From the NCBI GenBank assembly GCA_963665275.2, contig CAXXIN010000014.1, forward strand, positions 96,001-160,000: DNA of 64,000 bases. The letters are read 5' to 3'. Shown here one piece after another: positions 1-64,000 of this stretch (positions are counted from its first letter, which is position 1; each line of letters begins with the position of its first letter). Source of the DNA: Negativicutes bacterium. GTDB taxonomy: Bacteria > Bacillota > Negativicutes > UBA1444. A model generated the notes under the pieces. That model was not told the origin of the DNA. It worked only from the letters and a program-made list of their open reading frames with translations, and made no database searches. Position numbers and translations under genes: made by a program.

Positions 1-313
1 CTAAAGGCGCGACATGTTTGGCGGTGGCCAGTAATCGATCAAAACTTCGTTGGCGCAAATTTTGACGGCAGTATATGCGTAAGTACTCGGGAATCCATAC
101 ACCTAGGGTAATGGCTGAAGTGGATATAAATGCTCCCTTGGCCATGTTGTGCAATTGTTCGTGAAGCCAATCGTGAGCATGCTTTTGCCCGGTTTCGGAG
201 TCGGGGAATCTCTTTGACATACGATCACCACCGGGGGTGGTGATTTGGGCGCGGTAACCGCGTCCTTTTTCATAGTATACAGAGCCGGTATTGTTTAGGC
301 GTTTTTTGGGCAT
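1..313 (-). CDS. Tyrosine recombinase/integrase, N-terminal part (runs off the window)
   Basis: Not in the ORF track. My translation: MPKKRLNNTGSVYYEKGRGYRAQITTPGGDRMSKRF...TLGVWIPEYLRIYCRQNLRQRSFDRL, resembling arm-binding plus SAM-like integrase N-termini; GGAGG RBS before the ATG at 313. Confidence 0.8.
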   Translation of the reverse strand, partial: MPKKRLNNTGSVYYEKGRGYRAQITTPGGDRMSKRFPDSETGQKHAHDWLHEQLHNMAKGAFISTSAITLGVWIPEYLRIYCRQNLRQRSFDRLLATAKHVAPL

Positions 314-328
314 AGGTCCTCCGCAAAG

Positions 329-988
329 TTAATAATTTGCCAAAAACTTAATTTTTTCTTCTGATGGCCAGTTCAAGTAATTTGCAATGAAATCCTCGTG
401 TCCGCTAGGATATTCTTTTAAGGCAATACTACCGTCATCACCCAAACACATTTTTTTGTAGCGACTCATGACCGTCCATGCGTCTTTAACGGACACAATA
501 ATATCAGTACGGTGGAGACCAGTCTCTAATTTTGATATTTCATAGCCAAGATTAAAGAATGTGTTAATTAGACTAACAAATCCCAAAAACTCGAAGCTTC
601 CTAAGGAGGTTTGAGTTTTTTCTATCAAATCTCCTTCCGCATCATGGACAAAGAAAAAGGGTGTCCCGGGATGCATCGGAAAATAGCCAAAAGAATACCT
701 AAACGAGCCTTCTACTACAGTGCCGTTGCTTGAGCGCAGATTGCGATATTGCATCATCCCGTCTGGCTCAGAAAAAAGGCGCGATTTGCGCCCGACAAGA
801 TAGTCTAAAGACACATTGAAAAAATTGGCAAGAGTGATAATAACATCTAACGGCGGTAATCGAATAGCGGTTTCCCAATGGCCGACTCCTTGCTTCGAGT
901 GCGAAAGTATGTTGCCAAGTTGTTCAAGCGTTAGATTGCGCTCTAACCGAAGCTCCTTTAGACGTTTGCCGAAAATATTTTGTGACAC
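329..988 (-). CDS. XRE-family HTH repressor with C-terminal extension
   Basis: FGKRLKELRLERNLTLEQLG...WET...LANFFNVSLDYLVGR is a classic Cro/C1 HTH; co-oriented with the integrase. Confidence 0.85.
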   Translation of the reverse strand: MSQNIFGKRLKELRLERNLTLEQLGNILSHSKQGVGHWETAIRLPPLDVIITLANFFNVSLDYLVGRKSRLFSEPDGMMQYRNLRSSNGTVVEGSFRYSFGYFPMHPGTPFFFVHDAEGDLIEKTQTSLGSFEFLGFVSLINTFFNLGYEISKLETGLHRTDIIVSVKDAWTVMSRYKKMCLGDDGSIALKEYPSGHEDFIANYLNWPSEEKIKFLANY

Positions 989-1003
989 ACAAAATCCTCC
1001 CTA

Positions 1004-1060
1004 TTGACCGTCTACCAATTGTAGACTATTATATAGGCAAGTGGTCTACAAAATGTAGAC
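1004..1060 (+). promoter_or_regulatory. Genetic switch: sigma70 promoter with two palindromic operators
   Basis: TTGACC(1004-1009)-17 bp-TATTAT(1027-1032); operators GTCTAC-N5-GTAGAC at 1010-1026 and 1044-1060. Confidence 0.8.
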
Positions 1061-1084
1061 AATAATGATTCGGGGGCAATAATT

Positions 1085-1276
1085 ATGAAGAGAATTAGAC
1101 TGATTGCTGCAAGAAAAAAACAAAAAATGACCCAAAAGCAAGTTGCACTTGCAATTGGACTAAAAACACGGCAAGCCTATTCACATATTGAGCTTGGGCG
1201 AAGAGGTACTTCTGTGCAAAAATGGGATGCGGTCGAAGATCTTTTTGGGATCGATCAGCGCATTTTACGCAAATGA
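1085..1276 (+). CDS. Cro-like small XRE HTH regulator
   Basis: 63 aa, MTQKQVALAIGLKTRQAYSHIELG HTH, divergent from the repressor. Confidence 0.85.
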   Translation: MKRIRLIAARKKQKMTQKQVALAIGLKTRQAYSHIELGRRGTSVQKWDAVEDLFGIDQRILRK

Positions 1277-1332
1277 TTAATTAGAGATTATCACATTGTG
1301 CTTAGAAAACATAGGTTTTGAGGTGATTTTGA

Positions 1333-1665
1333 TTGGATACAACAGATGCCCATACTCCTGCTTTTGCGTTTCCAGCTAAATTTGCGAAAATAACTGGTTT
1401 GTCTGCGAAAGAAGTGCGGCGGCTGTGTTTACAAAAAGTTCTACCCAACGAAAAGACGCGAAAAGGCTTTCGAATTGATGTAGAGGCGGGCTTGATAGTT
1501 TTGCATGAACGTGCAGCAGGATTTGTCGGACATGATTGGCGATATAACCAACGAGATATCCCTTCGAGTCCACAGTATAAGAAGAAACAGAAAACAAAAG
1601 TGGCAGACGGGTTCATTACTGCACTTAATGCATTAAAAGGTGGTAATGATCATGGAAGAAATTAA
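1333..1665 (+). CDS. Excisionase-like DNA-binding protein
   Basis: FAKITGLSAKEVRRLC...KGFRIDVE resembles winged-HTH Xis; position after cro; GAGGTG RBS. Confidence 0.6.
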   Translation: MDTTDAHTPAFAFPAKFAKITGLSAKEVRRLCLQKVLPNEKTRKGFRIDVEAGLIVLHERAAGFVGHDWRYNQRDIPSSPQYKKKQKTKVADGFITALNALKGGNDHGRN

Positions 1666-2464
1666 ATGGATCAAAATTACGACTGGTGTATTTGATAACC
1701 GAAAAATCAAACAAATTGATGCCCTTCCAGATTCAGATTCGATATTGGTCATTTGGTTTAAATTGTTGTGTCTGGCCGGTACCGTAAATGAGCGTGGATA
1801 CTTACTTATGACAGATAACATAGCGTATACGGATGAAATGTTGGCTGGCGAATTTAAACGCTCCTTGAACACCGTGCGGTTTGCTCTTCTAACATTTCAA
1901 AAATTTGGGATGATTGAACTTGATGTCGCTCCCCAAGACCAAAAAGTTATTCGTGTGAAAAACTGGGAAAAGTATCAAAGTGTTGACGGGATGGAGAAAG
2001 TAAAAATGCAATCCCGAGGCCGTTCAAAAAAATATAGAGACACGCAAAAGTTATTATTGTTGGAAGCCAAAGGAAGTAATGACCGTCACGTGACGCGTGA
2101 TGTGACGCATCACGATGAAATCACGTCACGTCACCCAACAGAGAGAGAGAAAGAGGAAGAGAAAGATACTACTCTCTCTATTACAGATGAAACTGTGGAT
2201 AAGTTGATAGAAACATTGCGAAACAATGAAATAAAAGTTATCAATGAACGAGACCTCAAGACGATCAAGGAATGGCTGTATATTTATAAAATTGAGCAAA
2301 TCGAGAATGCCATTGCCCAAAGCCGGGAAAGTGGTGCGGAGTATATCTCATCCGTTGATAAAAAATTAAAAGGGAGCGCTGTGGATGGAATCAAAAGACA
2401 AAAACAAAGACATGGAACAGCTCTTTGCAAGAATCCTAACCCGGACTACACACAATCTCTCTAA
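1640..2464 (+). CDS. Phage replisome organiser / replication initiator
   Basis: WIKITTGVFDNRKIKQI...IWFKLLCLAG...NWEKYQ N-terminal domain typical of phage replisome organisers. Confidence 0.85.
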   Translation: MVMIMEEIKWIKITTGVFDNRKIKQIDALPDSDSILVIWFKLLCLAGTVNERGYLLMTDNIAYTDEMLAGEFKRSLNTVRFALLTFQKFGMIELDVAPQDQKVIRVKNWEKYQSVDGMEKVKMQSRGRSKKYRDTQKLLLLEAKGSNDRHVTRDVTHHDEITSRHPTEREKEEEKDTTLSITDETVDKLIETLRNNEIKVINERDLKTIKEWLYIYKIEQIENAIAQSRESGAEYISSVDKKLKGSAVDGIKRQKQRHGTALCKNPNPDYTQSL

Positions 2465-3443
2465 TGAAGTCGCGGAAACTATAGTTTCGCAAGAAGAGAA
2501 AGAATGGTTACGAAAATTGGAAAGAGCCGGAGTGCAAAAGCGCTATCAAGGATGCACGATCGACAAACTTTTTGAAAAAAAGGTTTCAACACAAATTAAT
2601 GATTCCATAGCTCCCAAAACTGGTGTGTTAATAAACAAGTGGGCAATTGCTAGCAAGCAAGAACTTGAGCGAATTGAGAGGCGGTATACTGCAGGCAGAA
2701 TAGTTGAACTGCGAGCAAAGTCCATCGCCGGGAACTTCGATTTATTCCACCTGCAAAAAATACATAAGCAAATCTTTCAGGATATATATGCATGGGCAGG
2801 AAAAATCCGTAGGGTGAACATCTCCAAGGGGGACGTGTTTTGCCTGCCGGAGCATATTGAGGGAGCCTCAGGCGACATCTTTCGAAAGCTAGACCGGCAA
2901 AACCACCTGAAAGAATTAAACGAGGCGGATTTTGCTGCCAAGGCAGGTGAACTGCTTTCCGACCTGAACCACCTTCACCCCTTCCGGGAAGGCAACGGTC
3001 GATCGCAGCGAGAATTTATCAGCCAGCTGGCTGAAGAAAACGGATATCATCTTGATTGGGAGAAGATATCCAAGGAGCGAATGATCGAAGCATCCATTGA
3101 AGGCATGCGGGCCAAAGACGACAAGCTGAAGGTAATATTCCGAGAAATCATTTCTCAGGCAACGAATCAAGAATCCAGATATGTAGGGCAGCAGGTCCGG
3201 CCAACGAAAGGAAAAACAATAATGCGTGAATCAATAGCGGAATCCGTGCGGCAGGCAATAGCTAGTCTGCGCATGGAGGGATTGGATCTTGCGCCAGAAG
3301 AAATCGCCGACCTTGAGCGTGTTGCAAGAGGTGAAAATCTTATTGAGCAACATATTGCGGATCTCAATGCATGGGTTAAACTACGTCGGACCGAACACCC
3401 TGAACTGTGTACTGCGAGAAACCGGAGAAATGATGAAAAATAA
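2385..3443 (+). CDS. Fic-domain AMPylase, chimeric (DnaC-like N-terminal remnant + Fic + VbhA-like C-terminus)
   Basis: Canonical HPFREGNGRSQR Fic motif; C-terminal AIASLRMEG inhibitory-helix-like motif. Confidence 0.8.
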   Translation: MESKDKNKDMEQLFARILTRTTHNLSNEVAETIVSQEEKEWLRKLERAGVQKRYQGCTIDKLFEKKVSTQINDSIAPKTGVLINKWAIASKQELERIERRYTAGRIVELRAKSIAGNFDLFHLQKIHKQIFQDIYAWAGKIRRVNISKGDVFCLPEHIEGASGDIFRKLDRQNHLKELNEADFAAKAGELLSDLNHLHPFREGNGRSQREFISQLAEENGYHLDWEKISKERMIEASIEGMRAKDDKLKVIFREIISQATNQESRYVGQQVRPTKGKTIMRESIAESVRQAIASLRMEGLDLAPEEIADLERVARGENLIEQHIADLNAWVKLRRTEHPELCTARNRRNDEK

Positions 3444-4020
3444 CCCTAACCCGTCACTTATCTTGCCCATGCCAGGAAAAAATAACCAATGCGTAAAGAA
3501 ATATTTGGTACAAATGCGTAAAATCCCCGCACCACTGGTCAGCGAGGTGATCCGACAAGGCAAAGTATATGAAGATCAGCACAAACGCTGCATTTTTGTG
3601 TCACACGACCCAGACGGCAACCCGATGGGGGCTTATATACGCGGCACATACCATGTGCTCGATAAAATCGTCAACAGCGCCAAGGGTCATGATGGCACAT
3701 GGGGATGGCGAATCGGCGATCTAGAATACCGCGCCAAGTTGATAGTCGTTGAGAGCCCTATCGACGCCATGAGCTACAAAGTGCTTTTTAATCCCAAAGC
3801 GATCATTTTAGCCATCGGTGGGCTAAACCTCAAATGTCTAAAGACTGTGGCTGCCTGGCTGCAGCCGGAATATATTACCGTGGCTGTGGATAATGACCCG
3901 GCTGGGGTACAATTTCGACAAACTTGTGCCAAACTGTTTCTTGACGCTGCTGTCGAACATCAGGTTCCAAAGTATAAGGACTGGAACGAGGATTTGATTA
4001 TGGGCGGGCTGCTGGCTTAA
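3430..4020 (+). CDS. Toprim/primase-like protein (DUF3991+toprim type)
   Basis: VVESPIDAMSY, AVDNDPAG and KDWNEDL toprim motifs; start placed at the ATG after GGAG, in frame with ORF 3289..4020. Confidence 0.8.
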   Translation: MMKNNPNPSLILPMPGKNNQCVKKYLVQMRKIPAPLVSEVIRQGKVYEDQHKRCIFVSHDPDGNPMGAYIRGTYHVLDKIVNSAKGHDGTWGWRIGDLEYRAKLIVVESPIDAMSYKVLFNPKAIILAIGGLNLKCLKTVAAWLQPEYITVAVDNDPAGVQFRQTCAKLFLDAAVEHQVPKYKDWNEDLIMGGLLA

Positions 4021-4348
4021 TTCTGTGCGAGGTTTCGTAATGGGCAAAAACCTTTGTCTTATCGTGTGCAAATAAGTAACAAAATAGTTTATTTCAAACA
4101 AATGGGGAAAGCATGAATTGGAATCAGTTATTATCGGTTTTCAAAGATGCGCAAAGGTTGAAAGATCGGTTCAGCCGACATTCTCGCTCATGGGGCGTGT
4201 TGAAGTCGTCGACGTGGATATCCTGCAGACCGCGACCGGAGAACCGGAGAATAGCGAAGCCGCATAAAAACAGCGAGGCCGCCGAAAGGCGGCCTCGCAT
4301 TGTTCAAACCGGGAGTTGTTTTGGTTGAAGCACTACAGATTAGTTCGG

Positions 4349-4451
4349 CATACCCCACAAATTCGTCGTTTGTTTTGCTTTGTGGGGTATGTTGTATTGG
4401 CTTGCATTCATACCCCACAATGGATATAATTTGATTAACTTGTGGGGTATG
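4349..4451 (+). promoter_or_regulatory. Promoter overlapped by two 12-bp inverted-repeat operators
   Basis: CATACCCCACAA-N19-TTGTGGGGTATG at 4349-4391 and 4409-4451; TTGCAT(4402-4407)-17 bp-TATAAT(4425-4430). Confidence 0.85.
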
Positions 4452-4466
4452 AAGAGGTGAAGGATC

Positions 4467-4802
4467 ATGTCGCAACAACAAAAGGAAAATAAGCCTGTGG
4501 TAATTCACGGAGTGCTGCGCGATGAATATGAACGAATAGGCCGCATGGTGGAAATACACCGGGCGGAAATAGCAAAAATGCCGAAAGGCGTTGTTCGAGA
4601 AAAGCGGGTACAGGGACGTGTTTATCGTTACTTGCACTTTCGCGATTCGGACGGAAAAGTTAAAGATGTTTACATCAAGGGAGGCGATTCCGCAATCGCT
4701 GCAGTGAAGGATCAAGTTGCTCAGCGCAAACAGCGGGAAAGCGCTTTGAAGCAGTTTCGTCGGGAACAAAAAGAGATTGAAAGGATCTTGAAGAAAAAAT
4801 GA
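4467..4802 (+). CDS. Small basic DNA-binding protein, putative antitoxin/autoregulator
   Basis: MPKGVVREKRVQGRVYRYLHFR...VKDVYI beta-rich basic motif; overlaps the next gene (ATGA coupling). Confidence 0.6.
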   Translation: MSQQQKENKPVVIHGVLRDEYERIGRMVEIHRAEIAKMPKGVVREKRVQGRVYRYLHFRDSDGKVKDVYIKGGDSAIAAVKDQVAQRKQRESALKQFRREQKEIERILKKK

Positions 4803-5494
4803 TTTCTGTTGCGCAAAAAGCTTCTTTCCACGAAATATTAACGATTCTGTCGGAGCATGGGCTGCTGGATCATCTTATATTGATTGGTAGTTGGGCCGAA
4901 TTCATTTATGAGGCATCCGGAACTCTCGGTACCTTTGAAGCAAATCTGCGTACTCGTGACTATGATTTTTTTGTTCCCAATGCAGCCAGGCCATCGCCGC
5001 CGGTTAATTTGAAAGAGATTCTGAGTTCGCATGGATGGATTGCGATGGATGATCCCATGACGGGCGCTACAAAATTTCTCAAAACAACCGAAACGATGGA
5101 CGTGTTTGAAGTCGAATTTTTGGTTGGAATGCGGGGGAAAGGGTGCGAATCTATTTTTCCGGTAAAATCCTTGGCAATAAAAGGGCAAAGCCTGCGGGAG
5201 CTAAATATGCTGGATGAAGAGCCGCTGGAAATTCAGTATGGGAAGCAGCTTTTGCGAGTGCCGAGCCCGGTTCAATATGTGTTGCACAAGATATTGATTA
5301 ACCCGTCAAGGTTAACTGAAGAAAAGCAACTAAAAGATATCCAGGCGGTTCGGAATCTATTGGACAATATGAGAACCAATGTATGGCGGAGCTCGCTGAA
5401 TAGAGCTTATGGAGTTTTAACCAAAAAACAAAAGAAGGTTATAAAAGAAGTGACGGCTTCACAGGCACTTTATCTGGGGTTTGAGCTCGATTGA
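4799..5494 (+). CDS. Nucleotidyltransferase-fold protein (GSU2403/AbiEii-like), putative toxin
   Basis: LIGSWA...LRTRDYDF (G-S and DxD polymerase-beta motifs), HK and KDI C-terminal motifs. Confidence 0.75.
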   Translation: MISVAQKASFHEILTILSEHGLLDHLILIGSWAEFIYEASGTLGTFEANLRTRDYDFFVPNAARPSPPVNLKEILSSHGWIAMDDPMTGATKFLKTTETMDVFEVEFLVGMRGKGCESIFPVKSLAIKGQSLRELNMLDEEPLEIQYGKQLLRVPSPVQYVLHKILINPSRLTEEKQLKDIQAVRNLLDNMRTNVWRSSLNRAYGVLTKKQKKVIKEVTASQALYLGFELD

Positions 5495-5566
5495 TTCATT
5501 TGGCAGACTGTTTTTTCTGTGCCATTCATTTAGGAAGTGGAAATTTATAATTGTGGAGGGAGATAG

Positions 5567-6343
5567 ATGGGGGAAAAAGATTTTTCCGCATTAAATTCAT
5601 CGGATACAATGGACGACATGAGTAAAATATGGAGATACATGGATATGGCAAAGTTCGTCTCCATGCTGTTAGAAGAAGCGCTATATTTTGCATGTCCCTG
5701 TGAATTTGTCGACCCGTATGAAGGTTATCTCCCTAAAAGCTATATGGAAAATTTAAAGCAAAAGAGAGAATGGGATTTAGACTTTATGCGCCACTCGGCG
5801 GCATGGGATAACGATGAAAACCTTCGGAACGAATATGCCAAACTGCAAAATGACCTTGAAGAGAATCTGAATAGAGCGCCTTTTGAGGCAGCATGTAAAT
5901 TTGGAGTGAACTGTTGGCATGCAAGCGAGTATGAATCAGAAGCAATGTGGAAAATGTATTCATCGTATGGGATAGCTATAGAGTCAACAATTGGACAGTT
6001 AAGAAATTCGATACTCAACAAAGAACATTTAAGAATTGCCAATGTTAGATATGCAGATTTTGAAAAAGACCAAATTGAACAAGGGCATAGACACTATGCG
6101 CTATTTATGAAAAGAAAGTCTTTTGAACATGAAAAAGAACTGCGCGCAACGGTGCTGCTCGAAAAAGAAAAACAAGGCGTTCTTATGAAATGTGATTTAG
6201 ATACTTTGATCACCAGAATTCACATATCTCCTTTCGACAAGCCATATTTTAAAAAGATCATAGAAAATCTCTGTTCCGGAAAACTAAGCAATATTCGGAA
6301 GCCCGTTATTCAATCAACATTATTCGATAAACCTTATTTATAG
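5567..6343 (+). CDS. DUF2971-like protein
   Basis: IWRYMDMAKF...DPYEG, NCWH...ESEAMWKMY, KRKSFEHEKELR motifs. Confidence 0.7.
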   Translation: MGEKDFSALNSSDTMDDMSKIWRYMDMAKFVSMLLEEALYFACPCEFVDPYEGYLPKSYMENLKQKREWDLDFMRHSAAWDNDENLRNEYAKLQNDLEENLNRAPFEAACKFGVNCWHASEYESEAMWKMYSSYGIAIESTIGQLRNSILNKEHLRIANVRYADFEKDQIEQGHRHYALFMKRKSFEHEKELRATVLLEKEKQGVLMKCDLDTLITRIHISPFDKPYFKKIIENLCSGKLSNIRKPVIQSTLFDKPYL

Positions 6344-6474
6344 GCGACTGGCATGCTTACAGAGTCGGATTGCCATTTGTGGCAGTATTTCTCTTAAGCC
6401 GATGTGCATAATGTCTCTGGAAGACAGTTTATATATTTCCTTCGAAAAAGGGCACGTTTTTACATGAAGGCTCT

Positions 6475-6547
6475 GTTCGCAAAAGTATACTTTTGCGAAC
6501 GGAGGAAAAGTGCGTTCGTAAATGCTTTATAAAATGGTTTACGAACG
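6475..6547. repeat. Paired palindromes sharing the GTTCGYAAA half-site (res-site-like or RNA hairpins)
   Basis: Perfect 26-bp palindrome GTTCGCAAAAGTATACTTTTGCGAAC (6475-6500) and CGTTCGTAAA-N15-TTTACGAACG (6513-6547). Confidence 0.85.
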
Positions 6548-6811
6548 TTCGCGGTGAGTCATGGACATTTATGGGCGGAAGATAGTGCTCATATCATTTT
6601 CTTGCCCAAATTAATAGCTGGCTTGAATCCGTGGGGTATTTCAAGGGGGTGATGCTTGTAAGGAGGATTCTGTAGAAACAAGAGGAATAATGACTAACAT
6701 AGCTGATTGATTTGGTGTGCAAGCCTTACATATAGAGACAGTCAGAAACGGATTTTAAAACTTGCATTTTGCTTTGTAACAAGTGCAATAAATATGAAGT
6801 GAGGCAATCAG

Positions 6812-8353
6812 GTGAAAATTGGTGCTGAATCCATAAAATGGGCATTAAATCATTTGTCAACCATTGGTGATTCCGATTTATTCCCCATACCAATAGAATT
6901 TGAAGCTATAGTAGGTCAAGGTGAGACAGCCATTAATTTTCTGTCTGACCTTGATCTTAATCAAGTTAATCCAGGATCATCTAGACGCTTTATCGTTCCT
7001 AAAGATGAATTATCATACCGAGTTGCCACGCAACTAGACCCATTAGATAGCATTTTCTTAGCTGCAATAATGCATCAATTTGGAGCTGAAATTGAGAGCA
7101 AACGGAGACCGGTGGGGGAAAACAAAGTTTTTAGCTATAGATTTGCGCCAGATTCCAGTGGAAACTTTTATGATAAGAAATTTTCATGGAATGAGTTTTG
7201 GTTAAATTGCTTTGAAAAATCCAAGTCTTTTGAATACGCACTTGTTTTGGATATTTCCGATTTCTATAACCAGATTTATCACCATACTTTAGAGAATCAG
7301 CTTGTTGAATGTGGCTTGCCAAATCCGGCAATCAAATGGATCCTTGCCTTATCGGAAAGTATAACGGCAAAAACGTCTAGAGGAATTCCGGTTGGTCCGC
7401 ACTCTGCTCATTTGTTAGCTGAAATTTCCTTAAAACCAGTTGATAATAGCTTGGTCACTCGAGGAATTGAATTTTGTCGCTTTGTTGACGATATTATTGT
7501 TTTTTGCAATTCAGCAACCGAAGCGAGAATCGATATTTTGACAATAGCGGATGTTTTAGATAAGCAGCAACGCCTTATTTTGCAGCGGCAGAAAACAAAA
7601 ATTCTTGATAAAAAAAGTTTTCAGAAATACTGTATAGAAATGGTTGAAGATCGACCCATTAATGATTTAGAGACCAATCTGTTAAAAATTATTCGTAAGC
7701 ACTCAGGGGGCAACCCATATGGCATAGTCTATTTGAATCAGCTTTCACCGGAGGAACTTAGCTCATTTAGTGAGAACTCAATAACAAAAATATTTAACGA
7801 CTATCTAGCACAAAATGAACCAGATTATACGCGCCTTCGCTGGTTTATCCGAAGACTTTCCCAAGCTGGTCATCCTGGCGCGGTAAATTATTGCGTCGAT
7901 AATATTCATAAGTTAATGCCTGCTTTGAGTGACATCTGTCAATATTTTGTTTCAGTAAGTAATTTCAATACATCAGAATGGCCTATATTGGGCGAGAAAA
8001 TACTAAGCTTGATTGAGGATCCAATAATTCAAGCAAATGAATATTACCAGCTTTCAATCTATTCCCTATTTAATCGAAAGCTCGAACTTAACCACTTCGG
8101 GAAAATGCTTAAGAATTATCAAGCAAACCCCTCAAACTTAAAACGAGAAACCATTATTGCAGCTTTCAAGTACGATGCAGCAGATTGGCTGAGAGAATTG
8201 AAAGAACATTATCAAGGGATGGATCGTTGGATGCAAAGAGCATTCATTGTTGCATGTTCAAAATTGCCCAAGGAGGAAAAGAGGTTTTTTTTAGGCAATG
8301 TTACTAAGAATGATCCGCTGGACGAGATACTCATCAAGTGGGCTAAGGGATAG
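6812..8353 (+). CDS. Reverse transcriptase, UG/Abi (DRT-like) type with C-terminal helical domain
   Basis: RT motifs VPK..SYR, LDISDFYNQI, GIPVGPHSAHLLAE, catalytic RFVDDI, KT; N-terminal DSDLFP; about 230-aa helical C-terminus; GTG start. Confidence 0.9.
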   Translation: MKIGAESIKWALNHLSTIGDSDLFPIPIEFEAIVGQGETAINFLSDLDLNQVNPGSSRRFIVPKDELSYRVATQLDPLDSIFLAAIMHQFGAEIESKRRPVGENKVFSYRFAPDSSGNFYDKKFSWNEFWLNCFEKSKSFEYALVLDISDFYNQIYHHTLENQLVECGLPNPAIKWILALSESITAKTSRGIPVGPHSAHLLAEISLKPVDNSLVTRGIEFCRFVDDIIVFCNSATEARIDILTIADVLDKQQRLILQRQKTKILDKKSFQKYCIEMVEDRPINDLETNLLKIIRKHSGGNPYGIVYLNQLSPEELSSFSENSITKIFNDYLAQNEPDYTRLRWFIRRLSQAGHPGAVNYCVDNIHKLMPALSDICQYFVSVSNFNTSEWPILGEKILSLIEDPIIQANEYYQLSIYSLFNRKLELNHFGKMLKNYQANPSNLKRETIIAAFKYDAADWLRELKEHYQGMDRWMQRAFIVACSKLPKEEKRFFLGNVTKNDPLDEILIKWAKG

Positions 8354-8406
8354 CAAGACTTTAATCATTCGTAATAATGATTCCATACGGATAATCTCAG
8401 GAGGTT

Positions 8407-11400
8407 TTGTTGTTGCATCTTATAACTGAAAATCAACTGGATGAATGGGTTCGCGGGCATGCGCAAGATGCGCAAAGAGTTATTGTTGAATTAGTTTGGC
8501 GCCTTGTCGCGGCATCGAGTCCACATCCACGAGAGCGGCGGTTTCCTTTGGGAGATAGCATCGGCCAACACGGACCTGACGGGATTCTTGACGCTATTGA
8601 AGAATTTAACCCGTTCTTTTCTGAAGGAATATCATATTGGGAGATAGGCACTAACAATAACGCAGGAAAAAAAGCGACGGATGACTATACGTCAAGCACT
8701 GCGACAACTCCCCAAGAAATAAGGCACAATGCGGCATTTATTTTTGTCACACCTTTATCAGGTAGGCGTGATTGGCAATATACCTGGAAGGAAGAACAAC
8801 AAGCAACTTGGCTTGAGACCAGACGCCAACGTGCCGAATGGCGAGATATTCGTGTTATCGACGGCACAAAACTGATTGATTGGTTGCATAGTTTTCCAGC
8901 AGTGGAACGTTGGTTGGCAGGAAAAATGGGTAGAATTTCAATCAATCAAGCCGAAACACCAACAGAATTGTGGGATGAGCTGAAAACTATTGGAGAGCCG
9001 CCACCATTACCTCCCGAATTATTTCTTGTTAACCGCGAGGAAGGACGTAATAGAATTGCAGACGTATTTGCAGGGACTATTGTGCAACTGCGTCTCGATA
9101 CCCACTTTCCTGATCAAATTCCCGAATTTGTTGCCGCGCACATTGCAACCCTTAATAAAGAAGAAAATGCAGAAGCAGCCGGTCGATGCATTATCTTAAA
9201 TAGCATAGATGCTTGGCAGGCTGTTTTATCATTACTAACGGTTCCGCATGTTTTTGTGGCGAACTTCGCATTCGAAGATACAGATGTGGCAGTGACAAGA
9301 TTATTGCAAAGAACTCAGCGGATGGGACACGCTATTATATTTCGTGGGTTGCCAGGAGGAATTCCGCACCCTAATAGAGTAAAGATTGTTAACCCCAAGA
9401 GTTATGAAATTCAACAAGAGCTTGAAAAGGCCGGATACTTGCCAGAGCGGGCCCGTGTTCTTGCACAAAAGAGTGATGGCAATATTGGGTCCCTGTTAAG
9501 ATGTATACAAAACCTTTCGATAATGCCGGAATGGTCGCAGGGAACGGCTGCAGCTGAACTTGCCGTCGCGGTTATGTTGGGATCATGGTCTGGAAATGCA
9601 AATGCAGACCAAAGTTTGGTTGAAAAACTGTCGGGAGAGCCTTTCGGGGAGTGGGTTGACAAATTGCGTGCAGTGACACTTCTTCCCGCCACTCCCCTAA
9701 TGCAGCGGGAAGGAGCATGGAAGTTTATTTCTCGTTACGAAGGGTGGTATTCGCTGGGACCGAGAATTCACGATGACATTCTTGATCGTTTTCAAGAAAT
9801 AACGATAACAGCGTTAAGTGAAAGAGACCCCCAATTTGATTTACCACCAAACGAAAGATATATGGCCAATTTTCAAGGTAAAACCCTTGCGCATTCTTCA
9901 TTACTTCGGCAGGGCTTAGCGGAGAGTTTGGCATTGCTTGGCAGTCATCCCGCTGCCTTGATATCTTGTTCTGCAGGAACAGCAGAAGCCACCGCAAATA
10001 TTGTTGTTCGCAAACTATTGGCATTATCAGAATGGATAGATTGGGCCAGCCTGGATAGAGTATTGCCATTATTGGCTGAAGCGGCTCCTGAACAATTTTT
10101 AAGCGCGGTAGAGAATTCATTAAAAAGTACCCCTTGTCCTTTTGATATGTTGTTTGCACAAGAGGGCGATGGATTAACAGGAGGAAATTGCACAACCGGA
10201 CTACTTTGGGCGTTGGAAACACTTGCGTGGGACAATAATCATTTTATTCGGGTAATGTTAATTTTAGGTGACTTGGCGCACAGAGATCCAGGTGGTAAGT
10301 GGGTAAATCGTCCATCGAATTCGCTTACAACAATATTACTGCCATGGTTACCACAAACCTGTGCACCCATTACTAAACGTTTGCGTTGCGTTGAACTTCT
10401 TTTAACGCGTGTTCCTGAAGTTGCTTGGAAACTAATTCTAACTCTATTGCCAGATTCTCACCAGTCATCTTCAGGAACACATAAACCAACATGGCGTAGC
10501 TATATCCCTGATAATTGGACTAACACAGTCAAAAATTCAGAGTACTGGACACAAGCTAATGCCTATTTAGAAATGGCTCTTAATACAGCAAAAAATGATT
10601 GTTCAAAGCTGGTAGAGCTAATACGGCGGATCGATGACTTCCCTCCGCCTTCACGTGACGAAATGCTGGGATATTTGAAGTCGGATTCCGTGTTGGTGTT
10701 ACCAGATGAACAGCGTATAAAGTTGTGGACCGAACTAGTGGCTTTGGTATCAAAGCACAGGAAATTCTCCGACGCTGAATGGGCTTTGGAAGAAGCTGTG
10801 TTGACCAGGATTGATGAGGTAATTGAATGCTTAAGACCTCATTCTCCATTTTTCCTACATCAACGTTTATTTGGGGAAAGAGAATGGGAATTGCTCGATG
10901 AAATAGGGGACTATCAAGAGCAATTTAAAGCACTCGAAGTTCGACGGCAGAGCGCCGTAAATGAATTGTTTTTGTCCGGTGGTATTAACGTTGTCTTAAA
11001 ATTTGCACAGACAGTTGATTTACCATGGAGAGTTGGCTTTTCTTTTGGCGCAACAGCGCCTCAGGACGATATTTTTCCTGAAATACTGCCAATAATGCTC
11101 TTGGAGTCCGAATCCACATCTAAGGCAGTGTCGCAATTTGCCGGAGGTTTCGTGCAAGGGCGGTATACGACATTGGGATGGAAATGGGTCGACGGTATTG
11201 ATATGATCCAATGGGATTCCTCGCAAATCGGGCAGTTTTTGAGCTATTTGCCATTCACCTTCGATACTTGGCACAGGGTTGATCAGCTTTTGGGAACTAG
11301 CGTACATTATTATTGGACGATGACCAATGTCAATCCATACGAACCTAAAGAGGGCTTGGAGTATGCGATCGATCTTCTAGTCCAACATGGGCGACCCAAT

Positions 11401-12240
11401 GATGCTGTTAGGTGCCTTGAAGCAATTCTTCACGAAAAGAAAACCCTCAACATAACGCAAGCGATGCAAGTTTTAAAAGCATTACTTAAGTCTTCAACAA
11501 AAAGCCATGGAATTGACGATGATGCCGTATTGAAAATAATCAAAGCTCTTCAGAATGATGAAAAGGCTAATCCTGAAGAACTATTACAGATCGAATGGGC
11601 TTATCTGCCCCTGCTTGACCAGTATCGCAAAGCTGCGCCACGTTTTCTCGAATTAAGATTAGCTAAAGAACCAGAGTTCTTTTGTGAAATCATCAGAATT
11701 ATATTTAAATCCAATAAAGCTGAACAGCCACCAGAAGAGAGCACGGAGGAAAGAAAATTTATTGCACGAAATGCATATGAGCTACTTCGAAAGTGGAAAA
11801 CACCGCCCGGGATTCAACCTAGCGGATTATTTGACGGAGATATCTTTTTCTCTTGGATAGAACGGGTCAAAAAGGCTTGTGCAGAATCTGGCCATTTGGA
11901 AATAGCCCTAACTATGGTTGGCCACGTCTTGATTCATGCTCCTCGAGACCCTGATGGTTTGTGGATTCACCAGTCTGTAGCAGATGCCTTGAATGCACCC
12001 GATGCTGATGATATGAGAAATGGTTTTCGCACTGAATTGTTTAATTCCAGAGGGGTACATTCGTGGACATTAGGGAATGAGGAAAAACAACTGTCGGAGA
12101 AATACAAACAAATGGCTGAAGAGCTAGAAGAGCACGGGTATATTAACTTTTCGGTAACTCTTCGGAATCTTGCCGATTCTTATGCTCGAGACGCCGAAAG
12201 AGAAGCCGCGAGAGATCCGTTTGACGATTGGAACCATTAG
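8407..12240 (+). CDS. 1277-aa putative defence protein with N-terminal restriction-endonuclease-like motif and helical C-terminus
   Basis: GPDG...YWEIGT...DY resembles a PD-(D/E)XK-like core; long Trp-rich helical body; GGAGG RBS; 53 bp after the RT. Confidence 0.6.
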   Translation: MLLHLITENQLDEWVRGHAQDAQRVIVELVWRLVAASSPHPRERRFPLGDSIGQHGPDGILDAIEEFNPFFSEGISYWEIGTNNNAGKKATDDYTSSTATTPQEIRHNAAFIFVTPLSGRRDWQYTWKEEQQATWLETRRQRAEWRDIRVIDGTKLIDWLHSFPAVERWLAGKMGRISINQAETPTELWDELKTIGEPPPLPPELFLVNREEGRNRIADVFAGTIVQLRLDTHFPDQIPEFVAAHIATLNKEENAEAAGRCIILNSIDAWQAVLSLLTVPHVFVANFAFEDTDVAVTRLLQRTQRMGHAIIFRGLPGGIPHPNRVKIVNPKSYEIQQELEKAGYLPERARVLAQKSDGNIGSLLRCIQNLSIMPEWSQGTAAAELAVAVMLGSWSGNANADQSLVEKLSGEPFGEWVDKLRAVTLLPATPLMQREGAWKFISRYEGWYSLGPRIHDDILDRFQEITITALSERDPQFDLPPNERYMANFQGKTLAHSSLLRQGLAESLALLGSHPAALISCSAGTAEATANIVVRKLLALSEWIDWASLDRVLPLLAEAAPEQFLSAVENSLKSTPCPFDMLFAQEGDGLTGGNCTTGLLWALETLAWDNNHFIRVMLILGDLAHRDPGGKWVNRPSNSLTTILLPWLPQTCAPITKRLRCVELLLTRVPEVAWKLILTLLPDSHQSSSGTHKPTWRSYIPDNWTNTVKNSEYWTQANAYLEMALNTAKNDCSKLVELIRRIDDFPPPSRDEMLGYLKSDSVLVLPDEQRIKLWTELVALVSKHRKFSDAEWALEEAVLTRIDEVIECLRPHSPFFLHQRLFGEREWELLDEIGDYQEQFKALEVRRQSAVNELFLSGGINVVLKFAQTVDLPWRVGFSFGATAPQDDIFPEILPIMLLESESTSKAVSQFAGGFVQGRYTTLGWKWVDGIDMIQWDSSQIGQFLSYLPFTFDTWHRVDQLLGTSVHYYWTMTNVNPYEPKEGLEYAIDLLVQHGRPNDAVRCLEAILHEKKTLNITQAMQVLKALLKSSTKSHGIDDDAVLKIIKALQNDEKANPEELLQIEWAYLPLLDQYRKAAPRFLELRLAKEPEFFCEIIRIIFKSNKAEQPPEESTEERKFIARNAYELLRKWKTPPGIQPSGLFDGDIFFSWIERVKKACAESGHLEIALTMVGHVLIHAPRDPDGLWIHQSVADALNAPDADDMRNGFRTELFNSRGVHSWTLGNEEKQLSEKYKQMAEELEEHGYINFSVTLRNLADSYARDAEREAARDPFDDWNH

Positions 12241-12467
12241 TTGACCGGATGGAAAGCGGGGGTCATATTAGATGCGATCACAAATTTATTGATTCAAATA
12301 AAGTGTAGAAAAAGAACTGGGTGCAACGCGGGAGCAACGGGTAGAAAAAACAAGGTATAATTCGGTGTTTTATGGCATGGTTGAAAAAGAAGAAAAACCG
12401 CAGTAAACGCTAGAATAATAGTATTTACGCGTAAAACTGACCCAATGAAGTGTTTGATTTCCTCGGA

Positions 12468-12512
12468 TTCCCAAGCCGTGGGTCGCGAGTTCGAATCTCG
12501 TTGCCCGCTCCA
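12468..12512 (+). other. att site: duplicated 3' half of tRNA-Gly(CCC)
   Basis: TTCCCAAGCCGTGGGTCGCGAGTTCGAATCTCGTTGCCCGCTCCA = anticodon loop CCC, T-arm GTTCGAATC and acceptor 3' strand with CCA; no matching 5' half upstream. Confidence 0.85.
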
Positions 12513-12522
12513 GTAATTTCGG

Positions 12523-12555
12523 GCCTTCCAGCCTTCGGGTTTGGAAGGCTTTTTT
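12523..12555 (+). terminator. Rho-independent terminator after the tRNA fragment
   Basis: GCCTTCCA...TGGAAGGC stem followed by a T run. Confidence 0.8.
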
Positions 12556-12590
12556 GCGTTTGGTTCCTAATTTGGGTCCTTTGCCAATGT

Positions 12591-13274
12591 TTAGATCATG
12601 ATCGGCATCAAAAACTGGACGGTAGAAATGGTGATGATAGCCGCCAAGATCATGGACACGCAGGCAACGGTGCCGGTGGTCGCGCTAAATTGAAAGGCCC
12701 TGACTGTTCCAACTGCGTGGGAGCTAGTGCCGAAGAGCACGCCACGTGCAATTTCGCTTTCGATTTTGAAAAACTTGATAACGAAAGGGCCGAGTATTGA
12801 ACCCAGGATTCCGGTCATGATGACGATGACGGCAGTAACGGACGGCACGCCGCCAATAAGCTGAGAAATATCCATCGCAATCGGGGTGGTCACGGAACGT
12901 GGAATGAGGCTCCCGATCAATTGTTTGTCGACACTCAGCCCTTCGGCAATCCACGCGGAAGAAAGCATCGCGATCACAGAACCGAGGATCACGCTCGGAA
13001 TTATTTCCACAGCATGCTTTTTCAGGATTGCGCGATATTTGTAGAGTGGTATGGCAAAAGCGATCGTGGCAGGCTGCAACATGATATTCAGCCATTTGGC
13101 GCCGCTATTATAGGTATCATAGGAAATATGAGCGCCAAGCAGTAATACCGCCAAAAGCGTCGGGACTGTAACGAGCGGAGAAAAATAGATCCGAGGGTTT
13201 TGCTTGTAGAACCATTTGGCAAAAGAGTACAGTGCGATGGTTGCAATAAAACTTAATAACGGCAGGCTGTTCAT
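12591..13274 (-). CDS. cidB: LrgB/CidB family membrane protein
   Basis: PATIAFAIPLYK, PRSVTTPIA and GTSSHAVGT motifs. Confidence 0.85.
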   Translation of the reverse strand: MNSLPLLSFIATIALYSFAKWFYKQNPRIYFSPLVTVPTLLAVLLLGAHISYDTYNSGAKWLNIMLQPATIAFAIPLYKYRAILKKHAVEIIPSVILGSVIAMLSSAWIAEGLSVDKQLIGSLIPRSVTTPIAMDISQLIGGVPSVTAVIVIMTGILGSILGPFVIKFFKIESEIARGVLFGTSSHAVGTVRAFQFSATTGTVACVSMILAAIITISTVQFLMPIMI

Positions 13275-13669
13275 GATTTTCTCCTCATAATGGCAATTTT
13301 TTTGGCGACCAAGCCGGAACTTGCCATAATCGTAAAGGTGCCGACGATAACCACGGTTAAAATCTGTAATCCATTGGTGAGCAGCAATGATTGATACTGG
13401 ATAATTCCTACCGCCGAAGGAATGAAGAATAAAAGCAGTTCCGCTAGCAATAGATTGGCGCCAAGTTCAATCCAGTCCAATCGCAGTATGTTGAATTGAA
13501 GCAGGGAAAATAAAATCACTAGCCCAATAATACTGCCGGGCAACGGGAGGGAAAACAGGGCCGATATATAGTTTGAAATTAATGACAAGGAACACAAGAG
13601 AGCTATTTGTGCGATCCCTTTCAATACACTCTTCATCATGGCGTCACTCCCTACTGGTTTCTGATTCAA
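13271..13669 (-). CDS. cidA: CidA/LrgA family holin-like protein
   Basis: PLPGSIIG...LLLFFIPSAVG motifs; coupled to cidB. Confidence 0.85.
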   Translation of the reverse strand: MNQKPVGSDAMMKSVLKGIAQIALLCSLSLISNYISALFSLPLPGSIIGLVILFSLLQFNILRLDWIELGANLLLAELLLFFIPSAVGIIQYQSLLLTNGLQILTVVIVGTFTIMASSGLVAKKIAIMRRKS

Positions 13670-13751
13670 AGTATACAGGGGACAGTGTTATGTGTAAAAT
13701 ACATATATAGTATTGATTGCATACGTTTCATCTATGAGGAGGCGGGGCCCG

Positions 13752-14651
13752 TTGGAGATCCGGAATTTAGAATATTTTCTTGAAGTTGTGCGCACGAAAA
13801 GTTTTACGAAAGCTGCGCAAAATCTATTTATTACCCAGCCCACGATCAGCAGAATGATCAAAAACCTGGAAGACGAGCTGGAAGTGGTTTTGTTTGAACG
13901 GTTGGGAAAAGGCGTGGAATTAACAGATGCTGGACGGACCATTTTGTTCCAGGCGCAAAACATTGTGAGCTCGGTTCATAGTCTGTCGGATGAATTGGCT
14001 GATGTGATGCAGCTAAAAAAAGGGCAAATAAAAATTGGCTTGCCGCCGATGATCGGCGCAAACTTTTTTCCCCAGGTAATCGGACAGTTCAATAAGACCT
14101 ATCCCAATATAAAAGTTCAATTATGGGAAAGCGGCGCCAAAAAGGCTGAAGATGATGTTGCGAACGGAAACCTGGAAATTGGGGTCACGCTTCTGCCGGT
14201 TCAGGAAGACGTTTTCCAATGGTTTTCATTTGTACAGGATAAATTGAGCGTGGTGGTGCATCCATCCCATCGATTGGCGGGGAAACCTTCAATATCGCTG
14301 CTCGAGCTGGCGTCAGATGGGTTTATTTTGTTTAATGAAGACTTTTTACTGCATGACCGGATTATCAATGAATGTGTGCGCGTTGGGTTTCAACCGCAGG
14401 TTGTTTATGAAAGTTCACAATGGGATTTCATTAGCGAAATGGTGGCAGCTGGTTTGGGAGTGGCATTATTGCCGGGAACCATCTGCAACCAGTTGGACAA
14501 ACAGCGCTTGAGTGTTTTGCCGCTGGTTCAACCAGAGATCCCCTGGCATCTGGCGGTAATCTGGCGAAAGAACCGCTATCTATCCTTTGCCGCGCGGGAA
14601 TGGCTGGAATTTACCCGCAAGCTGTTGCAGGCAAACGAGAAAGAATTCTGA
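13752..14651 (+). CDS. cidR: LysR-family regulator (CidR-like)
   Basis: SFTKAAQNLFITQPTISRMIKNLE HTH; divergent from cidAB; TTG start after GAGGAGG. Confidence 0.85.
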   Translation: MEIRNLEYFLEVVRTKSFTKAAQNLFITQPTISRMIKNLEDELEVVLFERLGKGVELTDAGRTILFQAQNIVSSVHSLSDELADVMQLKKGQIKIGLPPMIGANFFPQVIGQFNKTYPNIKVQLWESGAKKAEDDVANGNLEIGVTLLPVQEDVFQWFSFVQDKLSVVVHPSHRLAGKPSISLLELASDGFILFNEDFLLHDRIINECVRVGFQPQVVYESSQWDFISEMVAAGLGVALLPGTICNQLDKQRLSVLPLVQPEIPWHLAVIWRKNRYLSFAAREWLEFTRKLLQANEKEF

Positions 14652-15060
14652 TGGTGAATGGATTAAAGAAGCCAGCTTTTCATTTTAAGAAAAGCTGGCT
14701 TTTACTATGGAATAATAAGAATTTTAGAAAGTTAATTGCTCGGTTCGGTCGCTTGTTTAGTGAGCGTAATACAAGGTGTTTTCCAGCAAATATTACGCGG
14801 TCTTAGGAATGGTAGGTGGAGCCGGAAGCGGATTTTTCCGCAGAGAAAAAGGTGAAAGAAATTATCCTTCCGATTTCTTTATGGTTATTGTGAAGATATT
14901 CAAAGGTTCGTTATAAAATCAAGTGCAACAGAACCCAAGGCTGTTAAGTAAACAGCCATAGTGAAAAACGGTGTATCGTTTATGATGTAATCGTCCAAAC
15001 CCAATCATCCATAAAAAGTTTCGACGCCGAATTTGTTTGTCGCAAAAGCAGGCTTCATTC

Positions 15061-15951
15061 CTATTTTGCAGTCTTCTTCTCGACCTTCGAGCCTAACAGA
15101 TCTTCGAATACGCAGATCATTGCGCCTTTGTCTTTTTCCCCCAGCCCTTTCAGCAATGCCATCTGATAAGTAGTTGTTGCCGCATGCATAACCGGCAGGG
15201 GAATACAAAGCTGAGCGCCGATTTCGGCGCCGCTGACCAAGTCTTTGTAGGCATGTTCCAGCGGGTAACCGTCACTAAAGTGCCGTCTGAGAATTCTGGG
15301 CAGAAAAAAATCAGAGGCATAACTTTTTCCTGAACTGCTGTTTATAACCGACACAATGGCTTCCGGATCCAGACCCAGTTTGACTGCCATTGGCAGGATT
15401 TCAGCAAATGCAGCGATGTTGATATCAAACAGGATATTGTTGATGGCTTTGGTCAATTGACCGCATCCATGAGTTCCCATATACATGATGTTGGTTGCGA
15501 TGCATTTGAAGAAGGGAACCAGCCGATCGTAGATTTCTTTTTTGCCGCCGCACATAACGGTTAGCGTACCGTCGATGGCTCGAGCCTCCATGCCTGATAC
15601 CGGCGCGTCCATGAAATCTACCTCTTTGGCCTCGAGCATTCGGGCGATTTCTGTACTGGCTGTATAATTGATTGTGCTCAGGTCAACAATCAGTTGTCCC
15701 CGTTTTAAGCTGGACAAGATTCCTCTCTCGCTCAGAACGGTTTGGACCACCTTGGTATCAGGCAACGATAAGAAAATCAGATCACATTGGGCGATGTCCT
15801 GCAGGTTGGTTGTGGTTTTTGCTCCTTTGGACTGGAGTTCGGTAAAATGCTCCGTTCGCAGGTCGGTTACCAATACTTCTTCGCCGCACGCAAGCAAATT
15901 CGTGGCCATGGGTTTTCCCATCTGTCCCAAGCCGACAAAACCGATTTTCAT
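15061..15951 (-). CDS. NAD(P)-dependent beta-hydroxyacid dehydrogenase (3-hydroxyisobutyrate dehydrogenase family)
   Basis: GFVGLGQMG, DAPVSG, KAINN and KDL motifs. Confidence 0.9.
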   Translation of the reverse strand: MKIGFVGLGQMGKPMATNLLACGEEVLVTDLRTEHFTELQSKGAKTTTNLQDIAQCDLIFLSLPDTKVVQTVLSERGILSSLKRGQLIVDLSTINYTASTEIARMLEAKEVDFMDAPVSGMEARAIDGTLTVMCGGKKEIYDRLVPFFKCIATNIMYMGTHGCGQLTKAINNILFDINIAAFAEILPMAVKLGLDPEAIVSVINSSSGKSYASDFFLPRILRRHFSDGYPLEHAYKDLVSGAEIGAQLCIPLPVMHAATTTYQMALLKGLGEKDKGAMICVFEDLLGSKVEKKTAK

Positions 15952-15962
15952 AGCTATTCCCC

Positions 15963-17579
15963 CTATTTAATATTATAAGCACTCATACGCACATAAAGAG
16001 TAGTCAGTGATATGCTCAACAGTTTGGCTGCTTCCTTTTTCCCGTTGACACTTCTACCACACTTATCCAGGGTTTCGATAATAATCTCTTTTTCGGAAGC
16101 GTGTTTTGCCGTTTTTAGACTTACAGTCCCGTTTTGTTGAGAATGAGTGATGCTCACCGGTAATGATTGCGTTCCATGTTGAAAAAAAACTTGGGGCAGA
16201 TAGTCGGGTGTGATTGTTTCGCGGTCTGTAATATTGGCAATAAACCGAACGGTGTTTTCCAGTTCGCGGACATTGCCCGGCCAGGGATAATTAATCAAGG
16301 TGCGCATCGTTTCGGGCGCGATTTCCAGCTTGGCTAAATCCGGACGAACACATTGCGATAGAAAGTGTTCTGCCAAGATGGGAATATCAGAGGTGCATTC
16401 ACACAAGGGCGGGATATATACTTGCGAAACATTTAACCGGTAAAATAAATCTTCGCGAAATTTACCAGCATCAATCATTGTTTCCAAATGACGATTTGTC
16501 GCCGCAATGATTCTTACATTCAGTTTTGTCTTGTTAGTATTGCCCAGGGCTTGCACTTCCCCTGTCTGCAGCACACGTAACATTTTCGCCTGCAGCTCGA
16601 TATCCATATCACCGATTTCATCCAGAAACAGCGTTCCGTTATGGGCAAGAGTGATCAGGCCGACCTTGCCACTCGGTTTCGCTCCCGAAAAAGCGCCTTC
16701 GCCATAGCCAAACAATTCGCTTTCCAGCAAAGGACCGGGAATAGCGGCGCAATTAACGGTGACAAATGCCTGATCGCTTCTGCTGCTGCATAGATGAATC
16801 GCGTGCGCAAACAGCTCTTTGCCGGTGCCGCTTTGGCCTCGCAATAACACCGGCAAATCCGATTTTGCCAACTTTTCCGCCAGACGCTTGGCGGATGTCA
16901 AGGCGGCGCTGTTGCCGCGAATATCGGAGAATTGATACAATGCGGCATGACCCTTGTGGACCTGACGCAGCAAATGATTATAGCGAACCTGGTATTTGTT
17001 TAGCGAGGTCTGAAGTTGTTGGATTTCAGTTATATCGCGCGCAATGGTTACGCCGCCGATGCATTCGCCGTTAATGATAATCGGGTGCATATCGGTCATG
17101 TATTCAATTTCACCAAATTTCCGGCGTACACCCAATAGCGGCTTTCTGCTGCGCACAACTTTTCCCAACTTCGCTCCAGGTCTGGCCTCCACCAAATCTC
17201 GTCCGACAATTTCCGAGAAGACTGCACCGCTGATTCTTTCGAAAGATTTGTTGATGTAACGAATCACCTCATTATGATCAATAATCAGAACTCCATCGTG
17301 CATTGACTCAAAAACGCTGATAAACCAACGCATGACAAATGTTAGGGAAGCCGGGTCGGAATTGGCGGGTGATGAAATCAAGTGGGGATTGAGGGTTTGG
17401 GTGGACTTGAGGCTGAGATCAACGGGATAACCGGAAGCAAGGAGGGCCAGGATCTGCTCCCGGTAAATTTTGTGCTCAAGCCCAGTTTCCTCATCCCGAT
17501 AATAGGCGTCCTGCGCGGGAAATTGCAGTAGTAGGCGAGACACTTCCAGGATGGACTGATCAAGAGAGACGGTTAACAT
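15963..17579 (-). CDS. Sigma54-dependent enhancer-binding protein with PAS domain
   Basis: GQSGTGKE, ESELFG, GAFSGA, FLDEIG, WPGNVRELEN and C-terminal HTH. Confidence 0.92.
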   Translation of the reverse strand: MLTVSLDQSILEVSRLLLQFPAQDAYYRDEETGLEHKIYREQILALLASGYPVDLSLKSTQTLNPHLISSPANSDPASLTFVMRWFISVFESMHDGVLIIDHNEVIRYINKSFERISGAVFSEIVGRDLVEARPGAKLGKVVRSRKPLLGVRRKFGEIEYMTDMHPIIINGECIGGVTIARDITEIQQLQTSLNKYQVRYNHLLRQVHKGHAALYQFSDIRGNSAALTSAKRLAEKLAKSDLPVLLRGQSGTGKELFAHAIHLCSSRSDQAFVTVNCAAIPGPLLESELFGYGEGAFSGAKPSGKVGLITLAHNGTLFLDEIGDMDIELQAKMLRVLQTGEVQALGNTNKTKLNVRIIAATNRHLETMIDAGKFREDLFYRLNVSQVYIPPLCECTSDIPILAEHFLSQCVRPDLAKLEIAPETMRTLINYPWPGNVRELENTVRFIANITDRETITPDYLPQVFFQHGTQSLPVSITHSQQNGTVSLKTAKHASEKEIIIETLDKCGRSVNGKKEAAKLLSISLTTLYVRMSAYNIK

Positions 17580-17702
17580 ATTATCTTCTCATTCCTTCGT
17601 GTAAAATCGGGCCGACAGTGAACACAGGAGCTACAATGCATTGTGGCCCCTGTTATTATTCTCCGGAAAAAAGAAAATGCCTTCTAAGCCAACACGAAAT
17701 TT

Positions 17703-17856
17703 CCGGATTTCCGAAAAAAAATAAAGATTGCGCTACTTCGGAAATCTGAGTTATCGGAAATCCGAGGATCGCAGTCTCTGAAGTAAGGAAATACCTGCAG
17801 TTTCATTTTTTCTTGGAAAAGTGTGAGATGGTTTTTCTTATGGCACGGTTTATGCA
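17703..17856 (+). promoter_or_regulatory. Sigma54 -24/-12 promoter with three upstream activator sites
   Basis: TGGCACGGTTTATGCA at 17841-17856; TCGGAAATCYGR-like boxes at 17703-17714 (reverse), 17738-17749 and 17754-17765. Confidence 0.8.
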
Positions 17857-17978
17857 ATATTACAATTAAAATGAAAAGGTGTCACGGGGTAGGGGGGAGT
17901 ATTTTCGACGCGAGACGCTAAAGTTACAGTTCCAGAATAATACCAGCGCCAAAATAAATTGTTTGAGGTGAATTTAAC

Positions 17979-18809
17979 ATGAGTGATTTGAGTAACAAAG
18001 TTATCCTTACCATCGCACCGACCGGTAATGTTCCCACCAGAAAATTGACGCCCCATGTCCCGATGACTCCCGCAGAAATAGCTGCGGATGCTTACGCTTG
18101 TTGGAAAGAAGGCGCCTCGGTCGTTCATATCCATACCCGGGACAAAGAGGGGCTACCCACATCAGATGTTGAAATTAATCGTGAGGTCATGGCGGAACTG
18201 GACAAATATCCTGACTGTGATATCATTCGCCAGGTTTCAACCGGCGGACGCGCCGGCAAAAACTATATGGAACGCGGTCAAATGATTTGTTTGTCGCCCG
18301 ATATGGCAAGTTTGGCTACCGGTTCATCCAATTTTCCGGCCAAGGGAAACTATAATGACCCGGAAACCGTGTCCTTCCTTGCAGCTGAAATGATGAAATA
18401 TAATGTGAAACCGGAAATCGAAGTGTTCGACACTGCTATGATTTGGAATGCCGTGCGATTGTCCGAGAAAGGTGAAATCAAAACTCCGCTCCATTTCAAT
18501 CTTGTACTCGGGGTTGGCGGATCACAACCGGCAACAGTTGATGCATTAATGTATTGTTATCAACATTTGCCGAAGGATTGCACATGGGGGATTTCTGCCA
18601 TCGGCAAAGATCACGTACAACTTTCGACCATTGCACTGGCTTTGGGCGGGAATGTTCGGGTCGGCCTGGAAGACAACATTTATTACACTAAAGGTGTTTT
18701 GGCGACCAACCTAACGTTGTTGAAACGTATGACAAACATCGCTAAAGCTATTGGGCGCGAGATTGCCACGCCAACTGAAGCGCGGGAAATTCTGAACCTT
18801 AAAAAATAA
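17979..18809 (+). CDS. Beta-keto acid cleavage enzyme (BKACE/Kce, DUF849 family)
   Basis: IAPTG, VHIHTRD, STGG, KPEIEVFD and RVGLEDN motifs. Confidence 0.9.
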   Translation: MSDLSNKVILTIAPTGNVPTRKLTPHVPMTPAEIAADAYACWKEGASVVHIHTRDKEGLPTSDVEINREVMAELDKYPDCDIIRQVSTGGRAGKNYMERGQMICLSPDMASLATGSSNFPAKGNYNDPETVSFLAAEMMKYNVKPEIEVFDTAMIWNAVRLSEKGEIKTPLHFNLVLGVGGSQPATVDALMYCYQHLPKDCTWGISAIGKDHVQLSTIALALGGNVRVGLEDNIYYTKGVLATNLTLLKRMTNIAKAIGREIATPTEAREILNLKK

Positions 18810-18833
18810 TTGGTGACGATCGGAGGAAGTGAA

Positions 18834-20237
18834 TTGAGTAACCTGACTAAAAAATGGCTGATTGTTATTGGCAGTGGCATGCTTGTCTATCTTATTCCTG
18901 TTCCCGCCGGAGTGAAGCCTCTTGCCTGGAATTTGCTGGCTGTCTTTGTGGGAACTATTATTGGCTGCATAGTCCAGCCGATACCCCTGGGGGCTATTTC
19001 ACTGGCCAGCCTGAGCCTCATTGGGTTTCTCGGGTTAGCGCAAATCAATGAACTGCTGGCAGGATTTTCGAGTTCAACCATTTGGCTCATTGTGTCGGCG
19101 TTTTTATTGTCTCGTGGGTTCAGCAAAACGGGGCTGGGACGTCGTATATCCTACCTGTTAATTCAAAAATTTGGCGACAGAACGATGAAGCTGGGGTTTG
19201 CCATTATGTTAAGCGAGTATGTATTCAGCCCGGCAACTCCGTCAACGTCTGCCCGTGGCGGAGCTATTGTATATCCCATTGCCAGAAGTCTGGCCAGCGC
19301 CTTTAATTCCGAACCGGGGCCAACAGCCAAGAAAATTGGCGCTTATTTGATGCAGGTTGGATTTCAGTCCAATTGCATGAGCGGTAGTTTATTCATGACC
19401 GCAATGATTGCTAATCCTATGATGGCGATGTTTGCTCAACAGGCATTCGGCATTAACATTACTTGGATGGATTGGGCCATTGCCGCCTTTGTGCCTGGAA
19501 CACTGGCGATGATTCTGATTCCTGTCGTACTGTTTTATATTTTGCCGCCAGAGCAAAAAATAACCCCGGAAGCGGGGAGCTTTGCCACCGCAGAATTGAG
19601 CAAAATGGGACCTATGAGTCGCGAAGAAAAAATCATGTCCGCTGTGTTTATTGGCAGCATTCTACTATGGGCAACCGCTTCCTTTACCAAACTGGATGCT
19701 ACACTTATAGCACTGGGAAGTGGGTCGGTTCTGATTGTAACCAATGTTCTGACATGGAAAGATGTGCTGAATGAAAGCGGAGCATGGGACACTATGGTGT
19801 GGGTCGGAGTGCTGAGTACTATCGCAGGGTTGCTCAACAAACACGGTTTGATTGCATGGTTCAGCAAACTGACTGCGGCCTCTTTGGTAGGCATTCCCTG
19901 GATGCTTACATTGATCGCTCTATTGTTAATTTATCTATATTCGCATTATTTGTTTGCTTCCATTACTGGTCACGTTGTTGCGATGTACCCGGCATTCATT
20001 GCAGTGGCTGGAGCTGCAGGAGCGCCGCCTATGCTTGTGGCGCTGTCCATGGGCTTTTTCTCCAATTTTTTTGCTTGCCTGACCCACTATGGGAACGGAG
20101 TTGGCCCAATTTATTCCGGAGCCGGTTATATGAGCCAAGGTACCTGGTGGCGTGTCGGCTTTACCATGTCCCTGGTCTATTTGGCATGCTTTTTCGGGGT
20201 GGGGTTACCCTATTGGAAAGCCATCGGACTCTGGTGA
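18834..20237 (+). CDS. DASS-family dicarboxylate/anion transporter
   Basis: KTGLGRRI, PSTSARGG, THYG and WWRVG motifs; TTG start after GGAGG. Confidence 0.9.
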   Translation: MSNLTKKWLIVIGSGMLVYLIPVPAGVKPLAWNLLAVFVGTIIGCIVQPIPLGAISLASLSLIGFLGLAQINELLAGFSSSTIWLIVSAFLLSRGFSKTGLGRRISYLLIQKFGDRTMKLGFAIMLSEYVFSPATPSTSARGGAIVYPIARSLASAFNSEPGPTAKKIGAYLMQVGFQSNCMSGSLFMTAMIANPMMAMFAQQAFGINITWMDWAIAAFVPGTLAMILIPVVLFYILPPEQKITPEAGSFATAELSKMGPMSREEKIMSAVFIGSILLWATASFTKLDATLIALGSGSVLIVTNVLTWKDVLNESGAWDTMVWVGVLSTIAGLLNKHGLIAWFSKLTAASLVGIPWMLTLIALLLIYLYSHYLFASITGHVVAMYPAFIAVAGAAGAPPMLVALSMGFFSNFFACLTHYGNGVGPIYSGAGYMSQGTWWRVGFTMSLVYLACFFGVGLPYWKAIGLW

Positions 20238-20408
20238 TCATGATTGCGCATGCTCGAAAATAGGTAAGCTCTGCGTTGCAGGAACGCCATTATAATAGGT
20301 AGAGTCGGTTTTTCGTAAAGGGAAGACCGGCTTTATTTTTGCGAACATTTAAGTTTAATTGTGATATGCTTTTAGCAGGATTATTTTAAATAGTGTGGAA
20401 TAATTAAA

Positions 20409-20426
20409 ATGGTAAACGTTTACCAT
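20409..20426. promoter_or_regulatory. LacI-type operator
   Basis: Perfect palindrome ATGGTAAACGTTTACCAT with central CG, directly before a LacI gene. Confidence 0.8.
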
Positions 20427-20434
20427 GGAGTGGT

Positions 20435-21496
20435 GTGAAAGATTTGGCTGAGCAAATAAAACCAAGAGCGACGATTAAAGAAATAGCGCAACGTGCGGGA
20501 ACTTCCATTGCGACAGTTTCCCGGGTTTTACGCAAAGTTGATCATCCGGTGAAGCCTGAACTGCGGGAACAGGTGCTGCGGGCCGCGCAGGAACTCAATT
20601 ATTCGCCCAATTTGATTGGCCGTTTTTTGAAAAGCAGTAGCAGTAATGATATTGGAGTTATCATTCCCACAATTTCAAACCCCTTTTACCCATTGCTGAT
20701 TTTAGGTATTGAGGAGGTATTTGACCGCTACGGCTACAACATGCTGCTGTGCAATTCGTTTCGTAATGAAAAGAAAGAAATGAATTATGTGAAATTGTTA
20801 CGGCAAAAACAGGTGAATGGGCTGATTATCGCCTCCATCAGCAGTGATCGGGAGTATCTGCAGGCGCAGATCGATGCGGGACTCCGTGTGGTAACGCTGG
20901 ATCAGTCGGTCGCAAACCTGAATTGCAGCAAGGTGGTCATTGACTATGAATTGAGCAGTAGGATGGCGATGGAACACCTGTGGGCCAATGGGCATCGCAA
21001 AATCGGCTTCATTTCGGCGCCTCTGAGCATCATCAGCCGTAAATTAATTTACAGCGGTTATGTCAAATCGCTGGAGAAATATCGGATACCGCTCAATAAG
21101 GAATGGCTCTACATTACGGAACATGAGACAGAAACAAACGGCGAATTTTACGAATTTGAAAACGGTAAAAATCTTGCCAGACGCCTGGTTAACACGGAAG
21201 ACCGGCCCACGGCGCTGTTGGTCATCAATGATATGACTTCCTATGGGTTGATGCATGAATTAGCCAATCAAAACATCAGCGTTCCGGCGGATATATCGAT
21301 CGTCAGTTTTGATAATATCTTTTTTTCACAGGTTACCAATCCTCCGCTGACCACCATTGGATATTCAACTTATGAAATGGGTCGGCTGGCGGCTGAATGT
21401 CTGATTAAGGACATGACGGGCGAGCAAATCGAAACAGCCGATATTGTTATCAAACCGGAATTGATCGAACGAAAAAGTGTGCAAAAACTATTTTAA
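20435..21496 (+). CDS. LacI-family regulator
   Basis: TIKEIAQRAGTSIATVSRVL HTH plus periplasmic-binding-like domain. Confidence 0.92.
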   Translation: MKDLAEQIKPRATIKEIAQRAGTSIATVSRVLRKVDHPVKPELREQVLRAAQELNYSPNLIGRFLKSSSSNDIGVIIPTISNPFYPLLILGIEEVFDRYGYNMLLCNSFRNEKKEMNYVKLLRQKQVNGLIIASISSDREYLQAQIDAGLRVVTLDQSVANLNCSKVVIDYELSSRMAMEHLWANGHRKIGFISAPLSIISRKLIYSGYVKSLEKYRIPLNKEWLYITEHETETNGEFYEFENGKNLARRLVNTEDRPTALLVINDMTSYGLMHELANQNISVPADISIVSFDNIFFSQVTNPPLTTIGYSTYEMGRLAAECLIKDMTGEQIETADIVIKPELIERKSVQKLF

Positions 21497-21517
21497 TAAA
21501 GAAATGGGGCGGGCTTC

Positions 21518-22711
21518 GTGAAGACGTTATTGTGCAATGGGACAGTCATCACTCCCTTTCGTATCATCGAAAACGGGGCCGTGTTGGTTGAAAAAGGCAA
21601 GATAGCAGAGGTTTTCGCTGAATCGCCGCAATCTGAAGATTCGGCAGTACAGCGTATCGATGTTGGAGGGCGATATATTTCTCCCGGATTTATCGACATG
21701 CATGTACATGGAGGTGGAGGCTGCGAAGTGATGGATGCTTCCGTCGAGTCGGTTCAGACCATGTGCAGGGCCCATGCCCGGTTTGGGACCACGGCTATTG
21801 TCCCCACTACCGTGGCGGCTCCATGGGAAGATATCTACGCGGCTATTGATGCAGTGCGATTGGCGCAGCCGGATAGTACCGGCGCGGAAATCTTGGGCAT
21901 CCATTTGGAAGGACCTTATTTTTCACAGGCGGAAAAGGGTGCGCAAAGTGCCGATTTCATTAAAGACCCGGTGCCGGCAGAGTATCTCAAAGCCTTGGAT
22001 TACTGGGACGGGATCAAAATCATGGGTGTCGCCCCGGAGCTGCCTGGAGCTCTGGAATTGGGCCGGGAATTGCGGCGCAGAAATATTTTGGCGTCGATCG
22101 CTCATTCCAATGCAGACTATGATGAAGTGGTTCTGGCCCTTGAAAATGGTTATACCAACATTACCCACTTCTATTCGGGCTGTTCGATCGTTCATCGCAA
22201 GAATGCCTATCGGTTTGCCGGTGTGGTGGAAAGCGGTTATTTAATTGACGAATTGACTGTTCAGGTAATTGCCGATGGCAAGCATTTGCCGCCCAGCTTG
22301 CTCAAGTTGATTTATAAGGTGAAGGGCGCCGACAAAATAGCGCTGATTACAGATGCCTTGAGCTATGCGGCCATGCCGTCCCTGCAGGAAAATATCGTTT
22401 ATACGCAAAAGAATGGGGTTCCGGTCATATTGGAAGATGGGGTCATGAAGCTTCCTGACCGGTCCAGCTTTGCCGGCAGCGTCGCGACCACCCGCGACCT
22501 GGTGCGGAATATGGTGGAACTGGGAGAGGTGCCGCTGTGTCAGGCTGTGAAAATGGCCTCGCACACCCCGGCCAGAATTTTGAACATCGCCGACCGCAAG
22601 GGGAGTCTGTCGATTGGACTGGATGCGGACATCGTGGTTTTTGATGCCGAGTTTGCGGTCCAGCTGACGATGGTCGCCGGCAAGATCGTTTATCAGACTA
22701 CATCCGATTGA
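21518..22711 (+). CDS. nagA: N-acetylglucosamine-6-phosphate deacetylase
   Basis: PGFIDMHVHG, HLEGPY, APE, AHS, DGKH and TDA motifs. Confidence 0.88.
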   Translation: MKTLLCNGTVITPFRIIENGAVLVEKGKIAEVFAESPQSEDSAVQRIDVGGRYISPGFIDMHVHGGGGCEVMDASVESVQTMCRAHARFGTTAIVPTTVAAPWEDIYAAIDAVRLAQPDSTGAEILGIHLEGPYFSQAEKGAQSADFIKDPVPAEYLKALDYWDGIKIMGVAPELPGALELGRELRRRNILASIAHSNADYDEVVLALENGYTNITHFYSGCSIVHRKNAYRFAGVVESGYLIDELTVQVIADGKHLPPSLLKLIYKVKGADKIALITDALSYAAMPSLQENIVYTQKNGVPVILEDGVMKLPDRSSFAGSVATTRDLVRNMVELGEVPLCQAVKMASHTPARILNIADRKGSLSIGLDADIVVFDAEFAVQLTMVAGKIVYQTTSD

Positions 22712-23649
22712 ACCTAATAAGCAGAGAAAAATTGGCGGCAAAGGGGGCAGTGACTAGGTTGAGTTCGCTGCAAAATTCACGAAAAAAAATAGCAGGCTTT
22801 TTGTTTGTAACACCGGCTCTGTTGTTCATTTTTTCCTTTATGCTTTATCCGCTGATCAATTCGCTGTACATGAGCGTGCACAAATACAATTTTGTCTATG
22901 ACAAAGAACCGAAATTCATAGGCCTCGGCAACTACATCACCGCATTTTCCGATAAGGACTTTCTGGTCGCGCTCGGGAACACCTTTACGTTCGCATTTTT
23001 TTATGTGGTGTTTGTCATGGTCATATCGCTGGTTTTGGCGCTGCTGATTTTCCAGAAAATCCGGTTCAATTATTATTATCGGACTGCCATATTTATTCCG
23101 ATTGTAGTGCCGCTGTCGCTGTCGGCACTGGCGTTCATGTGGATTTTGCAGGAAAACTACGGATTGCTGAATCATCTGCTCGGCAATGTATTGGGGTTGA
23201 AATCGTTGACCTTCCCCTGGTTGAACAATGGCACTACGGCCATGGGCAGTATTATCGGCGTAGCATTGTGGGCTACGATCGGGTTTGAGACGATCTTGTT
23301 TTTGGGCGGACTGCAAGCAATCCCGCAGGATATCCTCGAAGCGGCTGAAGTGGATGGCGCCAGTGGACTGAAAAAAGTGTATTATATTATCCTGCCCAAT
23401 TTGAAGGAAACCTATATATTGACGGGGATTTGGGCGCTCCTGCACGGCATCAAGGTTTTTATCGAACCGATGGTCATGACTTCCGGCGGCCCGGGCGTCA
23501 GCACGCTGGTGTTGTATCAACATATTTACCACACGGCATTTACTTATTTCGATATGGGCTACGCCTCGGCGATGGCTTATATATTGGGCGCGATTGCACT
23601 GCTTTTTTCGGCCGCCAACTACTGGGTGAACCGGACAAAAGAAGCCTAG
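22708..23649 (+). CDS. Sugar ABC transporter permease
   Basis: EAAEVDGA EAA loop; DMGYASA. Confidence 0.92.
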   Translation: MNLISREKLAAKGAVTRLSSLQNSRKKIAGFLFVTPALLFIFSFMLYPLINSLYMSVHKYNFVYDKEPKFIGLGNYITAFSDKDFLVALGNTFTFAFFYVVFVMVISLVLALLIFQKIRFNYYYRTAIFIPIVVPLSLSALAFMWILQENYGLLNHLLGNVLGLKSLTFPWLNNGTTAMGSIIGVALWATIGFETILFLGGLQAIPQDILEAAEVDGASGLKKVYYIILPNLKETYILTGIWALLHGIKVFIEPMVMTSGGPGVSTLVLYQHIYHTAFTYFDMGYASAMAYILGAIALLFSAANYWVNRTKEA

Positions 23650-23700
23650 TTTCCCTTGGCGATTGTAACGGAATTAATGCTTTGGCGGTAAGGAGCGGAA

Positions 23701-24555
23701 ATGGTGAAACCGATAAAAGGCCTGCATGGGTTGTCTTTTGGAAAGGTCATGATTCATTTATGTTTGGGGTCGGTGGCGCTGGTATTCCTCACCCCTTTTG
23801 TCTATGTATTTTTGAATTCGTTTAAAACAACCGAAGAAATTTACTGGGTTCCGCAAAGCTTTCTGCCCAAACAGTGGATTTTAGATAACTATCTGCAGAT
23901 CGGCGAGAAGGGACATTTTGTCGACTATTTCATGAACAGCGTCATTATTACCTGCACAGCAGTTTTCCTGGTCCTGGTGATCAGCTCTCTGGCCGGATAT
24001 GCTTTTGCGCGCTTGCCGTTCAAAGGCCGCCAGTTGTTGCTGGGCTTTATTCTCATGACCATTGCGATTCCGCTGGTCGTGTTTTTGATTCCAATGTTTC
24101 TCATGGAAAACGCCGCCGGATTGCTTAATACGAATCTGGGCCTGATTTTACCGAATGTGGCGGTGGTCCTGCCGTTTGCCATATTCATCATGCGGTCGTC
24201 ATTTGTCGGCATTCCCAAGGAAATCGAGGAAGCGGCTGAAATGGACGGATGCGGAGTATTCATGACGTGGTGGCGGATCATGTTGCCGATGGCGAAAAAT
24301 GGGTTGATAACCGTACTGATCATGTCGTTCAACGCGATCTGGGGCGAGTATGCCATTGCCAAGACGATGGCGACAGACCAAGCCTCGATGCCGCTGTCGG
24401 TGGGGTTGACGCTGATGAAGGGCGAGGTATGGGATTTTGGCACGTTGGCGGCTGTGATTGTCTTGTCGATGTTGCCACCGATCATCATTTTCATCATATT
24501 CCAGAAGCGCCTAGTCGAGAGGAATAACGCAAGGCGCAGTGAAGGGGTGATATAA
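23701..24555 (+). CDS. Sugar ABC transporter permease (C-terminal tail frameshifted)
   Basis: EEAAEMDGC EAA loop; the usual GITQGAVKG tail lies in the +1 frame. Confidence 0.9.
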   Translation: MVKPIKGLHGLSFGKVMIHLCLGSVALVFLTPFVYVFLNSFKTTEEIYWVPQSFLPKQWILDNYLQIGEKGHFVDYFMNSVIITCTAVFLVLVISSLAGYAFARLPFKGRQLLLGFILMTIAIPLVVFLIPMFLMENAAGLLNTNLGLILPNVAVVLPFAIFIMRSSFVGIPKEIEEAAEMDGCGVFMTWWRIMLPMAKNGLITVLIMSFNAIWGEYAIAKTMATDQASMPLSVGLTLMKGEVWDFGTLAAVIVLSMLPPIIIFIIFQKRLVERNNARRSEGVI

Positions 24556-24628
24556 GGCTGCTTACAGAGGCTTTTGAATGGCTGAAACGAATTTAAGGAA
24601 ATTAAGTTAAGCGAAGGGAGATATTTGT

Positions 24629-25927
24629 ATGCGAAACCGAAAAACGATTGCCTGTTTACTGATGTTCAGCTTCATGCTCATGCTGGTTGCGGCGGGGTGC
24701 TCCTCCAAACCGGCAGCGGCGCCAACAGCACCAGCGCCTAAAGTGCTCAAGGTGGCCGCCGAAGCGTGGATGATTGACAAGTTCCACATGAAAAAAGCCG
24801 CCGATGCCTTTAAAGCCAAAAATCCCGATATTGAAGTCATAATCCAACCGTATGCCGATCGGCAAGTACTGTCGAATTTCGCGCTGCAATGGAGTCAGAA
24901 TAAATCGGATGTCGATATCGTCATTGTCGATGGCGCGTCAACTGCGGCACAATTTTTAGCTAAAGATTTGATCGTCGATTTTAACAAAACGAAATTCTTC
25001 AGCGGCCCGACGGCCAAAGAAAACTTTGTCGGCAAGACGCTGGAATTCTGCGCGGTGGATGGGGTGCAATTCGCGATCCCCATTGGTTTGGAAGCGTATG
25101 ATATCAATGCCAACAAAAAGTTCTTCGCGGAAGCGGGATTGCTTGATGCGCAGGGCAATATAAAAGCCCCCAAGAGCTGGCAGGAAATCTATGAATACGC
25201 CAAAAAGATGACCAAGAAAGAGGGCGACAAAGTGGTGCGCCCGGGAATGACCATTCAATGGGGACCGAATGCCTACTTCGTTTTGATTGCCGTGGAGCAA
25301 GCGGCGAGAGGCAGTTTCTATAAAGCCGACGGCAAGACGAACACCTTTGATACGCCTGAAATGCGCGAAATATTGCAGATCTGGAAGAAGGGCGTAGAGG
25401 AAGGGGTCTTCTCCATCGACACCTTTACCAACAAAGATGCTGGCCGCAACAACTTCAACGCAGGACAGGTGCCGATGTTGCTGCAAAGCGCAGCGCATGT
25501 CGCCGAAGCGGCTCCGACCGTCGGCAAGGACAACCTGACGCTCATCTCCATTCCGGGTTCAGAGAAAAACGGCACCTATGGATTTGCCGCCGGAATCATC
25601 ATCCCCAAAGCATCGCCGAACCAGGAACTGGCCGTCAAATTTATTCAGGAAGCCCTGATGTCCGATGTGCAGGCCGGTGTTGCAAATCAATGGGGCAAGT
25701 TGCCTGTTATCAAGAGCCACTTTGACAAGATCGATGCCGGTTGGAAGACACATATCTTCAATTTGGTGAAGATTTCGCCACCAGCGCCATTCTATAAAGA
25801 TTTGCCCAAATTGATGGTGGAATCGCCGAAACAATTGCAGCAATATCTGATGGGGCAGCAAAGCCTGGATGATTTCATTGCGAATATGGAAAAATTGATC
25901 GGGACACTGGACAAAAACGCCAAATAA
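24629..25927 (+). CDS. Sugar ABC transporter substrate-binding lipoprotein
   Basis: Lipobox AAGC; solute-binding-protein-like sequence within the ABC operon. Confidence 0.9.
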   Translation: MRNRKTIACLLMFSFMLMLVAAGCSSKPAAAPTAPAPKVLKVAAEAWMIDKFHMKKAADAFKAKNPDIEVIIQPYADRQVLSNFALQWSQNKSDVDIVIVDGASTAAQFLAKDLIVDFNKTKFFSGPTAKENFVGKTLEFCAVDGVQFAIPIGLEAYDINANKKFFAEAGLLDAQGNIKAPKSWQEIYEYAKKMTKKEGDKVVRPGMTIQWGPNAYFVLIAVEQAARGSFYKADGKTNTFDTPEMREILQIWKKGVEEGVFSIDTFTNKDAGRNNFNAGQVPMLLQSAAHVAEAAPTVGKDNLTLISIPGSEKNGTYGFAAGIIIPKASPNQELAVKFIQEALMSDVQAGVANQWGKLPVIKSHFDKIDAGWKTHIFNLVKISPPAPFYKDLPKLMVESPKQLQQYLMGQQSLDDFIANMEKLIGTLDKNAK

Positions 25928-26019
25928 ACAATAAATTGACGATAGCCCCGCGAGCAGGCTTTCGGGGCCATCGTCGCTATTTCAAGTAAAATAAGAGATA
26001 TGACGGGGGAAACCGGGAT

Positions 26020-26778
26020 ATGAAAGTGAAAGTATATCAAACCTCAGACGAATTGGGCCAAGCGGCAGCAGCGGTTGCGGCGGATATTCTGAGACAGACC
26101 ATAGCCCAAAAGGGTAAGGCCAGGTTATTGCTGTCGACAGGCGCTTCCCAGTTCGACACGATCAAGCATCTGGTCACCTTTGACCTTGCGTGGGACAAAG
26201 TTGAAATGTTTCATTTGGACGAATATGTGAACTTGCCGGAACAGCATCCCGCCAGTTTTCGGAAATACCTGAAGGAACGTTTCGTCAATATCGTGAAACC
26301 CAAGCAGGCCTATTTCGTCAACGGCGAGGGTGATGTTGCGCGAAATATTGCCACGTTAACAGCTGCGCTGCAGGCAGAACCAATTGATGTGGCGCTGATC
26401 GGGATTGGCGAAAATGCCCATATCGCATTCAATGACCCACCGGCGGATTTTGCCACGCAAGTTGCCTACAAGGTCGTCGATTTGGATGACAAATGCAAAC
26501 AGCAGCAAGTGGGCGAAGGTTGGTTCGCCACGGTGGCGGACGTTCCCGCACAGGCTATCACGATGTCGGTTCATCAAATCATGCAAAGCAAGGTGATCCT
26601 ATCTTGTGTGCCGCGCAGCGTCAAAGCCATGGCCATCAAGCAGACTTTGGAAAGCGACGTTACTCCGCTCGTGCCGGCCACGATTCTCAAAACCCATGCA
26701 AACTGGACCTTGTTCATTGATCAGGATTCGGCTGCATTGGCTGATCCGGCTGTTTTGAAATCGCTGCAAGGAGAATAA
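26020..26778 (+). CDS. nagB: Glucosamine-6-phosphate deaminase family protein
   Basis: FHLDEY, GIGENAHIAFNDP and PATIL motifs. Confidence 0.8.
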   Translation: MKVKVYQTSDELGQAAAAVAADILRQTIAQKGKARLLLSTGASQFDTIKHLVTFDLAWDKVEMFHLDEYVNLPEQHPASFRKYLKERFVNIVKPKQAYFVNGEGDVARNIATLTAALQAEPIDVALIGIGENAHIAFNDPPADFATQVAYKVVDLDDKCKQQQVGEGWFATVADVPAQAITMSVHQIMQSKVILSCVPRSVKAMAIKQTLESDVTPLVPATILKTHANWTLFIDQDSAALADPAVLKSLQGE

Positions 26779-26780
26779 AG

Positions 26781-27212
26781 ATGGCCATTCCCCTGAAAAG
26801 TTTAACTCAGAGTGATTTTGCCAACTATGGCCGGATATTGGATTATAATCCCGAAGAGCAGGACCTTTTTCAGGTCGTGGTGCTGGAAGGCGAAAGTCAC
26901 GGCTGGCGCATAGCGATGATGAAAGTTGTGAACCAGCCGATTGCCAAAGTCGCCTGCCATCCTAATACAATGGAAGCCTTTGAACCGGTGAGCGGTGTCT
27001 GCGGAATTCTGGTGGGAAGCTATGATAAACCGGCGGAGTTGGAGGCTTTCATCCTGGATCGGGCAGTATGTATTAACAAATCAGTCTGGCATGCCGTGTT
27101 TTCCCTGTCCGGGTCGGCGCTTGTCCGAGTCACGGAGAATGCCGAGGTTCAATCTGAAACCTTCGAATTGAGCGATATACTGTGCATCGGATTGACAGGA
27201 TGCAAGGGGTAA
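26781..27212 (+). CDS. Cupin-fold protein, ureidoglycolate lyase-like
   Basis: FANYG, HPNTMEAF and VWH motifs. Confidence 0.6.
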   Translation: MAIPLKSLTQSDFANYGRILDYNPEEQDLFQVVVLEGESHGWRIAMMKVVNQPIAKVACHPNTMEAFEPVSGVCGILVGSYDKPAELEAFILDRAVCINKSVWHAVFSLSGSALVRVTENAEVQSETFELSDILCIGLTGCKG

Positions 27213-27228
27213 ACGGAGGAGCGTCCAT

Positions 27229-28329
27229 ATGTCGTGTGTAGTGCTGAATAATGTTGTGAAATCTTTTGGGGAAACGGTAGTTGTTCACGATTTCAATCTG
27301 GAAGTTCAGGACAAGGAGTTCCTGGTGCTCGTGGGTCCGTCCGGTTGCGGCAAAACAACAACTCTGCGCATGATCGCGGGCCTGGAAACAGCCACGTCCG
27401 GCGATATTTATATCGGGGACCGGTTGGTGAATGATGTTCCGGCCAAAGACCGGGATATCGCCATGGTCTTCCAGAGCTATGCGCTGTATCCGCATATGAA
27501 CGTGTATGAAAATATGGCGTTTGGTCTGGAAATGCGCAAGTTTTCCAAGACGGAAATTAACCGTCGGGTGCAGGAAGCGGCAGAAATATTGGATATCGGG
27601 CATTTGTTGGAGAGAAAGCCGAAAGCGTTGTCTGGTGGACAGCGGCAGCGGGTGGCGTTGGGGCGGGCGATCGTCCGTGAGCCAAAAGTATTCTTGATGG
27701 ATGAACCATTGTCCAATCTGGATGCCAAATTGCGGGTTCAGATGCGGGCGGAGCTGACCAAGTTGCACCAGCGATTGCAAACGACTTTTATTTACGTTAC
27801 GCATGATCAGACGGAAGCGATGACAATGGGCGACCGTATCGTGGTCATGAAAGACGGCTTCATACAGCAGGTGGATAATCCGCTAAACCTGTACAAGTAT
27901 CCGCAAAATATCTTTGTGGCCGGATTTGTCGGGTTACCTTCCATGAACTTTTTTTCGGTGGAAGTGCTGGAGGATGCAGGCTCGCTTTGGCTAACTAATC
28001 ACTGTTGTCGCATTGCCGCCTGTTCGTCTCAACGTACCCTGCTCCAGCCATATGTTGGCAAAGATATCATATTGGGCGTTCGTCCGGAAGTTTTTTCCGA
28101 TGATCCGCATTTTCTGGCTTCGCATGAGGCCTGGGTTAATGAGGTGAAGGTGGACATTGTGGAGCACATGGGCGCGGAGACCAACGTTTATTTCTCTTTC
28201 GGCGGGGTAAATACCATAGCGCGACTGGATAACTCGACCTTAGCTAAGGCGCAGCAATATCACAAGATTGCTTTTGACATGGAATTGGCCTGCTTCTTTG
28301 ACGCTGTCACTCAGAAGGTTATCTGCTAA
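27229..28329 (+). CDS. Sugar ABC transporter ATPase (MsmX/UgpC type)
   Basis: GPSGCGKT, LSGGQRQR and DEPLSNLD motifs. Confidence 0.95.
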   Translation: MSCVVLNNVVKSFGETVVVHDFNLEVQDKEFLVLVGPSGCGKTTTLRMIAGLETATSGDIYIGDRLVNDVPAKDRDIAMVFQSYALYPHMNVYENMAFGLEMRKFSKTEINRRVQEAAEILDIGHLLERKPKALSGGQRQRVALGRAIVREPKVFLMDEPLSNLDAKLRVQMRAELTKLHQRLQTTFIYVTHDQTEAMTMGDRIVVMKDGFIQQVDNPLNLYKYPQNIFVAGFVGLPSMNFFSVEVLEDAGSLWLTNHCCRIAACSSQRTLLQPYVGKDIILGVRPEVFSDDPHFLASHEAWVNEVKVDIVEHMGAETNVYFSFGGVNTIARLDNSTLAKAQQYHKIAFDMELACFFDAVTQKVIC

Positions 28330-28520
28330 TGATCCCAAAGATTTGAACGAACTGATCTAGAGTTTCAAGCCTTCCGACCTTCGGGTTCGGGAGGCTTTAT
28401 TTTGTAGAACCTGAAAAAATCCGGGAGATGTTGAAACAAAAAAGATATTGCTCGGTGATTCATGCTGATCTTTAGGTATGCTCTCAGTCGAAAAAATGAG
28501 AACGGCAGGAAAAATCGACC

Positions 28521-29381
28521 GTGAAGCGAAGAGATATGTATTCAATAATATTGAAGAGTCTGGGGAGAAGAGCTGAATCCTTGCTGTTTCTCCCAATATG
28601 CCTAATTTTAGTGAGTGAATTGCTCTCCATATGGAATAAGATGGGGCGTGGTTTTGTGGGAAAATATCGGACAGGTTGCTTGCTGATGAGTATTCTGTTG
28701 TTTTCTGCCAGTGGAGTCGCTGCGCCGATTTTTGGACCACCGCAGCAGGGCTCTGTATCACCATCGAGAGAAAACTGCCGAATTTACTTTTTCCTGTCCA
28801 ATGATCCTGAGCCGCCGCTGAACATCCGCTCCTCTCCGGAAGAAAGAGAAGATAATGTCATTGCCACGATGCCGAATGGCAGGTATGGCGACATTCTGGC
28901 AGAAAAGAACGGGTGGTTCCAAATTTCCTTGCACGGGCTAAAAATCCCCCAGGGTAAAGGGTGGATTGCAGCTAACCGCACGGAGTATGATTGTAACGAA
29001 TTCCGAGAGACAATTACTTCATTTCCTTATTTAATCCCAGGCAGTAGACTCGTTGGCACGGGGACGCACGCATATGAATTCGAATTAAAAAAGGGACAAG
29101 TCCTGGTGATTCGTCCTGAACCGCCTGCTAATGGCAAATTGTTGCGCGACTGGCCGACCGCTGTTGGCGGACCGGGAGTTCCGCGGCAAGCGAAGGGATT
29201 TCCCAATCCCTATGCGCAGTGGTGGCGGAAAACAGACGACACATCAACTCCCGAACCGCCGGAGTGGCGTTGGATTGTGACGCAAAGCGGCTCCTATACC
29301 ATATACTTTGAGTCGAACTACAAGGGCTTCAGTTATGGGGCCAGTGTTGTCGAGCTTGAAGAAGCTGCTACTAAAGAATGA
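28521..29381 (+). CDS. Exported SH3-domain hypothetical protein (start uncertain)
   Basis: LNIRSSP...NGWFQI...GWIA bacterial SH3b-like motif after a signal-peptide-like segment. Confidence 0.55.
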   Translation: MKRRDMYSIILKSLGRRAESLLFLPICLILVSELLSIWNKMGRGFVGKYRTGCLLMSILLFSASGVAAPIFGPPQQGSVSPSRENCRIYFFLSNDPEPPLNIRSSPEEREDNVIATMPNGRYGDILAEKNGWFQISLHGLKIPQGKGWIAANRTEYDCNEFRETITSFPYLIPGSRLVGTGTHAYEFELKKGQVLVIRPEPPANGKLLRDWPTAVGGPGVPRQAKGFPNPYAQWWRKTDDTSTPEPPEWRWIVTQSGSYTIYFESNYKGFSYGASVVELEEAATKE

Positions 29382-29817
29382 TTGCTGACTGCCTGAGGCA
29401 GAGAATGCAGCGGAATTATAAGAAGCGGAATGCGCAGCAAGATGCCTCATTACTAATGAGGCATCTTGCATGAAATAGAATTGCAAACCCGATCTGGCCT
29501 TTTCAACCCCAGCTGAAGGGCACGTTGTTAATATAGCACCCGTATTGCGCGGCAACGATTGATGGACCGTTTTATAATCAGTTTTGCTCACAAGAATATA
29601 AGCCAGGGAATCTGAATTTTGGGGACCCAAGACCGAGAATCCGCTCCGGATGCCAGGCTTTCGCAAGGGTGATACGATGATCGTTCTCCTTCGCTATGTC
29701 GACGACGGTGAATGTTACGTATCGGTTGAAATGATGGAACGCCTTGCCAATGCTTTACCGTTGTGCTTTTTTCTTTTATACTAGCTTTATACCTGCACGC
29801 ACACGTTCTATAGAAGT

Positions 29818-30546
29818 TTGGGGAGGCACAGTGTGGAAAAGAACCAATCCTTGGATCGGACGCTGGATATTCTGGAGTGTTTTTCTACTAGTCGGTCAAA
29901 AATCGGACTTTCCGACCTGGCTAGAGCCGTTTGCCTGCCAAAGGCAACAGTGTATCGAATCGCCGAAACTTTGCTGGCGCGAGGATATCTGATTAAAGAT
30001 GCGGCGGACCAGTCCTATCAGCTCGGCTACAAAGTGCTGAACCTGGCCGGCGCAATGCTTGCCAATCTTGATTATCGGAAGATCGCGCTTCCCTATATGC
30101 AACAGATGCGCAATGAAACAAATGAATCGATTACCCTGTATATTGCCGCCAATGATCGGCAGCGACTGTGCGTTGAACGAGTTCAAAGTACTGCGGGTCT
30201 AAGTCGGATCGTGAATGTCGGCGATGTATTTCCAATTGATCGTGGCGCACCGGGTAAGGTGCTGCTTGCCTATCAGGACCCGGCAGCCCTGCTGAAGGAT
30301 TATGCGGTTTCGTCAACAGAACTGCAAACGGTACGCAGCTGCGGCTATGCGATCAGTTATGCGGAACGCGAAACAGGAGTCACCGCTGTGGCTGCGCCGA
30401 TTTTTAACCGGGAAGGCCAGATCTTGGCGGCGCTTTCCATATCCGGACCCTCATTTCGGTATGAAGGTGAGAACATGGATAGGTTCATTCTTCTAATAAA
30501 AGAAGCGGCTGCCAGCATCTCGCAAAAACTTGGTTGTACTAAATAG
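29818..30546 (+). CDS. IclR-family regulator
   Basis: QSLDRTLDILE, LPKATVYR, GKVLLA and AVAAPIF...AALSISGP motifs. Confidence 0.92.
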   Translation: MGRHSVEKNQSLDRTLDILECFSTSRSKIGLSDLARAVCLPKATVYRIAETLLARGYLIKDAADQSYQLGYKVLNLAGAMLANLDYRKIALPYMQQMRNETNESITLYIAANDRQRLCVERVQSTAGLSRIVNVGDVFPIDRGAPGKVLLAYQDPAALLKDYAVSSTELQTVRSCGYAISYAERETGVTAVAAPIFNREGQILAALSISGPSFRYEGENMDRFILLIKEAAASISQKLGCTK

Positions 30547-30661
30547 AACGAGGAGTTCTATTTTTTTTTGCCTTGCAGGGAAATAACGTTGCAGGCAGAA
30601 TATAATAATAAAACAATAATGAACCGATGGTTCGCAATATGAACCGAAAGGAGGGAGTGAT

Positions 30662-30937
30662 ATGCTCAGGATAAAACGTTGTAGTCAATCCGGAAGTGCG
30701 GAGAAAAGCGATGTATTGGTTGTGATGGAGCCGCGGGGACCAGGAACCGGCACGAAGGTTGTGGTGAAAAGTCCGGTGTTCATGGAATTTGGTCGCCACA
30801 TGATCGCGACGGTAGAGTCTGTTCTTAAAGAACAGGATATCGTAGATGTCGCCGTTCTGTTGGAAGACAAGGGCGCGCTGGAATTTACATTGCGCGCGAG
30901 ATGCGAAACTGCTTTGCGGCGAGCGCTGATAGAGTGA
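30662..30937 (+). CDS. citD: Citrate lyase acyl carrier protein (gamma subunit)-like
   Basis: FGRHM and DKGALEFTLRAR motifs; precedes citE/citF. Confidence 0.8.
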   Translation: MLRIKRCSQSGSAEKSDVLVVMEPRGPGTGTKVVVKSPVFMEFGRHMIATVESVLKEQDIVDVAVLLEDKGALEFTLRARCETALRRALIE

Positions 30938-30946
30938 GGTGAGAAA

Positions 30947-31834
30947 ATGAAGCTTCGGAGAACAATGTTGTTTGTTCCGGGCAATGACCCGGGGAAGTTG
31001 TTCAATGCAGGCATTTACGGCGCGGATAGTCTGGTGTTTGATCTGGAAGATGCTGTGTCGGTCGGTGAGAAAGATGCCGCGCGCGATCTGGTAAAAAACG
31101 CGATCATGTTCAACGAATATCCTTGCGAAGTGGGCGTTCGTATCAACCACATCAGCACTCCCTTTGGTTATGACGACCTGCGGGAGATCATGAAAGCCCG
31201 TCCTGCCTTCATTCGGGTACCAAAATCTGAAGAAACGGCGGACATTGTTGCCGTTGACGACTATATCACCCAATTGGAAAAGGAATATGGCTATGAAGTC
31301 GGCGGGGTGAAAATCGTACTGACCATTGAGACGGCTTTGGGGATCATTAACTCGTACCAGCTGGCGAAATCCAGCAAGCGGATTGTGGCAATCGGACTGG
31401 GGGCAGAGGATTTCGCCGCTGATCTGGAGACGAATCGGACCGCAGATGGACGGGAAATTCTCTTTGCGCGCAGTCAGCTGCTTTTGTCAGCTCGGGCTGC
31501 AAAAGTTCAGGCTATTGATAATGTCTATGCGGATGTTACCAATGAAGCGGGATTCATGGCTGATACTTTGTTGGGCAAAGAGTTGGGGTTCAGCGGAAAA
31601 TCAGTTATTCATCCAAATCAGGTCGAAATCGTGCACAGGATTTATACGCCGACGCTGAATGAAGTTTCCAAGGCTCAAAAGATTATTGGCGCATACCAAG
31701 AGGCCTTAGCGAAAAAATCGGGAGTCATTGCCCTGAATGGCAAGATGATCGATGGCCCAATCGTGGCGAGGGCCGAACGCACGTTGCGTTTCGCGCAGGC
31801 GGTCGGACTGGTAAAGGATGGTGAACTGGTGTGA
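30947..31834 (+). CDS. citE: Citrate lyase beta subunit (citryl-ACP lyase)
   Basis: RRTMLFVPG, DLEDAV, GKSVIHP and GKMIDGP motifs. Confidence 0.88.
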   Translation: MKLRRTMLFVPGNDPGKLFNAGIYGADSLVFDLEDAVSVGEKDAARDLVKNAIMFNEYPCEVGVRINHISTPFGYDDLREIMKARPAFIRVPKSEETADIVAVDDYITQLEKEYGYEVGGVKIVLTIETALGIINSYQLAKSSKRIVAIGLGAEDFAADLETNRTADGREILFARSQLLLSARAAKVQAIDNVYADVTNEAGFMADTLLGKELGFSGKSVIHPNQVEIVHRIYTPTLNEVSKAQKIIGAYQEALAKKSGVIALNGKMIDGPIVARAERTLRFAQAVGLVKDGELV

Positions 31835-33357
31835 TTAACGCAGCAGATCGGGAAATACCGGAAGTTAGTGGGATGCATGTTTTGCCGTATCAGGGGCCAT
31901 GGGCCAATGTGCAGCCAAATGCCCGGGGAACCAAGACTGTCGATGTGCCGCCATCGGCCAAAATACTGCAATCCATCGATGCAGCGATTGATGCGGCAGG
32001 TCTCAGAGATGGCATGACCATTTCGTTTCACCATCATTTCCGCAATGGCGATTATGTGATGAAGATGGTCGTCGATGCGATCGCTGCCAAGGGAATTCGT
32101 GACCTAACCTTATCAGCCAGTTCTCTGAGTGCAGTTCAGGATGCGATCGTTCCCCATATTGAAGCCGGCGTCATAACAGCCATCGATACGAGTGGCATTC
32201 GCGGCGAAATAGGGCGGCTCGTCAGTGCAGGAAAATTGAAACAGCCGGTTATGATCCGCAGCCACGGCGGCAGGGCAAGCGCCATCGAGTCAGGCAGGCT
32301 GTCGATCGACGTGGCATTCATCGGCGCCCCTACCTGTGATCGATACGGCAACATTAATGGTGTGGACGGTCCATCGGCCTGCGGCTCGTTGGGCTACGCC
32401 ATGATCGATGCGGCATATGCGGCGAAAGTGGTTGCAATCACTGACAATCTGATTGCACAGCCGCTGGGGTGCATCAGTATTCCTCAAACGCAGGTTGACT
32501 TTATTGTGGCGGTCGAAAAAATCGGCGACCCTGGTGGTATCGGCACCGGTGCGCTGCGAATTAGCCGCGACCCTAAAGAATTGGTGATCTCCCGCTATGC
32601 GGCCCAAGTCATCGAATACTCCGGTTTGTTTAAGCCCGGATTCTCCATGCAACTGGGTAGTGGCGGAGCATCGCTGTCGGCGGCGAAGTTTCTGAAAGAA
32701 AAAATGCTGGCCCGCCAGATAACGGCTTCTTTTGGCGTGGGCGGCATTACCGGAATTTTCGTCGACATGATGAAGGAGGGCCTGGTGGAACGTCTATTTG
32801 ATGTGCAGGACTTCGATCTGCCATCGATCCAGTCGTTGCGAGACAACCCGCGCCATATGGAAATGTCTGCTTCCTATTACGCCAGCCCGAATACACGAGG
32901 GCCCATTGTTAATCAGGTGGACGCGGTCATTCTCAGCGCCACGGAAGTCGATATAGATTTCAACGTTAATGTGCTTACAGGTTCAAGCGGAAAACTCATG
33001 GGGGCCCCAGGCGGACATCCAGATACCGCAGCCGGATCGCATTTGTCGATCGTTGTCCTGCCGCTGCTTCGTGGCAGGCTGCCGATGGTGCGCGAACGAG
33101 TCCATACAATCGTCACACCGGGAGAAACGGTAGACGTTATTGTGACAGAAAGAGGGATAGCGGTTAACCCAAGGCGTCGGGATTTAATCGACAACCTTAG
33201 TCAGTCGGGCTTGCCGCTTATGAGAATTGAAGATTTGCAACGACTCGCCTATAAAATAACCGGCACACCGGATCCGGTCCCTGCGGGCGGAGACGTGGTG
33301 GGGTTGGTTGAATATCGGGATGGAACGATCATTGATGTTATCCGACAACTAAATTAG
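31831..33357 (+). CDS. citF: Citrate lyase alpha subunit (ACP transferase)
   Basis: SFHHHFRNGD, SHGGR, GGHPDTA and EYRDGT motifs. Confidence 0.92.
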   Translation: MINAADREIPEVSGMHVLPYQGPWANVQPNARGTKTVDVPPSAKILQSIDAAIDAAGLRDGMTISFHHHFRNGDYVMKMVVDAIAAKGIRDLTLSASSLSAVQDAIVPHIEAGVITAIDTSGIRGEIGRLVSAGKLKQPVMIRSHGGRASAIESGRLSIDVAFIGAPTCDRYGNINGVDGPSACGSLGYAMIDAAYAAKVVAITDNLIAQPLGCISIPQTQVDFIVAVEKIGDPGGIGTGALRISRDPKELVISRYAAQVIEYSGLFKPGFSMQLGSGGASLSAAKFLKEKMLARQITASFGVGGITGIFVDMMKEGLVERLFDVQDFDLPSIQSLRDNPRHMEMSASYYASPNTRGPIVNQVDAVILSATEVDIDFNVNVLTGSSGKLMGAPGGHPDTAAGSHLSIVVLPLLRGRLPMVRERVHTIVTPGETVDVIVTERGIAVNPRRRDLIDNLSQSGLPLMRIEDLQRLAYKITGTPDPVPAGGDVVGLVEYRDGTIIDVIRQLN

Positions 33358-33368
33358 GGGGTAAAAAA

Positions 33369-34718
33369 ATGGGTCTGAGTGTTTGGTCCTTGATCGCATA
33401 TGTTGCCGCAATCGTAATCTGGAATGCAGTCTTCAAGAGAAACATTGGTGAAGCAATGGGCATCGGCTGGATCGTGGTGCTTTTATTTGGCGGTTCGAAG
33501 ATGCTGGATCTATTCTGGAAAAGTGTTGTTTTCTCAGCGGGACAAGAAACTATATTTGCAGCGCTGGCATTCGTTTTCATGGCCTATGTCATGGGGAAAA
33601 CCGGTTTGATCATGCGAATGGTCAACATCCTGAACTCGGCGCTCGGCAGGGTCGCAGGCGGTGCGGGTTATATCAACACGCTAACCAGTGCGCTGTTCGG
33701 GCTGATGTCAGGGTCTGGATCCGGTTGCGCAGCATCCGTCGGTTCGGTCACGATTCCCTGGATGATCAATTCCTCCTGGCCCAAAAAAATGGCTGCCATT
33801 ATGACGTCCGGTAATGCCGGACTGAGCAGTTCCCTGCCGCCCAGTTCTTCAATGTTTATTCTGCTGGGGGCCGCGGTTGTTTCAAGTCAGGTCACCACCG
33901 GCGCACTTTACCTGGCGCTGCTGACAGGCGGATTGTGGACGTTGATTTACCGGCTGCTTTTGGTGCGCTATTTTGTCTATAAATATGACGTCAAAGCATT
34001 GCCGAATGATCAGATACGGCCACTGGCAGAAACAATGCGGACTGGCTGGACTTCACTGCTGATTTTTCTGGGTATCATTATACCGCTTGGGATTACAATC
34101 GGGCCTGTCGAAAGTGCTTTATCCGCGATGAAGTCCTTTGGTCCGAGCGGGATTCGGAGTATATCGCTGATTGTTTGGATACCAATCTTCATCAGTTGGA
34201 TTGCTATAATCGAAGGATGGAAATATTTGCCCAAGACGTTCGCGGGCTGGCATGATTTCGCGAAAGGTGCGGCGCCGAAGTATGCTGTTGTCGGTGCAAC
34301 ACTGTTTTTTGCCTTTGCGGCCGGAGAAGTTATGACCCAGCTTGGATTGGGCAAGGACTTGACTGTACTTCTGAAAAGTCTCAACGCACCGCCCCTGCTG
34401 ATGATTCTCCTAGTCGGGGTCTTGATCACCTTGGTGGGAGGACCGCTGACTTCGACGGCAACGGTTGCTTCAATTGGTGCAGTTGGATTTTCCGCCCTGG
34501 TTGGTGTGGGTGTGGTTCCGGCCACAGCTGCGGCAGTCATTCTGATTTTTGCATCCACAGAAGGAGCATCGCCCCCCGGCGCCGCACCGATTTATATTTC
34601 TTGCGGCATTGCGGATGTTGATCCTGCCTCGACGTTTATACCCTTGATTCTTTACTATGTCTTGCCGATCATTGCAGTCGGAGCGCTGATTGCGCTTCGC
34701 ATATTACCTACAATATAA
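33369..34718 (+). CDS. DctM/IT-superfamily carboxylate permease
   Basis: Highly hydrophobic; SGSGSG, PPSSS and SPPG motifs like TRAP large subunits. Confidence 0.7.
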   Translation: MGLSVWSLIAYVAAIVIWNAVFKRNIGEAMGIGWIVVLLFGGSKMLDLFWKSVVFSAGQETIFAALAFVFMAYVMGKTGLIMRMVNILNSALGRVAGGAGYINTLTSALFGLMSGSGSGCAASVGSVTIPWMINSSWPKKMAAIMTSGNAGLSSSLPPSSSMFILLGAAVVSSQVTTGALYLALLTGGLWTLIYRLLLVRYFVYKYDVKALPNDQIRPLAETMRTGWTSLLIFLGIIIPLGITIGPVESALSAMKSFGPSGIRSISLIVWIPIFISWIAIIEGWKYLPKTFAGWHDFAKGAAPKYAVVGATLFFAFAAGEVMTQLGLGKDLTVLLKSLNAPPLLMILLVGVLITLVGGPLTSTATVASIGAVGFSALVGVGVVPATAAAVILIFASTEGASPPGAAPIYISCGIADVDPASTFIPLILYYVLPIIAVGALIALRILPTI

Positions 34719-34733
34719 CGAGCGGAGGTTTGT

Positions 34734-34973
34734 GTGATGAAGTTATTCGTGCGGGGGATTTTGGACCGGATTTTTGTCGTTGGCCTTGTTGCGTTCCTGG
34801 CACTTGGAACCGTAATTGTCATTGGACAACTCTATGGAGTCATAACTGGAAATGGTGCGCTGACCATCGGGATGGCCAAGAATTTAGGGAAGACGACGTT
34901 CTACATAGCGGCAGTCGTAGGGTTGATCGGTTATGTTCAAAGCTACTTATATGGCTGGAAATCGGGAGATTAG
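34734..34973 (+). CDS. Small two-TM membrane protein (transporter accessory?)
   Basis: Two hydrophobic helices; GGAGG RBS; in operon. Confidence 0.7.
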   Translation: MMKLFVRGILDRIFVVGLVAFLALGTVIVIGQLYGVITGNGALTIGMAKNLGKTTFYIAAVVGLIGYVQSYLYGWKSGD

Positions 34974-34987
34974 AGGAGGCGAAGAAC

Positions 34988-35677
34988 ATGGGAGCAGGTT
35001 TTAGAGTTTATACCAAAATAAATCGGCCCGCACAGGAATTGGTCGAGGAGTTTCGCGGCCTGCCGGCGGCAAATATCGCCGATGAAATGAACCGGTTCAG
35101 TTGCATGGATGCGCGGATCAAGCCTGTGAATGCCGTGCCGCTTTTGGGAACGGCTTTTACCGTTAAGGCCCGCATTGCAGATAATCTGTTGCTGCATAAA
35201 GCCATTGATATGGCCCAACCGGGCGATGTAATCGTGGTTGACGTGCAGGGGGATATCACGAATTCGCTGATTGGCGAAATTATGCTGCGACAGGCTGTGA
35301 AACGTAATATTGCCGGCATCATCGTAGATGGAGCTATCCGCGACATTGAGGCATTGCGCGAACTTAGCATCCCGATCTATGCAGTTGGGTGCACACCAAA
35401 GGGGCCTTATAAAGACGGACCGGGTGAGATCAACACCCCGGTATCCTGCGGCGGAGTAGTCGTTCATCCAGGAGATATTATCGTCGGAGATGCAGACGGT
35501 ATAGTGGTTATTAGCCCCAAAGATGCCACTGGAATAGTGAAGAAAGCCAAGGGAAAATATCTTGAAGAACAGGAAAAATTCAGGGCTATTGAACTAGGAA
35601 CATTGGACCGGTCGTGGGTAGACAAGGCCTTGACCGAACGCGGCTGCGAAATTATTGATAAGGCTTGGGACGATTGA
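34988..35677 (+). CDS. RraA-like / HMG-CHA aldolase family protein
   Basis: DNLLLHKAI, GEIM, DGAIRD and GDADGIVV motifs; ATG after GAGGAGG. Confidence 0.85.
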   Translation: MGAGFRVYTKINRPAQELVEEFRGLPAANIADEMNRFSCMDARIKPVNAVPLLGTAFTVKARIADNLLLHKAIDMAQPGDVIVVDVQGDITNSLIGEIMLRQAVKRNIAGIIVDGAIRDIEALRELSIPIYAVGCTPKGPYKDGPGEINTPVSCGGVVVHPGDIIVGDADGIVVISPKDATGIVKKAKGKYLEEQEKFRAIELGTLDRSWVDKALTERGCEIIDKAWDD

Positions 35678-35819
35678 ATAAGTCGTTGCATGGGACTGAT
35701 AAAAGCCTTCCGGCGTAACGCCGAAAGGCTTTTATCAGGTTTTGTGCGCATACCGGCTTGAACTCCACGGCAATCGATATTATCATATGCAAGGAGAATA
35801 GTCTCGGAGGAAAGACGAT

Positions 35820-36986
35820 TTGCAAGAACAGCAGTTATGGAATGTCCGTTATATCAGAATGTGCCTGAGTAGTTTCTTTCAGTATTTAACGCATTATACT
35901 TTGATTGCCGCTTTGCCCATATATGTAGTGCAGACATTGAGCCAGAGTGAGAACCAAGCGGGGCTTACCCTGACTTTTTTTCAAATTGGCGCCGTATTGT
36001 TCAGGCCCCTTGCCGGAAAATGGATGGATGATTATGACAAAAAACGAGTGATTTTTGCTTCACTGGCGCTGTTTTGTGTCGTATGTTTTCTCTATCTTGG
36101 GGTGCAGACCATCCTCTTTTTATTTGTCCTGCGATTTTTTCATGGAGTTGGTTTTTCTACCGGGACGACGGCGACGGCAACCATGGTGGCTGTTTTTTCG
36201 CCGGCATCCCGTATGGGAGAGGGCGTCGGTAATCTGGCAGTATTTACCAGTATCGCTATGGTTATCGGCCCTTTTATCGGTTTGAAGTTAATTGCTGAGT
36301 ATTCCACTGCCCATTTGTTTGGGGCATGTGCGTTGTTTGGATTGTTGGCTTTTTTGTGCGGGAATATGAAATTAATGCCACAGCAAAACATTGTTAACCC
36401 AACGAGAACTACAGCGGCTTTTTGCTGGACAGATTTATTTGAGCAGAACGCCTTGCCAATAGCGTTCTGCGGGGGACTATTGGCTTTAGTGTATAGCAGC
36501 TTGCTTGGCTTCTTGCCGTTATATGCCCAGAGTATCGGCATGATGGGCATGGCCAGTTATTTTTTTGCCGTCTATGCGCTCGTGATTATTATTACGCGAC
36601 CCTTCATTGGTAAGGTGTTTGACCGAATGGGCGCCAAGTGGGTAGTTTATGCGTCAATATTCTTTTATTTAGTGGGGATGGTTGAGTTAAGCCAGGTTAA
36701 AAACTCCACGGAACTGTTGCTGGCAGGCGCCTTAATTGGGCTGGGCTTTGGCGGTCTGAATCCGAGCTTTCAAACGCTGGCTGTTCTAGCTGCCCCAACT
36801 CATAAAAAAGGACTGGCCACATCCACCTATTTCCTGTCGTTGGATATCGGCATAGGGGTAGGGTCGTTTGTGCTCGGCATGGTGGTGAACTTCACGAATT
36901 ACCGGACAATGTATCTGGTCTGTGCTGTTATTGCTGCCTTGATTGCATTGAGTTTCTACGGAATTAACTCAAAAAGGCGCCGATGA
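35820..36986 (+). CDS. MFS transporter
   Basis: 12-TM pattern; RPLAGKWMDDYDKK motif A. Confidence 0.9.
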   Translation: MQEQQLWNVRYIRMCLSSFFQYLTHYTLIAALPIYVVQTLSQSENQAGLTLTFFQIGAVLFRPLAGKWMDDYDKKRVIFASLALFCVVCFLYLGVQTILFLFVLRFFHGVGFSTGTTATATMVAVFSPASRMGEGVGNLAVFTSIAMVIGPFIGLKLIAEYSTAHLFGACALFGLLAFLCGNMKLMPQQNIVNPTRTTAAFCWTDLFEQNALPIAFCGGLLALVYSSLLGFLPLYAQSIGMMGMASYFFAVYALVIIITRPFIGKVFDRMGAKWVVYASIFFYLVGMVELSQVKNSTELLLAGALIGLGFGGLNPSFQTLAVLAAPTHKKGLATSTYFLSLDIGIGVGSFVLGMVVNFTNYRTMYLVCAVIAALIALSFYGINSKRRR

Positions 36987-37247
36987 AGCGCGACCGTTCC
37001 CTGATACGAACGGTTCGGATACTGTTCGGCGGATTGCCGGCATGAGCCATCGCCGCACATGAGTAATTTTCATGAACCCCAAAATGCTGGAACTCACGTT
37101 AAATACTAAATTTGTTGTTGTTGCCGCTCTTCCCATTTAAGCCTTTCGGTTGTCAACCGGAAGGCTTTGTTTATTACGATAATTATTGATATGCGCGTCC
37201 GATAGGCTTACAATTAGATTGAAAATTAAAAAAATGGAGGTGTTGAT

Positions 37248-37757
37248 ATGGGTGTTTTTGATTTCGCATTGAAGATGGAGTTGGACGGGGAGCAGTACTA
37301 TAGAGAACATGCCACACAAGCCAAGTATGCGGATTTGAAAACTGTATTGATAGGACTGGCCGAAGATGAAAAGCGTCACTTCGCGATTGTTGAGTCCCTC
37401 CAAAAGCAAAAAGGCAACGCCTACATCGAGGCAGATCCTGCTGTCAGCAAACAGCGAAATGTTTTTGAACTTGCCCACAACAAAGATTTTATCCCAAAAG
37501 ACAAGGAGTCTATTGCCAAGCTTAAAGCGGAGCAGGTTGATGTTTATCGGGCGGCTCTGACCAAAGAAGAAGAAAGTATAGCGCTTTATAAAAAACTTCA
37601 GCAGACAGCCACCTCGCCCACTGAAAAAACTGTTTTGGGAAAGCTGATGCATGAAGAAGAAAAACATAAGGACGTGCTGGATAATATCATTCAGATGTTC
37701 AACCGGGTCAATGAATGGGTGGAATCACCAGAGTTTCACCACACAAAACCGTATTGA
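37248..37757 (+). CDS. Rubrerythrin/ferritin-like diiron protein
   Basis: Paired ExxH motifs (DEKRH, EEKH). Confidence 0.85.
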   Translation: MGVFDFALKMELDGEQYYREHATQAKYADLKTVLIGLAEDEKRHFAIVESLQKQKGNAYIEADPAVSKQRNVFELAHNKDFIPKDKESIAKLKAEQVDVYRAALTKEEESIALYKKLQQTATSPTEKTVLGKLMHEEEKHKDVLDNIIQMFNRVNEWVESPEFHHTKPY

Positions 37758-37827
37758 ACGATCCACATAGGGGAACGTTTAATAAATAACGGTCTATAAG
37801 ATATTTGCGAAGAAAGGAGGAAATGCC

Positions 37828-38190
37828 ATGCCTGCAGTTCGTATCACACCTCAAGATCTGAAAGCCAAAATGGAGCAGGAAAAGTTCATCATCATTGACC
37901 TGCGGCAAACTGATGCCTATGACGACAGCCCAGAACAAATCAAAGACTCTATCAGACTGGACCCGAACGATGATGCAGCGATTCAGCGGATGATTGACAG
38001 CACCGATAAGAACGCGGCGATTGTCGGATACTGCACCTGACACGATGAATACACAAGCGCCCGTGTGGCGAATATTTTCAACAAAAATGGATTTCACAAT
38101 GTCCGGGCACTGCTGGGTGGGATGCAAGCCTGGAAGGATGCTGGCTATCCGATGGAGCCGAAAAAAATCATGACGGCTACATCCAGGTGA
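37828..38190 (+). CDS. Rhodanese-like protein with in-frame TGA (probable selenocysteine, CxU)
   Basis: Reading through TGA 38038-38040 gives YCT(U)HDEYTSARVA...VRALLGGMQAWKDAGYP and completes the rhodanese fold. Confidence 0.8.
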
Positions 38191-38355
38191 TGTGTCTTTG
38201 AGTTTTGACCCATTTCGTTAAAGCCTTCCGACCTAGTGACACGGGAGGCTTTTTCATGTGCGAAAGCGCACCTTGTTTTTTCGGCAACATCGATATAACA
38301 TGATGATTAATGCCACATTGGCAAGTTGAGAGGGGAAATAAGGCGGGATGATAAA

Positions 38356-39339
38356 ATGAAGGCTATCAATTGGGGGATTCTCGCGACAGGCACGATTGCC
38401 AGGAAGTTTGCCGGCACCCTTACACAATTGCCTGACTGTGGCAACGTGATTGCCGTTGCTTCACGGAACGCTGAAAATGCTGCTAAATTTGCGTCAGAAT
38501 ATCATATTGAACGGGCCTATGGCAGCTACAATGAATTGGCGGGTGACCCGGACGTGGATGTGGTATATGTTGCCACGCCGCATTCAGCTCATTATGAGAC
38601 CGTCAAACTTTGCCTGGAGAATGGCAAGAGCGTACTGTGCGAAAAAACCTTTACGACCAACGCAGCCCAGGCCAGAGAACTTTTTGCATTGGCCGAGGCA
38701 AAGAAGCTGTTTATTATGGAGGCTTTCTGGACGAAATTTTTGCCTGCCTATGAGCAGTTGAAGCAAGTGATCGCAGATGGCGTTATCGGCGATATAACCC
38801 ATTTTCGGGCGCAGTATGGTTTTGCCCCAACCGGGGCCAGGTATATCAGGAAATTTGATCCAAGTCTAGCAGGCGGGGCGCTGTTGGATATTGGCGTTTA
38901 TGCCATAGGCGTCGCGACCATGCTCCTGGGATATAATCCGCTGAAAGTTCATTCCAGCTGTATTATCGGCGAATACGGAACGGATAGGCTGGATAGTATC
39001 ATGCTGGAGTACGAGAAGGGCGTAACGGCGCACCTGGTGACTACAATCGGCTCGATTATGGAGCAGCACGCAATAATTTATGGAACCAAAGGACATATCA
39101 TATTGCCGGAATTCTCAGCGCTGCAGTATTTTCAAGTTGAACTGAATGACGGAACCCGGTATGCCCGTCGCACTCCGTTTGAAGTCAACGGTTTCGAATA
39201 CCAGATCAGGGAAGTGGAAAAGTGCCTGAAGTCCGAGCAACGTGAAAGCCGCATCATGACCCATCAGAATACTGTTGATGTTCTTGTATTGATGGATCAG
39301 ATGCGTTCGGACTGGGGCCTGGTGTTTCCCTGCGGCTGA
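38356..39339 (+). CDS. Gfo/Idh/MocA oxidoreductase
   Basis: WGILATGTIA, VLCEK and GGALLDIGVY motifs. Confidence 0.9.
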   Translation: MKAINWGILATGTIARKFAGTLTQLPDCGNVIAVASRNAENAAKFASEYHIERAYGSYNELAGDPDVDVVYVATPHSAHYETVKLCLENGKSVLCEKTFTTNAAQARELFALAEAKKLFIMEAFWTKFLPAYEQLKQVIADGVIGDITHFRAQYGFAPTGARYIRKFDPSLAGGALLDIGVYAIGVATMLLGYNPLKVHSSCIIGEYGTDRLDSIMLEYEKGVTAHLVTTIGSIMEQHAIIYGTKGHIILPEFSALQYFQVELNDGTRYARRTPFEVNGFEYQIREVEKCLKSEQRESRIMTHQNTVDVLVLMDQMRSDWGLVFPCG

Positions 39340-39497
39340 TAAATTTTGGCTATCATATCATAGTAAAAATATATTATAAATTAATGAGCGAATATGGTAC
39401 TCTAGAATCAGATGCTTTTTTCAGACAATTGTGATTGTCTCACTCTCTGGACGGTATATAATGGTAGAGACAGAATAATCTTATAGTGAGGTGAACC

Positions 39498-41210
39498 ATG
39501 CTTTCATATGATGTGCTTATCGTAGGCTCAGGTGGAGCGGGACTGCGGGCAGCCGTAGAAGCGATGAAAAATTCGCAGCTTTCGGTGGGAGTCCTGAGCA
39601 AAATGATGCCGACCCGTTCGGCGACTTGCATGGCGGAGGGCGGAATCAACGCCGTTCTCGACTTTCCCGAGCAAAAAGACTCGCTGGAAAGCCATGCTTT
39701 TGACACCGTAAAAGGCAGTGACTATCTCGGCGACCAGGACGCGATCGATTTTTTTGTAGAAAAAGCGGCCGAAGCTGTCAAGGAAACGGATTATTGGGGG
39801 ACTCCCTACAGCCGTCGCCCCGATGGCAAGATCGCCTGCCGCATGATGGGCGGACACAGCAATCCCCGAACTAATTATTCCGCTGACAAAACCGGGCACA
39901 TCCTTTTACATTCTTGTTTCGACTATGCGATTGGCTCCGGCGTCAAATTCCTGATGGATTATCTGCTGCTTGACGTGGTGGTGGATGACGGCGTATGTAC
40001 CGGGGTGATTGTTCGGAACCTCAAGACCGGCGAGATCGAACCCATCCAGGCCAAAGCGGTGATTCTGGCCACAGGCGGATACACTCGCCTGTTCTGGCTG
40101 CGCACCAGCACTCCGTATATCGCTACCGGTGACGGCGTAGCGGCTGCCATGCGGGCCGGCGTGGCGTTCAAGGACCCGGAAATGGTGCAATTTCATCCCA
40201 CCGGCGTTTCCAATGGCGGCGCTTTGATTACCGAAGCGGCCCGCGGTGAAGGCGGGTATCTCGTAAATAAGGACAATGAGCGATTCATGTCCAAATATGC
40301 GCCGGCAAAAATGGAACTGGCCCCCCGGGATATCACAGCTCGCGGAATCGAGACGGAGATTTTGGAAGGCCGCGGCTTTGGCGAAGGACTGACTGCTCAT
40401 GTTCATCTTGATCTGCGCCATCTGGGCAAGGAAAAAATTCTGGACCGGCTGCCGCAAATTCGCCACGTAGGACTGTTGTTCGAGAATGTTGATCTAGTTG
40501 AAGCACCGATGCCGATCCGGCCGACGGCCCACTATTCCATGGGCGGAGTTGACGTAACGGACTATCGTACCATGGGTACGTTGGTTCCCGGCTTGTTCGC
40601 CGCCGGCGAGTGTTCCTGCGTATCGATCCACGGCGCCAACCGCCTGGGCGGCAACTCGCTCGCGGACGCCATGGTAACAGGCAAGGTGGCCGGAGAGGCT
40701 GCCGCGCTTTACGCCCAAAGCGCACCGACAGTGGCTCCGAGCGCCAAACTGACACAACAGGCCAAATACTGGGAAGAAAAATTTCAGGAAGCGACTTCCC
40801 GCAAAACCGGGCCCAAGGTGCCGGAGCTGCGCGACCGTCTCGCGGCCATGCTCTGGAACAAAATGGGTATCTTCCGCACCGGCGACCAGCTCCAGGAACT
40901 GAACACCGAGTTGGCAAGCTTGGCGAAGGATTATGATCAGGCGTGGGTGGGCAACACCCAGAAGGTTTACAACAGTGCTTTCACCCACTACGTCGAGGTT
41001 GGTAATCTCATCCAGCTCGCCCGCGCGGCGGCGCTGGCGGCACTGCACCGCGAAGAGTCGCGCGGGGCCCATACCCGGAAAGATTTCACCACGCGCAATG
41101 ACGAGAAGTTCCTGCAGCACAGCTTGGTGAATCTGACCAACAACCAATTCGAACTTTCATATCGCCCTGTGGTGATGGGAAAATACCAACCGGAGGTGCG
41201 AAAATACTGA
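39498..41210 (+). CDS. sdhA: Succinate dehydrogenase/fumarate reductase flavoprotein
   Basis: GSGGAG, QFHPT, HYSMGG, HGANRLGGNSL and ESRGAH motifs. Confidence 0.9.
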   Translation: MLSYDVLIVGSGGAGLRAAVEAMKNSQLSVGVLSKMMPTRSATCMAEGGINAVLDFPEQKDSLESHAFDTVKGSDYLGDQDAIDFFVEKAAEAVKETDYWGTPYSRRPDGKIACRMMGGHSNPRTNYSADKTGHILLHSCFDYAIGSGVKFLMDYLLLDVVVDDGVCTGVIVRNLKTGEIEPIQAKAVILATGGYTRLFWLRTSTPYIATGDGVAAAMRAGVAFKDPEMVQFHPTGVSNGGALITEAARGEGGYLVNKDNERFMSKYAPAKMELAPRDITARGIETEILEGRGFGEGLTAHVHLDLRHLGKEKILDRLPQIRHVGLLFENVDLVEAPMPIRPTAHYSMGGVDVTDYRTMGTLVPGLFAAGECSCVSIHGANRLGGNSLADAMVTGKVAGEAAALYAQSAPTVAPSAKLTQQAKYWEEKFQEATSRKTGPKVPELRDRLAAMLWNKMGIFRTGDQLQELNTELASLAKDYDQAWVGNTQKVYNSAFTHYVEVGNLIQLARAAALAALHREESRGAHTRKDFTTRNDEKFLQHSLVNLTNNQFELSYRPVVMGKYQPEVRKY

Positions 41211-42172
41211 TGCGTATGATTCGTTTTACAATCGACCGTTATGATGGCAGCAAGAGCTATCAACAGGATTATGACCTGAGCTATATACCCGGCATGACTG
41301 TACTGGCGGCGCTGATCCGGATTCGGGAAGAGCTTGATCCGACCCTGAATTTCACAGCTGCCTGCCGTTCCGCCATCTGCGGCGCCTGCGCCGTCAGAGT
41401 CAATGGGGCTCCCTTCCTGGCCTGCGACACCAAGCTGGATGACGTGCTGGAATGCTTCGGCGCCGAATCCCTTTCCATCGGACCCATCGGCAACTATCCG
41501 ATTATCTCGGATTTAGTGGTGGACTGGGATGCCAAGATGGACCGGCTGGCTTCAGTCAAACCTGGACTCATTCCCGTGGCGCAATTTTCCGCAGAAGACG
41601 GTTGTCGGCAAAAACCGGAAGATTTCCAGAAGCTTCGCAAAATGTGGGACTGCATCCTCTGCGGCTGCTGCGCTTCGGAGTGCAGTATGCTGGCACTGAA
41701 TCCGAAGGATTTCAAGGAGCCGTACGTTTATACCCACTCGCACCGTTATGCGGAAGATTCCCGCGACGACGCGCCTATGGCCCATGCGGAGCCAACGTTG
41801 GAAAACGACGGCCTCTGGAAATGCGTTCATTGCCTGCAATGTGTAACCCATTGTCCCAAAAACATCGAACCGGCCGAAGATATCTCCCGGCTGCGGGATA
41901 TGACAGTCAAAGCCGGGCACGACCAGGGCGTCGGTCCGCTCCACGCCAAGGCGTTTCTGACGGACATCGAGGAATCCGGCCGTCTGAATGAACCCAAGAT
42001 GGCACTGCGCACGGAAGGCGTCCTGAAAACCATGGCTCGCTTCCCGTTCGCTCTGCGGATGCTGTCCCATGGCAAACTCGATCCTCTGGCGGTATTTCAA
42101 AGCAAGACCATTGAAGGACACCAAGGTCTTTGCAAAGCTCTGGATGCTGCAAGGAGGGCTGAAAAGAAATGA
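41210..42172 (+). CDS. sdhB: Succinate dehydrogenase/fumarate reductase iron-sulfur subunit
   Basis: CRSAICGAC, CILCGCC and CVHCLQCVTHCP clusters. Confidence 0.9.
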   Translation: MRMIRFTIDRYDGSKSYQQDYDLSYIPGMTVLAALIRIREELDPTLNFTAACRSAICGACAVRVNGAPFLACDTKLDDVLECFGAESLSIGPIGNYPIISDLVVDWDAKMDRLASVKPGLIPVAQFSAEDGCRQKPEDFQKLRKMWDCILCGCCASECSMLALNPKDFKEPYVYTHSHRYAEDSRDDAPMAHAEPTLENDGLWKCVHCLQCVTHCPKNIEPAEDISRLRDMTVKAGHDQGVGPLHAKAFLTDIEESGRLNEPKMALRTEGVLKTMARFPFALRMLSHGKLDPLAVFQSKTIEGHQGLCKALDAARRAEKK

Positions 42173-43020
42173 AAAGGCGTTATGCATTTTTCCCCGGCTG
42201 TATACTCGAAAAAGCAACCCGCGAATGCCACCAATCCACCATGGCGCTTGCCAAGGTCCTCGATTGGGAACTGGTAGAAATTCCTGGTTGGAGTTGCTGC
42301 GGCGCCAGCCATGTGCAGGATATCGACGAAAAAGCCGCCTTGGTGACCAATGCTCGGAACCTGGCTCTGGCGGAGATGATGGGATTGCCCATCCTGACCG
42401 TGTGCAGCACTTGCACTCTGATGCTGCGCAAGGCAAAAATGGCATTGGACAATGGAGCCAAGGATGAAATCAACACCTATCTGGCCGAAGGCGGCCTAGG
42501 CTATCAGGGAACCACTACCGTGACCCATTTGCTGTGGGAACTGGTAGAGCACAAAGACGAATGGATCGGCAAAGTCACCAAACCGTTGTCTGGAGTGCGT
42601 GTTGCTCCGTTTTACGGCTGCCACACCATCCGTCCGCCGGAATTGCAGACATTCGAAAATGCGTTGGCTCCGACCAGCCTCGAACAACTGATCACTGCAG
42701 TAGGGGCCGTGCCGACGCCGACTCAGGATCGGCTGAAATGTTGCGGATTCCATGCTGCGTACCCAGCCGAACCCGATGTCCTGCGCAATGCAGGAAACAC
42801 CATTAAAAACGCCGCGGCTGTACAGGCGGACTGCTTGTTGACACCCTGCCCGCTCTGTCAGATGCAGCTTGATGTTTACCAACCCGATGCGAGAGCGGCT
42901 GCAGGCACGGACGCCGAAGTCCCCTGTCTACACCTGGCCCAACTGATCGGTTTGGGGTTGGGGCTGTCGGTTGAAGCACTTGGCATACAGAACCATATTG
43001 TCCGCGGCAAGAAATTCTGA
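42169..43020 (+). CDS. CCG-domain (HdrB-like) subunit, SdhE/MfrE type
   Basis: FPGC, WSCCGA, FYGC, KCCG and PCPLC motifs. Confidence 0.85.
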   Translation: MKRRYAFFPGCILEKATRECHQSTMALAKVLDWELVEIPGWSCCGASHVQDIDEKAALVTNARNLALAEMMGLPILTVCSTCTLMLRKAKMALDNGAKDEINTYLAEGGLGYQGTTTVTHLLWELVEHKDEWIGKVTKPLSGVRVAPFYGCHTIRPPELQTFENALAPTSLEQLITAVGAVPTPTQDRLKCCGFHAAYPAEPDVLRNAGNTIKNAAAVQADCLLTPCPLCQMQLDVYQPDARAAAGTDAEVPCLHLAQLIGLGLGLSVEALGIQNHIVRGKKF

Positions 43021-43032
43021 TCAATAACAGGT

Positions 43033-43067
43033 AAAACACCGGTGCGAAACTGCGCCGGTGTTTTTTT
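43033..43067 (+). terminator. Rho-independent terminator
   Basis: AAAACACCGGTGC...GCGCCGGTGTTTTTTT. Confidence 0.8.
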
Positions 43068-43181
43068 ATGTCGCGACATGCAGTCGGAGATGGCGGTTCA
43101 ATAAAAAGGGTATCCCATTCGAATAACGAATTGAGATGCTATATGAACCCAATTAGGATTTGCGGGTCGGGAGGTATCGGC

Positions 43182-43967
43182 GTGGAAAGAAATGATCGAC
43201 AAGCCAGTCTGGGCTTCTGGCTCTTTCGACATCGCGGCTATATGCCGGCGTTCTTTGCAATTCTGTTTCTGCCGGCTTCGGAACATTTCCGGTTACTAGG
43301 AATGAATCATCAGCAGCAAATTCAATGGGAACTGTTTTGTCTGGGGATTTCCTTGCTTGGACTGACGCTGCGCATCTTGACTGTTGCTTTCATTTCTGAA
43401 GCATCATCTGGCAGAGAGCGCTCCCGCCCTCAGGCAGAGCAACTGAATACAACTGGGATCTATTCCCTGATTCGCCACCCGCTCTACCTTGGGAATTCGA
43501 TCATCTGGCTCGGAGTTGCTTCCACATTGCACCTTTGGTGGCTTTCCTTCTCCTTCATGCTGATTTCGCTGGTTTATCACCGCCTGATCATTTATGCGGA
43601 AGAAAACTATCTGCGCAGTCGTTTTGGAGCCGTATATATTGAATGGGCCAACAAAACACCGGCGTTCATTCCGGCGATACACAACTGGGCGGCTCCCTCT
43701 TTGCCGTTTTCCATGGCCATGGTGCTGCGGCGTGAATACTCGGGTCTGTTTCAAATCATTGCAGCTTTCGCTCTGATCAATGCCGGTTTGAATTATGTTA
43801 TGCAGGGTGTTTGGAACATGGATTCAATATTTCAAAATTTGTTGTTGGGTACTACACTGATTTGCGCGGCAATCTGGTTCGTCGTAAAAAGAACGGACTG
43901 GTTGCCGGCACCTGTGCGACGAAAAAATGATAAGGATCTGCAATCCCGTGAGGATTATCCGCAGTAA
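43182..43967 (+). CDS. Isoprenylcysteine carboxyl methyltransferase-family membrane methyltransferase
   Basis: TGIYSLIRHPLYLG and EENYLRSRFG motifs; GTG start after GGAGG. Confidence 0.8.
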   Translation: MERNDRQASLGFWLFRHRGYMPAFFAILFLPASEHFRLLGMNHQQQIQWELFCLGISLLGLTLRILTVAFISEASSGRERSRPQAEQLNTTGIYSLIRHPLYLGNSIIWLGVASTLHLWWLSFSFMLISLVYHRLIIYAEENYLRSRFGAVYIEWANKTPAFIPAIHNWAAPSLPFSMAMVLRREYSGLFQIIAAFALINAGLNYVMQGVWNMDSIFQNLLLGTTLICAAIWFVVKRTDWLPAPVRRKNDKDLQSREDYPQ

Positions 43968-44217
43968 CATTTTCTGTCGAGTATTTACTGCTTGGGGTTT
44001 TTAACACCGTGTTGTTGTGGACCCCTTGAATGCCAGATAATAAAGCTAACGTTTTTCTGCGCATGCTAAGTTCCTTAAAATAATCGGAGGCAGTGAGCAA
44101 GCTAAATTGTCAACAAAGCTCACCTATATATAGGAATAAAAAAAGTTATAGGCTATAATAGCAATTATAAATGTGGTGTCGAAAAACTGACACATAGAAA
44201 ATGTTTAACGGATACAG

Positions 44218-45702
44218 GTGATGAAAAGTATGAGCAATCCGGTCAATTCTGTAATGGAGCTGCTAGCTCGTTACCTGCGGGAAGGACAACTTGATAAAAT
44301 ACCGGCACTGTTTCAGCAGATAACTGATCTTTACCAGGTGGAGCAGGCGCGCCTGGAAGCGCTGCTTGATACAGTCAACGAAGCGGTGTGCATGATCGAT
44401 GCGGCCAATAAAGTTGTTGTCTGGAATCATCGCGCCGAATTGTTGTACGGCATCAAAGCCGCCGAAATTTTGCATCAGCCGATAGGCAGATTCTTTTCCA
44501 ACTTAATGTTGAGCGAAGTCATGCAAAACCACAGTCTAGTAAAAGAGCGCTATCACACTCCGTTGCCGGAGACTCATGTTTTGATCAATGCCCGGCCCAT
44601 AACCAGGGACACTCAGATCATTGGCGGAGTTTCGACGGAGCGCGATATTACCGAGATGGTGCAGCTGAACCAGCAACTCACGCAGACGCACCGCGAGATG
44701 CAGTCGTTAAAGCAAACGCTGAATGAAATGCATTCGCAGCAAGATCCGTTCTCGGCAATCTATGGTCGTGGCAAAGCGATCCGTGACGCAGTCAATATGG
44801 CAAAGCGGGTGGCAACGACCAGCGTGCCGGTATTATTGCGGGGTGAGAGTGGGACCGGCAAGGAGCTTTTTGCGCGAGCGATTCATGAAGCCAGCCGGGT
44901 TGCTGGACCTTACGTGGCAATCAATTGCGGCGCCATTCCTGCTAATTTATTCGAAAGCGAGCTGTTCGGCTATCAGCCGGGTGCTTTTACCGGGGCCGAC
45001 CGCAAAGGGAAGGAAGGCCTGTTGGAGAAGGCCAACTGCGGCACCGTGCTGCTCGATGAAGTGGGCGATTTGCCGCGCGAAATGCAGGTGAAATTGCTGC
45101 GAACCCTGCAGGAAAAGTGTTTATATCGAGTTGGCGGCAACACGTCGATTCCGGTCGATTTTCGGGTGATAGCCGCTACCAACCGCAATCTGGAAGAGCT
45201 GATCCGAGCCGGTGAATTCCGTGAAGATCTTTATTACCGTCTGAATGTCGTGGCGATTTCCCTGCCGCCGCTGCGGGAGCGCCTGGACGACATCCCCGAG
45301 CTGTTTCATCGGGGACTGCAGTATTACTGCGCTTTGCACAATAAGAATATCTCCCAGGTGAACGGTGCGATTATCAATATTTTGGTCCAATATCAATGGC
45401 CGGGAAATATCAGGGAGTTTCTGAATGTGCTGGAACGCCTGGTTATTCTGGCGGAAGGTGATAGCCTCGGTATTGAGGACTTGCCGGCAGAGGTATTTCC
45501 CTCCGGACAGGGCGATAGGCCTGATCAAATTGCGGCGCGTCAGGGAATCCTGCCTGAGGTAACTGCCAAATTAGAACGAGATGTGATTGTCGGAGTGCTC
45601 GCCGAGACTGGCAATAATAAAGCGTTGGCCGCCCAAAAGCTCGGAATTCCCAGGGGGACTCTTTACTATAAGATGCAGAAACTTCACATAGACCGTCAGT
45701 AA
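44218..45702 (+). CDS. Sigma54-dependent activator with PAS domain (PrdR/RocR-like)
   Basis: [21 protein letters not shown] and Fis HTH; upstream of a proline oxidation operon. Confidence 0.9.
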
Positions 45703-45979
45703 GTTGACACGCAGTGTCAGCTATTCGACGAAATATCGATGAATTATACTTCTCGAAGTCTCTACTGGACCGCGTTTTCATTTGAAAGCGCGGTTTATTT
45801 ATTATCAGGCTTTGAGTTAAATAGTGATTAAATTAATCAATCTGGATAGAAACTGTGGCCGATTGAACAAAAACGCTGCGGATCTAATATGAAAATAAGT
45901 AAAAAATCTGTCTGTGGATGAAATTCGAAGGATGACCTGTGAATCTGCTGAAAAGTTGTAAATGGCTGTATTTGATTTT

Positions 45980-45995
45980 TGGCACGGTAATTGCA
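45980..45995 (+). promoter_or_regulatory. Sigma54 -24/-12 promoter
   Basis: TGGCACGGTAATTGCA matches TGGCAC-N5-TTGCA. Confidence 0.88.
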
Positions 45996-46023
45996 ATATG
46001 AAATTGGTCAATAAAAAATTGAG

Positions 46024-46338
46024 GTGGTTGACTTGAGAATCGAAAATCATCCTATATTGAATTTCCCGTCAAAAGACCCCGTCGAGTTTACGTTCAACGG
46101 AGAGTCTTTTCGCGGCGTGGCCGGGGAGCCGATTGCGGCGGCGCTGCATGCGGCCGGAGTTCGGACCCTGCGGCACAGTTCGCGTTACCATCGTCCCCGG
46201 GGCCTCTTCTGTGCCATCGGCAACTGCTCATCCTGTCTTATGACGGTGGACGGAGTACCTAATGTGCGCGTCTGCGTGGAACCCCTGCAGGCAGGGATGA
46301 AAGTGGAAACGCAGGAAGGGAAGGGGACGTTGGCATGA
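46024..46338 (+). CDS. 2Fe-2S protein (proline dehydrogenase/sarcosine oxidase alpha N-terminal-like)
   Basis: RPRGLFCAIGNCSSC...RVC. Confidence 0.85.
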   Translation: MVDLRIENHPILNFPSKDPVEFTFNGESFRGVAGEPIAAALHAAGVRTLRHSSRYHRPRGLFCAIGNCSSCLMTVDGVPNVRVCVEPLQAGMKVETQEGKGTLA

Positions 46339-47423
46339 AGGAAATCGATATCGCGATCGTCGGCGCCGGGCCAGCTGGTCTGACGGCGGCAGCCCATGCG
46401 GCGGAAATGGGGGCAAGCGTCCTTCTCATCGAACGGGGGCAGGCGCTGGGTGGGCAGCTCGTTAAACAGACCCACAAATTCTTCGGGTCGCGTCAGGAGT
46501 TCGCAGGAGAACGGGGATTCGAAATCGCCCGTAAATTGATGGACCGAGTCGAAGCTCATCCTCGGATCACGATTTGGAAAAATGCGACGACACTCGGATA
46601 TTATCCGGACGGTGTGATGACGGTCAAGAAAGATGAACAATTTCATACGCTGAAACCGCGCAAAATTATCGTCGCAACCGGCGCTTCCGAGAAAACCCTC
46701 GCGTTTCCCAATAATGACCTGCCGGGAATTTACGGCGCCGGTGCGGTACAGACGCTGATGAACGTCTATGGAGTCATGCCAGCCAAACGGGTGTTGATGG
46801 TGGGAGCAGGCAATATTGGCGTCATCGTGGCCTATCAGTTGTTGCAGGCGGGAGTCGAAGTGGCGGCCATCATTGAAGCGGCGCCGAAGATCGGCGGTTA
46901 CTGGGTACATGCCTCGAAAATCCAGCGCTGCGGCGTTCCCATCCTAACCGGGCACACCATTAAACAGGCGCATGGTACGGACCGACTGGAAGGGGTCACA
47001 ATTTGTCAGTTAGACGAGAAATGGGCTACGGTTCCGGGAACGGATCAGTACCTTGAAGTGGACGGCCTGTGCCTGGCGGTCGGGTTGAGTCCGTTGACCG
47101 AACTGCTGTGGCAGGCGGACTGTAAGATGGAGTTTGTGCCGGAGCTGGGCGGATACGTTCCCTGGCGCAACGCCGACCTCTTGACGACCCACAACAACAT
47201 TTATGTGGCGGGTGACGTCGCCGGTGTGGAAGAAGCGTCGGCAGCGATGGTGGAAGGCAAGCTGGCCGGACTGGCGGCTGCATTTTCGCTGAACTACCAG
47301 ACTGACACTTTTGCGGCGGATTACCGTGAGGCGAAGAGCCAGTTGAATGCGCTCCGCGCCGGACCGGTCAGCGCCAAAGTGTGCAGCGGCCTGTGCAAAG
47401 TCATGCTGGGGGAGGCGATCTGA
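46335..47423 (+). CDS. FAD/NAD oxidoreductase (alpha-subunit core)
   Basis: GAGPAG, ATGA, GAGNIG and VAGD motifs. Confidence 0.88.
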   Translation: MKEIDIAIVGAGPAGLTAAAHAAEMGASVLLIERGQALGGQLVKQTHKFFGSRQEFAGERGFEIARKLMDRVEAHPRITIWKNATTLGYYPDGVMTVKKDEQFHTLKPRKIIVATGASEKTLAFPNNDLPGIYGAGAVQTLMNVYGVMPAKRVLMVGAGNIGVIVAYQLLQAGVEVAAIIEAAPKIGGYWVHASKIQRCGVPILTGHTIKQAHGTDRLEGVTICQLDEKWATVPGTDQYLEVDGLCLAVGLSPLTELLWQADCKMEFVPELGGYVPWRNADLLTTHNNIYVAGDVAGVEEASAAMVEGKLAGLAAAFSLNYQTDTFAADYREAKSQLNALRAGPVSAKVCSGLCKVMLGEAI

Positions 47424-47424
47424 T

Positions 47425-47919
47425 ATGTTGACGAAAGACGGCATTCCATCCGCCGAAGATTTATGCGGAGTGACTCCGCATGCCGGACGACTGGAGCAGG
47501 GGCCGGTGGCGGTCATCGAATGTTTTCAGGAGATTCCCTGCAACCCGTGTGCAGATGCCTGCCCGCGTGGGGCTATAACCATGCCTGGAAACATCAGCGC
47601 TCGCCCAACTTTTGAAGAAAGCAAATGCAACGGATGTGCGATCTGCGTGACGCGTTGTCCGGGGCTGGCCATTTTCATCGTGGACTTTTCATACTCTGAG
47701 TCAGAGGCGATGCTCAAGATTCCTTATGAGTTTAGTCCGCTGCCTGAAGTTGAAGAAGAAGTGGAAGCGCTGGACCGAGCCGGGAAACGTGCCGGTTGCG
47801 CCCGCGTAATGCGAGTGCAGCAACAGGCGAACAAGACAACGGTGCTGTGGCTGGCCGTGCCGAAAAATATAGCGTTGGATGTGCGTAACATCCGGCGGAA
47901 GCTGGGGGCGATTTCATGA
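47425..47919 (+). CDS. 4Fe-4S ferredoxin-like subunit
   Basis: CFQEIPCNPCADACP and CNGCAICVTRCPG; ATG after GGAGG. Confidence 0.85.
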   Translation: MLTKDGIPSAEDLCGVTPHAGRLEQGPVAVIECFQEIPCNPCADACPRGAITMPGNISARPTFEESKCNGCAICVTRCPGLAIFIVDFSYSESEAMLKIPYEFSPLPEVEEEVEALDRAGKRAGCARVMRVQQQANKTTVLWLAVPKNIALDVRNIRRKLGAIS

Positions 47920-48191
47920 GCGACGATATTATCATCTGCCGCTGCGAAGATATAAAACTGTCGGAAATCCGAGAGCGTATCGCACAGGGAGATCGCACGA
48001 CGGAAGAGATCAAGCGCGGCTGCCGCTGTGGCATGGGCCCGTGCCAGGGCAGAACATGTATGCCACTGGTGGCGCAGGAGCTGGCCAAAGCAACCGGGCA
48101 ACAAGTTGGCGACATCGAACTGCCGACGTTCCGTCAACCGGTGGCGGCGATCAAGATGGGTGCGTTGGCGGGAGGTGGCGATCATGAATAG
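47916..48191 (+). CDS. BFD-like Fe-S protein (alpha C-terminal-like)
   Basis: ICRCED...GMGPCQGRTC. Confidence 0.85.
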   Translation: MSDDIIICRCEDIKLSEIRERIAQGDRTTEEIKRGCRCGMGPCQGRTCMPLVAQELAKATGQQVGDIELPTFRQPVAAIKMGALAGGGDHE

Positions 48192-49332
48192 AACTGCCGA
48201 CGTAGTGGTAGTCGGCGGCGGGATCGTCGGCTGCTCCACTGCCTATAACCTGGCTCGCCTTGGGGCAGGGAAAGTAGTTTTGGTTGAGCGAGGTTATTTA
48301 GCCAGCGGCTCTACCGGTCGGTGCGGCGCTGGCATGCGAATGCAGTGGGGCACTGAAACCAATTGCCTGTTGTCGCGCGAAAGCACGAAATTGCTGGAAA
48401 ACTTGCCTGAAATTCTCGAAGTCGATACCGACATTGAACTGAAACAGGGCGGCTATCTGCTCTTGGCCTACACGGAGAAAATGGCGGCCCAGTTCAAAAA
48501 AAACCTGATCTTGCAAAACTCACTCGATATTCCTGCTCGCTGGGTGACTCCTGCGGAAGCGAAAGAGATTGTGCCGCATCTCAATACGAATGGCATGATC
48601 GGCGCGACTTTTTGTCCCAAGGACGGACACTGCAATCCGTTCAAGGCGACGGAAGCCTATGCTAAGGCCGCCCGCCGCCTGGGTGTGGAAATCCTGACCC
48701 ACACGGAAGTGACCGGTATCGAATCGGAATGTTGCCAGATACGCACGGTGAAGACAACGGCGGGTGATATTCACACGCCGCGGATGGTAGTCGCGGCCGG
48801 TGGATACACCAAAGGCCTTGGTCGAATGGTGGGCGCCGAGATTCCAATTTACCCGGAGCGGCATGAAATATTGGTGACAGAGCCAGTAGAACCAATGCAG
48901 GAATCGATGGTAATGAGTTTTCACCATAATCTTTATTGTCAGCAGAGTCCCCACGGCAGTTTCATCATGGGAATTGGTCATCCCGATCTGCCGGAGAGTT
49001 TTGACACCCGGTCGAGCTGGCAGTTTCTGCAGGAGATGGCGACACGCCTGATCACCATATTGCCGGCGCTGGCGGGCTTAAATGTCGTTCGGCAATGGGC
49101 GGGCCTTTATGATATGTCCCCTGACCGGCAGCCGATCCTCGGACCGGCCGGTGATGTGGAAGGTTTCCATGTGGCAGCAGGGTTCAGCGGCCACGGCTTC
49201 ATGATCTCGCCGATTACCGGCCAGATCGTGGCCGAGCAGCTGCTGGGGCTGCCGACCGCATTGCCGGTGGGAATGCTGGACGCCGGACGTTTTCAGCGCG
49301 GCGATTTGTTCATCGAACCCTCGGTTGTCTAA
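48184..49332 (+). CDS. FAD-dependent amino-acid dehydrogenase beta subunit (dye-linked L-proline dehydrogenase-like)
   Basis: GGGIVG, GSTGRCGAG, RQWAG and GFSGHGFM motifs; ATG after GGAGG. Confidence 0.85.
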   Translation: MNRTADVVVVGGGIVGCSTAYNLARLGAGKVVLVERGYLASGSTGRCGAGMRMQWGTETNCLLSRESTKLLENLPEILEVDTDIELKQGGYLLLAYTEKMAAQFKKNLILQNSLDIPARWVTPAEAKEIVPHLNTNGMIGATFCPKDGHCNPFKATEAYAKAARRLGVEILTHTEVTGIESECCQIRTVKTTAGDIHTPRMVVAAGGYTKGLGRMVGAEIPIYPERHEILVTEPVEPMQESMVMSFHHNLYCQQSPHGSFIMGIGHPDLPESFDTRSSWQFLQEMATRLITILPALAGLNVVRQWAGLYDMSPDRQPILGPAGDVEGFHVAAGFSGHGFMISPITGQIVAEQLLGLPTALPVGMLDAGRFQRGDLFIEPSVV

Positions 49333-49400
49333 AGACACCGCCAAATATGCAAAAATAAAATTTGAGACCAGCTATGAAAAGTCAACAGGTGCGACTGAAT

Positions 49401-50582
49401 TTAGCGTGCCAACATCGGATCATAGGCTTGACCAGATTTGAGAAGAGCAAAAATGGTATAAAGCAACTTGCGAGAAACCGCGCCCAGAGCAACACGATGG
49501 GCTTTGCCCTCTTCGCGTTTCTTATGATAAAACGCAGCAAAGACCGGATTGAATTTAGAAGCGGGGAACGCTGCTAACCAAACGGCTCTGCGCAGATACG
49601 GCGAGCCCCGTTTGGACATATGGCTTTGGCTGCCGGTGAATTCGCCGGACTGCTTTATTGAAGGATCCATCCCAGCAAAGGCAACCAATTTCTCAGGAGC
49701 GGAAAAACGATGAACATCGCCAATCTCACTGAGGATGGCTGCTGCCAAGACTTTGCCGATACCGGGAACCGTATGCAACGTGCAAGAAAAGCGGTCATAG
49801 TAGGCACTGATTTGTTCGCCAAGCTCAGCCAATTGCTCTTCCAGAAACACAATCTGAGCCACCAGCTGGCGCAATTGAAAGGCCAGGGCGTCTATCCCCA
49901 ATTTGACTCCAAACGAATGCTTTGCGGCATTCTGAATCCGTTGAGCTTGATCTAGGCCGAAGCGGCCACGGCTGGTTCGTTCAAGCAAGCCAGCTAACTT
50001 CCCAGAATCCACCGCTAAAAACTCCTCCGGAGTGGAAAACTCCGCCAGCATCTGGCGGGAAGAGGCTCCGAACAGATCAGAAAATAGGGACTCATATTCC
50101 GGAAACACTTGATCCAAGAGGGCGATTACCTTGCGTTTGAGATCGGATATATTATCTACCAGTGAGAAACGATAGCGGCAAAGTTGACGCAACGCAATTA
50201 AATCGGGTTCGGCCAGGGTGGTTTGCGTAAACCGACCGAAGCGAATGACCTCAGCGATGAGAAAGGAATCGACTGCATCCGTTTTAGTCTGGCGAATGTA
50301 CAGATTGCGAAGGCTGTCGGACTGAATGGGATTGATCACATGGACGACATGGCCATCCTGTATCAGCCGGGAATAAAGGGGCAGCCAGTAATGACCGGTT
50401 GCTTCCATGCCGAACACAACAGGCAGCAAAGTGGGATTGAGTTTTTGAACCTGCTTGAACAAAAGCTCAACTCCGGCGAGAGAATTGGGGAACGAAAATG
50501 GTTTTCCCAGCAAACCGCCTGATTCATTCATCAGACAGGCCTCATGACTGCGCTTGGCGATGTCGATGCCGACGATGATCAT
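49401..50582 (-). CDS. IS110 DEDD recombinase/transposase
   Basis: GIDIAK, GMEATG, KTDAVD (DEDD), PGIG, QSG serine motif and KRGSPYLR; ATG after GGAGG. Confidence 0.95.
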   Translation of the reverse strand: MIIVGIDIAKRSHEACLMNESGGLLGKPFSFPNSLAGVELLFKQVQKLNPTLLPVVFGMEATGHYWLPLYSRLIQDGHVVHVINPIQSDSLRNLYIRQTKTDAVDSFLIAEVIRFGRFTQTTLAEPDLIALRQLCRYRFSLVDNISDLKRKVIALLDQVFPEYESLFSDLFGASSRQMLAEFSTPEEFLAVDSGKLAGLLERTSRGRFGLDQAQRIQNAAKHSFGVKLGIDALAFQLRQLVAQIVFLEEQLAELGEQISAYYDRFSCTLHTVPGIGKVLAAAILSEIGDVHRFSAPEKLVAFAGMDPSIKQSGEFTGSQSHMSKRGSPYLRRAVWLAAFPASKFNPVFAAFYHKKREEGKAHRVALGAVSRKLLYTIFALLKSGQAYDPMLAR

Positions 50583-50599
50583 GTGCGCACCTCCCTTTG

Positions 50600-50835
50600 G
50601 GACAGATAACCTCCAGCAGCTGCGGCACACAACCTCGTGAGACATGCGAAGTACCAGTCGTACCGGCCAACATCCAGCTCATTCGTGATGGACCGCAGGG
50701 CCAGAGGGATCACTCTCAATTTCGAGGTTCAACCTCAAGGAGGAAGACGATCTCCTCTGTCCTCTGCTATTAGTATCTCCGATTGTTCCTCGGGAGACAA
50801 GCGGAGAGGTTCAACAGGTTTCCCTGTTTATCCCG
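50600..50835 (-). ncRNA. Putative IS110 bridge RNA (ends approximate)
   Basis: Non-coding end downstream of the junction -10 box contains segments matching target and donor sites in LTG-RTG-LDG-RDG order. Confidence 0.7.
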
Positions 50836-50864
50836 AACATAATTATACGAGGAGGAAGCTCATC

Positions 50865-52412
50865 ATGTTAACAGAGTATCGCAACGAACCGTTTACGAAT
50901 TTCTCCATTCCCGAAAACAAGGCTGCCATGGAAGCGGCGCTGTCCTTGGTAGCGTCGCAGAAGGGCAGACATTATCCCCTGAAAATCGGTGGCGTTGCCA
51001 TCGATACGGAAGCGAAGATCACTTCGGTCAATCCCTCTTATATCGAGGAAGTGGTCGGCACCGTGGCCCGCGCCAACATTGAGTTGGCGGACAAAGCTGT
51101 AAAAGCGGCCGCCGACGCCTTTAAAACGTGGAAATTCATTGAGCCGGAAACCCGCGCTCGACTGATTTTCAAAGCGGCTGCCATTCTGCGCCGCCGCAAG
51201 TTCGAGTACTCCGCCTGGTTGGTGGAGGAAGCCGGCAAGAACTGGGCCGAAGCGGACGCCGATACGGCGGAAGCCATCGACTTCATGGAATATTATGGCC
51301 GCGAAATGCTGCGTTATGCCGCAGGGATGACTGTGACATCCTACCCCGGAGAGCAGAATGAATGCGTCTATATTCCGTTGGGCGTGGGCGTGGTCATTCC
51401 GCCCTGGAACTTCCCTCTGGCAATCCTGGCAGGGATGACCGCGGCGGCTGTGGTTGCAGGCAACACCGTCATCATGAAGCCGGCCAGCAGCACACCGGTT
51501 ATTGCGGCCAAACTGATGGAGCTGTTTGAAGAGGCCGGTGTTCCTGCCGGCGTTATCAACTATCTGCCTGGCAGTGGCGGCAGCATCGGCGACGCGCTGG
51601 TGTCCCATCCCCAGGTACGGTTTATCAACTTCACCGGTTCCAGGGATGTCGGCCTGCGGATCAATAAATTGGCTGCAGACGTAGTGCCGGGACAGATCTG
51701 GATCAAACGGGTGATCGCTGAAATGGGCGGCAAGGATGCGATCATCGTGGATGATGAGGCTGATCTCGAAGAAGCGGCGACCGGCATTGTAACGTCGGCC
51801 TTCGGTTTCCAGGGGCAGAAGTGCTCGGCCTGCTCGCGCGCGATTGTCGTAAAAAGCGTTTACGATGAACTGGTAGCGAAAGTTGTGGCCAAAACAAAAG
51901 CGCTGAAAGTCGGACCGGCAGCCGAATTTGGCGTAAACATGGGTCCGGTGGTGGATGAAAGCGCTTACAAGAAAGTGCTGGATTATATTGAAATCGGCAA
52001 AGGCGAAGCCCGTCTGGTCGCAGGCGGCAACAAAGCGGGCGACAAGGGCTGGTTCATCGAACCGACGGTATTCGCTGACGCGCCTGCCACTTCCCGCATC
52101 GCACAGGAAGAAATCTTCGGGCCGTTCGTAGCCATCATTCCGGCTGCTGATTTTTCCGAAGCTCTCGACATCGCCAATGGCACCGAATATGGTCTGACCG
52201 GCGCCGTATTTTCCAAGAACCGTGCCAAGTTGGAGCGGGCACGCCGCGAATTCCACGTCGGCAATCTTTATCTTAACCGCAAATGCACAGGGGCATTGGT
52301 CGGCGTGCAGCCCTTTGGCGGCTTCAACATGTCAGGCACCGACTCCAAAGCTGGTGGCGCCGACTATATGCTGCTTTTCATGCAGGCCAAATCGGTTGCG
52401 GAAAAACTCTAA
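50865..52412 (+). CDS. rocA: L-glutamate gamma-semialdehyde (P5C) dehydrogenase
   Basis: YRNEP, PWNFP, FTGS, EMGGK, GQKCSAC, EEIFGP and QPFGGF motifs; ATG after GGAGG. Confidence 0.92.
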
Positions 52413-52476
52413 GATTGCATTTGAATTACCTGTCTTGGATGACGATAATAAAGAAGGGGCTGTCTCAATAAGAATT

Positions 52477-53834
52477 TGATATGCTCCCTTCAAGGTAGAC
52501 AGATGAAATAAAAAAACATTGGTATGCCACCCATTAAGTAGACAAGGGAAATAGTTAAATTGAACAGTAATGCATTTCAAACTGCCTTGGGGACTTGTAT
52601 CCCAAGGCAGAATGTCTTCTCTGCCTATTGTAGAATATTTCTATATACTCAAACACTGCCTTCTTGGCGATTTCTCGATTAGCGAACATTCCCATCCCTC
52701 GCATTAACTCGGTTTTTAATGTCTTATGGAAAGCCTCAGCAACAGCATTATCATAAGGATTTCCGGGCCTGCTCATGCTGGCGATTAAGCCATGTTTGCT
52801 GAGCAAGTCCTTATATTTTTTGCCCATGAATTGCGATCCCCGATCCGTATGGACCACCAGGCCAGGCATTGGACTTTCTGCCCAGACTGCCGCTTGAATT
52901 GCGGTGAGTGCCAATTGTTCTCTCATTTGTTTATCCATGGACCATCCTATAACTTTTCGGGTGTAAACATCCAAATACACCATCAGGTAAAGAAATCCTT
53001 CTCTAGTTTTTATATATGTAATATCTCCAACCCAAATTTTATTCTTATCCTCTGCCCTAAAGTATTGCCCAAGGATGTTTTCACTAGCAAGGGCCCCTGT
53101 GCTTTTCCGGTAAACCCCATGCTTCTTTCTCGGATATTCTGCAGTGAAGCCCAATTCTCTCATACGTAGAACAATCCGTTTATGATTTACCTTCCGTCCG
53201 CGCGATTCTAGCTCCGCCTTAATCCTTCGATAACCATAACGTTTCTTGTACTGAAAATAGATTTCCGTGATTTCCTCGTTGAGTACTTCGTTCTCTATGG
53301 CGCGCCGACTTTTCCTTGCATGAATGAATTTGTAGTAGCCAGCGCGAGAGACTTTCAGCACGCTGCACATGAGTTTTGTGCTAAAGTGCTTTGAGTGTTG
53401 CTTAATGAACTCGAATTTCTTGTGTTTGAATGTGTTTATGCCTTGAGGAAGGCTTGAAACTTTTTTAGGATATCGCGTTCCTGCTCCAATTGTTCAATTC
53501 TTTTTTGAAGTGTGCGAATTTCGAACTCTGGATCTCTGATAGGATTGCCAGAGCCAGTGAAGGCCTGTTCGCCAGACGTTTCGTATTCCTTGACCCAACG
53601 AGCAACCATGTTTCGTGATAGTTCTAGAGCGCTTGCAACTGACGCAGAACTTTTGCCTTCCTCAAGTACTTGTTTTACAACTTGAACTTTAAATTCCCGG
53701 TTAAATTTCTTTCGAGACATAAAATCCCCCCCTTGTTAATCAGTTGTACGTTTTCACCATACTTCCTGTCTACCAAGAGGGGGTCATACCAAATTTTTCT
53801 TATTTCATTCGTCTACTTGACGGGGGGCAGTTCA
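52477..53834 (-). mobile_element. IS3-family insertion sequence with doubled terminal inverted repeats
   Basis: TG...CA ends; ATT duplication at 52474-52476 and 53835-53837; orfA/orfB inside. Confidence 0.88.
52555..53720 (-). CDS. IS3 transposase OrfA (53436-53720) / OrfB (DDE), joined by -1 frameshift
   Basis: OrfA HTH KFNREFK; OrfB WVGDITY, HTDRGSQF, DNAVAE; A-AAA-AAG slippery site at 53460-53466 on the minus strand. Confidence 0.92.
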
Positions 53835-54366
53835 ATTGAGGCAGTCCCTTCTTTCGTCTAAAAATACGGGCAGCAGGTTCCGAAGAACCTGACTCTCGGT
53901 GTAAAATTAGACTACATGAAAAACTCTACACGACTAAATTTTCGCCAAAAATAACTTCATATCAATTGGTGTTGTCGCTCAACATAGAAATGTTCATCCC
54001 TGAAAATAATTCAGTCCGGCTGCTAAGCGAAATCATGGATCAACTCGACTAACCCTCTACAAAGCCTACTCGCGCAAAGGAAAAAAACCGCCGGAGTGCG
54101 CACTGCGGCTAAAAGCCGCCCCAGAGGCGTGGCAGGTATTGTTGCTTTGAATTCGGGGTCCAAGTTGTCCAGCGGAAAATCTGCCGCTGGGTTTAATTTT
54201 TCCATGGGCAGGAAATAAGAAATGATTGCGAGAAACAAGAGAAAGACCATCGCAAAAGCGGAGGAGCCGATAAGAAACGGAGTGTGTTGAATTGCTGCAA
54301 GTCATGTGCGAAAGTTGAGTATATAATCAAAGTTACAGGAGTATTTAAAGAAGGAGTACCGATCAG

Positions 54367-55110
54367 TTGTCAGAAATCAATGTTTTAATTGTTGATGATG
54401 AAGTTGAAATTTGTGATCTGCTCACGATGTATTTAAACCGAGAGGGATATCGGACTTGCTCTGTGTATGATGGAATTCGTGCGGTTGAGGAGGCTGTCCG
54501 CATTCAACCTAATATTATTTTGCTTGATGTTTTATTGTTGGGGATGGATGGAATAGAAGTTTGTGCACAACTACGCCGCCATACGGAAGTGCCTATTCTT
54601 TTTATTAGCTGCAAAGGTGAAGATGACGATAAAATTGTCGCATTGGGGGTAGGTGGTGACGATTATATTGTGAAACCATTTAGCCCGCGGGAAGTAGTAG
54701 CGAGAGTTAAAGCCCATCTGCGCCGTTATTGCAAAAGTTCCCGTATCGATGAAATAAAATTTGACACTTTGAGAATCAATGAATTGAATCGCACTGTGCA
54801 TATAGATAATGCTTTTATCAATCTCTCCAACACCGAGTTTGATATTTTGCTTTTGCTGGCGCAAAATCCAGGTGTAGTGTATAGTGCGGAAGAAATTTAC
54901 CGGCGTTTATGGGTAATGGACGATATGGAAGATACGCGTACTGTATTAGTGCATATCAGCAACCTGCGCAAAAAAATTGATGTTGATTTGACGCAATCAA
55001 GATACATTCTAACTATTTGGGGTAAGGGATATAAATTTAATGATCGCTGGCTCAATGGTGAAAACATGCCAGATGCCGGAATGGACAGTCGGTTGAGAAT
55101 GAAAAAATGA
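54367..55110 (+). CDS. OmpR-family response regulator
   Basis: IVDDE, LLDV, KPF and VHISNLRKKI...WGKGY motifs. Confidence 0.92.
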   Translation: MSEINVLIVDDEVEICDLLTMYLNREGYRTCSVYDGIRAVEEAVRIQPNIILLDVLLLGMDGIEVCAQLRRHTEVPILFISCKGEDDDKIVALGVGGDDYIVKPFSPREVVARVKAHLRRYCKSSRIDEIKFDTLRINELNRTVHIDNAFINLSNTEFDILLLLAQNPGVVYSAEEIYRRLWVMDDMEDTRTVLVHISNLRKKIDVDLTQSRYILTIWGKGYKFNDRWLNGENMPDAGMDSRLRMKK

Positions 55111-57179
55111 AAAAACATTCTCCGGCGCTTCTAGGGATAGTATTCTGTATTCTATTGGGATATTTAATTTATATGTTAAATATCATGGACACCCAGTCCG
55201 GCTTTTTCATCAGGGATGGCTGGCAATACCGCTGGGGGGATTCGCCGGTGGCCGCCGACGGCAAACCGACATGGGCAGTCGAAAAAAATGAGAATGGCGA
55301 ATGGCGCGATTTTTCATTCCCCAGCCAGCCGCCGGGATGGGATGGCGCCAGCGTACTCTGGCTGCGTGGCAGACTTCCCGACACGAGGTATGAGCACCCG
55401 GTCTTGTTCATGGTTTTTGTTCGCCAGCATCTGGAGTGCTGGGTGGATGGCAGGTCGGTTTATCATTATGGAGAAATTCCAGTTCCAGCAGGCGATCGAT
55501 ATAACCCTTGGTTTCCCTGGCATATGGTGTTGTTACCTGAGGATTCGGCAGGCAAGGAAGTCTATCTGCGTGTTCATTCAATTGGACCGACTATCGGGAT
55601 TGCGCATTTTCCGCGGTTGAGTTCTCTCAACGATTTACTGACAACACGTATAAAAATGGATTTTACCAAGAACGCTGTGACGGCGCTTTGCTTTTTTATC
55701 GGCGTGGTTGCGTTGGCCGTTGCCATGTACAGGCGGAATTTACAAAGTTATTACGCTCTTGCCGGCTGCGCATTTTGCAATGGAATCGTGGTGTTGAGCA
55801 CTACGTTCGCGTTGAGTCGGCTATTTGAATCAGACCAGTTTGTGCTGCTTCTGGTGATGGTCGGATCGTCGTTTGGACAAGGTTTTTGGCTCTGGTTCCT
55901 GGAGTCAGGCGTTGAAACGAATTGCTGCCGGATTGTGCGCAAAGCACGCTATATTGCTTTTGGAATCGCCGCCGCAGGACTGCTCCTGGTGTTGCAGGAT
56001 TCCAGCCAGGTGACGAGGATCCTCAATGTTCTTTTCTTGCTGCTTCTGATTAACCTAAGCCTCATGATGTATGTATTTCGCGGTCAGCTTGTTGTGAACA
56101 GGGATGCGCAAATTTATGCATTCGGCAGCATCGTCTGGGCGATTGCCATGGGGATCGACGCACTAAGGTCAGCAGGAGTTGTCATGCTGACAACTCCCAT
56201 CAGTGCTTTTGGCCAATTTATTGACATTGCCTGTCTGATAGCCATTGTCAGTCGTCGGGTGGCGGCCTTGTACTTCCAGCGCGAACAGGATGCAAAACTA
56301 ATCAGGGAAAACAATGAGCGCCTAAACCAGATGAATACGATGGTCAACCAGATGAACAATCAATTGGAAAAAACGGTTGCTGCACGGACGCAAGAACTGA
56401 CCGAAACAACAATCCTGCTGCAAGAAAAAGTTCAAAAACTGGATATGATGGAGAATGCTAGAAAACATTTGTTGAGCAATATCGCCCACGATTTGCGTAC
56501 ACCCATCACCATGATTGGCGGTCATGTGGAAGCCATTATAGATGGTGTGGCAAAAGAACCGGAACAGCAGCAAAAATCGCTGCGCATCGTTCACGCAAAA
56601 ATTCTGCAGCTCAATCGGCGAATCGAAGATGTCTTTACCCTATCCAGACTGGAGTCGCGTTCCTTGATACTCAAGAAACAGAAAGTCAGGAGCGGGGATC
56701 TGCTGCAGGAGATTGCATCCTGCTATGAAGCGGATATCCTGGGAGCAGGCATTCATTTAGTGCATGCCGCCGGGGCAAATAGTCAAGATTGTATCATTGA
56801 TATTGATCCCGGGCGCATGGATCAGGTTTTTGCCAATTTAATCTATAATGCACTCCGTTATACACCGCGCGGCGGAAAAATTATTTTGTCGGCGATGTAC
56901 CGGAATGGGATGGATGAAGTCATCTTATCGGTTCGGGATAACGGCTCCGGTATTGCCGCCGCTGAACTGGAACGAATCTTCCAGCGTTTTTATGTCGGAG
57001 ACGATGTGCCGTATGAAACCGGTAGCGGTACTGGCTTGGGCCTGGCCATCGCCAGGGAGATTGTTGAAATGCACGGGGGACGAATTTGGGCTGAAAGTGT
57101 TATCGATCAGGGGAGTGTATTTCATATCGCGCTTCCCGCGAGGCAGGGGAACTTGGCCGTGATGTCAGTAAGCGGCTAA
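55107..57179 (+). CDS. Membrane sensor histidine kinase (extracellular domain + multi-TM)
   Basis: HDLRTP H-box, NLIYNA, DNGSGI and GTGLGL motifs. Confidence 0.92.
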   Translation: MKKHSPALLGIVFCILLGYLIYMLNIMDTQSGFFIRDGWQYRWGDSPVAADGKPTWAVEKNENGEWRDFSFPSQPPGWDGASVLWLRGRLPDTRYEHPVLFMVFVRQHLECWVDGRSVYHYGEIPVPAGDRYNPWFPWHMVLLPEDSAGKEVYLRVHSIGPTIGIAHFPRLSSLNDLLTTRIKMDFTKNAVTALCFFIGVVALAVAMYRRNLQSYYALAGCAFCNGIVVLSTTFALSRLFESDQFVLLLVMVGSSFGQGFWLWFLESGVETNCCRIVRKARYIAFGIAAAGLLLVLQDSSQVTRILNVLFLLLLINLSLMMYVFRGQLVVNRDAQIYAFGSIVWAIAMGIDALRSAGVVMLTTPISAFGQFIDIACLIAIVSRRVAALYFQREQDAKLIRENNERLNQMNTMVNQMNNQLEKTVAARTQELTETTILLQEKVQKLDMMENARKHLLSNIAHDLRTPITMIGGHVEAIIDGVAKEPEQQQKSLRIVHAKILQLNRRIEDVFTLSRLESRSLILKKQKVRSGDLLQEIASCYEADILGAGIHLVHAAGANSQDCIIDIDPGRMDQVFANLIYNALRYTPRGGKIILSAMYRNGMDEVILSVRDNGSGIAAAELERIFQRFYVGDDVPYETGSGTGLGLAIAREIVEMHGGRIWAESVIDQGSVFHIALPARQGNLAVMSVSG

Positions 57180-57256
57180 AATACCGGTGGCAGAAGCAAA
57201 CAAAAGGCAGGTTTGATTGGTCAAAGTGGCAATTAAATCTGTCTTTTGTTTGCTAG

Positions 57257-57302
57257 GCAGTATTTTCTAAAGAATTCTTTAGAAAATACTGCTGTTTTTT
57301 TT
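57257..57302 (+). terminator. 36-bp perfect palindrome followed by a T run
   Basis: GCAGTATTTTCTAAAGAATTCTTTAGAAAATACTGC then GTTTTTTTT. Confidence 0.6.
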
Positions 57303-57360
57303 GATACACTGAGAAAAACATGGGTATTTTTAGATTCTGCGAAAAGAAAGAGGGAACGTC

Positions 57361-59970
57361 TTGAGGCCCAATTCAGAGTTCATTAATGATTTTGTGGAAG
57401 AGGCTCTCTTGCATATTGCTACTGTTGAAGATGCACTACTGAAAGTAGAAACGGGCAATTATGCCGAAGAAACGGTCAATGAGATATTTCGGGCGGTTCA
57501 CAGTATTAAGGGGGCTGCGGGGCTTTTTAATTTTGTTCGTATTGCCGAACTGGCGCATGCGGCTGAAACTCTTTTTGGGGCTATCAGAGATAAAACTGTC
57601 TCGCTGAACAGTCCGATTGTTGATGCTGTTCTTGCGGTAGCCGACTTGCTGAAGGAAATGATTGGTTGCCTCGAAACGAGCGATACATACGATATTAACG
57701 CGCAGGTGCAGCGCCTGAAAACTTTCTTGCCTGCCCCCCAAGGGTCTGTGGAGGAAAACAAAAACCTATGGGGTTTAGGGGACACGATTGCCAGTGATAA
57801 AAAGCCGGCGGAAATTTGCAATGAAACAAAAGATAACCCTGATCGAGAAAACAACCGGGCGAAAGTGGAAAAAGAAAAAAGTATTCGGGTGGGGGTCGGC
57901 GTATTTGATGATTTGCTGGTTCTCGCCGGTGAAATGGTATTGCGGCGAAACCAGTTGATGTGTCTCGTGGGGATGGGGGTTACCCGAACGGAAGAACTGC
58001 AGATGGTGGCAAAAGACATTGATTTGGTAACGACCGCATTGCAGGAAAAAGTTCTGAAAGCCAGGATGCAGCCAGTCGCCAATCTGTTTAACAAGTTTCA
58101 CCGAATTGTCCGCGACCTATCGCGGAAACTGGGCAAAGAAATAGAATTAAGAATCGAAGGCGACCAGGTTGAACTGGATAAATCTACTATTGAGGCGCTT
58201 GGTGATCCGTTGATCCATATCGTCAGAAACGCGATTGACCACGGGATCGAACCGACGAATATCCGTGAAGAACGGAAGAAACCCTACATTGCACATGTGA
58301 CCATCAGGGCTTACCATGAGGCTGGCAAGGTCACCATTGACGTGGAGGATGACGGCGTCGGGATCGATCCCGGCAAGATAGCGGCCAAAGCGCTGGAAAG
58401 AGGGCTTGTGACCGAACAGCAGTTGACTGCCATGAATGAAAGCGAAATTATTTATTTAATAATGCGCCCCGGGTTTTCTACTGTCGACGAAGTCACCGCA
58501 TTGTCGGGGCGGGGCGTCGGCATGGATATTGTAAAGAACAATATCGAGAAACTTGGCGGCAAGGTCGAACTCCTGTCCAGCGTCGGATACGGCTCCATCG
58601 TCCGGTTGGTCCTGCCTCTCACCCTGGCAATTATTCCTGCCGTGATCGTGCAGAGTGCCGACTTTACAGCCGCAATCCCGCAGGCGAACTTGCAGGAATT
58701 GGTATTGCTTCAACCGGATGATGAAAAGCGCTCCATCGAACTGGTCATGGGGTATCCGGTCCTGCGTCTCAGGGAGCGCTTATTCCCGCTGTTACGGCTT
58801 ACGGATATCATCGGGGATACCCGGCTGGGAATTGACACCGGGAGTGCTGAATACTTCTGTGATCCGGAAAAAATCTTTCAAATCGTTGTGCTAAATTTTG
58901 GAAATCGAATTTTTGCGCTGGAAGTTGATAAGGTATATGATCACGAAGAAATTCTGGTAAAACCACTGCCGCCAACTCTGATAAAATCCAATTATTATAT
59001 GGGATTTGCCGTTTTGGGCGATGGTCGTATCGCATTCATTCTGAATCCCGAGGAAATCAGAAACCATGTCGGCTTGCGGCCGTTAGCGACTGAAGCGGCT
59101 GTAGACAGCATCAGGGGTAGCCAGTTGCCGGAAGAGGAACAGAGTTTGTTGCTGTTCTCTACCGCCGGTGGAGAAACCATCGGTATCGACATCACCCTGG
59201 TGAGCCGGGTTGAAACCCATGAGGCAGCGGCGATTCAGCGGATTCGGTCAAAAGAGTACGTCATATCACGTGGCAAGCCGCTGAGAATCATCAGGCCCGA
59301 ATACTATTTGCCTGTTGCATCCCCGAAAGACGGGTCGGACTCCATTCATCTCATTATTCCTAAATTAGTAAAGCAATCGGTGGGGATCGTCGCAAGGGGA
59401 ATCGGCGAGATTGTCAAGACTGCAGTGGCATTGAATGAGGAAGGGCCTGGCGGTTGCGGACTAATCGGGTCAACGCTGATTAACGACCGTATTGTCCTAT
59501 TGCTGAATATCTATGAGTTGTTGGAACAGGCCCTGCCTGAAACCTGTAAAGTAAGCACCTCCGTTATACGGAAACAGGAAAAAAGCCCGCTTGCACCGAC
59601 TGCTGCACGTGTGTTACTGGTGGAAGATCGGGCTTTTTTTTCCAAGGTGACAAAGGGCTATCTGGAGAGTGCCGGGATGGAAGTCAAATTGGCCGCTGAT
59701 GGTCGGGAAGCTCTCGATATATTGGAGCAGGATGAAGTCGATTTGGTGATCAGCGATATCGAAATGCCGGTGATGAACGGCTACGAACTCATCAGGGCCA
59801 TTCGGGCCAATGAACGGTTGCGCAAGTTGCCGGCGATAGCCCTGACCTCGCTTCTTGGAGAGGCAAACAAGGAAAAAGGGCTGCGGTCCGGATTCGACGC
59901 CTATGAGTATAAACTGGACCGGGATCGGTTGCTTAAAACTGCGCAGCGGTTTTTGGGCCGCTCCGAATAG
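57361..59970 (+). CDS. cheA: Hybrid CheA kinase (Hpt, HATPase, two CheW-like domains, REC)
   Basis: FRAVHSIKG, RNAIDHGIE, SGRGVGMD, LPLTLAI and C-terminal DIEMPVMNG. Confidence 0.92.
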   Translation: MRPNSEFINDFVEEALLHIATVEDALLKVETGNYAEETVNEIFRAVHSIKGAAGLFNFVRIAELAHAAETLFGAIRDKTVSLNSPIVDAVLAVADLLKEMIGCLETSDTYDINAQVQRLKTFLPAPQGSVEENKNLWGLGDTIASDKKPAEICNETKDNPDRENNRAKVEKEKSIRVGVGVFDDLLVLAGEMVLRRNQLMCLVGMGVTRTEELQMVAKDIDLVTTALQEKVLKARMQPVANLFNKFHRIVRDLSRKLGKEIELRIEGDQVELDKSTIEALGDPLIHIVRNAIDHGIEPTNIREERKKPYIAHVTIRAYHEAGKVTIDVEDDGVGIDPGKIAAKALERGLVTEQQLTAMNESEIIYLIMRPGFSTVDEVTALSGRGVGMDIVKNNIEKLGGKVELLSSVGYGSIVRLVLPLTLAIIPAVIVQSADFTAAIPQANLQELVLLQPDDEKRSIELVMGYPVLRLRERLFPLLRLTDIIGDTRLGIDTGSAEYFCDPEKIFQIVVLNFGNRIFALEVDKVYDHEEILVKPLPPTLIKSNYYMGFAVLGDGRIAFILNPEEIRNHVGLRPLATEAAVDSIRGSQLPEEEQSLLLFSTAGGETIGIDITLVSRVETHEAAAIQRIRSKEYVISRGKPLRIIRPEYYLPVASPKDGSDSIHLIIPKLVKQSVGIVARGIGEIVKTAVALNEEGPGGCGLIGSTLINDRIVLLLNIYELLEQALPETCKVSTSVIRKQEKSPLAPTAARVLLVEDRAFFSKVTKGYLESAGMEVKLAADGREALDILEQDEVDLVISDIEMPVMNGYELIRAIRANERLRKLPAIALTSLLGEANKEKGLRSGFDAYEYKLDRDRLLKTAQRFLGRSE

Positions 59971-60037
59971 AGAGGCTTCAAAGCCGGCGAAGCAGCTGAA
60001 CGGGGGTAGTATGGAAACGGGACTGGGGGGAGGAGCA

Positions 60038-60949
60038 ATGGAAAGGGTACTTGTTGTTGACGATTCTCTCGTTTTTCGCAAAGTGATCAAAGCAACGCTG
60101 GAAACTGCTGGCTACGAAGTTCTGACTGCTGAAAACGGTGGAAAAGCTATGCAGCTATTGCAGGAAGAGGGTTCGCCGGACATTATTCTGCTGGACAGGG
60201 TAATGCCCGATATGGATGGCGTCGAAGTTTGCAAATGGGCGAGGAATCATTTCTGCAATTTGTACGGAACCTCGTATAAATATTTTATCATCCTTACATC
60301 AAAAAATACCCAGGACGATGTTCTTGAAGGCTTTGGTATCGGGGCGGACGATTATGTGATAAAGCCGTTTTGCAATCAAGAGCTCCTTGCCAGACTGACA
60401 GTGGCATGCCGAGTGTTGAAAATGCAGCGCGAGCTTTTGAATGCCGCGATCAGGGACGCGCTTACCGGACTTTATAACAGGAGGTCCCTGTACGATTTGC
60501 TCGGGTTGGAGCTGTTGCGGGCCCGGAGGGAGCAGAGTAACGTTGCTGTCGCGCTGGTCGACGTAGACCGTTTTAAACAGATAAACGATACCTACGGGCA
60601 TGCCATTGGCGATGAAATGTTGATAATGCTTGCGGCAAAACTTCGCATGACCATGCGTGATTTTGATATTGTGGGGCGTTTAGGGGGCGAAGAGTTCGTT
60701 TTGGCATTTGGCTGCATGAGTGTCGGCGACGCTCTCGTTATTTGCGAACGCGTACGCCGGGGTGTGGCGGAAATATCAATAAATTGCGAGGAGACCGTAT
60801 TGAGCATGACTATAAGTATTGGTGTTGCCATCGCTATAGGGGAAACAGAGCCAGCTAAGGTAATCCGTTATGCCGACAAAGCGATGTATCAGGCCAAAGA
60901 GAACGGCAGAAACTGTGTGGTTGCTTATGAATATACCAAGGATGGATAA
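60038..60949 (+). CDS. Response-regulator diguanylate cyclase (REC-GGEEF)
   Basis: VVDDS, DRVMP, DALTGLYNRR and RxxD I-site before GGEEF; ATG after GGAGG. Confidence 0.92.
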   Translation: MERVLVVDDSLVFRKVIKATLETAGYEVLTAENGGKAMQLLQEEGSPDIILLDRVMPDMDGVEVCKWARNHFCNLYGTSYKYFIILTSKNTQDDVLEGFGIGADDYVIKPFCNQELLARLTVACRVLKMQRELLNAAIRDALTGLYNRRSLYDLLGLELLRARREQSNVAVALVDVDRFKQINDTYGHAIGDEMLIMLAAKLRMTMRDFDIVGRLGGEEFVLAFGCMSVGDALVICERVRRGVAEISINCEETVLSMTISIGVAIAIGETEPAKVIRYADKAMYQAKENGRNCVVAYEYTKDG

Positions 60950-60975
60950 GCTAAAGGCGATAGTGGGCCTAATTA

Positions 60976-63279
60976 ATGAAAGGAAGTGTTGCATTGAATT
61001 CGAAAAGCATTCAATTCAAACTGGTCGGAGTAATATTGTTGGTAATCGCTGTGGCGATTACCGGGTTGGCAGGCTCCACTTATCTATCCACCAGGGAGGT
61101 TGTCGTATCCAATATCGACCAGCAACTGCGCAAAGATGCCAACGGACTGGCGGATGATATAACCCTGTGGTTAAACATGAAAAAAGGGGAAGTAGCGGCT
61201 ATTGCTGCGTCGCCTGTTCTGATGACGGGCGATAAAGCAGAAATATTGCGTTATATAACAGCGGAAGTCAAACGGCTTGATGACTATGAGCTGATTTTGG
61301 TGGGGGATGCAAAAGGAGATTATTACACAAGCAACAATCAAGCCGCCAATAATGCCGACCGCGAATACTTCAAAAGTGTGATGTCATCCGGCGAAAATTA
61401 TGTATCCGATCCGCTGAGCGCCCGCACTACCCGAAATAAAGTGGTCATCGTGGCCGCCCCGATAGTTCTGGAGGGGAAAGTGATCGGCGTAGTTGGAGGC
61501 TCGGTCAAGATTGAGAGTATCGAAAAAAAAATGCAGGCCGTCAAATTGGGCAAGACCGGTTATGCCTATTTAGTTCAGGCAAACGGCCTGTTAATTGCCC
61601 ATCCTGACCAGACATTGGCGATGAAAAAAAACTTATTGGATGACTCGGCCACGGATAATCGATTGAAAGCTACCCTGCAGGGAGCTGTCAAAGGGCAGGT
61701 CAGCGTAGGACGTTATCGCAGCGCCAATACCGACAAAGAACAATTTGTTGGAGCTGCCGCTGTTGCCGGTACCAACAACTGGGTTGTCGGCATGACTGTA
61801 CCGGTAGATGAAATATGGGAGCCAATTGATCGGCTTAATTGGATTTTCTGTCTTGCAACATTGATAATCCTTCTTATCACTGGCGCACTTACCCAGTGGT
61901 TTTTGTCCACTACAGTAATACGGCCGCTAGTGCAACTTGAAACGATGATCGAAAGCGTGGCCCAGGGCGATCTGACCGCCAGGGGGAAGGCCGTCGCGGA
62001 TGATGAGCTGGGCCGGCTTACGTTATCCTTTAACCAGACGTTGGATACTATTTGCGAGATGATAGGAAAGATTCATGAAGCCAACTGTGAGTTGAAACCC
62101 GCATCGATGCGGCTCCAGGAAATCGCCAGGATGGGTGCCGACAACAGCCTGACGATGAACAACCGAGCCTGTGTCGCCGAAAATGCCGTGCGGGAAATCC
62201 TAACGAGAATTGATGGCACCAACCATGCCACAGAGGAGACGGGGGGGAACATAACCAACATTGCCGCAGCTGTCCAGGAGATGGCGGCCACGACATCCAC
62301 GGTGGCCATGGTGGCTGAGGGTGTTTCGACAACAGTTAACAACGTACGCTTGGCGTTTGAAGGGATATCCGGCAATACCGACCGAGTGTCTCAAAATTCC
62401 GGCGATATGTCGAACTCAGTCGAGCAGGTGGTGAATTCGGTTCAGGACATTAATCGATCCATAGGCAACGTTAAGCTTAAGTGTGAACGGTCGGTGCAAA
62501 TAACGCTTGAGGCCAACGATTTTGCACAAGAGACATCACGGGTTATTTCCCAGCTCAGCGATTCTACCAAGAAGATCAACAAGATTGTCAGTATCATTAA
62601 TAATATCGCCAGTCAGACCAATATGTTGGCCCTTAACGCCGCGATCGAAGCCGCCAGCGCCGGAGAAGCCGGAAAAGGGTTTGCAGTGGTGGCGGGAGAG
62701 GTCAAGGAATTGGCCCAACGTACCGCCAGGGCCACTGATGAAATCGGACAACAACTGGAAGAGATGCAGAATAATATGAGTCGGGCTGTTGAATCAGTCG
62801 GGAAGATTACTCAGGTTATCGTTGAGATTACGGACATCACGGGAACCATAGGGAATGCCATCAATGAACAGTCGGCGACGCTCACTCAAATTACAGGCAA
62901 CTCGGTGGCCGCTGGCGAGAGGGTCAAATCCATCGCCGAAGAAATCATTACCGTCAATGCCAACTGCAAGAAGGCTTCCAAGGACGCTGCTGATGCTTCG
63001 CGTGGAGTTGCTGAAATTGCGCAGTCGATTACTGAACTATCGGACGTTACTACCTCGATAGCCAGAAACGTTGAATCTGTATCCTCCATGATGGCGTCTA
63101 TCGTTGAAGCCGGGCAGGAAATACTGACCCGATCAAATGAAATTTCAACTAGTACAGGGCAGGTGACGGAGATTTCCGAGAATACATCCGCACTAGCGGC
63201 CGATACCATGAAAGCCGCCGATGGGTTGGCTGAAACGGCGACTAAATTGGACACGTCGGTTAAGGTGTTCAAAGTTTAA
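60976..63279 (+). CDS. Methyl-accepting chemotaxis protein (Cache, HAMP)
   Basis: Two TM helices, DREYF, HAMP DELG and [14 protein letters not shown]...GKGFAVVA. Confidence 0.95.
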
Positions 63280-63409
63280 TGATGTTTTCCGGCAAAGTAT
63301 AACTCGGCAATGGTCAAGTCCAAATTTGTGTGTAAAAACCCGGTAGGGATCTCTGGTTTTACATGAGCCTGATTAGCTTGCTGGTAGGCGCTCCAGCGAC
63401 CGCGCGCCA

Positions 63410-63565
63410 CAGCTACTTGGTGGGAGAAATAACGTCGCACATGGCGAATACATCAACGTTGATGAAAAGGAATTTTTTGCTTTATACAAAGAAATTACCC
63501 AAATTATGTATGAGATAAAAAATAACGTAAGCAATGCTGCAAGCCAAGGACAATACAAGAAGTAA
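63410..63565 (+). pseudogene. C-terminal fragment of a HEPN-like nuclease
   Basis: QLLGGRNNVAHGEYINVDEKEFFALYKEITQIMYEIKNNVSNAA* contains RxxxxH; in-frame stop at 63374 and no start before the motif. Confidence 0.55.
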
Positions 63566-63771
63566 GTGGTTAATGTTATTCAAATGAACGTTACAATAAT
63601 GAGGCTTCATCATGCTGGGTAATGTACTATAATGTGCTGATGTTCGTTCTACCTGGATTCGGTATACCTTTACAACCTGAGTTCCCGCTTACTCATAACG
63701 AGGTTTTCTCGAAAATCCAATAAAATCAGCTTATTGAGCGATTGTTCTACGAAAAATACATAGTTATGTGT

Positions 63772-64000
63772 TGGATGGGTTACCCTAAACTGGACAGAAA
63801 AGATACGGTCATGTAGCATAACACCATAATAAAGAAAAGTTTTCACCGAAGAATTCAAAATTGAATTGGTCCAGCTTTATAACAACGGTAAGCGTCGAGT
63901 GGATATTTTGCGTGAATATGACTTGACGGCAACGGCATTCGACATCTGGGTCAAACGAATTAACGCAACAGGTTCAGCCAAAGAAGCCAATAATCGGACT
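63772..64000 (+). mobile_element. IS3-family left end with start-less orfA fragment (runs off the window)
   Basis: TGGATGGGTTACCCTAAACTGGACA IR-like end; 63833-64000 reads RKVFTEEFKIELVQLYNNGKRRVDILREYDLT..WVK. Confidence 0.75.

Follow-up and report, generated by a model that had tools for sequence, protein, structure and literature searches.

DRT type 8 combines a reverse transcriptase (RT) of the UG7 group with a 'cluster 17' PD-(D/E)XK nuclease (PMC9226505, Mestre et al. 2022), and PADLOC represents the two proteins by its Drt8 and RTasPDDEXK models. According to the available text of that paper, the DRT8 form shown to defend had the nuclease included; the same text describes a UG7 variant with 165 members that is 'not associated with any gene' and reports no defence assay for it. 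AbiK, Abi-P2, DRT4 and DRT1, which belong to the same RT lineage as the UG7 RT, are single-protein systems that make random or semirandom untemplated DNA, as presented in extracts of PMC11077055, PMC12783706 and PMC13275509. For the UG7 RT, a table in a 2026 review describes the 'dedicated mechanism' as 'not yet established' (PMC13213688). Avs8, first named PD-lambda-4, is a system of Vassallo 2022 that was renamed in bioRxiv 10.1101/2025.07.02.662641 and also appears in bioRxiv 10.64898/2026.01.04.697583. Activation by the major capsid protein of phages counts among the defining traits of Avs8.

The window, which is the whole stretch of 64,000 nucleotides analysed here, contains most of an integrated element of about 14.4 kb (window coordinates -1849..12516) whose target is tRNA-Gly(ccc). 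The right end of the element is formed by attR (12468..12516, plus strand), where the 3' end of tRNA-Gly(ccc) is duplicated exactly over 49 bp, while its attL twin is located at G000 C14:94151-94199, inside the intact tRNA-Gly(ccc) detected by ARAGORN and 1.85 kb left of the window; the 49-bp direct repeat is perfect. A terminator-like hairpin, found by a consensus scan directly 3' of attR (12530..12550, plus strand), probably served the tRNA gene as terminator before it was displaced. Only the start of the tyrosine integrase gene is present in the window (2..313, minus strand), the larger part lying to its left, and the whole ORF (G000 C14:95096-96313, 405 aa) matches Pfam Phage_integrase with E=1.3e-23. 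It is followed by a CI-like HTH repressor of the element (329..988, minus strand; Pfam HTH_3 2e-12, Phage_CI_repr 0.0033) and by a replication module with a Fic-domain gene (1640..4020, plus strand), which comprises three overlapping ORFs whose starts are those of the ORF table, unrefined. These encode a replisome organiser (1640-2464; Pfam Phage_rep_org_N 4e-42), a Fic/VbhA protein (2385-3443; Pfam Fic 2.9e-14, VbhA 1.2e-6; PADLOC candidate PDC-S04 1.1e-70) and a DUF3991-Toprim primase-like protein (3289-4020; Pfam Toprim_2 3.9e-11).

The cargo includes an NTP_transf_8 nucleotidyltransferase (4799-5494, plus strand; Pfam NTP_transf_8 7.9e-15) and a 258-aa protein (5567-6343, plus strand) that matches the PADLOC phage-defence candidate PDC-S31 (4.1e-20), upstream of an RT gene with its leader and of a gene for a 1277-aa protein. 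GC content is 37.5% in the RT gene, 40.4% in the leader and 44.2% in the large gene, compared with 50.1% in the genome. A sequence-only reading of this DNA, which proposed a new defence system made of the RT, the giant gene and an RNA leader, had described them as AT-rich cargo beside an att site, and the GC values, the 49-bp repeat and the tRNA bear this out. The stretch from -1849 to 12516 is a tRNA-integrated element, in which separately acquired cargo genes of defence type are strung at the far end.

The RT gene (6812..8353, plus strand, GTG start) encodes, as that reading had it, a 513-aa protein with an FVDD active site, located at residues 224-227 in the motif CRFVDDIIVF, and all of 24 homologues keep residues D147, D150, D226 and D227. 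The protein matches Pfam RVT_1 (3.5e-17) and, with E=1.3e-157 and 524 bits, the PADLOC Drt8 model, residues 5-512 aligning with profile positions 4-490 of 493. The second-best PADLOC model is RT_UG21 with 172 bits, and NCBIfam Drt2 is matched only at 8.8e-6. The profile match confirms a UG/Abi-type defence RT; it does not sustain the idea of an unnamed DRT type, since the PADLOC search, which the sequence-only reading had itself proposed, gives Drt8, a described type, at 524 against 172 bits. By its sequence, the RT is assigned to UG7 / DRT type 8. AbiK, Abi-P2, DRT4 and DRT1, although of the same lineage, belong to other UG groups, with PADLOC scores far under that of Drt8. Class 1 UG/Abi RTs have HEAT-like (alphaRep) repeats fused to the C-terminal side of the RT, and for the proposed helical C-terminus of this RT the sole hint is a precomputed HEAT_2 match in one homologue (P0169).

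The score of this RT over the full length of the Drt8 profile is like that of nuclease-bearing RTs (501-549 bits), but its identity to the RTs of loci L115-L117 reaches only 24-26%, and the small nuclease was not found at the locus or in the genome as searched. L115-L117 contain three divergent Drt8 RTs with the published partner, a 245-251-aa ORF that overlaps the RT stop and matches RTasPDDEXK with E=2.5e-69; this partner, of about 246 aa in its published form, is present in only these three of the 86 RT loci searched. An HMM built from the three true DRT8 partners matched neither the window's first 20 kb nor any of 83 other RT loci, and the RTasPDDEXK model of PADLOC had no match in the own genome, in a search whose controls were likewise without any match. 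The 1277-aa protein did not match PDLC03797 at E<=1. For comparison of neighbourhoods, RT homologues were collected by means of two peptide patterns; of the 157 loci obtained, the best 80, with 41-87% identity, form the sample. All 80 have neither the small nuclease nor the large gene. With its UG7 profile and variable neighbours, the RT agrees with the partner-less UG7 variant of the literature, from which no difference was found. It would most likely act as a single-gene system, as other Class 1 UG/Abi RTs do. By analogy with these, phage infection would lead the RT to make DNA by a protein-primed, template-independent reaction that uses no dedicated ncRNA template, and the infection would be halted.

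The large gene is annotated at 8407..12240 (plus strand, TTG start), and a start at TTG 8410 or 8413 is likelier because GGAGG lies at 8400-8404. Its 1277-aa product was modelled with AF2 (pLDDT 83.5 and 81.5) and compared by VIA-align and Foldseek. Residues ~2-173 are predicted to adopt a PD-(D/E)XK nuclease fold, residues 180-383 an AAA+/STAND-like fold that has no Walker A, and residues ~421-1277 an alpha-solenoid. Model residues 22-173 match AF1548 (1y88) with Z 9.6 and an rmsd of 2.6 over 112 residues, followed by R.BspD6I (9.5), FokI (8.9) and MspJI (8.2), and D58, E79 and K89 are unchanged across 8 family members that bear the nuclease. Residues 180-383 match RFC and ClpA, both with Z 10.5. 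The description of the gene as PD-(D/E)XK-like is therefore right for the N-terminal ~170 residues and does not apply to the remainder. The protein matches phrog_18693 with E=1.6e-149, and when 8000 candidates were scored, 1240 clusters fell into its family at E<=0.001.

The closest described protein is PD-lambda-4A. It aligns with the 1277-aa protein by hhalign over 549 colinear columns (probability 96.2%, E=2.1e-9), has 1283 residues against 1277, and shows the same domain order: a Mrr/PD-(D/E)XK-type N-terminus, an AAA+/STAND-type domain and a long helical C-terminus. The P-loop sets the two apart: GLSGVGKT or a close variant occurs in 6 Avs8-like proteins, whereas the Walker A motif GxxxxGK[ST] is absent from 18/18 family members, and in the 1277-aa protein LDTHFPDQ is aligned opposite GLSGVGKT. 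One Avs8 homologue, KpAvs8, is also reported with degenerate Walker motifs. The PADLOC PD-Lambda-4_A model matches the 1277-aa protein in one stretch with E=0.01 and, at E<=0.01, 7/18 members of the family (8.8e-6 for the best of them), while BLASTP against five Avs8-like proteins gave no match, so that the link is one of profiles. A further difference concerns the second subunit: PD-Lambda-4_B follows A in L145, L147 and L148, but neither the window nor any of 25 loci of the family gave a tblastn match to PD-Lambda-4_B (Avs8B). On these comparisons, the 1277-aa protein appears to be a remote relative of Avs8 / PD-lambda-4A and not a member by profile.

Because of its predicted fold and remote homology, we read the 1277-aa protein as a putative sensor of phage proteins that works on its own and has a nuclease as effector. 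In this model, a conserved phage protein would be bound by the alpha-solenoid, assembly would proceed through the P-loop-less NTPase-like domain, and DNA would then be cleaved by the Mrr/PD-(D/E)XK-like nuclease at the N-terminus. That the protein is not an immune sensor and serves the element otherwise, for example by helping to maintain it, by causing addiction or by processing DNA, would agree with the lack of a matching curated family, with the HigA-type HTH domains of some relatives, whose automatic names include 'addiction module antidote', and with the loss of the NTPase motifs in 18/18 members examined. This is nevertheless unlikely given the Avs8-like length and architecture, in which nuclease, STAND-like domain and helical sensor align colinearly, the surrounding cargo of defence type, and a broken copy that adjoins an Avs8 gene in L154. 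It is opposed as well by the swapping of effectors among relatives, in which the N-terminal module can be a lipase-like hydrolase, include extra HTH domains or be unrelated altogether. N-terminal effector swapping is typical of defence proteins.

The two genes are, as had been observed, co-oriented, and the 1277-aa gene begins 53 bases after the RT gene (gap 8354-8406). A consensus scan found no terminator-like site between them, and they may be co-transcribed here. Co-transcribed neighbours can cooperate. The sequence-only reading saw in this arrangement a possible two-gene system with an effector controlled by RT-made DNA, and a lineage-specific system of this kind could be imagined, in which the RT or RT-made DNA triggers the nuclease of the neighbour in place of RTasPDDEXK. 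The orientation, the short gap and the missing terminator speak for such a system, as do the predicted PD-(D/E)XK-fold domain of the neighbour, the failure to find RTasPDDEXK in the own genome with a search whose controls also lacked matches, and the need for a PD-(D/E)XK nuclease in the validated form of this RT group, as far as the published text available goes. The same arrangement also occurs at 100% identity in contigs of run X4, which bears a second organism label, but this copy is identical and therefore not independent evidence.

The comparative data point the other way. Among the best 80 of 157 RT loci, 62 of which have at least 3.9 kb of downstream sequence, none yields a tblastn match that would indicate a relative of the 1277-aa gene (E=0.6 at best), and the genome of the closest RT in this sample, at 87% identity, has no such relative anywhere. 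Conversely, no RT is present at 25 loci of the 1277-aa family (0/8 genomic, 0/17 on viral contigs). Across the phylum (401 genomes), the 1277-aa family occurs in 8 and Drt8 in 5; they coincide only in the own genome and in G413, which has the genes 1.87 Mb apart. Each gene is found singly elsewhere, and nucleotide similarity to its nearest relative extends no further than the gene: the RT locus L012 is 86% identical in DNA to the RT ORF, confined to 6813-8292, and on a 13,554-bp contig of run X8 the match is limited to 8394-12239, where 181 differences are counted (~95%), and both flanks are unlike. Moreover, the small DRT8 nuclease and the 1277-aa protein are unrelated (hhalign probability 0.13%). 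A conserved pairing is thus contradicted by the neighbourhoods, and a two-gene system is very unlikely. More specifically, the partner-less UG7 RT could have adopted the adjacent Avs8-like protein as its nuclease in this element, which we hold to be extremely improbable. If true, RT-made DNA or a complex of RT and phage protein would assemble a P-loop-less STAND-like sensor and fire its PD-(D/E)XK domain, a new circuit of RT plus pseudo-STAND protein restricted to one lineage.

Between the preceding ORF, which ends at 6343, and the RT gene lie 468 non-coding bases (6344..6811, plus strand), as the first description of the leader stated. This gap contains no ORF of at least 60 aa; shorter ORFs, of 25-55 aa, overlap it in seven cases, each of them starting with GTG or TTG. 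Two palindromes are present, at 6471-6504 (17-nt arms, spacerless) and 6513-6547 (10-nt arms), which share the half-site GTTCG(C/T)AAA; this half-site has 8 matches in the window at one mismatch or less, and the only 3 exact ones are all in 6471-6547. The fold of the whole leader has z = -2.47, and 2/100 shuffles fold at least equally well. The term 'hairpin-dense' is thus justified in part, by two strong inverted repeats and this z score. The leader is unique in the own genome. Upstream regions of the RT homologues are similar only inside four groups of nearby loci, and their gap before the RT has a median of 159 bases.

That this leader encodes a structured ncRNA, serving as RT template or scaffold as in DRT2, DRT3 and DRT9, is suggested by the two hairpins, the fold above shuffles and the ncRNA that adjoins the RT in several DRT types and is conserved in DRT2 and DRT9, but it is almost certainly wrong, as the stretch matched none of 81 RT-homologue loci by blastn (best E=1.2), not even the one with an RT gene 86% identical in DNA, had no match in Rfam at the gathering score or at E<=1, and would have no room in the many homologues with short gaps (<150 bases in 33/71 loci, several of them delimited by long ORFs, as where 40-86 bases separate an ORF of 403-1169 aa from the RT), while the available text of PMC9226505 reports no ncRNA for UG7. 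The leader is ordinary intergenic DNA with two operator-like palindromes and not a conserved RT-associated RNA. It is probably a promoter/operator region, in which the palindromes of 6471-6547 are candidate operator sites.

Taken together, this locus is probably an element with separately acquired cargo, in which the RT is a partner-less UG7/DRT8 enzyme, the 1277-aa gene a separate Avs8-like cassette and the leader intergenic DNA. The features from which a new defence system of RT, giant gene and RNA leader was read are present in the sequence, and the reading fails: RT homologues occur without the partner or the leader, and the RT matches a described DRT type. The alternative that the same reading held in reserve, independent neighbours in a defence hotspot, agrees with the comparative data. 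A reading less bold than the circuit of RT and pseudo-STAND protein, and separate from it, would make the 1277-aa family a widespread but so far undescribed branch of the Avs-type phage sensors that is NTPase-dead and exchanges its effectors. The RT and the giant gene look like two separate anti-phage genes that share a place at the end of a small mobile element.

The RT gene (6812-8353, + strand) starts with GTG and encodes a 513-aa protein with a Pfam RVT_1 match and an FVDD motif at residues 224-227. According to the ORF table, it is separated by a leader of 468 bases from the upstream ORF, which ends at 6343, and by 53 bases from the large gene (8407-12240, + strand), which has a TTG start and encodes 1277 aa. 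This layout was described correctly in the sequence-only reading. The GGAGG at 8400-8404 suggests that the true start of the large gene is the TTG at 8410 or 8413.

Both genes belong to an integrated element of ~14.4 kb delimited by a perfect 49-bp repeat, with one copy at 12468-12516 and the other at the 3' end of a tRNA-Gly(ccc) gene (C14:94121-94195 of the same genome, ~1.85 kb left of the window). The interval between attL and the integrase, left of the window, contains a Gp49/HigB-like toxin-family gene (C14:94668-95039; Pfam Gp49, 2.4e-26), for which no cognate antitoxin gene was identified. It is followed by genes for a tyrosine integrase, a CI-like HTH repressor (329-988), a replisome organiser, a Fic/VbhA protein (2385-3443; PADLOC candidate PDC-S04, 1.1e-70), a Toprim protein, an NTP_transf_8 nucleotidyltransferase (4799-5494) and, directly after it, a 258-aa protein (5567-6343; PADLOC candidate PDC-S31, 4.1e-20), and then by the RT and the large gene. 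No recognisable phage structural genes are present among the annotated genes of the element, and defence-type genes line up at its right end. The element genes have a GC content of 37-48%, against 50.1% for the genome. The att repeat, the gene order and the low GC bear out the earlier description of both genes as AT-rich cargo beside the att site of an integrated element.

The RT was placed by PADLOC profile scores and identity bands in place of a phylogeny. The Drt8 model matches it over its full length (E=1.3e-157, 524 bits), while the runner-up, UG21, reaches 172 bits. On these scores the RT is classified as one more representative of an already described group, UG7, and not as the unrecognised DRT type that had been proposed. 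UG7 was named DRT type 8 by Mestre et al. 2022 (PMC9226505), who describe defence against T5 that is abolished by mutation of the active site of the "cluster 17" PD-(D/E)XK protein. UG7 comprises two variants that track phylogeny, one linked to cluster 17 (150/385 members) and the other "not associated with any gene" (165/358, figures as printed); the UG7 account of that paper reports no defence test of the partner-less variant (Mestre 2022, PMC9226505). The DRT8 mechanism is listed as not established in the table of a 2026 review (PMC13213688).

The small nuclease that accompanies the RT in validated DRT8 was not found at the window locus. A search for Drt8 RTs in 301 genomes from the family of a Citrobacter record (L048) found them in four. 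In three of these (L115-L117) the RT has 542-548 aa, is 24-26% identical to the window RT, and its stop overlaps an ORF of 245-251 aa that matches the PADLOC model of the published partner, RTasPDDEXK (E=2.5e-69). An HMM built from these three nucleases, applied to all ORFs at 86 RT loci and in the window's first 20 kb, matched nothing beyond the three themselves, and the RTasPDDEXK model gave no match in the window's own genome, the controls of that search also being without a match. The small nuclease and the 1277-aa protein are unrelated (hhalign probability 0.13%). The window RT is a clean single-gene example of the partner-less UG7 variant, which is common and includes all 80 nearest RT loci (the best 80 of 157). 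The RT has no match in the phage collection and matches only megaplasmids in the plasmid collection.

Six other RT-domain ORFs are found in the genome (C3:73628-74050, C7:161207-161629, C7:284626-285048, C13:27674-28096, C7:249192-249638 and C13:227827-228273). They fall into two size classes, 458-497 aa (n=4, with identical scores) and 619 aa (n=2), and their sequences suggest retroelements present in several copies, which may be group II introns.

The association of the RT with the large gene was examined from both sides. An alignment of 24 homologues recovered 157 confirmed RT loci from one-genome-per-species contigs, and the best 80 were kept; these are 41-87% identical to the window RT and come from Bacillota, cyanobacteria, proteobacteria, Bacteroidota, Planctomycetes, Dehalococcoidia and archaea. 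A relative of the 1277-aa protein is absent from every one of these best 80 of 157 loci (tblastn, best E=0.6), 62 of which extend 3.9 kb or more past the end of the RT gene, and the genes around them differ from locus to locus. The genome of the closest RT relative (L012, 87% identity) contains nothing related to the large gene. In the reverse direction, no RT lies beside the large-gene family at 25 loci, comprising eight genomic loci (24-59% identity, ~8-kb flanks, one with only 1.9 kb upstream) and 17 IMG/VR loci (26-46% identity). Among 401 genomes of the phylum the large-gene family occurs in eight and Drt8 in five; both occur in two, namely G413, with 1.87 Mb between the genes, and the genome of the window.

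Similarity at the DNA level is bounded by the genes. Between window 3001-15000 and the L012 DNA only 6813-8292 is similar (86% identity), which corresponds to the RT ORF alone. A 13,554-bp contig of the X8 set matches only 8394-12239, that is, the ribosome-binding site and the large ORF, with 181 differences, and its flanks on both sides are unlike the window; its length equals that recorded for the contig of P0003, a protein 95% identical to the 1277-aa protein. The X4 set, like X8 one of four compared sets that all consist of contigs, not reads, bears another organism label; it carries 5500-12425 without differences and, being identical, gives no independent support for linkage.

A new two-gene system, as put forward in the sequence-only reading, is not supported by these results. 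Its fall-back, independent neighbours in a defence hotspot, is supported by the neighbourhood counts and by the gene-bounded DNA similarity. The two genes are best described from their sequences as two cassettes with separate histories, 53 bases apart and operon-like in appearance. Functional coupling of the RT and the large protein in this one lineage would fit with their possible co-transcription and with a remark on "nucleases in trans" in Mestre 2022 (PMC9226505), and it is considered very improbable.

The leader (6344-6811) had been read as hairpin-dense and as the structured leader of a candidate RT system. The hairpin density is partly borne out, with two strong inverted repeats (6471-6504 and 6513-6547) and a fold slightly better than that of shuffles (z = -2.47). 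None of 81 homologue loci has a blastn match to the leader (best E=1.2). The leader is unique within the genome and contains no credible small ORF and no Rfam match, and the upstream regions of RT homologues are alike only inside four groups of nearby loci. The upstream gap was measured between the RT start and the first ORF of 90 aa or more before it, so that spurious ORFs may shorten some values. Its median at 71 RT loci is 159 bases, with <150 in 33 and at least 450 in 10; ORFs as long as 403-1169 aa nevertheless precede several of the gaps of 40-86 bases. Because the leader is without matches and many upstream gaps are short, these comparisons do not support a conserved upstream ncRNA of the DRT2/DRT9 kind.

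A half-site, GTTCG(C/T)AAA, is common to both palindromes, and all three exact copies of this motif in the 64-kb window cluster at 6471-6547. The palindromes may be operator-like sites. Operators common to the repressor region are not supported, the motif having no copies in window 1-6000. Nor are terminators supported, since the terminator-like sites of the scan lie elsewhere in the leader (6369-6386 and 6570-6593) and no T-run is seen by eye after either palindrome. Six Nostocales loci (L016-L021) have in common a block of ~300 bases before the RT, at 69-94% identity, and two of these loci have differing upstream genes. This block could be what is left of a neighbour gene that the loci had in common, or it could regulate locally. 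It was rejected as an ncRNA, being largely within an upstream ORF of ~880-907 aa in four loci and having no counterpart near the window RT.

The large protein belongs to a large and strongly conserved family, with 1240 matches at E<=0.001 among 8000 scored candidates, all unnamed, and 54-60% identity across phyla. It matches phrog_18693 over its full length. Sequence searches of Pfam, NCBIfam and PDB gave no usable or curated match, no PADLOC model matches it at E<=0.01, its ESM Atlas relatives are only "hypothetical" clusters and HTH-bearing proteins, and in the phage collection tblastn found a single match, weak and partial (24% identity).

AlphaFold2 models were built from small alignments (pLDDT 83.5 for residues 1-420 and 81.5 for 421-1277). 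VIA-align places residues ~2-173 on restriction-endonuclease folds, with AF1548 (Z 9.6, rmsd 2.6 over 112 residues), R.BspD6I (9.5), FokI (8.9) and MspJI (8.2), and residues 180-383 on AAA+ folds, with RFC and ClpA (Z 10.5) followed by DnaA, ORC/Cdc6 and a plant NLR (8.2). These model-based matches are moderate, because Z 7-8 is common background. SAMD9 and Avs4 are among the top Foldseek rows. The last 857 residues are modelled as helices throughout, and their matches to CAND1, transportins and importin-beta, with low TM-scores, point to an alpha-solenoid. All eight aligned nuclease-bearing members keep D58, E79 and K89. The N-termini are exchanged among relatives, one having a lipase-like alpha/beta hydrolase and several having added HTH_3 domains, and relatives of 1182 and 932 aa align only from residue ~351 or ~382 on. 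This swapping would suit a sensor whose effectors are exchangeable.

The PADLOC model PD-Lambda-4_A matches seven of 18 family members (best 8.8e-6), and in a profile-profile comparison 549 colinear columns align with three PD-lambda-4A proteins at 96.2% probability (E=2.1e-9). PD-lambda-4, renamed Avs8, combines a STAND NTPase and an Mrr nuclease domain, and HK97-fold major capsid proteins are its trigger (bioRxiv 10.1101/2025.07.02.662641; bioRxiv 10.64898/2026.01.04.697583); one Avs8 homologue has degenerate Walker motifs (bioRxiv 10.64898/2026.01.04.697583). Walker A is present in six Avs8-like proteins but absent in all 18 members of the 1277-aa family, and no PD-Lambda-4_B gene is found at 25 family loci or beside the window copy. 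By sequence comparison the large protein is remotely related to a sensor family already described, and it lacks the P-loop. It resembles an Avs8-type sensor in which the P-loop has been lost family-wide.

On the contig that also carries L146, two consecutive ORFs of 669 and 597 aa (L154:6175-9920) adjoin an intact Avs8A gene. The first part matches the N-terminal 400 residues of the large protein at 26% identity, and the pair looks like a split copy of this family beside Avs8. At four of ten enterobacterial loci (L142, L143, L144 and L148) a retron-type RT (PADLOC RT_VI, 8.7e-71) lies directly upstream of Avs8A, and at three others an unrelated 363-aa gene takes this place. As the four RTs are 87-100% identical, they probably represent one island variant, not a recurring RT-Avs link.

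The RT probably acts as a single-gene UG/Abi system. To our knowledge, no DNA product has been described for any UG7 RT. By analogy with AbiK, Abi-P2, DRT4 and DRT1, which make random or semirandom DNA without a template (PMC11077055, PMC12783706, PMC13275509), it may synthesize untemplated random or semirandom DNA. The large gene is read from its predicted fold and remote homology as a putative stand-alone, NTPase-dead Avs8-like sensor, which would detect a phage protein, assemble and cut DNA through its nuclease effector.

This locus illustrates how weakly adjacency within a defence island speaks for a system. The large protein is the more interesting of the two gene products. Because the P-loop is lost throughout its family, the family could show whether Avs8-type sensors assemble without nucleotide binding.

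Follow-up and report, generated by a model that had tools for sequence, protein, structure and literature searches.

The window analysed here (the whole stretch of 64,000 nucleotides) carries an IS110-group insertion sequence of 1485 bp on the - strand (positions 49364-50851), directly 5' of a gene encoding an aldehyde dehydrogenase (rocA-like). The recombinase of the element has the two domains that define the IS110 family, an N-terminal DEDD (RuvC-like) domain (PF01548, 6.8e-45, residues 4-161) and a C-terminal Transposase_20 domain (PF02371, 4e-27, residues 269-353). It scored 249.8 bits with the NCBIfam profile NF033542, "IS110 family RNA-guided transposase" (cut-off 140), and matched the IS621 transposase (8wt6_A, E 1.1e-24) and the ISCro4 structure (9t56, E 5e-24). 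The GID, EATG, KTDxVD and SG motifs, which we take to be the catalytic residues, are retained in the alignment to IS621.

The ends of the element are also arranged as in the IS110 group, with a left end of 267 nt upstream of the recombinase and a right end of 34 nt (Table 1). A long non-coding left end and a short right end characterise this group, and the order is reversed in the IS1111 group, as described in the accessible parts of PMC11208160 and PMC11187229. The two ends, CGTATAAT... and ...AGCTGGT, show no inverted repeats by eye. The right end contains a -35 box and the left end a -10 box, so placed that joining the ends in a circle is predicted to create a promoter (TTGACT-17 nt-TATAAT, the spacer being counted on the sequence); both boxes are kept in relatives of the element. 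No circle junction was found among the contigs examined. A consensus promoter scan revealed no outward promoter toward rocA on the + strand near 50800-50860, and its sole match was a weak one (AAGACA-18-TAAAAT at 49332-49361). The largest + strand ORF within the element has 99 aa. Another one, of 58 aa (50597-50773), overlaps the region of the internal AGGAGGAAG motif.

Table 1. Features of the insertion sequence and of its flanks, in window coordinates.
Feature	Position	Strand	Remarks
Right target half (RT)	49359..49364	-	Reads CAAATT in the orientation of the element; host DNA that remains beyond its right end; from comparison of the flanks of three copies
Core dinucleotide CT (AG on +), right-end junction	49365..49366	-	GAG fits both sides of the empty site
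Right end (RE), 34 nt	49367..49400	-	Contains the left-donor sequence AGCTGG and the -35 box
Left-donor sequence AGCTGG in RE	49368-49373 (+ coordinates)		Covaries with the LDG 6-mer in relatives
-35 box TTGACT in RE	49380-49385 (+ coordinates)		
IS110-family DEDD recombinase gene, 393 aa	49401..50582	-	Pfam, NCBIfam and IS621 structure matches
Left end (LE), 267 nt, non-coding	50583..50849	-	Begins with CGTATAAT, i.e., right-donor sequence and -10 box
-10 box (TATAAT) in LE	50842-50847		
Bridge RNA core, ~140 nt	50623..50762	-	Predicted; RNAalifold on 50 distinct relatives and pair counts with controls
Left target guide (LTG) CUUCCUCCU	50738..50746	-	5' side of the target-binding loop
Right target guide (RTG) AAAUUGAG	50715..50722	-	3' side of the target-binding loop; also written (AAA)UUGAG
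Left donor guide (LDG) AGCUGG	50674..50679	-	Equals right-end positions -9 to -4; covaries in relatives
Right donor guide (RDG) ACGAG	50634..50638	-	Reverse complement of the core and the first 3 nt of LE (CTCGT)
Core (AG) and left target half, i.e., Shine-Dalgarno sequence (SD) AGGAGGAAG of the aldehyde-dehydrogenase (rocA-like) gene	50850..50858	+	
ATG of the aldehyde-dehydrogenase (rocA-like) gene	50865		

The genome carries three copies of the element, which are 100% identical. Each copy lies directly 5' of an AGGAGG SD, 15 nt ahead of the ATG, and antisense to the gene that this SD serves. The flank of the left end reads ...GAGGAGG(A/G)-N8-ATG in all three cases, and the DNA on the other side differs among the copies. 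With a further junction from a metagenome (run X8, GAGGAGG-CGTATCAAC-ATG), we could inspect four SD-side junctions of the exact element (three genomic and one metagenomic). Since the junction lies 5' of the SD, the sequence AGGAGG, the following 8-9 nt and the ATG stay intact. The copies do split operons, separating the oxidoreductase gene from rocA in one case and a nifH-like gene from a P-II gene in another, and this may have polar effects on the host genes.

The limits of the element could be set with an empty site. A metagenome contig (run X6) joins position 49363 to position 50849, skipping 1485 nt, and reads ...AAATTT-GAG-GAGGAAG, where the three letters GAG fit both sides of the joint. 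This is what a simple insertion at a short common core leaves, without a long target duplication. The element thus ends at 50848, or at 50851 if the shared GAG is counted; the first-pass annotation of this DNA had extended it to 50858 and so included 7 nt of the host SD flank. In the closest relative (82% identity) nothing interrupts the rocA junction, which has the sequence TGAGGAGG. The oxidoreductase gene lies next to rocA in all seven relatives' loci that could be placed by BLAST among the 11 fetched, the other four, which had no BLAST match to the first 200 nt of rocA, being left out.

The first-pass annotation had listed a series of short motifs, all of which we recovered at its coordinates: AGGAGGAAG at 50850-50858 and again, within the non-coding end, at 50738-50746; the hairpin GAGGT-TCA-ACCTC at 50724-50736; CTCAA at 50715-50719; CCAGCT at 50674-50679 and 49368-49373; and CTCGT at 50634-50638. 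It had interpreted them as the bridge-RNA layout of IS621, in the order LTG, RTG, LDG, RDG around a CT core, and the fold and the guide covariation among relatives both speak for this interpretation. The layout also agrees with that of the bridge RNA of Durrant et al. 2024, as far as the available portion of that paper (PMC11208160) describes it.

To analyse the fold we used a set of 81 sequences (80 loci and the window), of which 50 distinct ones were kept after removal of 17 without an LDG anchor (identified by regex), two without 90 nt upstream, and 12 identical duplicates. A two-loop fold of 31 pairs in five helices is kept in the 50 distinct relatives. Helix 1 pairs 50749-50762 with 50699-50711, helix 2 pairs 50733-50736 with 50724-50727, helices 3 and 4 pair 50685-50695 with 50623-50630, and helix 5 pairs 50663-50668 with 50651-50657. 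The covariation check that had been proposed for this RNA gave a clear outcome: 27 of the 31 pairs changed on both sides in a compensatory manner. Over the 50 relatives, 88.9% of the cells were paired, against 66.8% after shuffling (none of 500 shuffles reached the observed value) and 43-48% when the pairing was slid, in a test where the structure was taken from the very alignment on which it was tested. These counts cover 31 of the 40 predicted pairs, since the nine pairs of the LDG-RDG region, predicted by RNAalifold on a sub-alignment, lie in the donor loop and were removed. RNAalifold on the 50 distinct relatives gave 16 compensatory pairs out of 19, and the left end of the element itself has a folding z-score of -3.2. 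In the minimum free energy fold of the whole left end as a single sequence, the guides are partly base-paired to segments elsewhere; the alignment-based structure was used for the architecture instead. A scan of 49000-51200 with Rfam 15 (E up to 1) returned no match to a bridge-RNA family and only a chance-level match to a lncRNA (E 0.18). Six RNA sequencing runs had small word shares (0.06-0.13); the one examined (run X15) yielded two short pieces of 90-95% likeness, none of them on the left end.

The target guides match the flanks of the copies closely. The LTG is identical to the left target plus core at 9/9 positions in copy 1, 7/9 in copy 2 and 8/9 in copy 3. The collection of further copies, suggested as a check on the original observation, yielded an SD-type site at every one of them. 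The reverse complement of the RTG matches the RT, core excluded, at 5/6, 6/6 and 4/6 positions, respectively. Relative to the ideal 15-nt site, copy 3 has mismatches at three positions and copy 2 at two, which means that specificity is loose or that other factors contribute.

Guides and flanks also change together among the relatives. The seven positions of the left target matched the LTG of the same element at a mean of 4.76 positions, against 3.39 when pairs were permuted (46 distinct pairs), and the six positions of the right target matched the RTG at 3.75 against 1.87 (44 pairs). None of 10,000 permutations reached the observed match in either case, nor did any when a single row per guide was kept (34 left and 32 right pairs), although all these figures overstate independence because the relatives are kin. 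Sister elements that differ in a guide differ in the flank as well, e.g., L072 versus L076, and L061/62/75 versus L064/69. Three loci had no left junction in the junction search (L005, L079, L080) and two had only poor ones (L077 and L082, with a -10 score of 2); a score threshold of 4 excluded the latter two from the permutations and from the ORF-distance counts given below. On the donor side, the LDG 6-mer covaries with the right end through four states (AGCTGG, AGCCGG, AGTTAG, AGTTGG), and the RDG covaries with the start of the left end through six. All right ends of the relatives terminate in GGTCT, and their RTG and RDG in AG. The match is incomplete at two points: the LDG covers six nucleotides (right-end positions -9 to -4) and leaves the T and the core uncovered, and several relatives have A, G or C as the final base of the LTG where the flank has CT.

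We conclude that the segment 49364-50851 is very probably an active or recently active IS110-group element, whose DEDD recombinase and two-loop bridge RNA home to an SD site. By analogy with the IS621 literature, the bridge RNA would be made, bind the recombinase and direct strand exchange. Its target-binding loop, formed by the LTG (CUUCCUCCU) and the RTG ((AAA)UUGAG), would specify roughly AAATTG-AG-GAGGAAG, i.e., the SD and a few bases on each side. Having the sequence of the left target and CT core, the LTG would pair with the strand of sequence AGGAGGAAG, and the RTG would be complementary to the CT core and CAA(TTT). The donor-binding loop (LDG AGCUGG, RDG ACGAG) would in turn recognise both ends of the element itself. 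By recombination at the CT core, the element would then come to lie directly 5' of the SD, always in the same orientation and with its recombinase antisense to the gene, and the host gene would retain its SD and start codon while being severed from its former upstream DNA. In the circularised element, TTGACT-17 nt-TATAAT would act as a consensus promoter driving both the bridge RNA and the recombinase.

The first-pass annotation had gone further, proposing that the guide directs insertion to ribosome-binding sites, an abundant target that is regenerated after insertion. The first part holds in a narrower form: the target loop matches an SD, and three of three genomic copies and one metagenomic junction lie at one, but the target is a subset of SDs and not SDs in general. 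The 3.97-Mb genome has no free copy of the full 15-nt site specified by the guides at 0-1 mismatch, 16 at two mismatches and 95 at three, and hence the target is not abundant. Nor is it regenerated as a whole. Only the left target half and the core, i.e., the SD of the gene, survive insertion, and the left end of the element takes the place of the RT half. The accessible part of a 2026 preprint describes the same replacement for the IS110 family.

Why the guide should match an SD is less clear-cut than that it does. SD-like LTGs occur in 25 of the 50 distinct bridge RNAs, are found in each half of the recombinase tree, and require at least 6-7 changes of state, on a quick tree and with the labels SD and "other" assigned by regex on the LTG. 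In the SD-type subclades the CCUCC-type LTG persists while the RTG varies, and 21 of 48 distinct insertions of the relatives lie 9-20 nt ahead of an ORF with 50 codons or more. The LTG and the 3' end of the 16S rRNA have a CCUCCU core in common. It is quite possible, if short of probable, that an anti-SD-like LTG has been retained in a large IS110 lineage, found mainly in Bacillota, while the right guide drifts, and that homing to the 5' margin of ribosome-binding sites is a selected lifestyle; this would link the observations on IS900 and IS901 (see below) to an RNA-guided mechanism. Insertion would in such a lifestyle always be antisense, always leave the host SD intact, and often occur inside operons. 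More speculatively, the same guide could pair in trans with the SDs of mRNAs.

The mechanism could also be the same and the association with SDs incidental, the guide specifying one sequence of 14-15 nt that happens to contain AGGAGG. As the majority of sequences of this kind in a Bacillota genome serve as ribosome-binding sites, copies would then come to lie ahead of genes even if SD homing itself were not selected. Indeed, the genome has 96 TGAGGAGG sites, and a start codon follows 3-10 nt later in 63 of them, so that any guide with that word would mostly find SDs. Other relatives have clearly non-SD targets, either TTTAACCT after hairpin-plus-T-tract sequences or GCCCCCT, GCGCCCT or ACCCCCT, which shows that the loop is freely reprogrammed. 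The recurrence of SD-like LTGs across both halves of the tree, their persistence in subclades where the RTG varies, and the same habit in IS900 and IS901, from a distant phylum (according to the accessible accounts), all argue against a coincidence, which we regard as somewhat unlikely. Selection after insertion is a very improbable source of the pattern. On this view insertion would be broad, and copies would persist only where they do no harm, just upstream of an intact SD. Intergenic distributions of IS are in general shaped by selection (PMC2942039, in the part available), and only 3-4 insertion sites of the present element were seen. Yet survival cannot account for the 9/9, 8/9 and 7/9 identity between the flanks and an internal segment, for the fixed orientation, for junctions that fall to the base on the same CT in every copy, or for the covariation of guides and flanks in relatives. 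Almost no weight can be given to the idea that chance, or another role such as that of a ribosome-binding site for the 58-aa ORF that overlaps the region, accounts for AGGAGGAAG inside the element and for the remaining short matches, with the protein alone recognising the target: polypurine words are common, but this 9-mer has just two matches on both strands of the window, 112 nt apart (shuffled controls gave a mean of 0.45, and 7 of 100 shuffles two or more anywhere), the + strand ORF is short, compensatory changes preserve the helices around these motifs, and the agreement goes far beyond chance since, in the 50 relatives, all four guide positions change in step with flanks or ends.

The observation that prompted this analysis is therefore real and well supported, and the bridge-RNA element belongs to an already known kind. 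Its recombinase family is common to IS621 of E. coli and to ISCro4 (PDB 8wt6 and 9t56). As in IS621, the RNA is encoded in the long left end on the recombinase strand and has two internal loops, the first with LTG and RTG and the second with LDG and RDG. Guides on the 5' side share the sequence of the top strand, those on the 3' side are complementary to it, and CT forms the core (PMC11208160, accessible part). There are also differences. The overall sequence similarity to IS621 is low, with only two local stretches that align, and the protein is longer (393 aa, against 328 aa in the solved IS621 chain). The LDG of the present element matches 6 nt and ends short of the core. The natural target of IS621 is described as REP-associated, whereas here it is an SD site. 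The recombinase was put forward at the outset as a candidate new programmable one; judged by its sequence it plausibly is, and would add an orthologue to a known family. For genome editing it is accordingly a candidate among thousands of orthologues, and brings no new principle.

The closest precedent for the target is found in IS900 and IS901 of Mycobacterium avium, two IS110-family elements reported to target translation-initiation signals in the sources as available to us; the target motif of IS900, CATGNNNNNNTCTCCTT, is the reverse complement of an SD and ATG (PMC8141618, in part). The targeting of such signals by IS110-family members and the RNA-guided mechanism of related elements are both already known. 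As in IS900 and IS901, insertion of the present element is specific in orientation and occurs at an SD with its start codon (in three of three genomic copies and one metagenomic junction). According to the same partial sources, IS900 and IS901 insert between the SD and the start codon and have an antisense hed ORF that borrows host signals. In contrast, the crossover of the present element lies 5' of the SD, which therefore stays with the host gene, and the element has no long antisense hed-like ORF (the largest has 99 aa). The host phylum also differs. We found no bridge RNA tied to the target of IS900 in the literature searched, and no description of bridge-RNA-guided SD homing in open-access texts; Supplementary Data 2 of Durrant et al. 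(target motifs per guide pair) and the source data of Fig. 8 of the seekRNA paper may list such targets.

The present element offers a mechanism to explain why some members of the IS110 family were reported, decades ago, to target translation-initiation signals. It is a clean natural example of a bridge RNA whose target loop encodes a biologically meaningful site: since the guide reads like an anti-SD, the element lands before genes, in one orientation, and leaves the translation signal intact. With its 50 distinct relatives, it also makes up a comparative set for the natural reprogramming of all four guides. Two further elements, CazIS110-1 of Caloranaerobacter azorensis and ISEc11 (seekRNA), resemble it in being of the IS110 group and in encoding their RNA in the left end, a likeness drawn from their descriptions and not from their sequences. 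The text of the preprint that could be searched (10.1101/2025.10.25.684509) mentions neither RBS nor Shine in relation to their natural targets. Both elements are experimentally active, and their circular intermediates join the two ends and thereby create a promoter (PMC11187229; preprint 10.1101/2025.10.25.684509; accessible parts of both).

The element beside the rocA-like gene belongs to the IS110 group. Its recombinase scores 249.8 bits with the NCBIfam profile NF033542 ("IS110 family RNA-guided transposase", cut-off 140) and aligns with the solved transposases IS621 (E 1.1e-24) and ISCro4 (E 5e-24), with the GID, EATG, KTDxVD and SG motifs in register. The element combines a long left end with a short right end, the feature that sets the IS110 group apart from the IS1111 group (PMC11208160, PMC11187229). 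An ORF of 271 aa (52555-53370, - strand) follows the rocA-like gene at a distance of about 140 nt; it resembles by eye the OrfB (integrase core) of IS3-family transposases and looks like a second mobile element.

Features of the IS110 element and its neighbours, in window coordinates (LTG and RTG, left and right target guides; LDG and RDG, left and right donor guides)
Feature	Position	Strand	Remark
FAD-dependent oxidoreductase gene	ends 49332	+	neighbour of the element
Right end, 34 nt	49367-49400	-	downstream of the recombinase ORF
IS110-family recombinase ORF, 393 aa	49401-50582	-	DEDD_Tnp_IS110 (E 6.8e-45) and Transposase_20 (E 4e-27)
Left end, non-coding, 267 nt	50583-50849	-	upstream of the recombinase ORF, same strand
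Helix 1	50749-50762 with 50699-50711	-	first in 5'-3' order
LTG CUUCCUCCU	50746 to 50738	-	after the helix 1 strand
Hairpin, 4 bp	50733-50736 with 50724-50727	-	between LTG and RTG
RTG AAAUUGAG	50722 to 50715	-	after the 4-bp hairpin
Second helix set	50685-50695 with 50623-50630	-	encloses LDG AGCUGG
LDG AGCUGG	50679 to 50674	-	equals right-end positions -9 to -4
Hairpin of the second half	50663-50668 with 50651-50657	-	between LDG and RDG
RDG ACGAG	50638 to 50634	-	complement of the core and first three left-end bases
-10 box TATAAT	50842-50847	-	the element's own
-35 box TTAACA	50866-50871	-	within rocA codons 2-3
Aldehyde-dehydrogenase (rocA-like) gene	starts 50865	+	neighbour of the element

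The genome (3.97 Mb, 20 contigs) carries three copies of the element, all 100% identical, and the block common to the three aligned loci spans about 49363-50855. The flanks on the left-end side read GAGGAGGA-AGCTCATC-ATG at the window's copy 1, GAGGAGGG-AACGTATT-ATG at copy 2 and GAGGAGGA-TGAATAGT-ATG at copy 3; those on the opposite side are unrelated (...AAATT, ...GAAAAT and ...GATAAG). Public contigs were compared over 49150-51050. Sequencing run X8 provided a fourth junction, GAGGAGG-CGTATCAAC-ATG. All four junctions lie at a Shine-Dalgarno sequence (SD) before an ATG, in agreement with the first-pass annotation, which had proposed an IS110 bridge RNA programmed for ribosome-binding sites. 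Run X6, a freshwater metagenome, gave two additional right-side flanks and one contig (depth 6.6) that fuses 49363 to 50849, omitting 1485 nt, with three letters (GAG) that fit either side. This contig is an empty site, ...AAAATTT-GAG-GAGGAAGCTCATCATG, and derives from a relative, as its 9 differences over 165 nt indicate. Only 30-45 nt separate the neighbouring oxidoreductase and rocA genes in all seven placeable loci among the 11 fetched from same-genus or same-family relatives, and the closest of these (82% identity) reads ...AAAAATGAGGAGGATTTTTATCATG at the junction of the two genes. The flanks of the three copies, the empty site and the junctions hence define an element of 1485 bp, inserted directly 5' of the SD at the core dinucleotide CT (read as AG on the + strand), with the recombinase antisense to the gene, which keeps an intact SD at an unchanged distance from the ATG.

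In run X3 the element forms its own contig of 1494 nt, with a word depth of 114 against 49-57 for the flanks, and its loose ends continue into the DNA that flanks copies 2 and 3. Hence, this data set contains the same three insertions, and may represent either the source of the window itself or a strain near-identical to it. Copy 2 (L002:1419-1505, contig C7) was placed by eye downstream of a patatin-like gene and before a zinc-ribbon-like ORF of 28 aa that contains two CxxC pairs and gave no match in a family search. Copy 3 (L003:1500-3329, contig C18) lies between a gene whose product ends in ...NQDRLEELMMAHGILG, resembling by eye the nitrogenase iron protein NifH, and the gene of a 108-aa P-II family regulator (NCBIfam match at 1e-12, below the cut-off). 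Given these neighbours, copy 3 is inside an apparent nif operon, where the insertion could have a polar effect on how nitrogen fixation is regulated.

The motifs listed in the first-pass annotation were all found in place. The AGGAGGAAG flank, repeated inside the non-coding end, occurs exactly twice in the 64-kb window when both strands are searched (50738-50746 and 50850-50858). In each loop of a bridge RNA the 5' guide reads like the top strand and the 3' guide complements that strand, and both guides include the core (Durrant et al. 2024, PMC11208160); the previously proposed order LTG, RTG, LDG, RDG around a CT core fits these definitions. The LTG matches the left target and core at 9/9 positions in copy 1, 7/9 in copy 2 and 8/9 in copy 3, and the reverse complement of the RTG matches the right target, core excluded, at 5/6, 6/6 and 4/6.

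We scanned for relatives in one genome per species and found 148 recombinases, of which the best 80 were kept (46-56% identity, mostly Clostridia and Bacilli). A recognisable LDG word and sufficient upstream sequence were available in 62 of these, giving 50 distinct RNAs. RNAalifold predicted 19 pairs, with compensatory changes in 16. A five-helix structure of 31 pairs, derived from the same alignment of kin on which it was tested, had 88.9% of cells paired, against 66.8% in shuffled alignments (a level that 0/500 shuffles reached) and 43-48% after shifting the 3' partners by 1-3 columns; both-side changes occurred at 27 of its 31 pairs.

Junctions in the relatives were placed from donor features only (the left by the RDG reverse complement and a -10-like box, the right by the LDG word and NCT), and target guides were compared with flanks only afterwards. 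With the core excluded, the LTG agreed on average with 4.76 of the seven left-target positions, against 3.39 in permuted pairings (46 distinct pairs), and the RTG with 3.75 of the six right-target positions, against 1.87 (44 pairs). None of 10,000 permutations reached either observed value, also with one row per distinct guide (34 and 32 rows). Sister elements show coupled switches, e.g., ACGGCTCC in the flank and ACGGCUCC in the guide of locus L072 versus ATACTCC and AUACUCC in L076, or GCCCCCT in flank and guide of L061, L062 and L075 and GCGCCCT in both for L064 and L069. The LDG covaries with the right end in four states (AGCTGG, AGCCGG, AGTTAG, AGTTGG), and the RDG with the start of the left end in six. 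Judged from these alignments, such guide-flank and donor covariation is the pattern expected of a bridge RNA, with chance excluded.

The last LTG base (column 32 of the RNA alignment A1) is A, G or C in several subclades (e.g., CCUCCA, CUCCG, CCUCCC), and flank plus right end still give CT at the core. Hence, the second core position seems unpaired by the LTG there. At L008, the DNA directly after the right end (L008:2111-2140) reads CGTATAATAAG..., resembling the beginning of a left end from another IS110 element, and the RTG (AAUACAAG) is near-complementary to the left-end starts of TGTAT type in other subclades; a resident element's junction may have been the insertion site of this copy. 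In one Christensenellales MAG, four copies (L022-L025) have the same surrounding DNA, identical for 330 nt or more upstream and some 130 nt downstream, so the element is carried inside, or repeatedly inserted into, a larger repeat.

The original observation is real and its central interpretation right: the target loop of the bridge RNA matches an SD site. The target had been called abundant, yet the guide-specified 15-mer AAATTGAGGAGGAAG (gene orientation) has no unoccupied genomic copy at 0 or 1 mismatch, 16 at 2 and 95 at 3 (CT core required); the three occupied sites differ from it by 1, 2 and 3. Hence, the element targets some SDs rather than SDs at large. Of 96 genomic occurrences of the minimal word TGAGGAGG, 63 have a start codon 3-10 nt downstream. 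The three 16S rRNA copies end in ...GGATCACCTCCTTTCT, so their CCUCCU anti-SD core is common to the LTG. The target had also been thought to be regenerated. After insertion only the left target half and core adjoin the element, the right half being replaced by the left end; hence the site is not regenerated, in agreement with a preprint (10.64898/2026.08.14.744561).

Among the 48 distinct left flanks of the window's element and its relatives, 27 carry a GGAG or GAGG no more than 9 nt from the junction, and in 16 of these a start codon 9-20 nt away opens an ORF of 50 codons or more. Another five flanks (AGGTGA, AGGTAA or AGGAAG) also precede such an ORF, for a total of 21/48. A looser ORF-start test gave 22/47, against 16% (1473/9200) of random positions in the same loci. 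SD-like LTGs were found in half of the RNAs (25/50); in a quick tree of the recombinases they are spread over the two halves and need at least 6-7 state changes. These data point to SD homing as recurrent across the family. Other subclades target GCCCCCT, GCGCCCT or ACCCCCT, or else TTTAACCT just after a hairpin and T-tract. The latter is the insertion site, by left flanks, of the subclade of L043, L044, L051, L054 and L059, which has UUUAAC-type LTGs; the sites directly follow a GC-rich hairpin and T-tract resembling an intrinsic terminator, and would represent a different class of "functional site" target.

The bridge-RNA or seekRNA mechanism has been in print since 2024 (PMC11208160, PMC11187229), and targeting of translation-initiation signals by the IS110 family is older than that work, as in the IS900 target motif CATGNNNNNNTCTCCTT (PMC8141618). 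Unlike IS900, the window's element goes in on the 5' side of the SD and lacks a long antisense ORF. It adds one more example to an already known type. In the main text of openly accessible papers, we found no bridge-RNA guide tied to an SD target. What this element adds is a clean anti-SD-like guide, proof from an empty site and a family-wide view of natural reprogramming with recurrent SD homing.

Promoters are created at circle junctions of the IS110 family (PMC11187229). Here, when the right and left ends are linked through one CT, the result is TTGACT, 17 nt and TATAAT, counted on the sequence, and both boxes are conserved in relatives. The integrated rocA copy has a hybrid promoter-like TTAACA-18-TATAAT (11/12 matches; 50842-50871, - strand) reading into the element, so this copy might express the RNA and recombinase without circularising. 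A TGnTATAAT-like box, conserved in relatives, precedes helix 1 by 10-15 nt; its counterpart in the window, GATACTAAT, is weaker.
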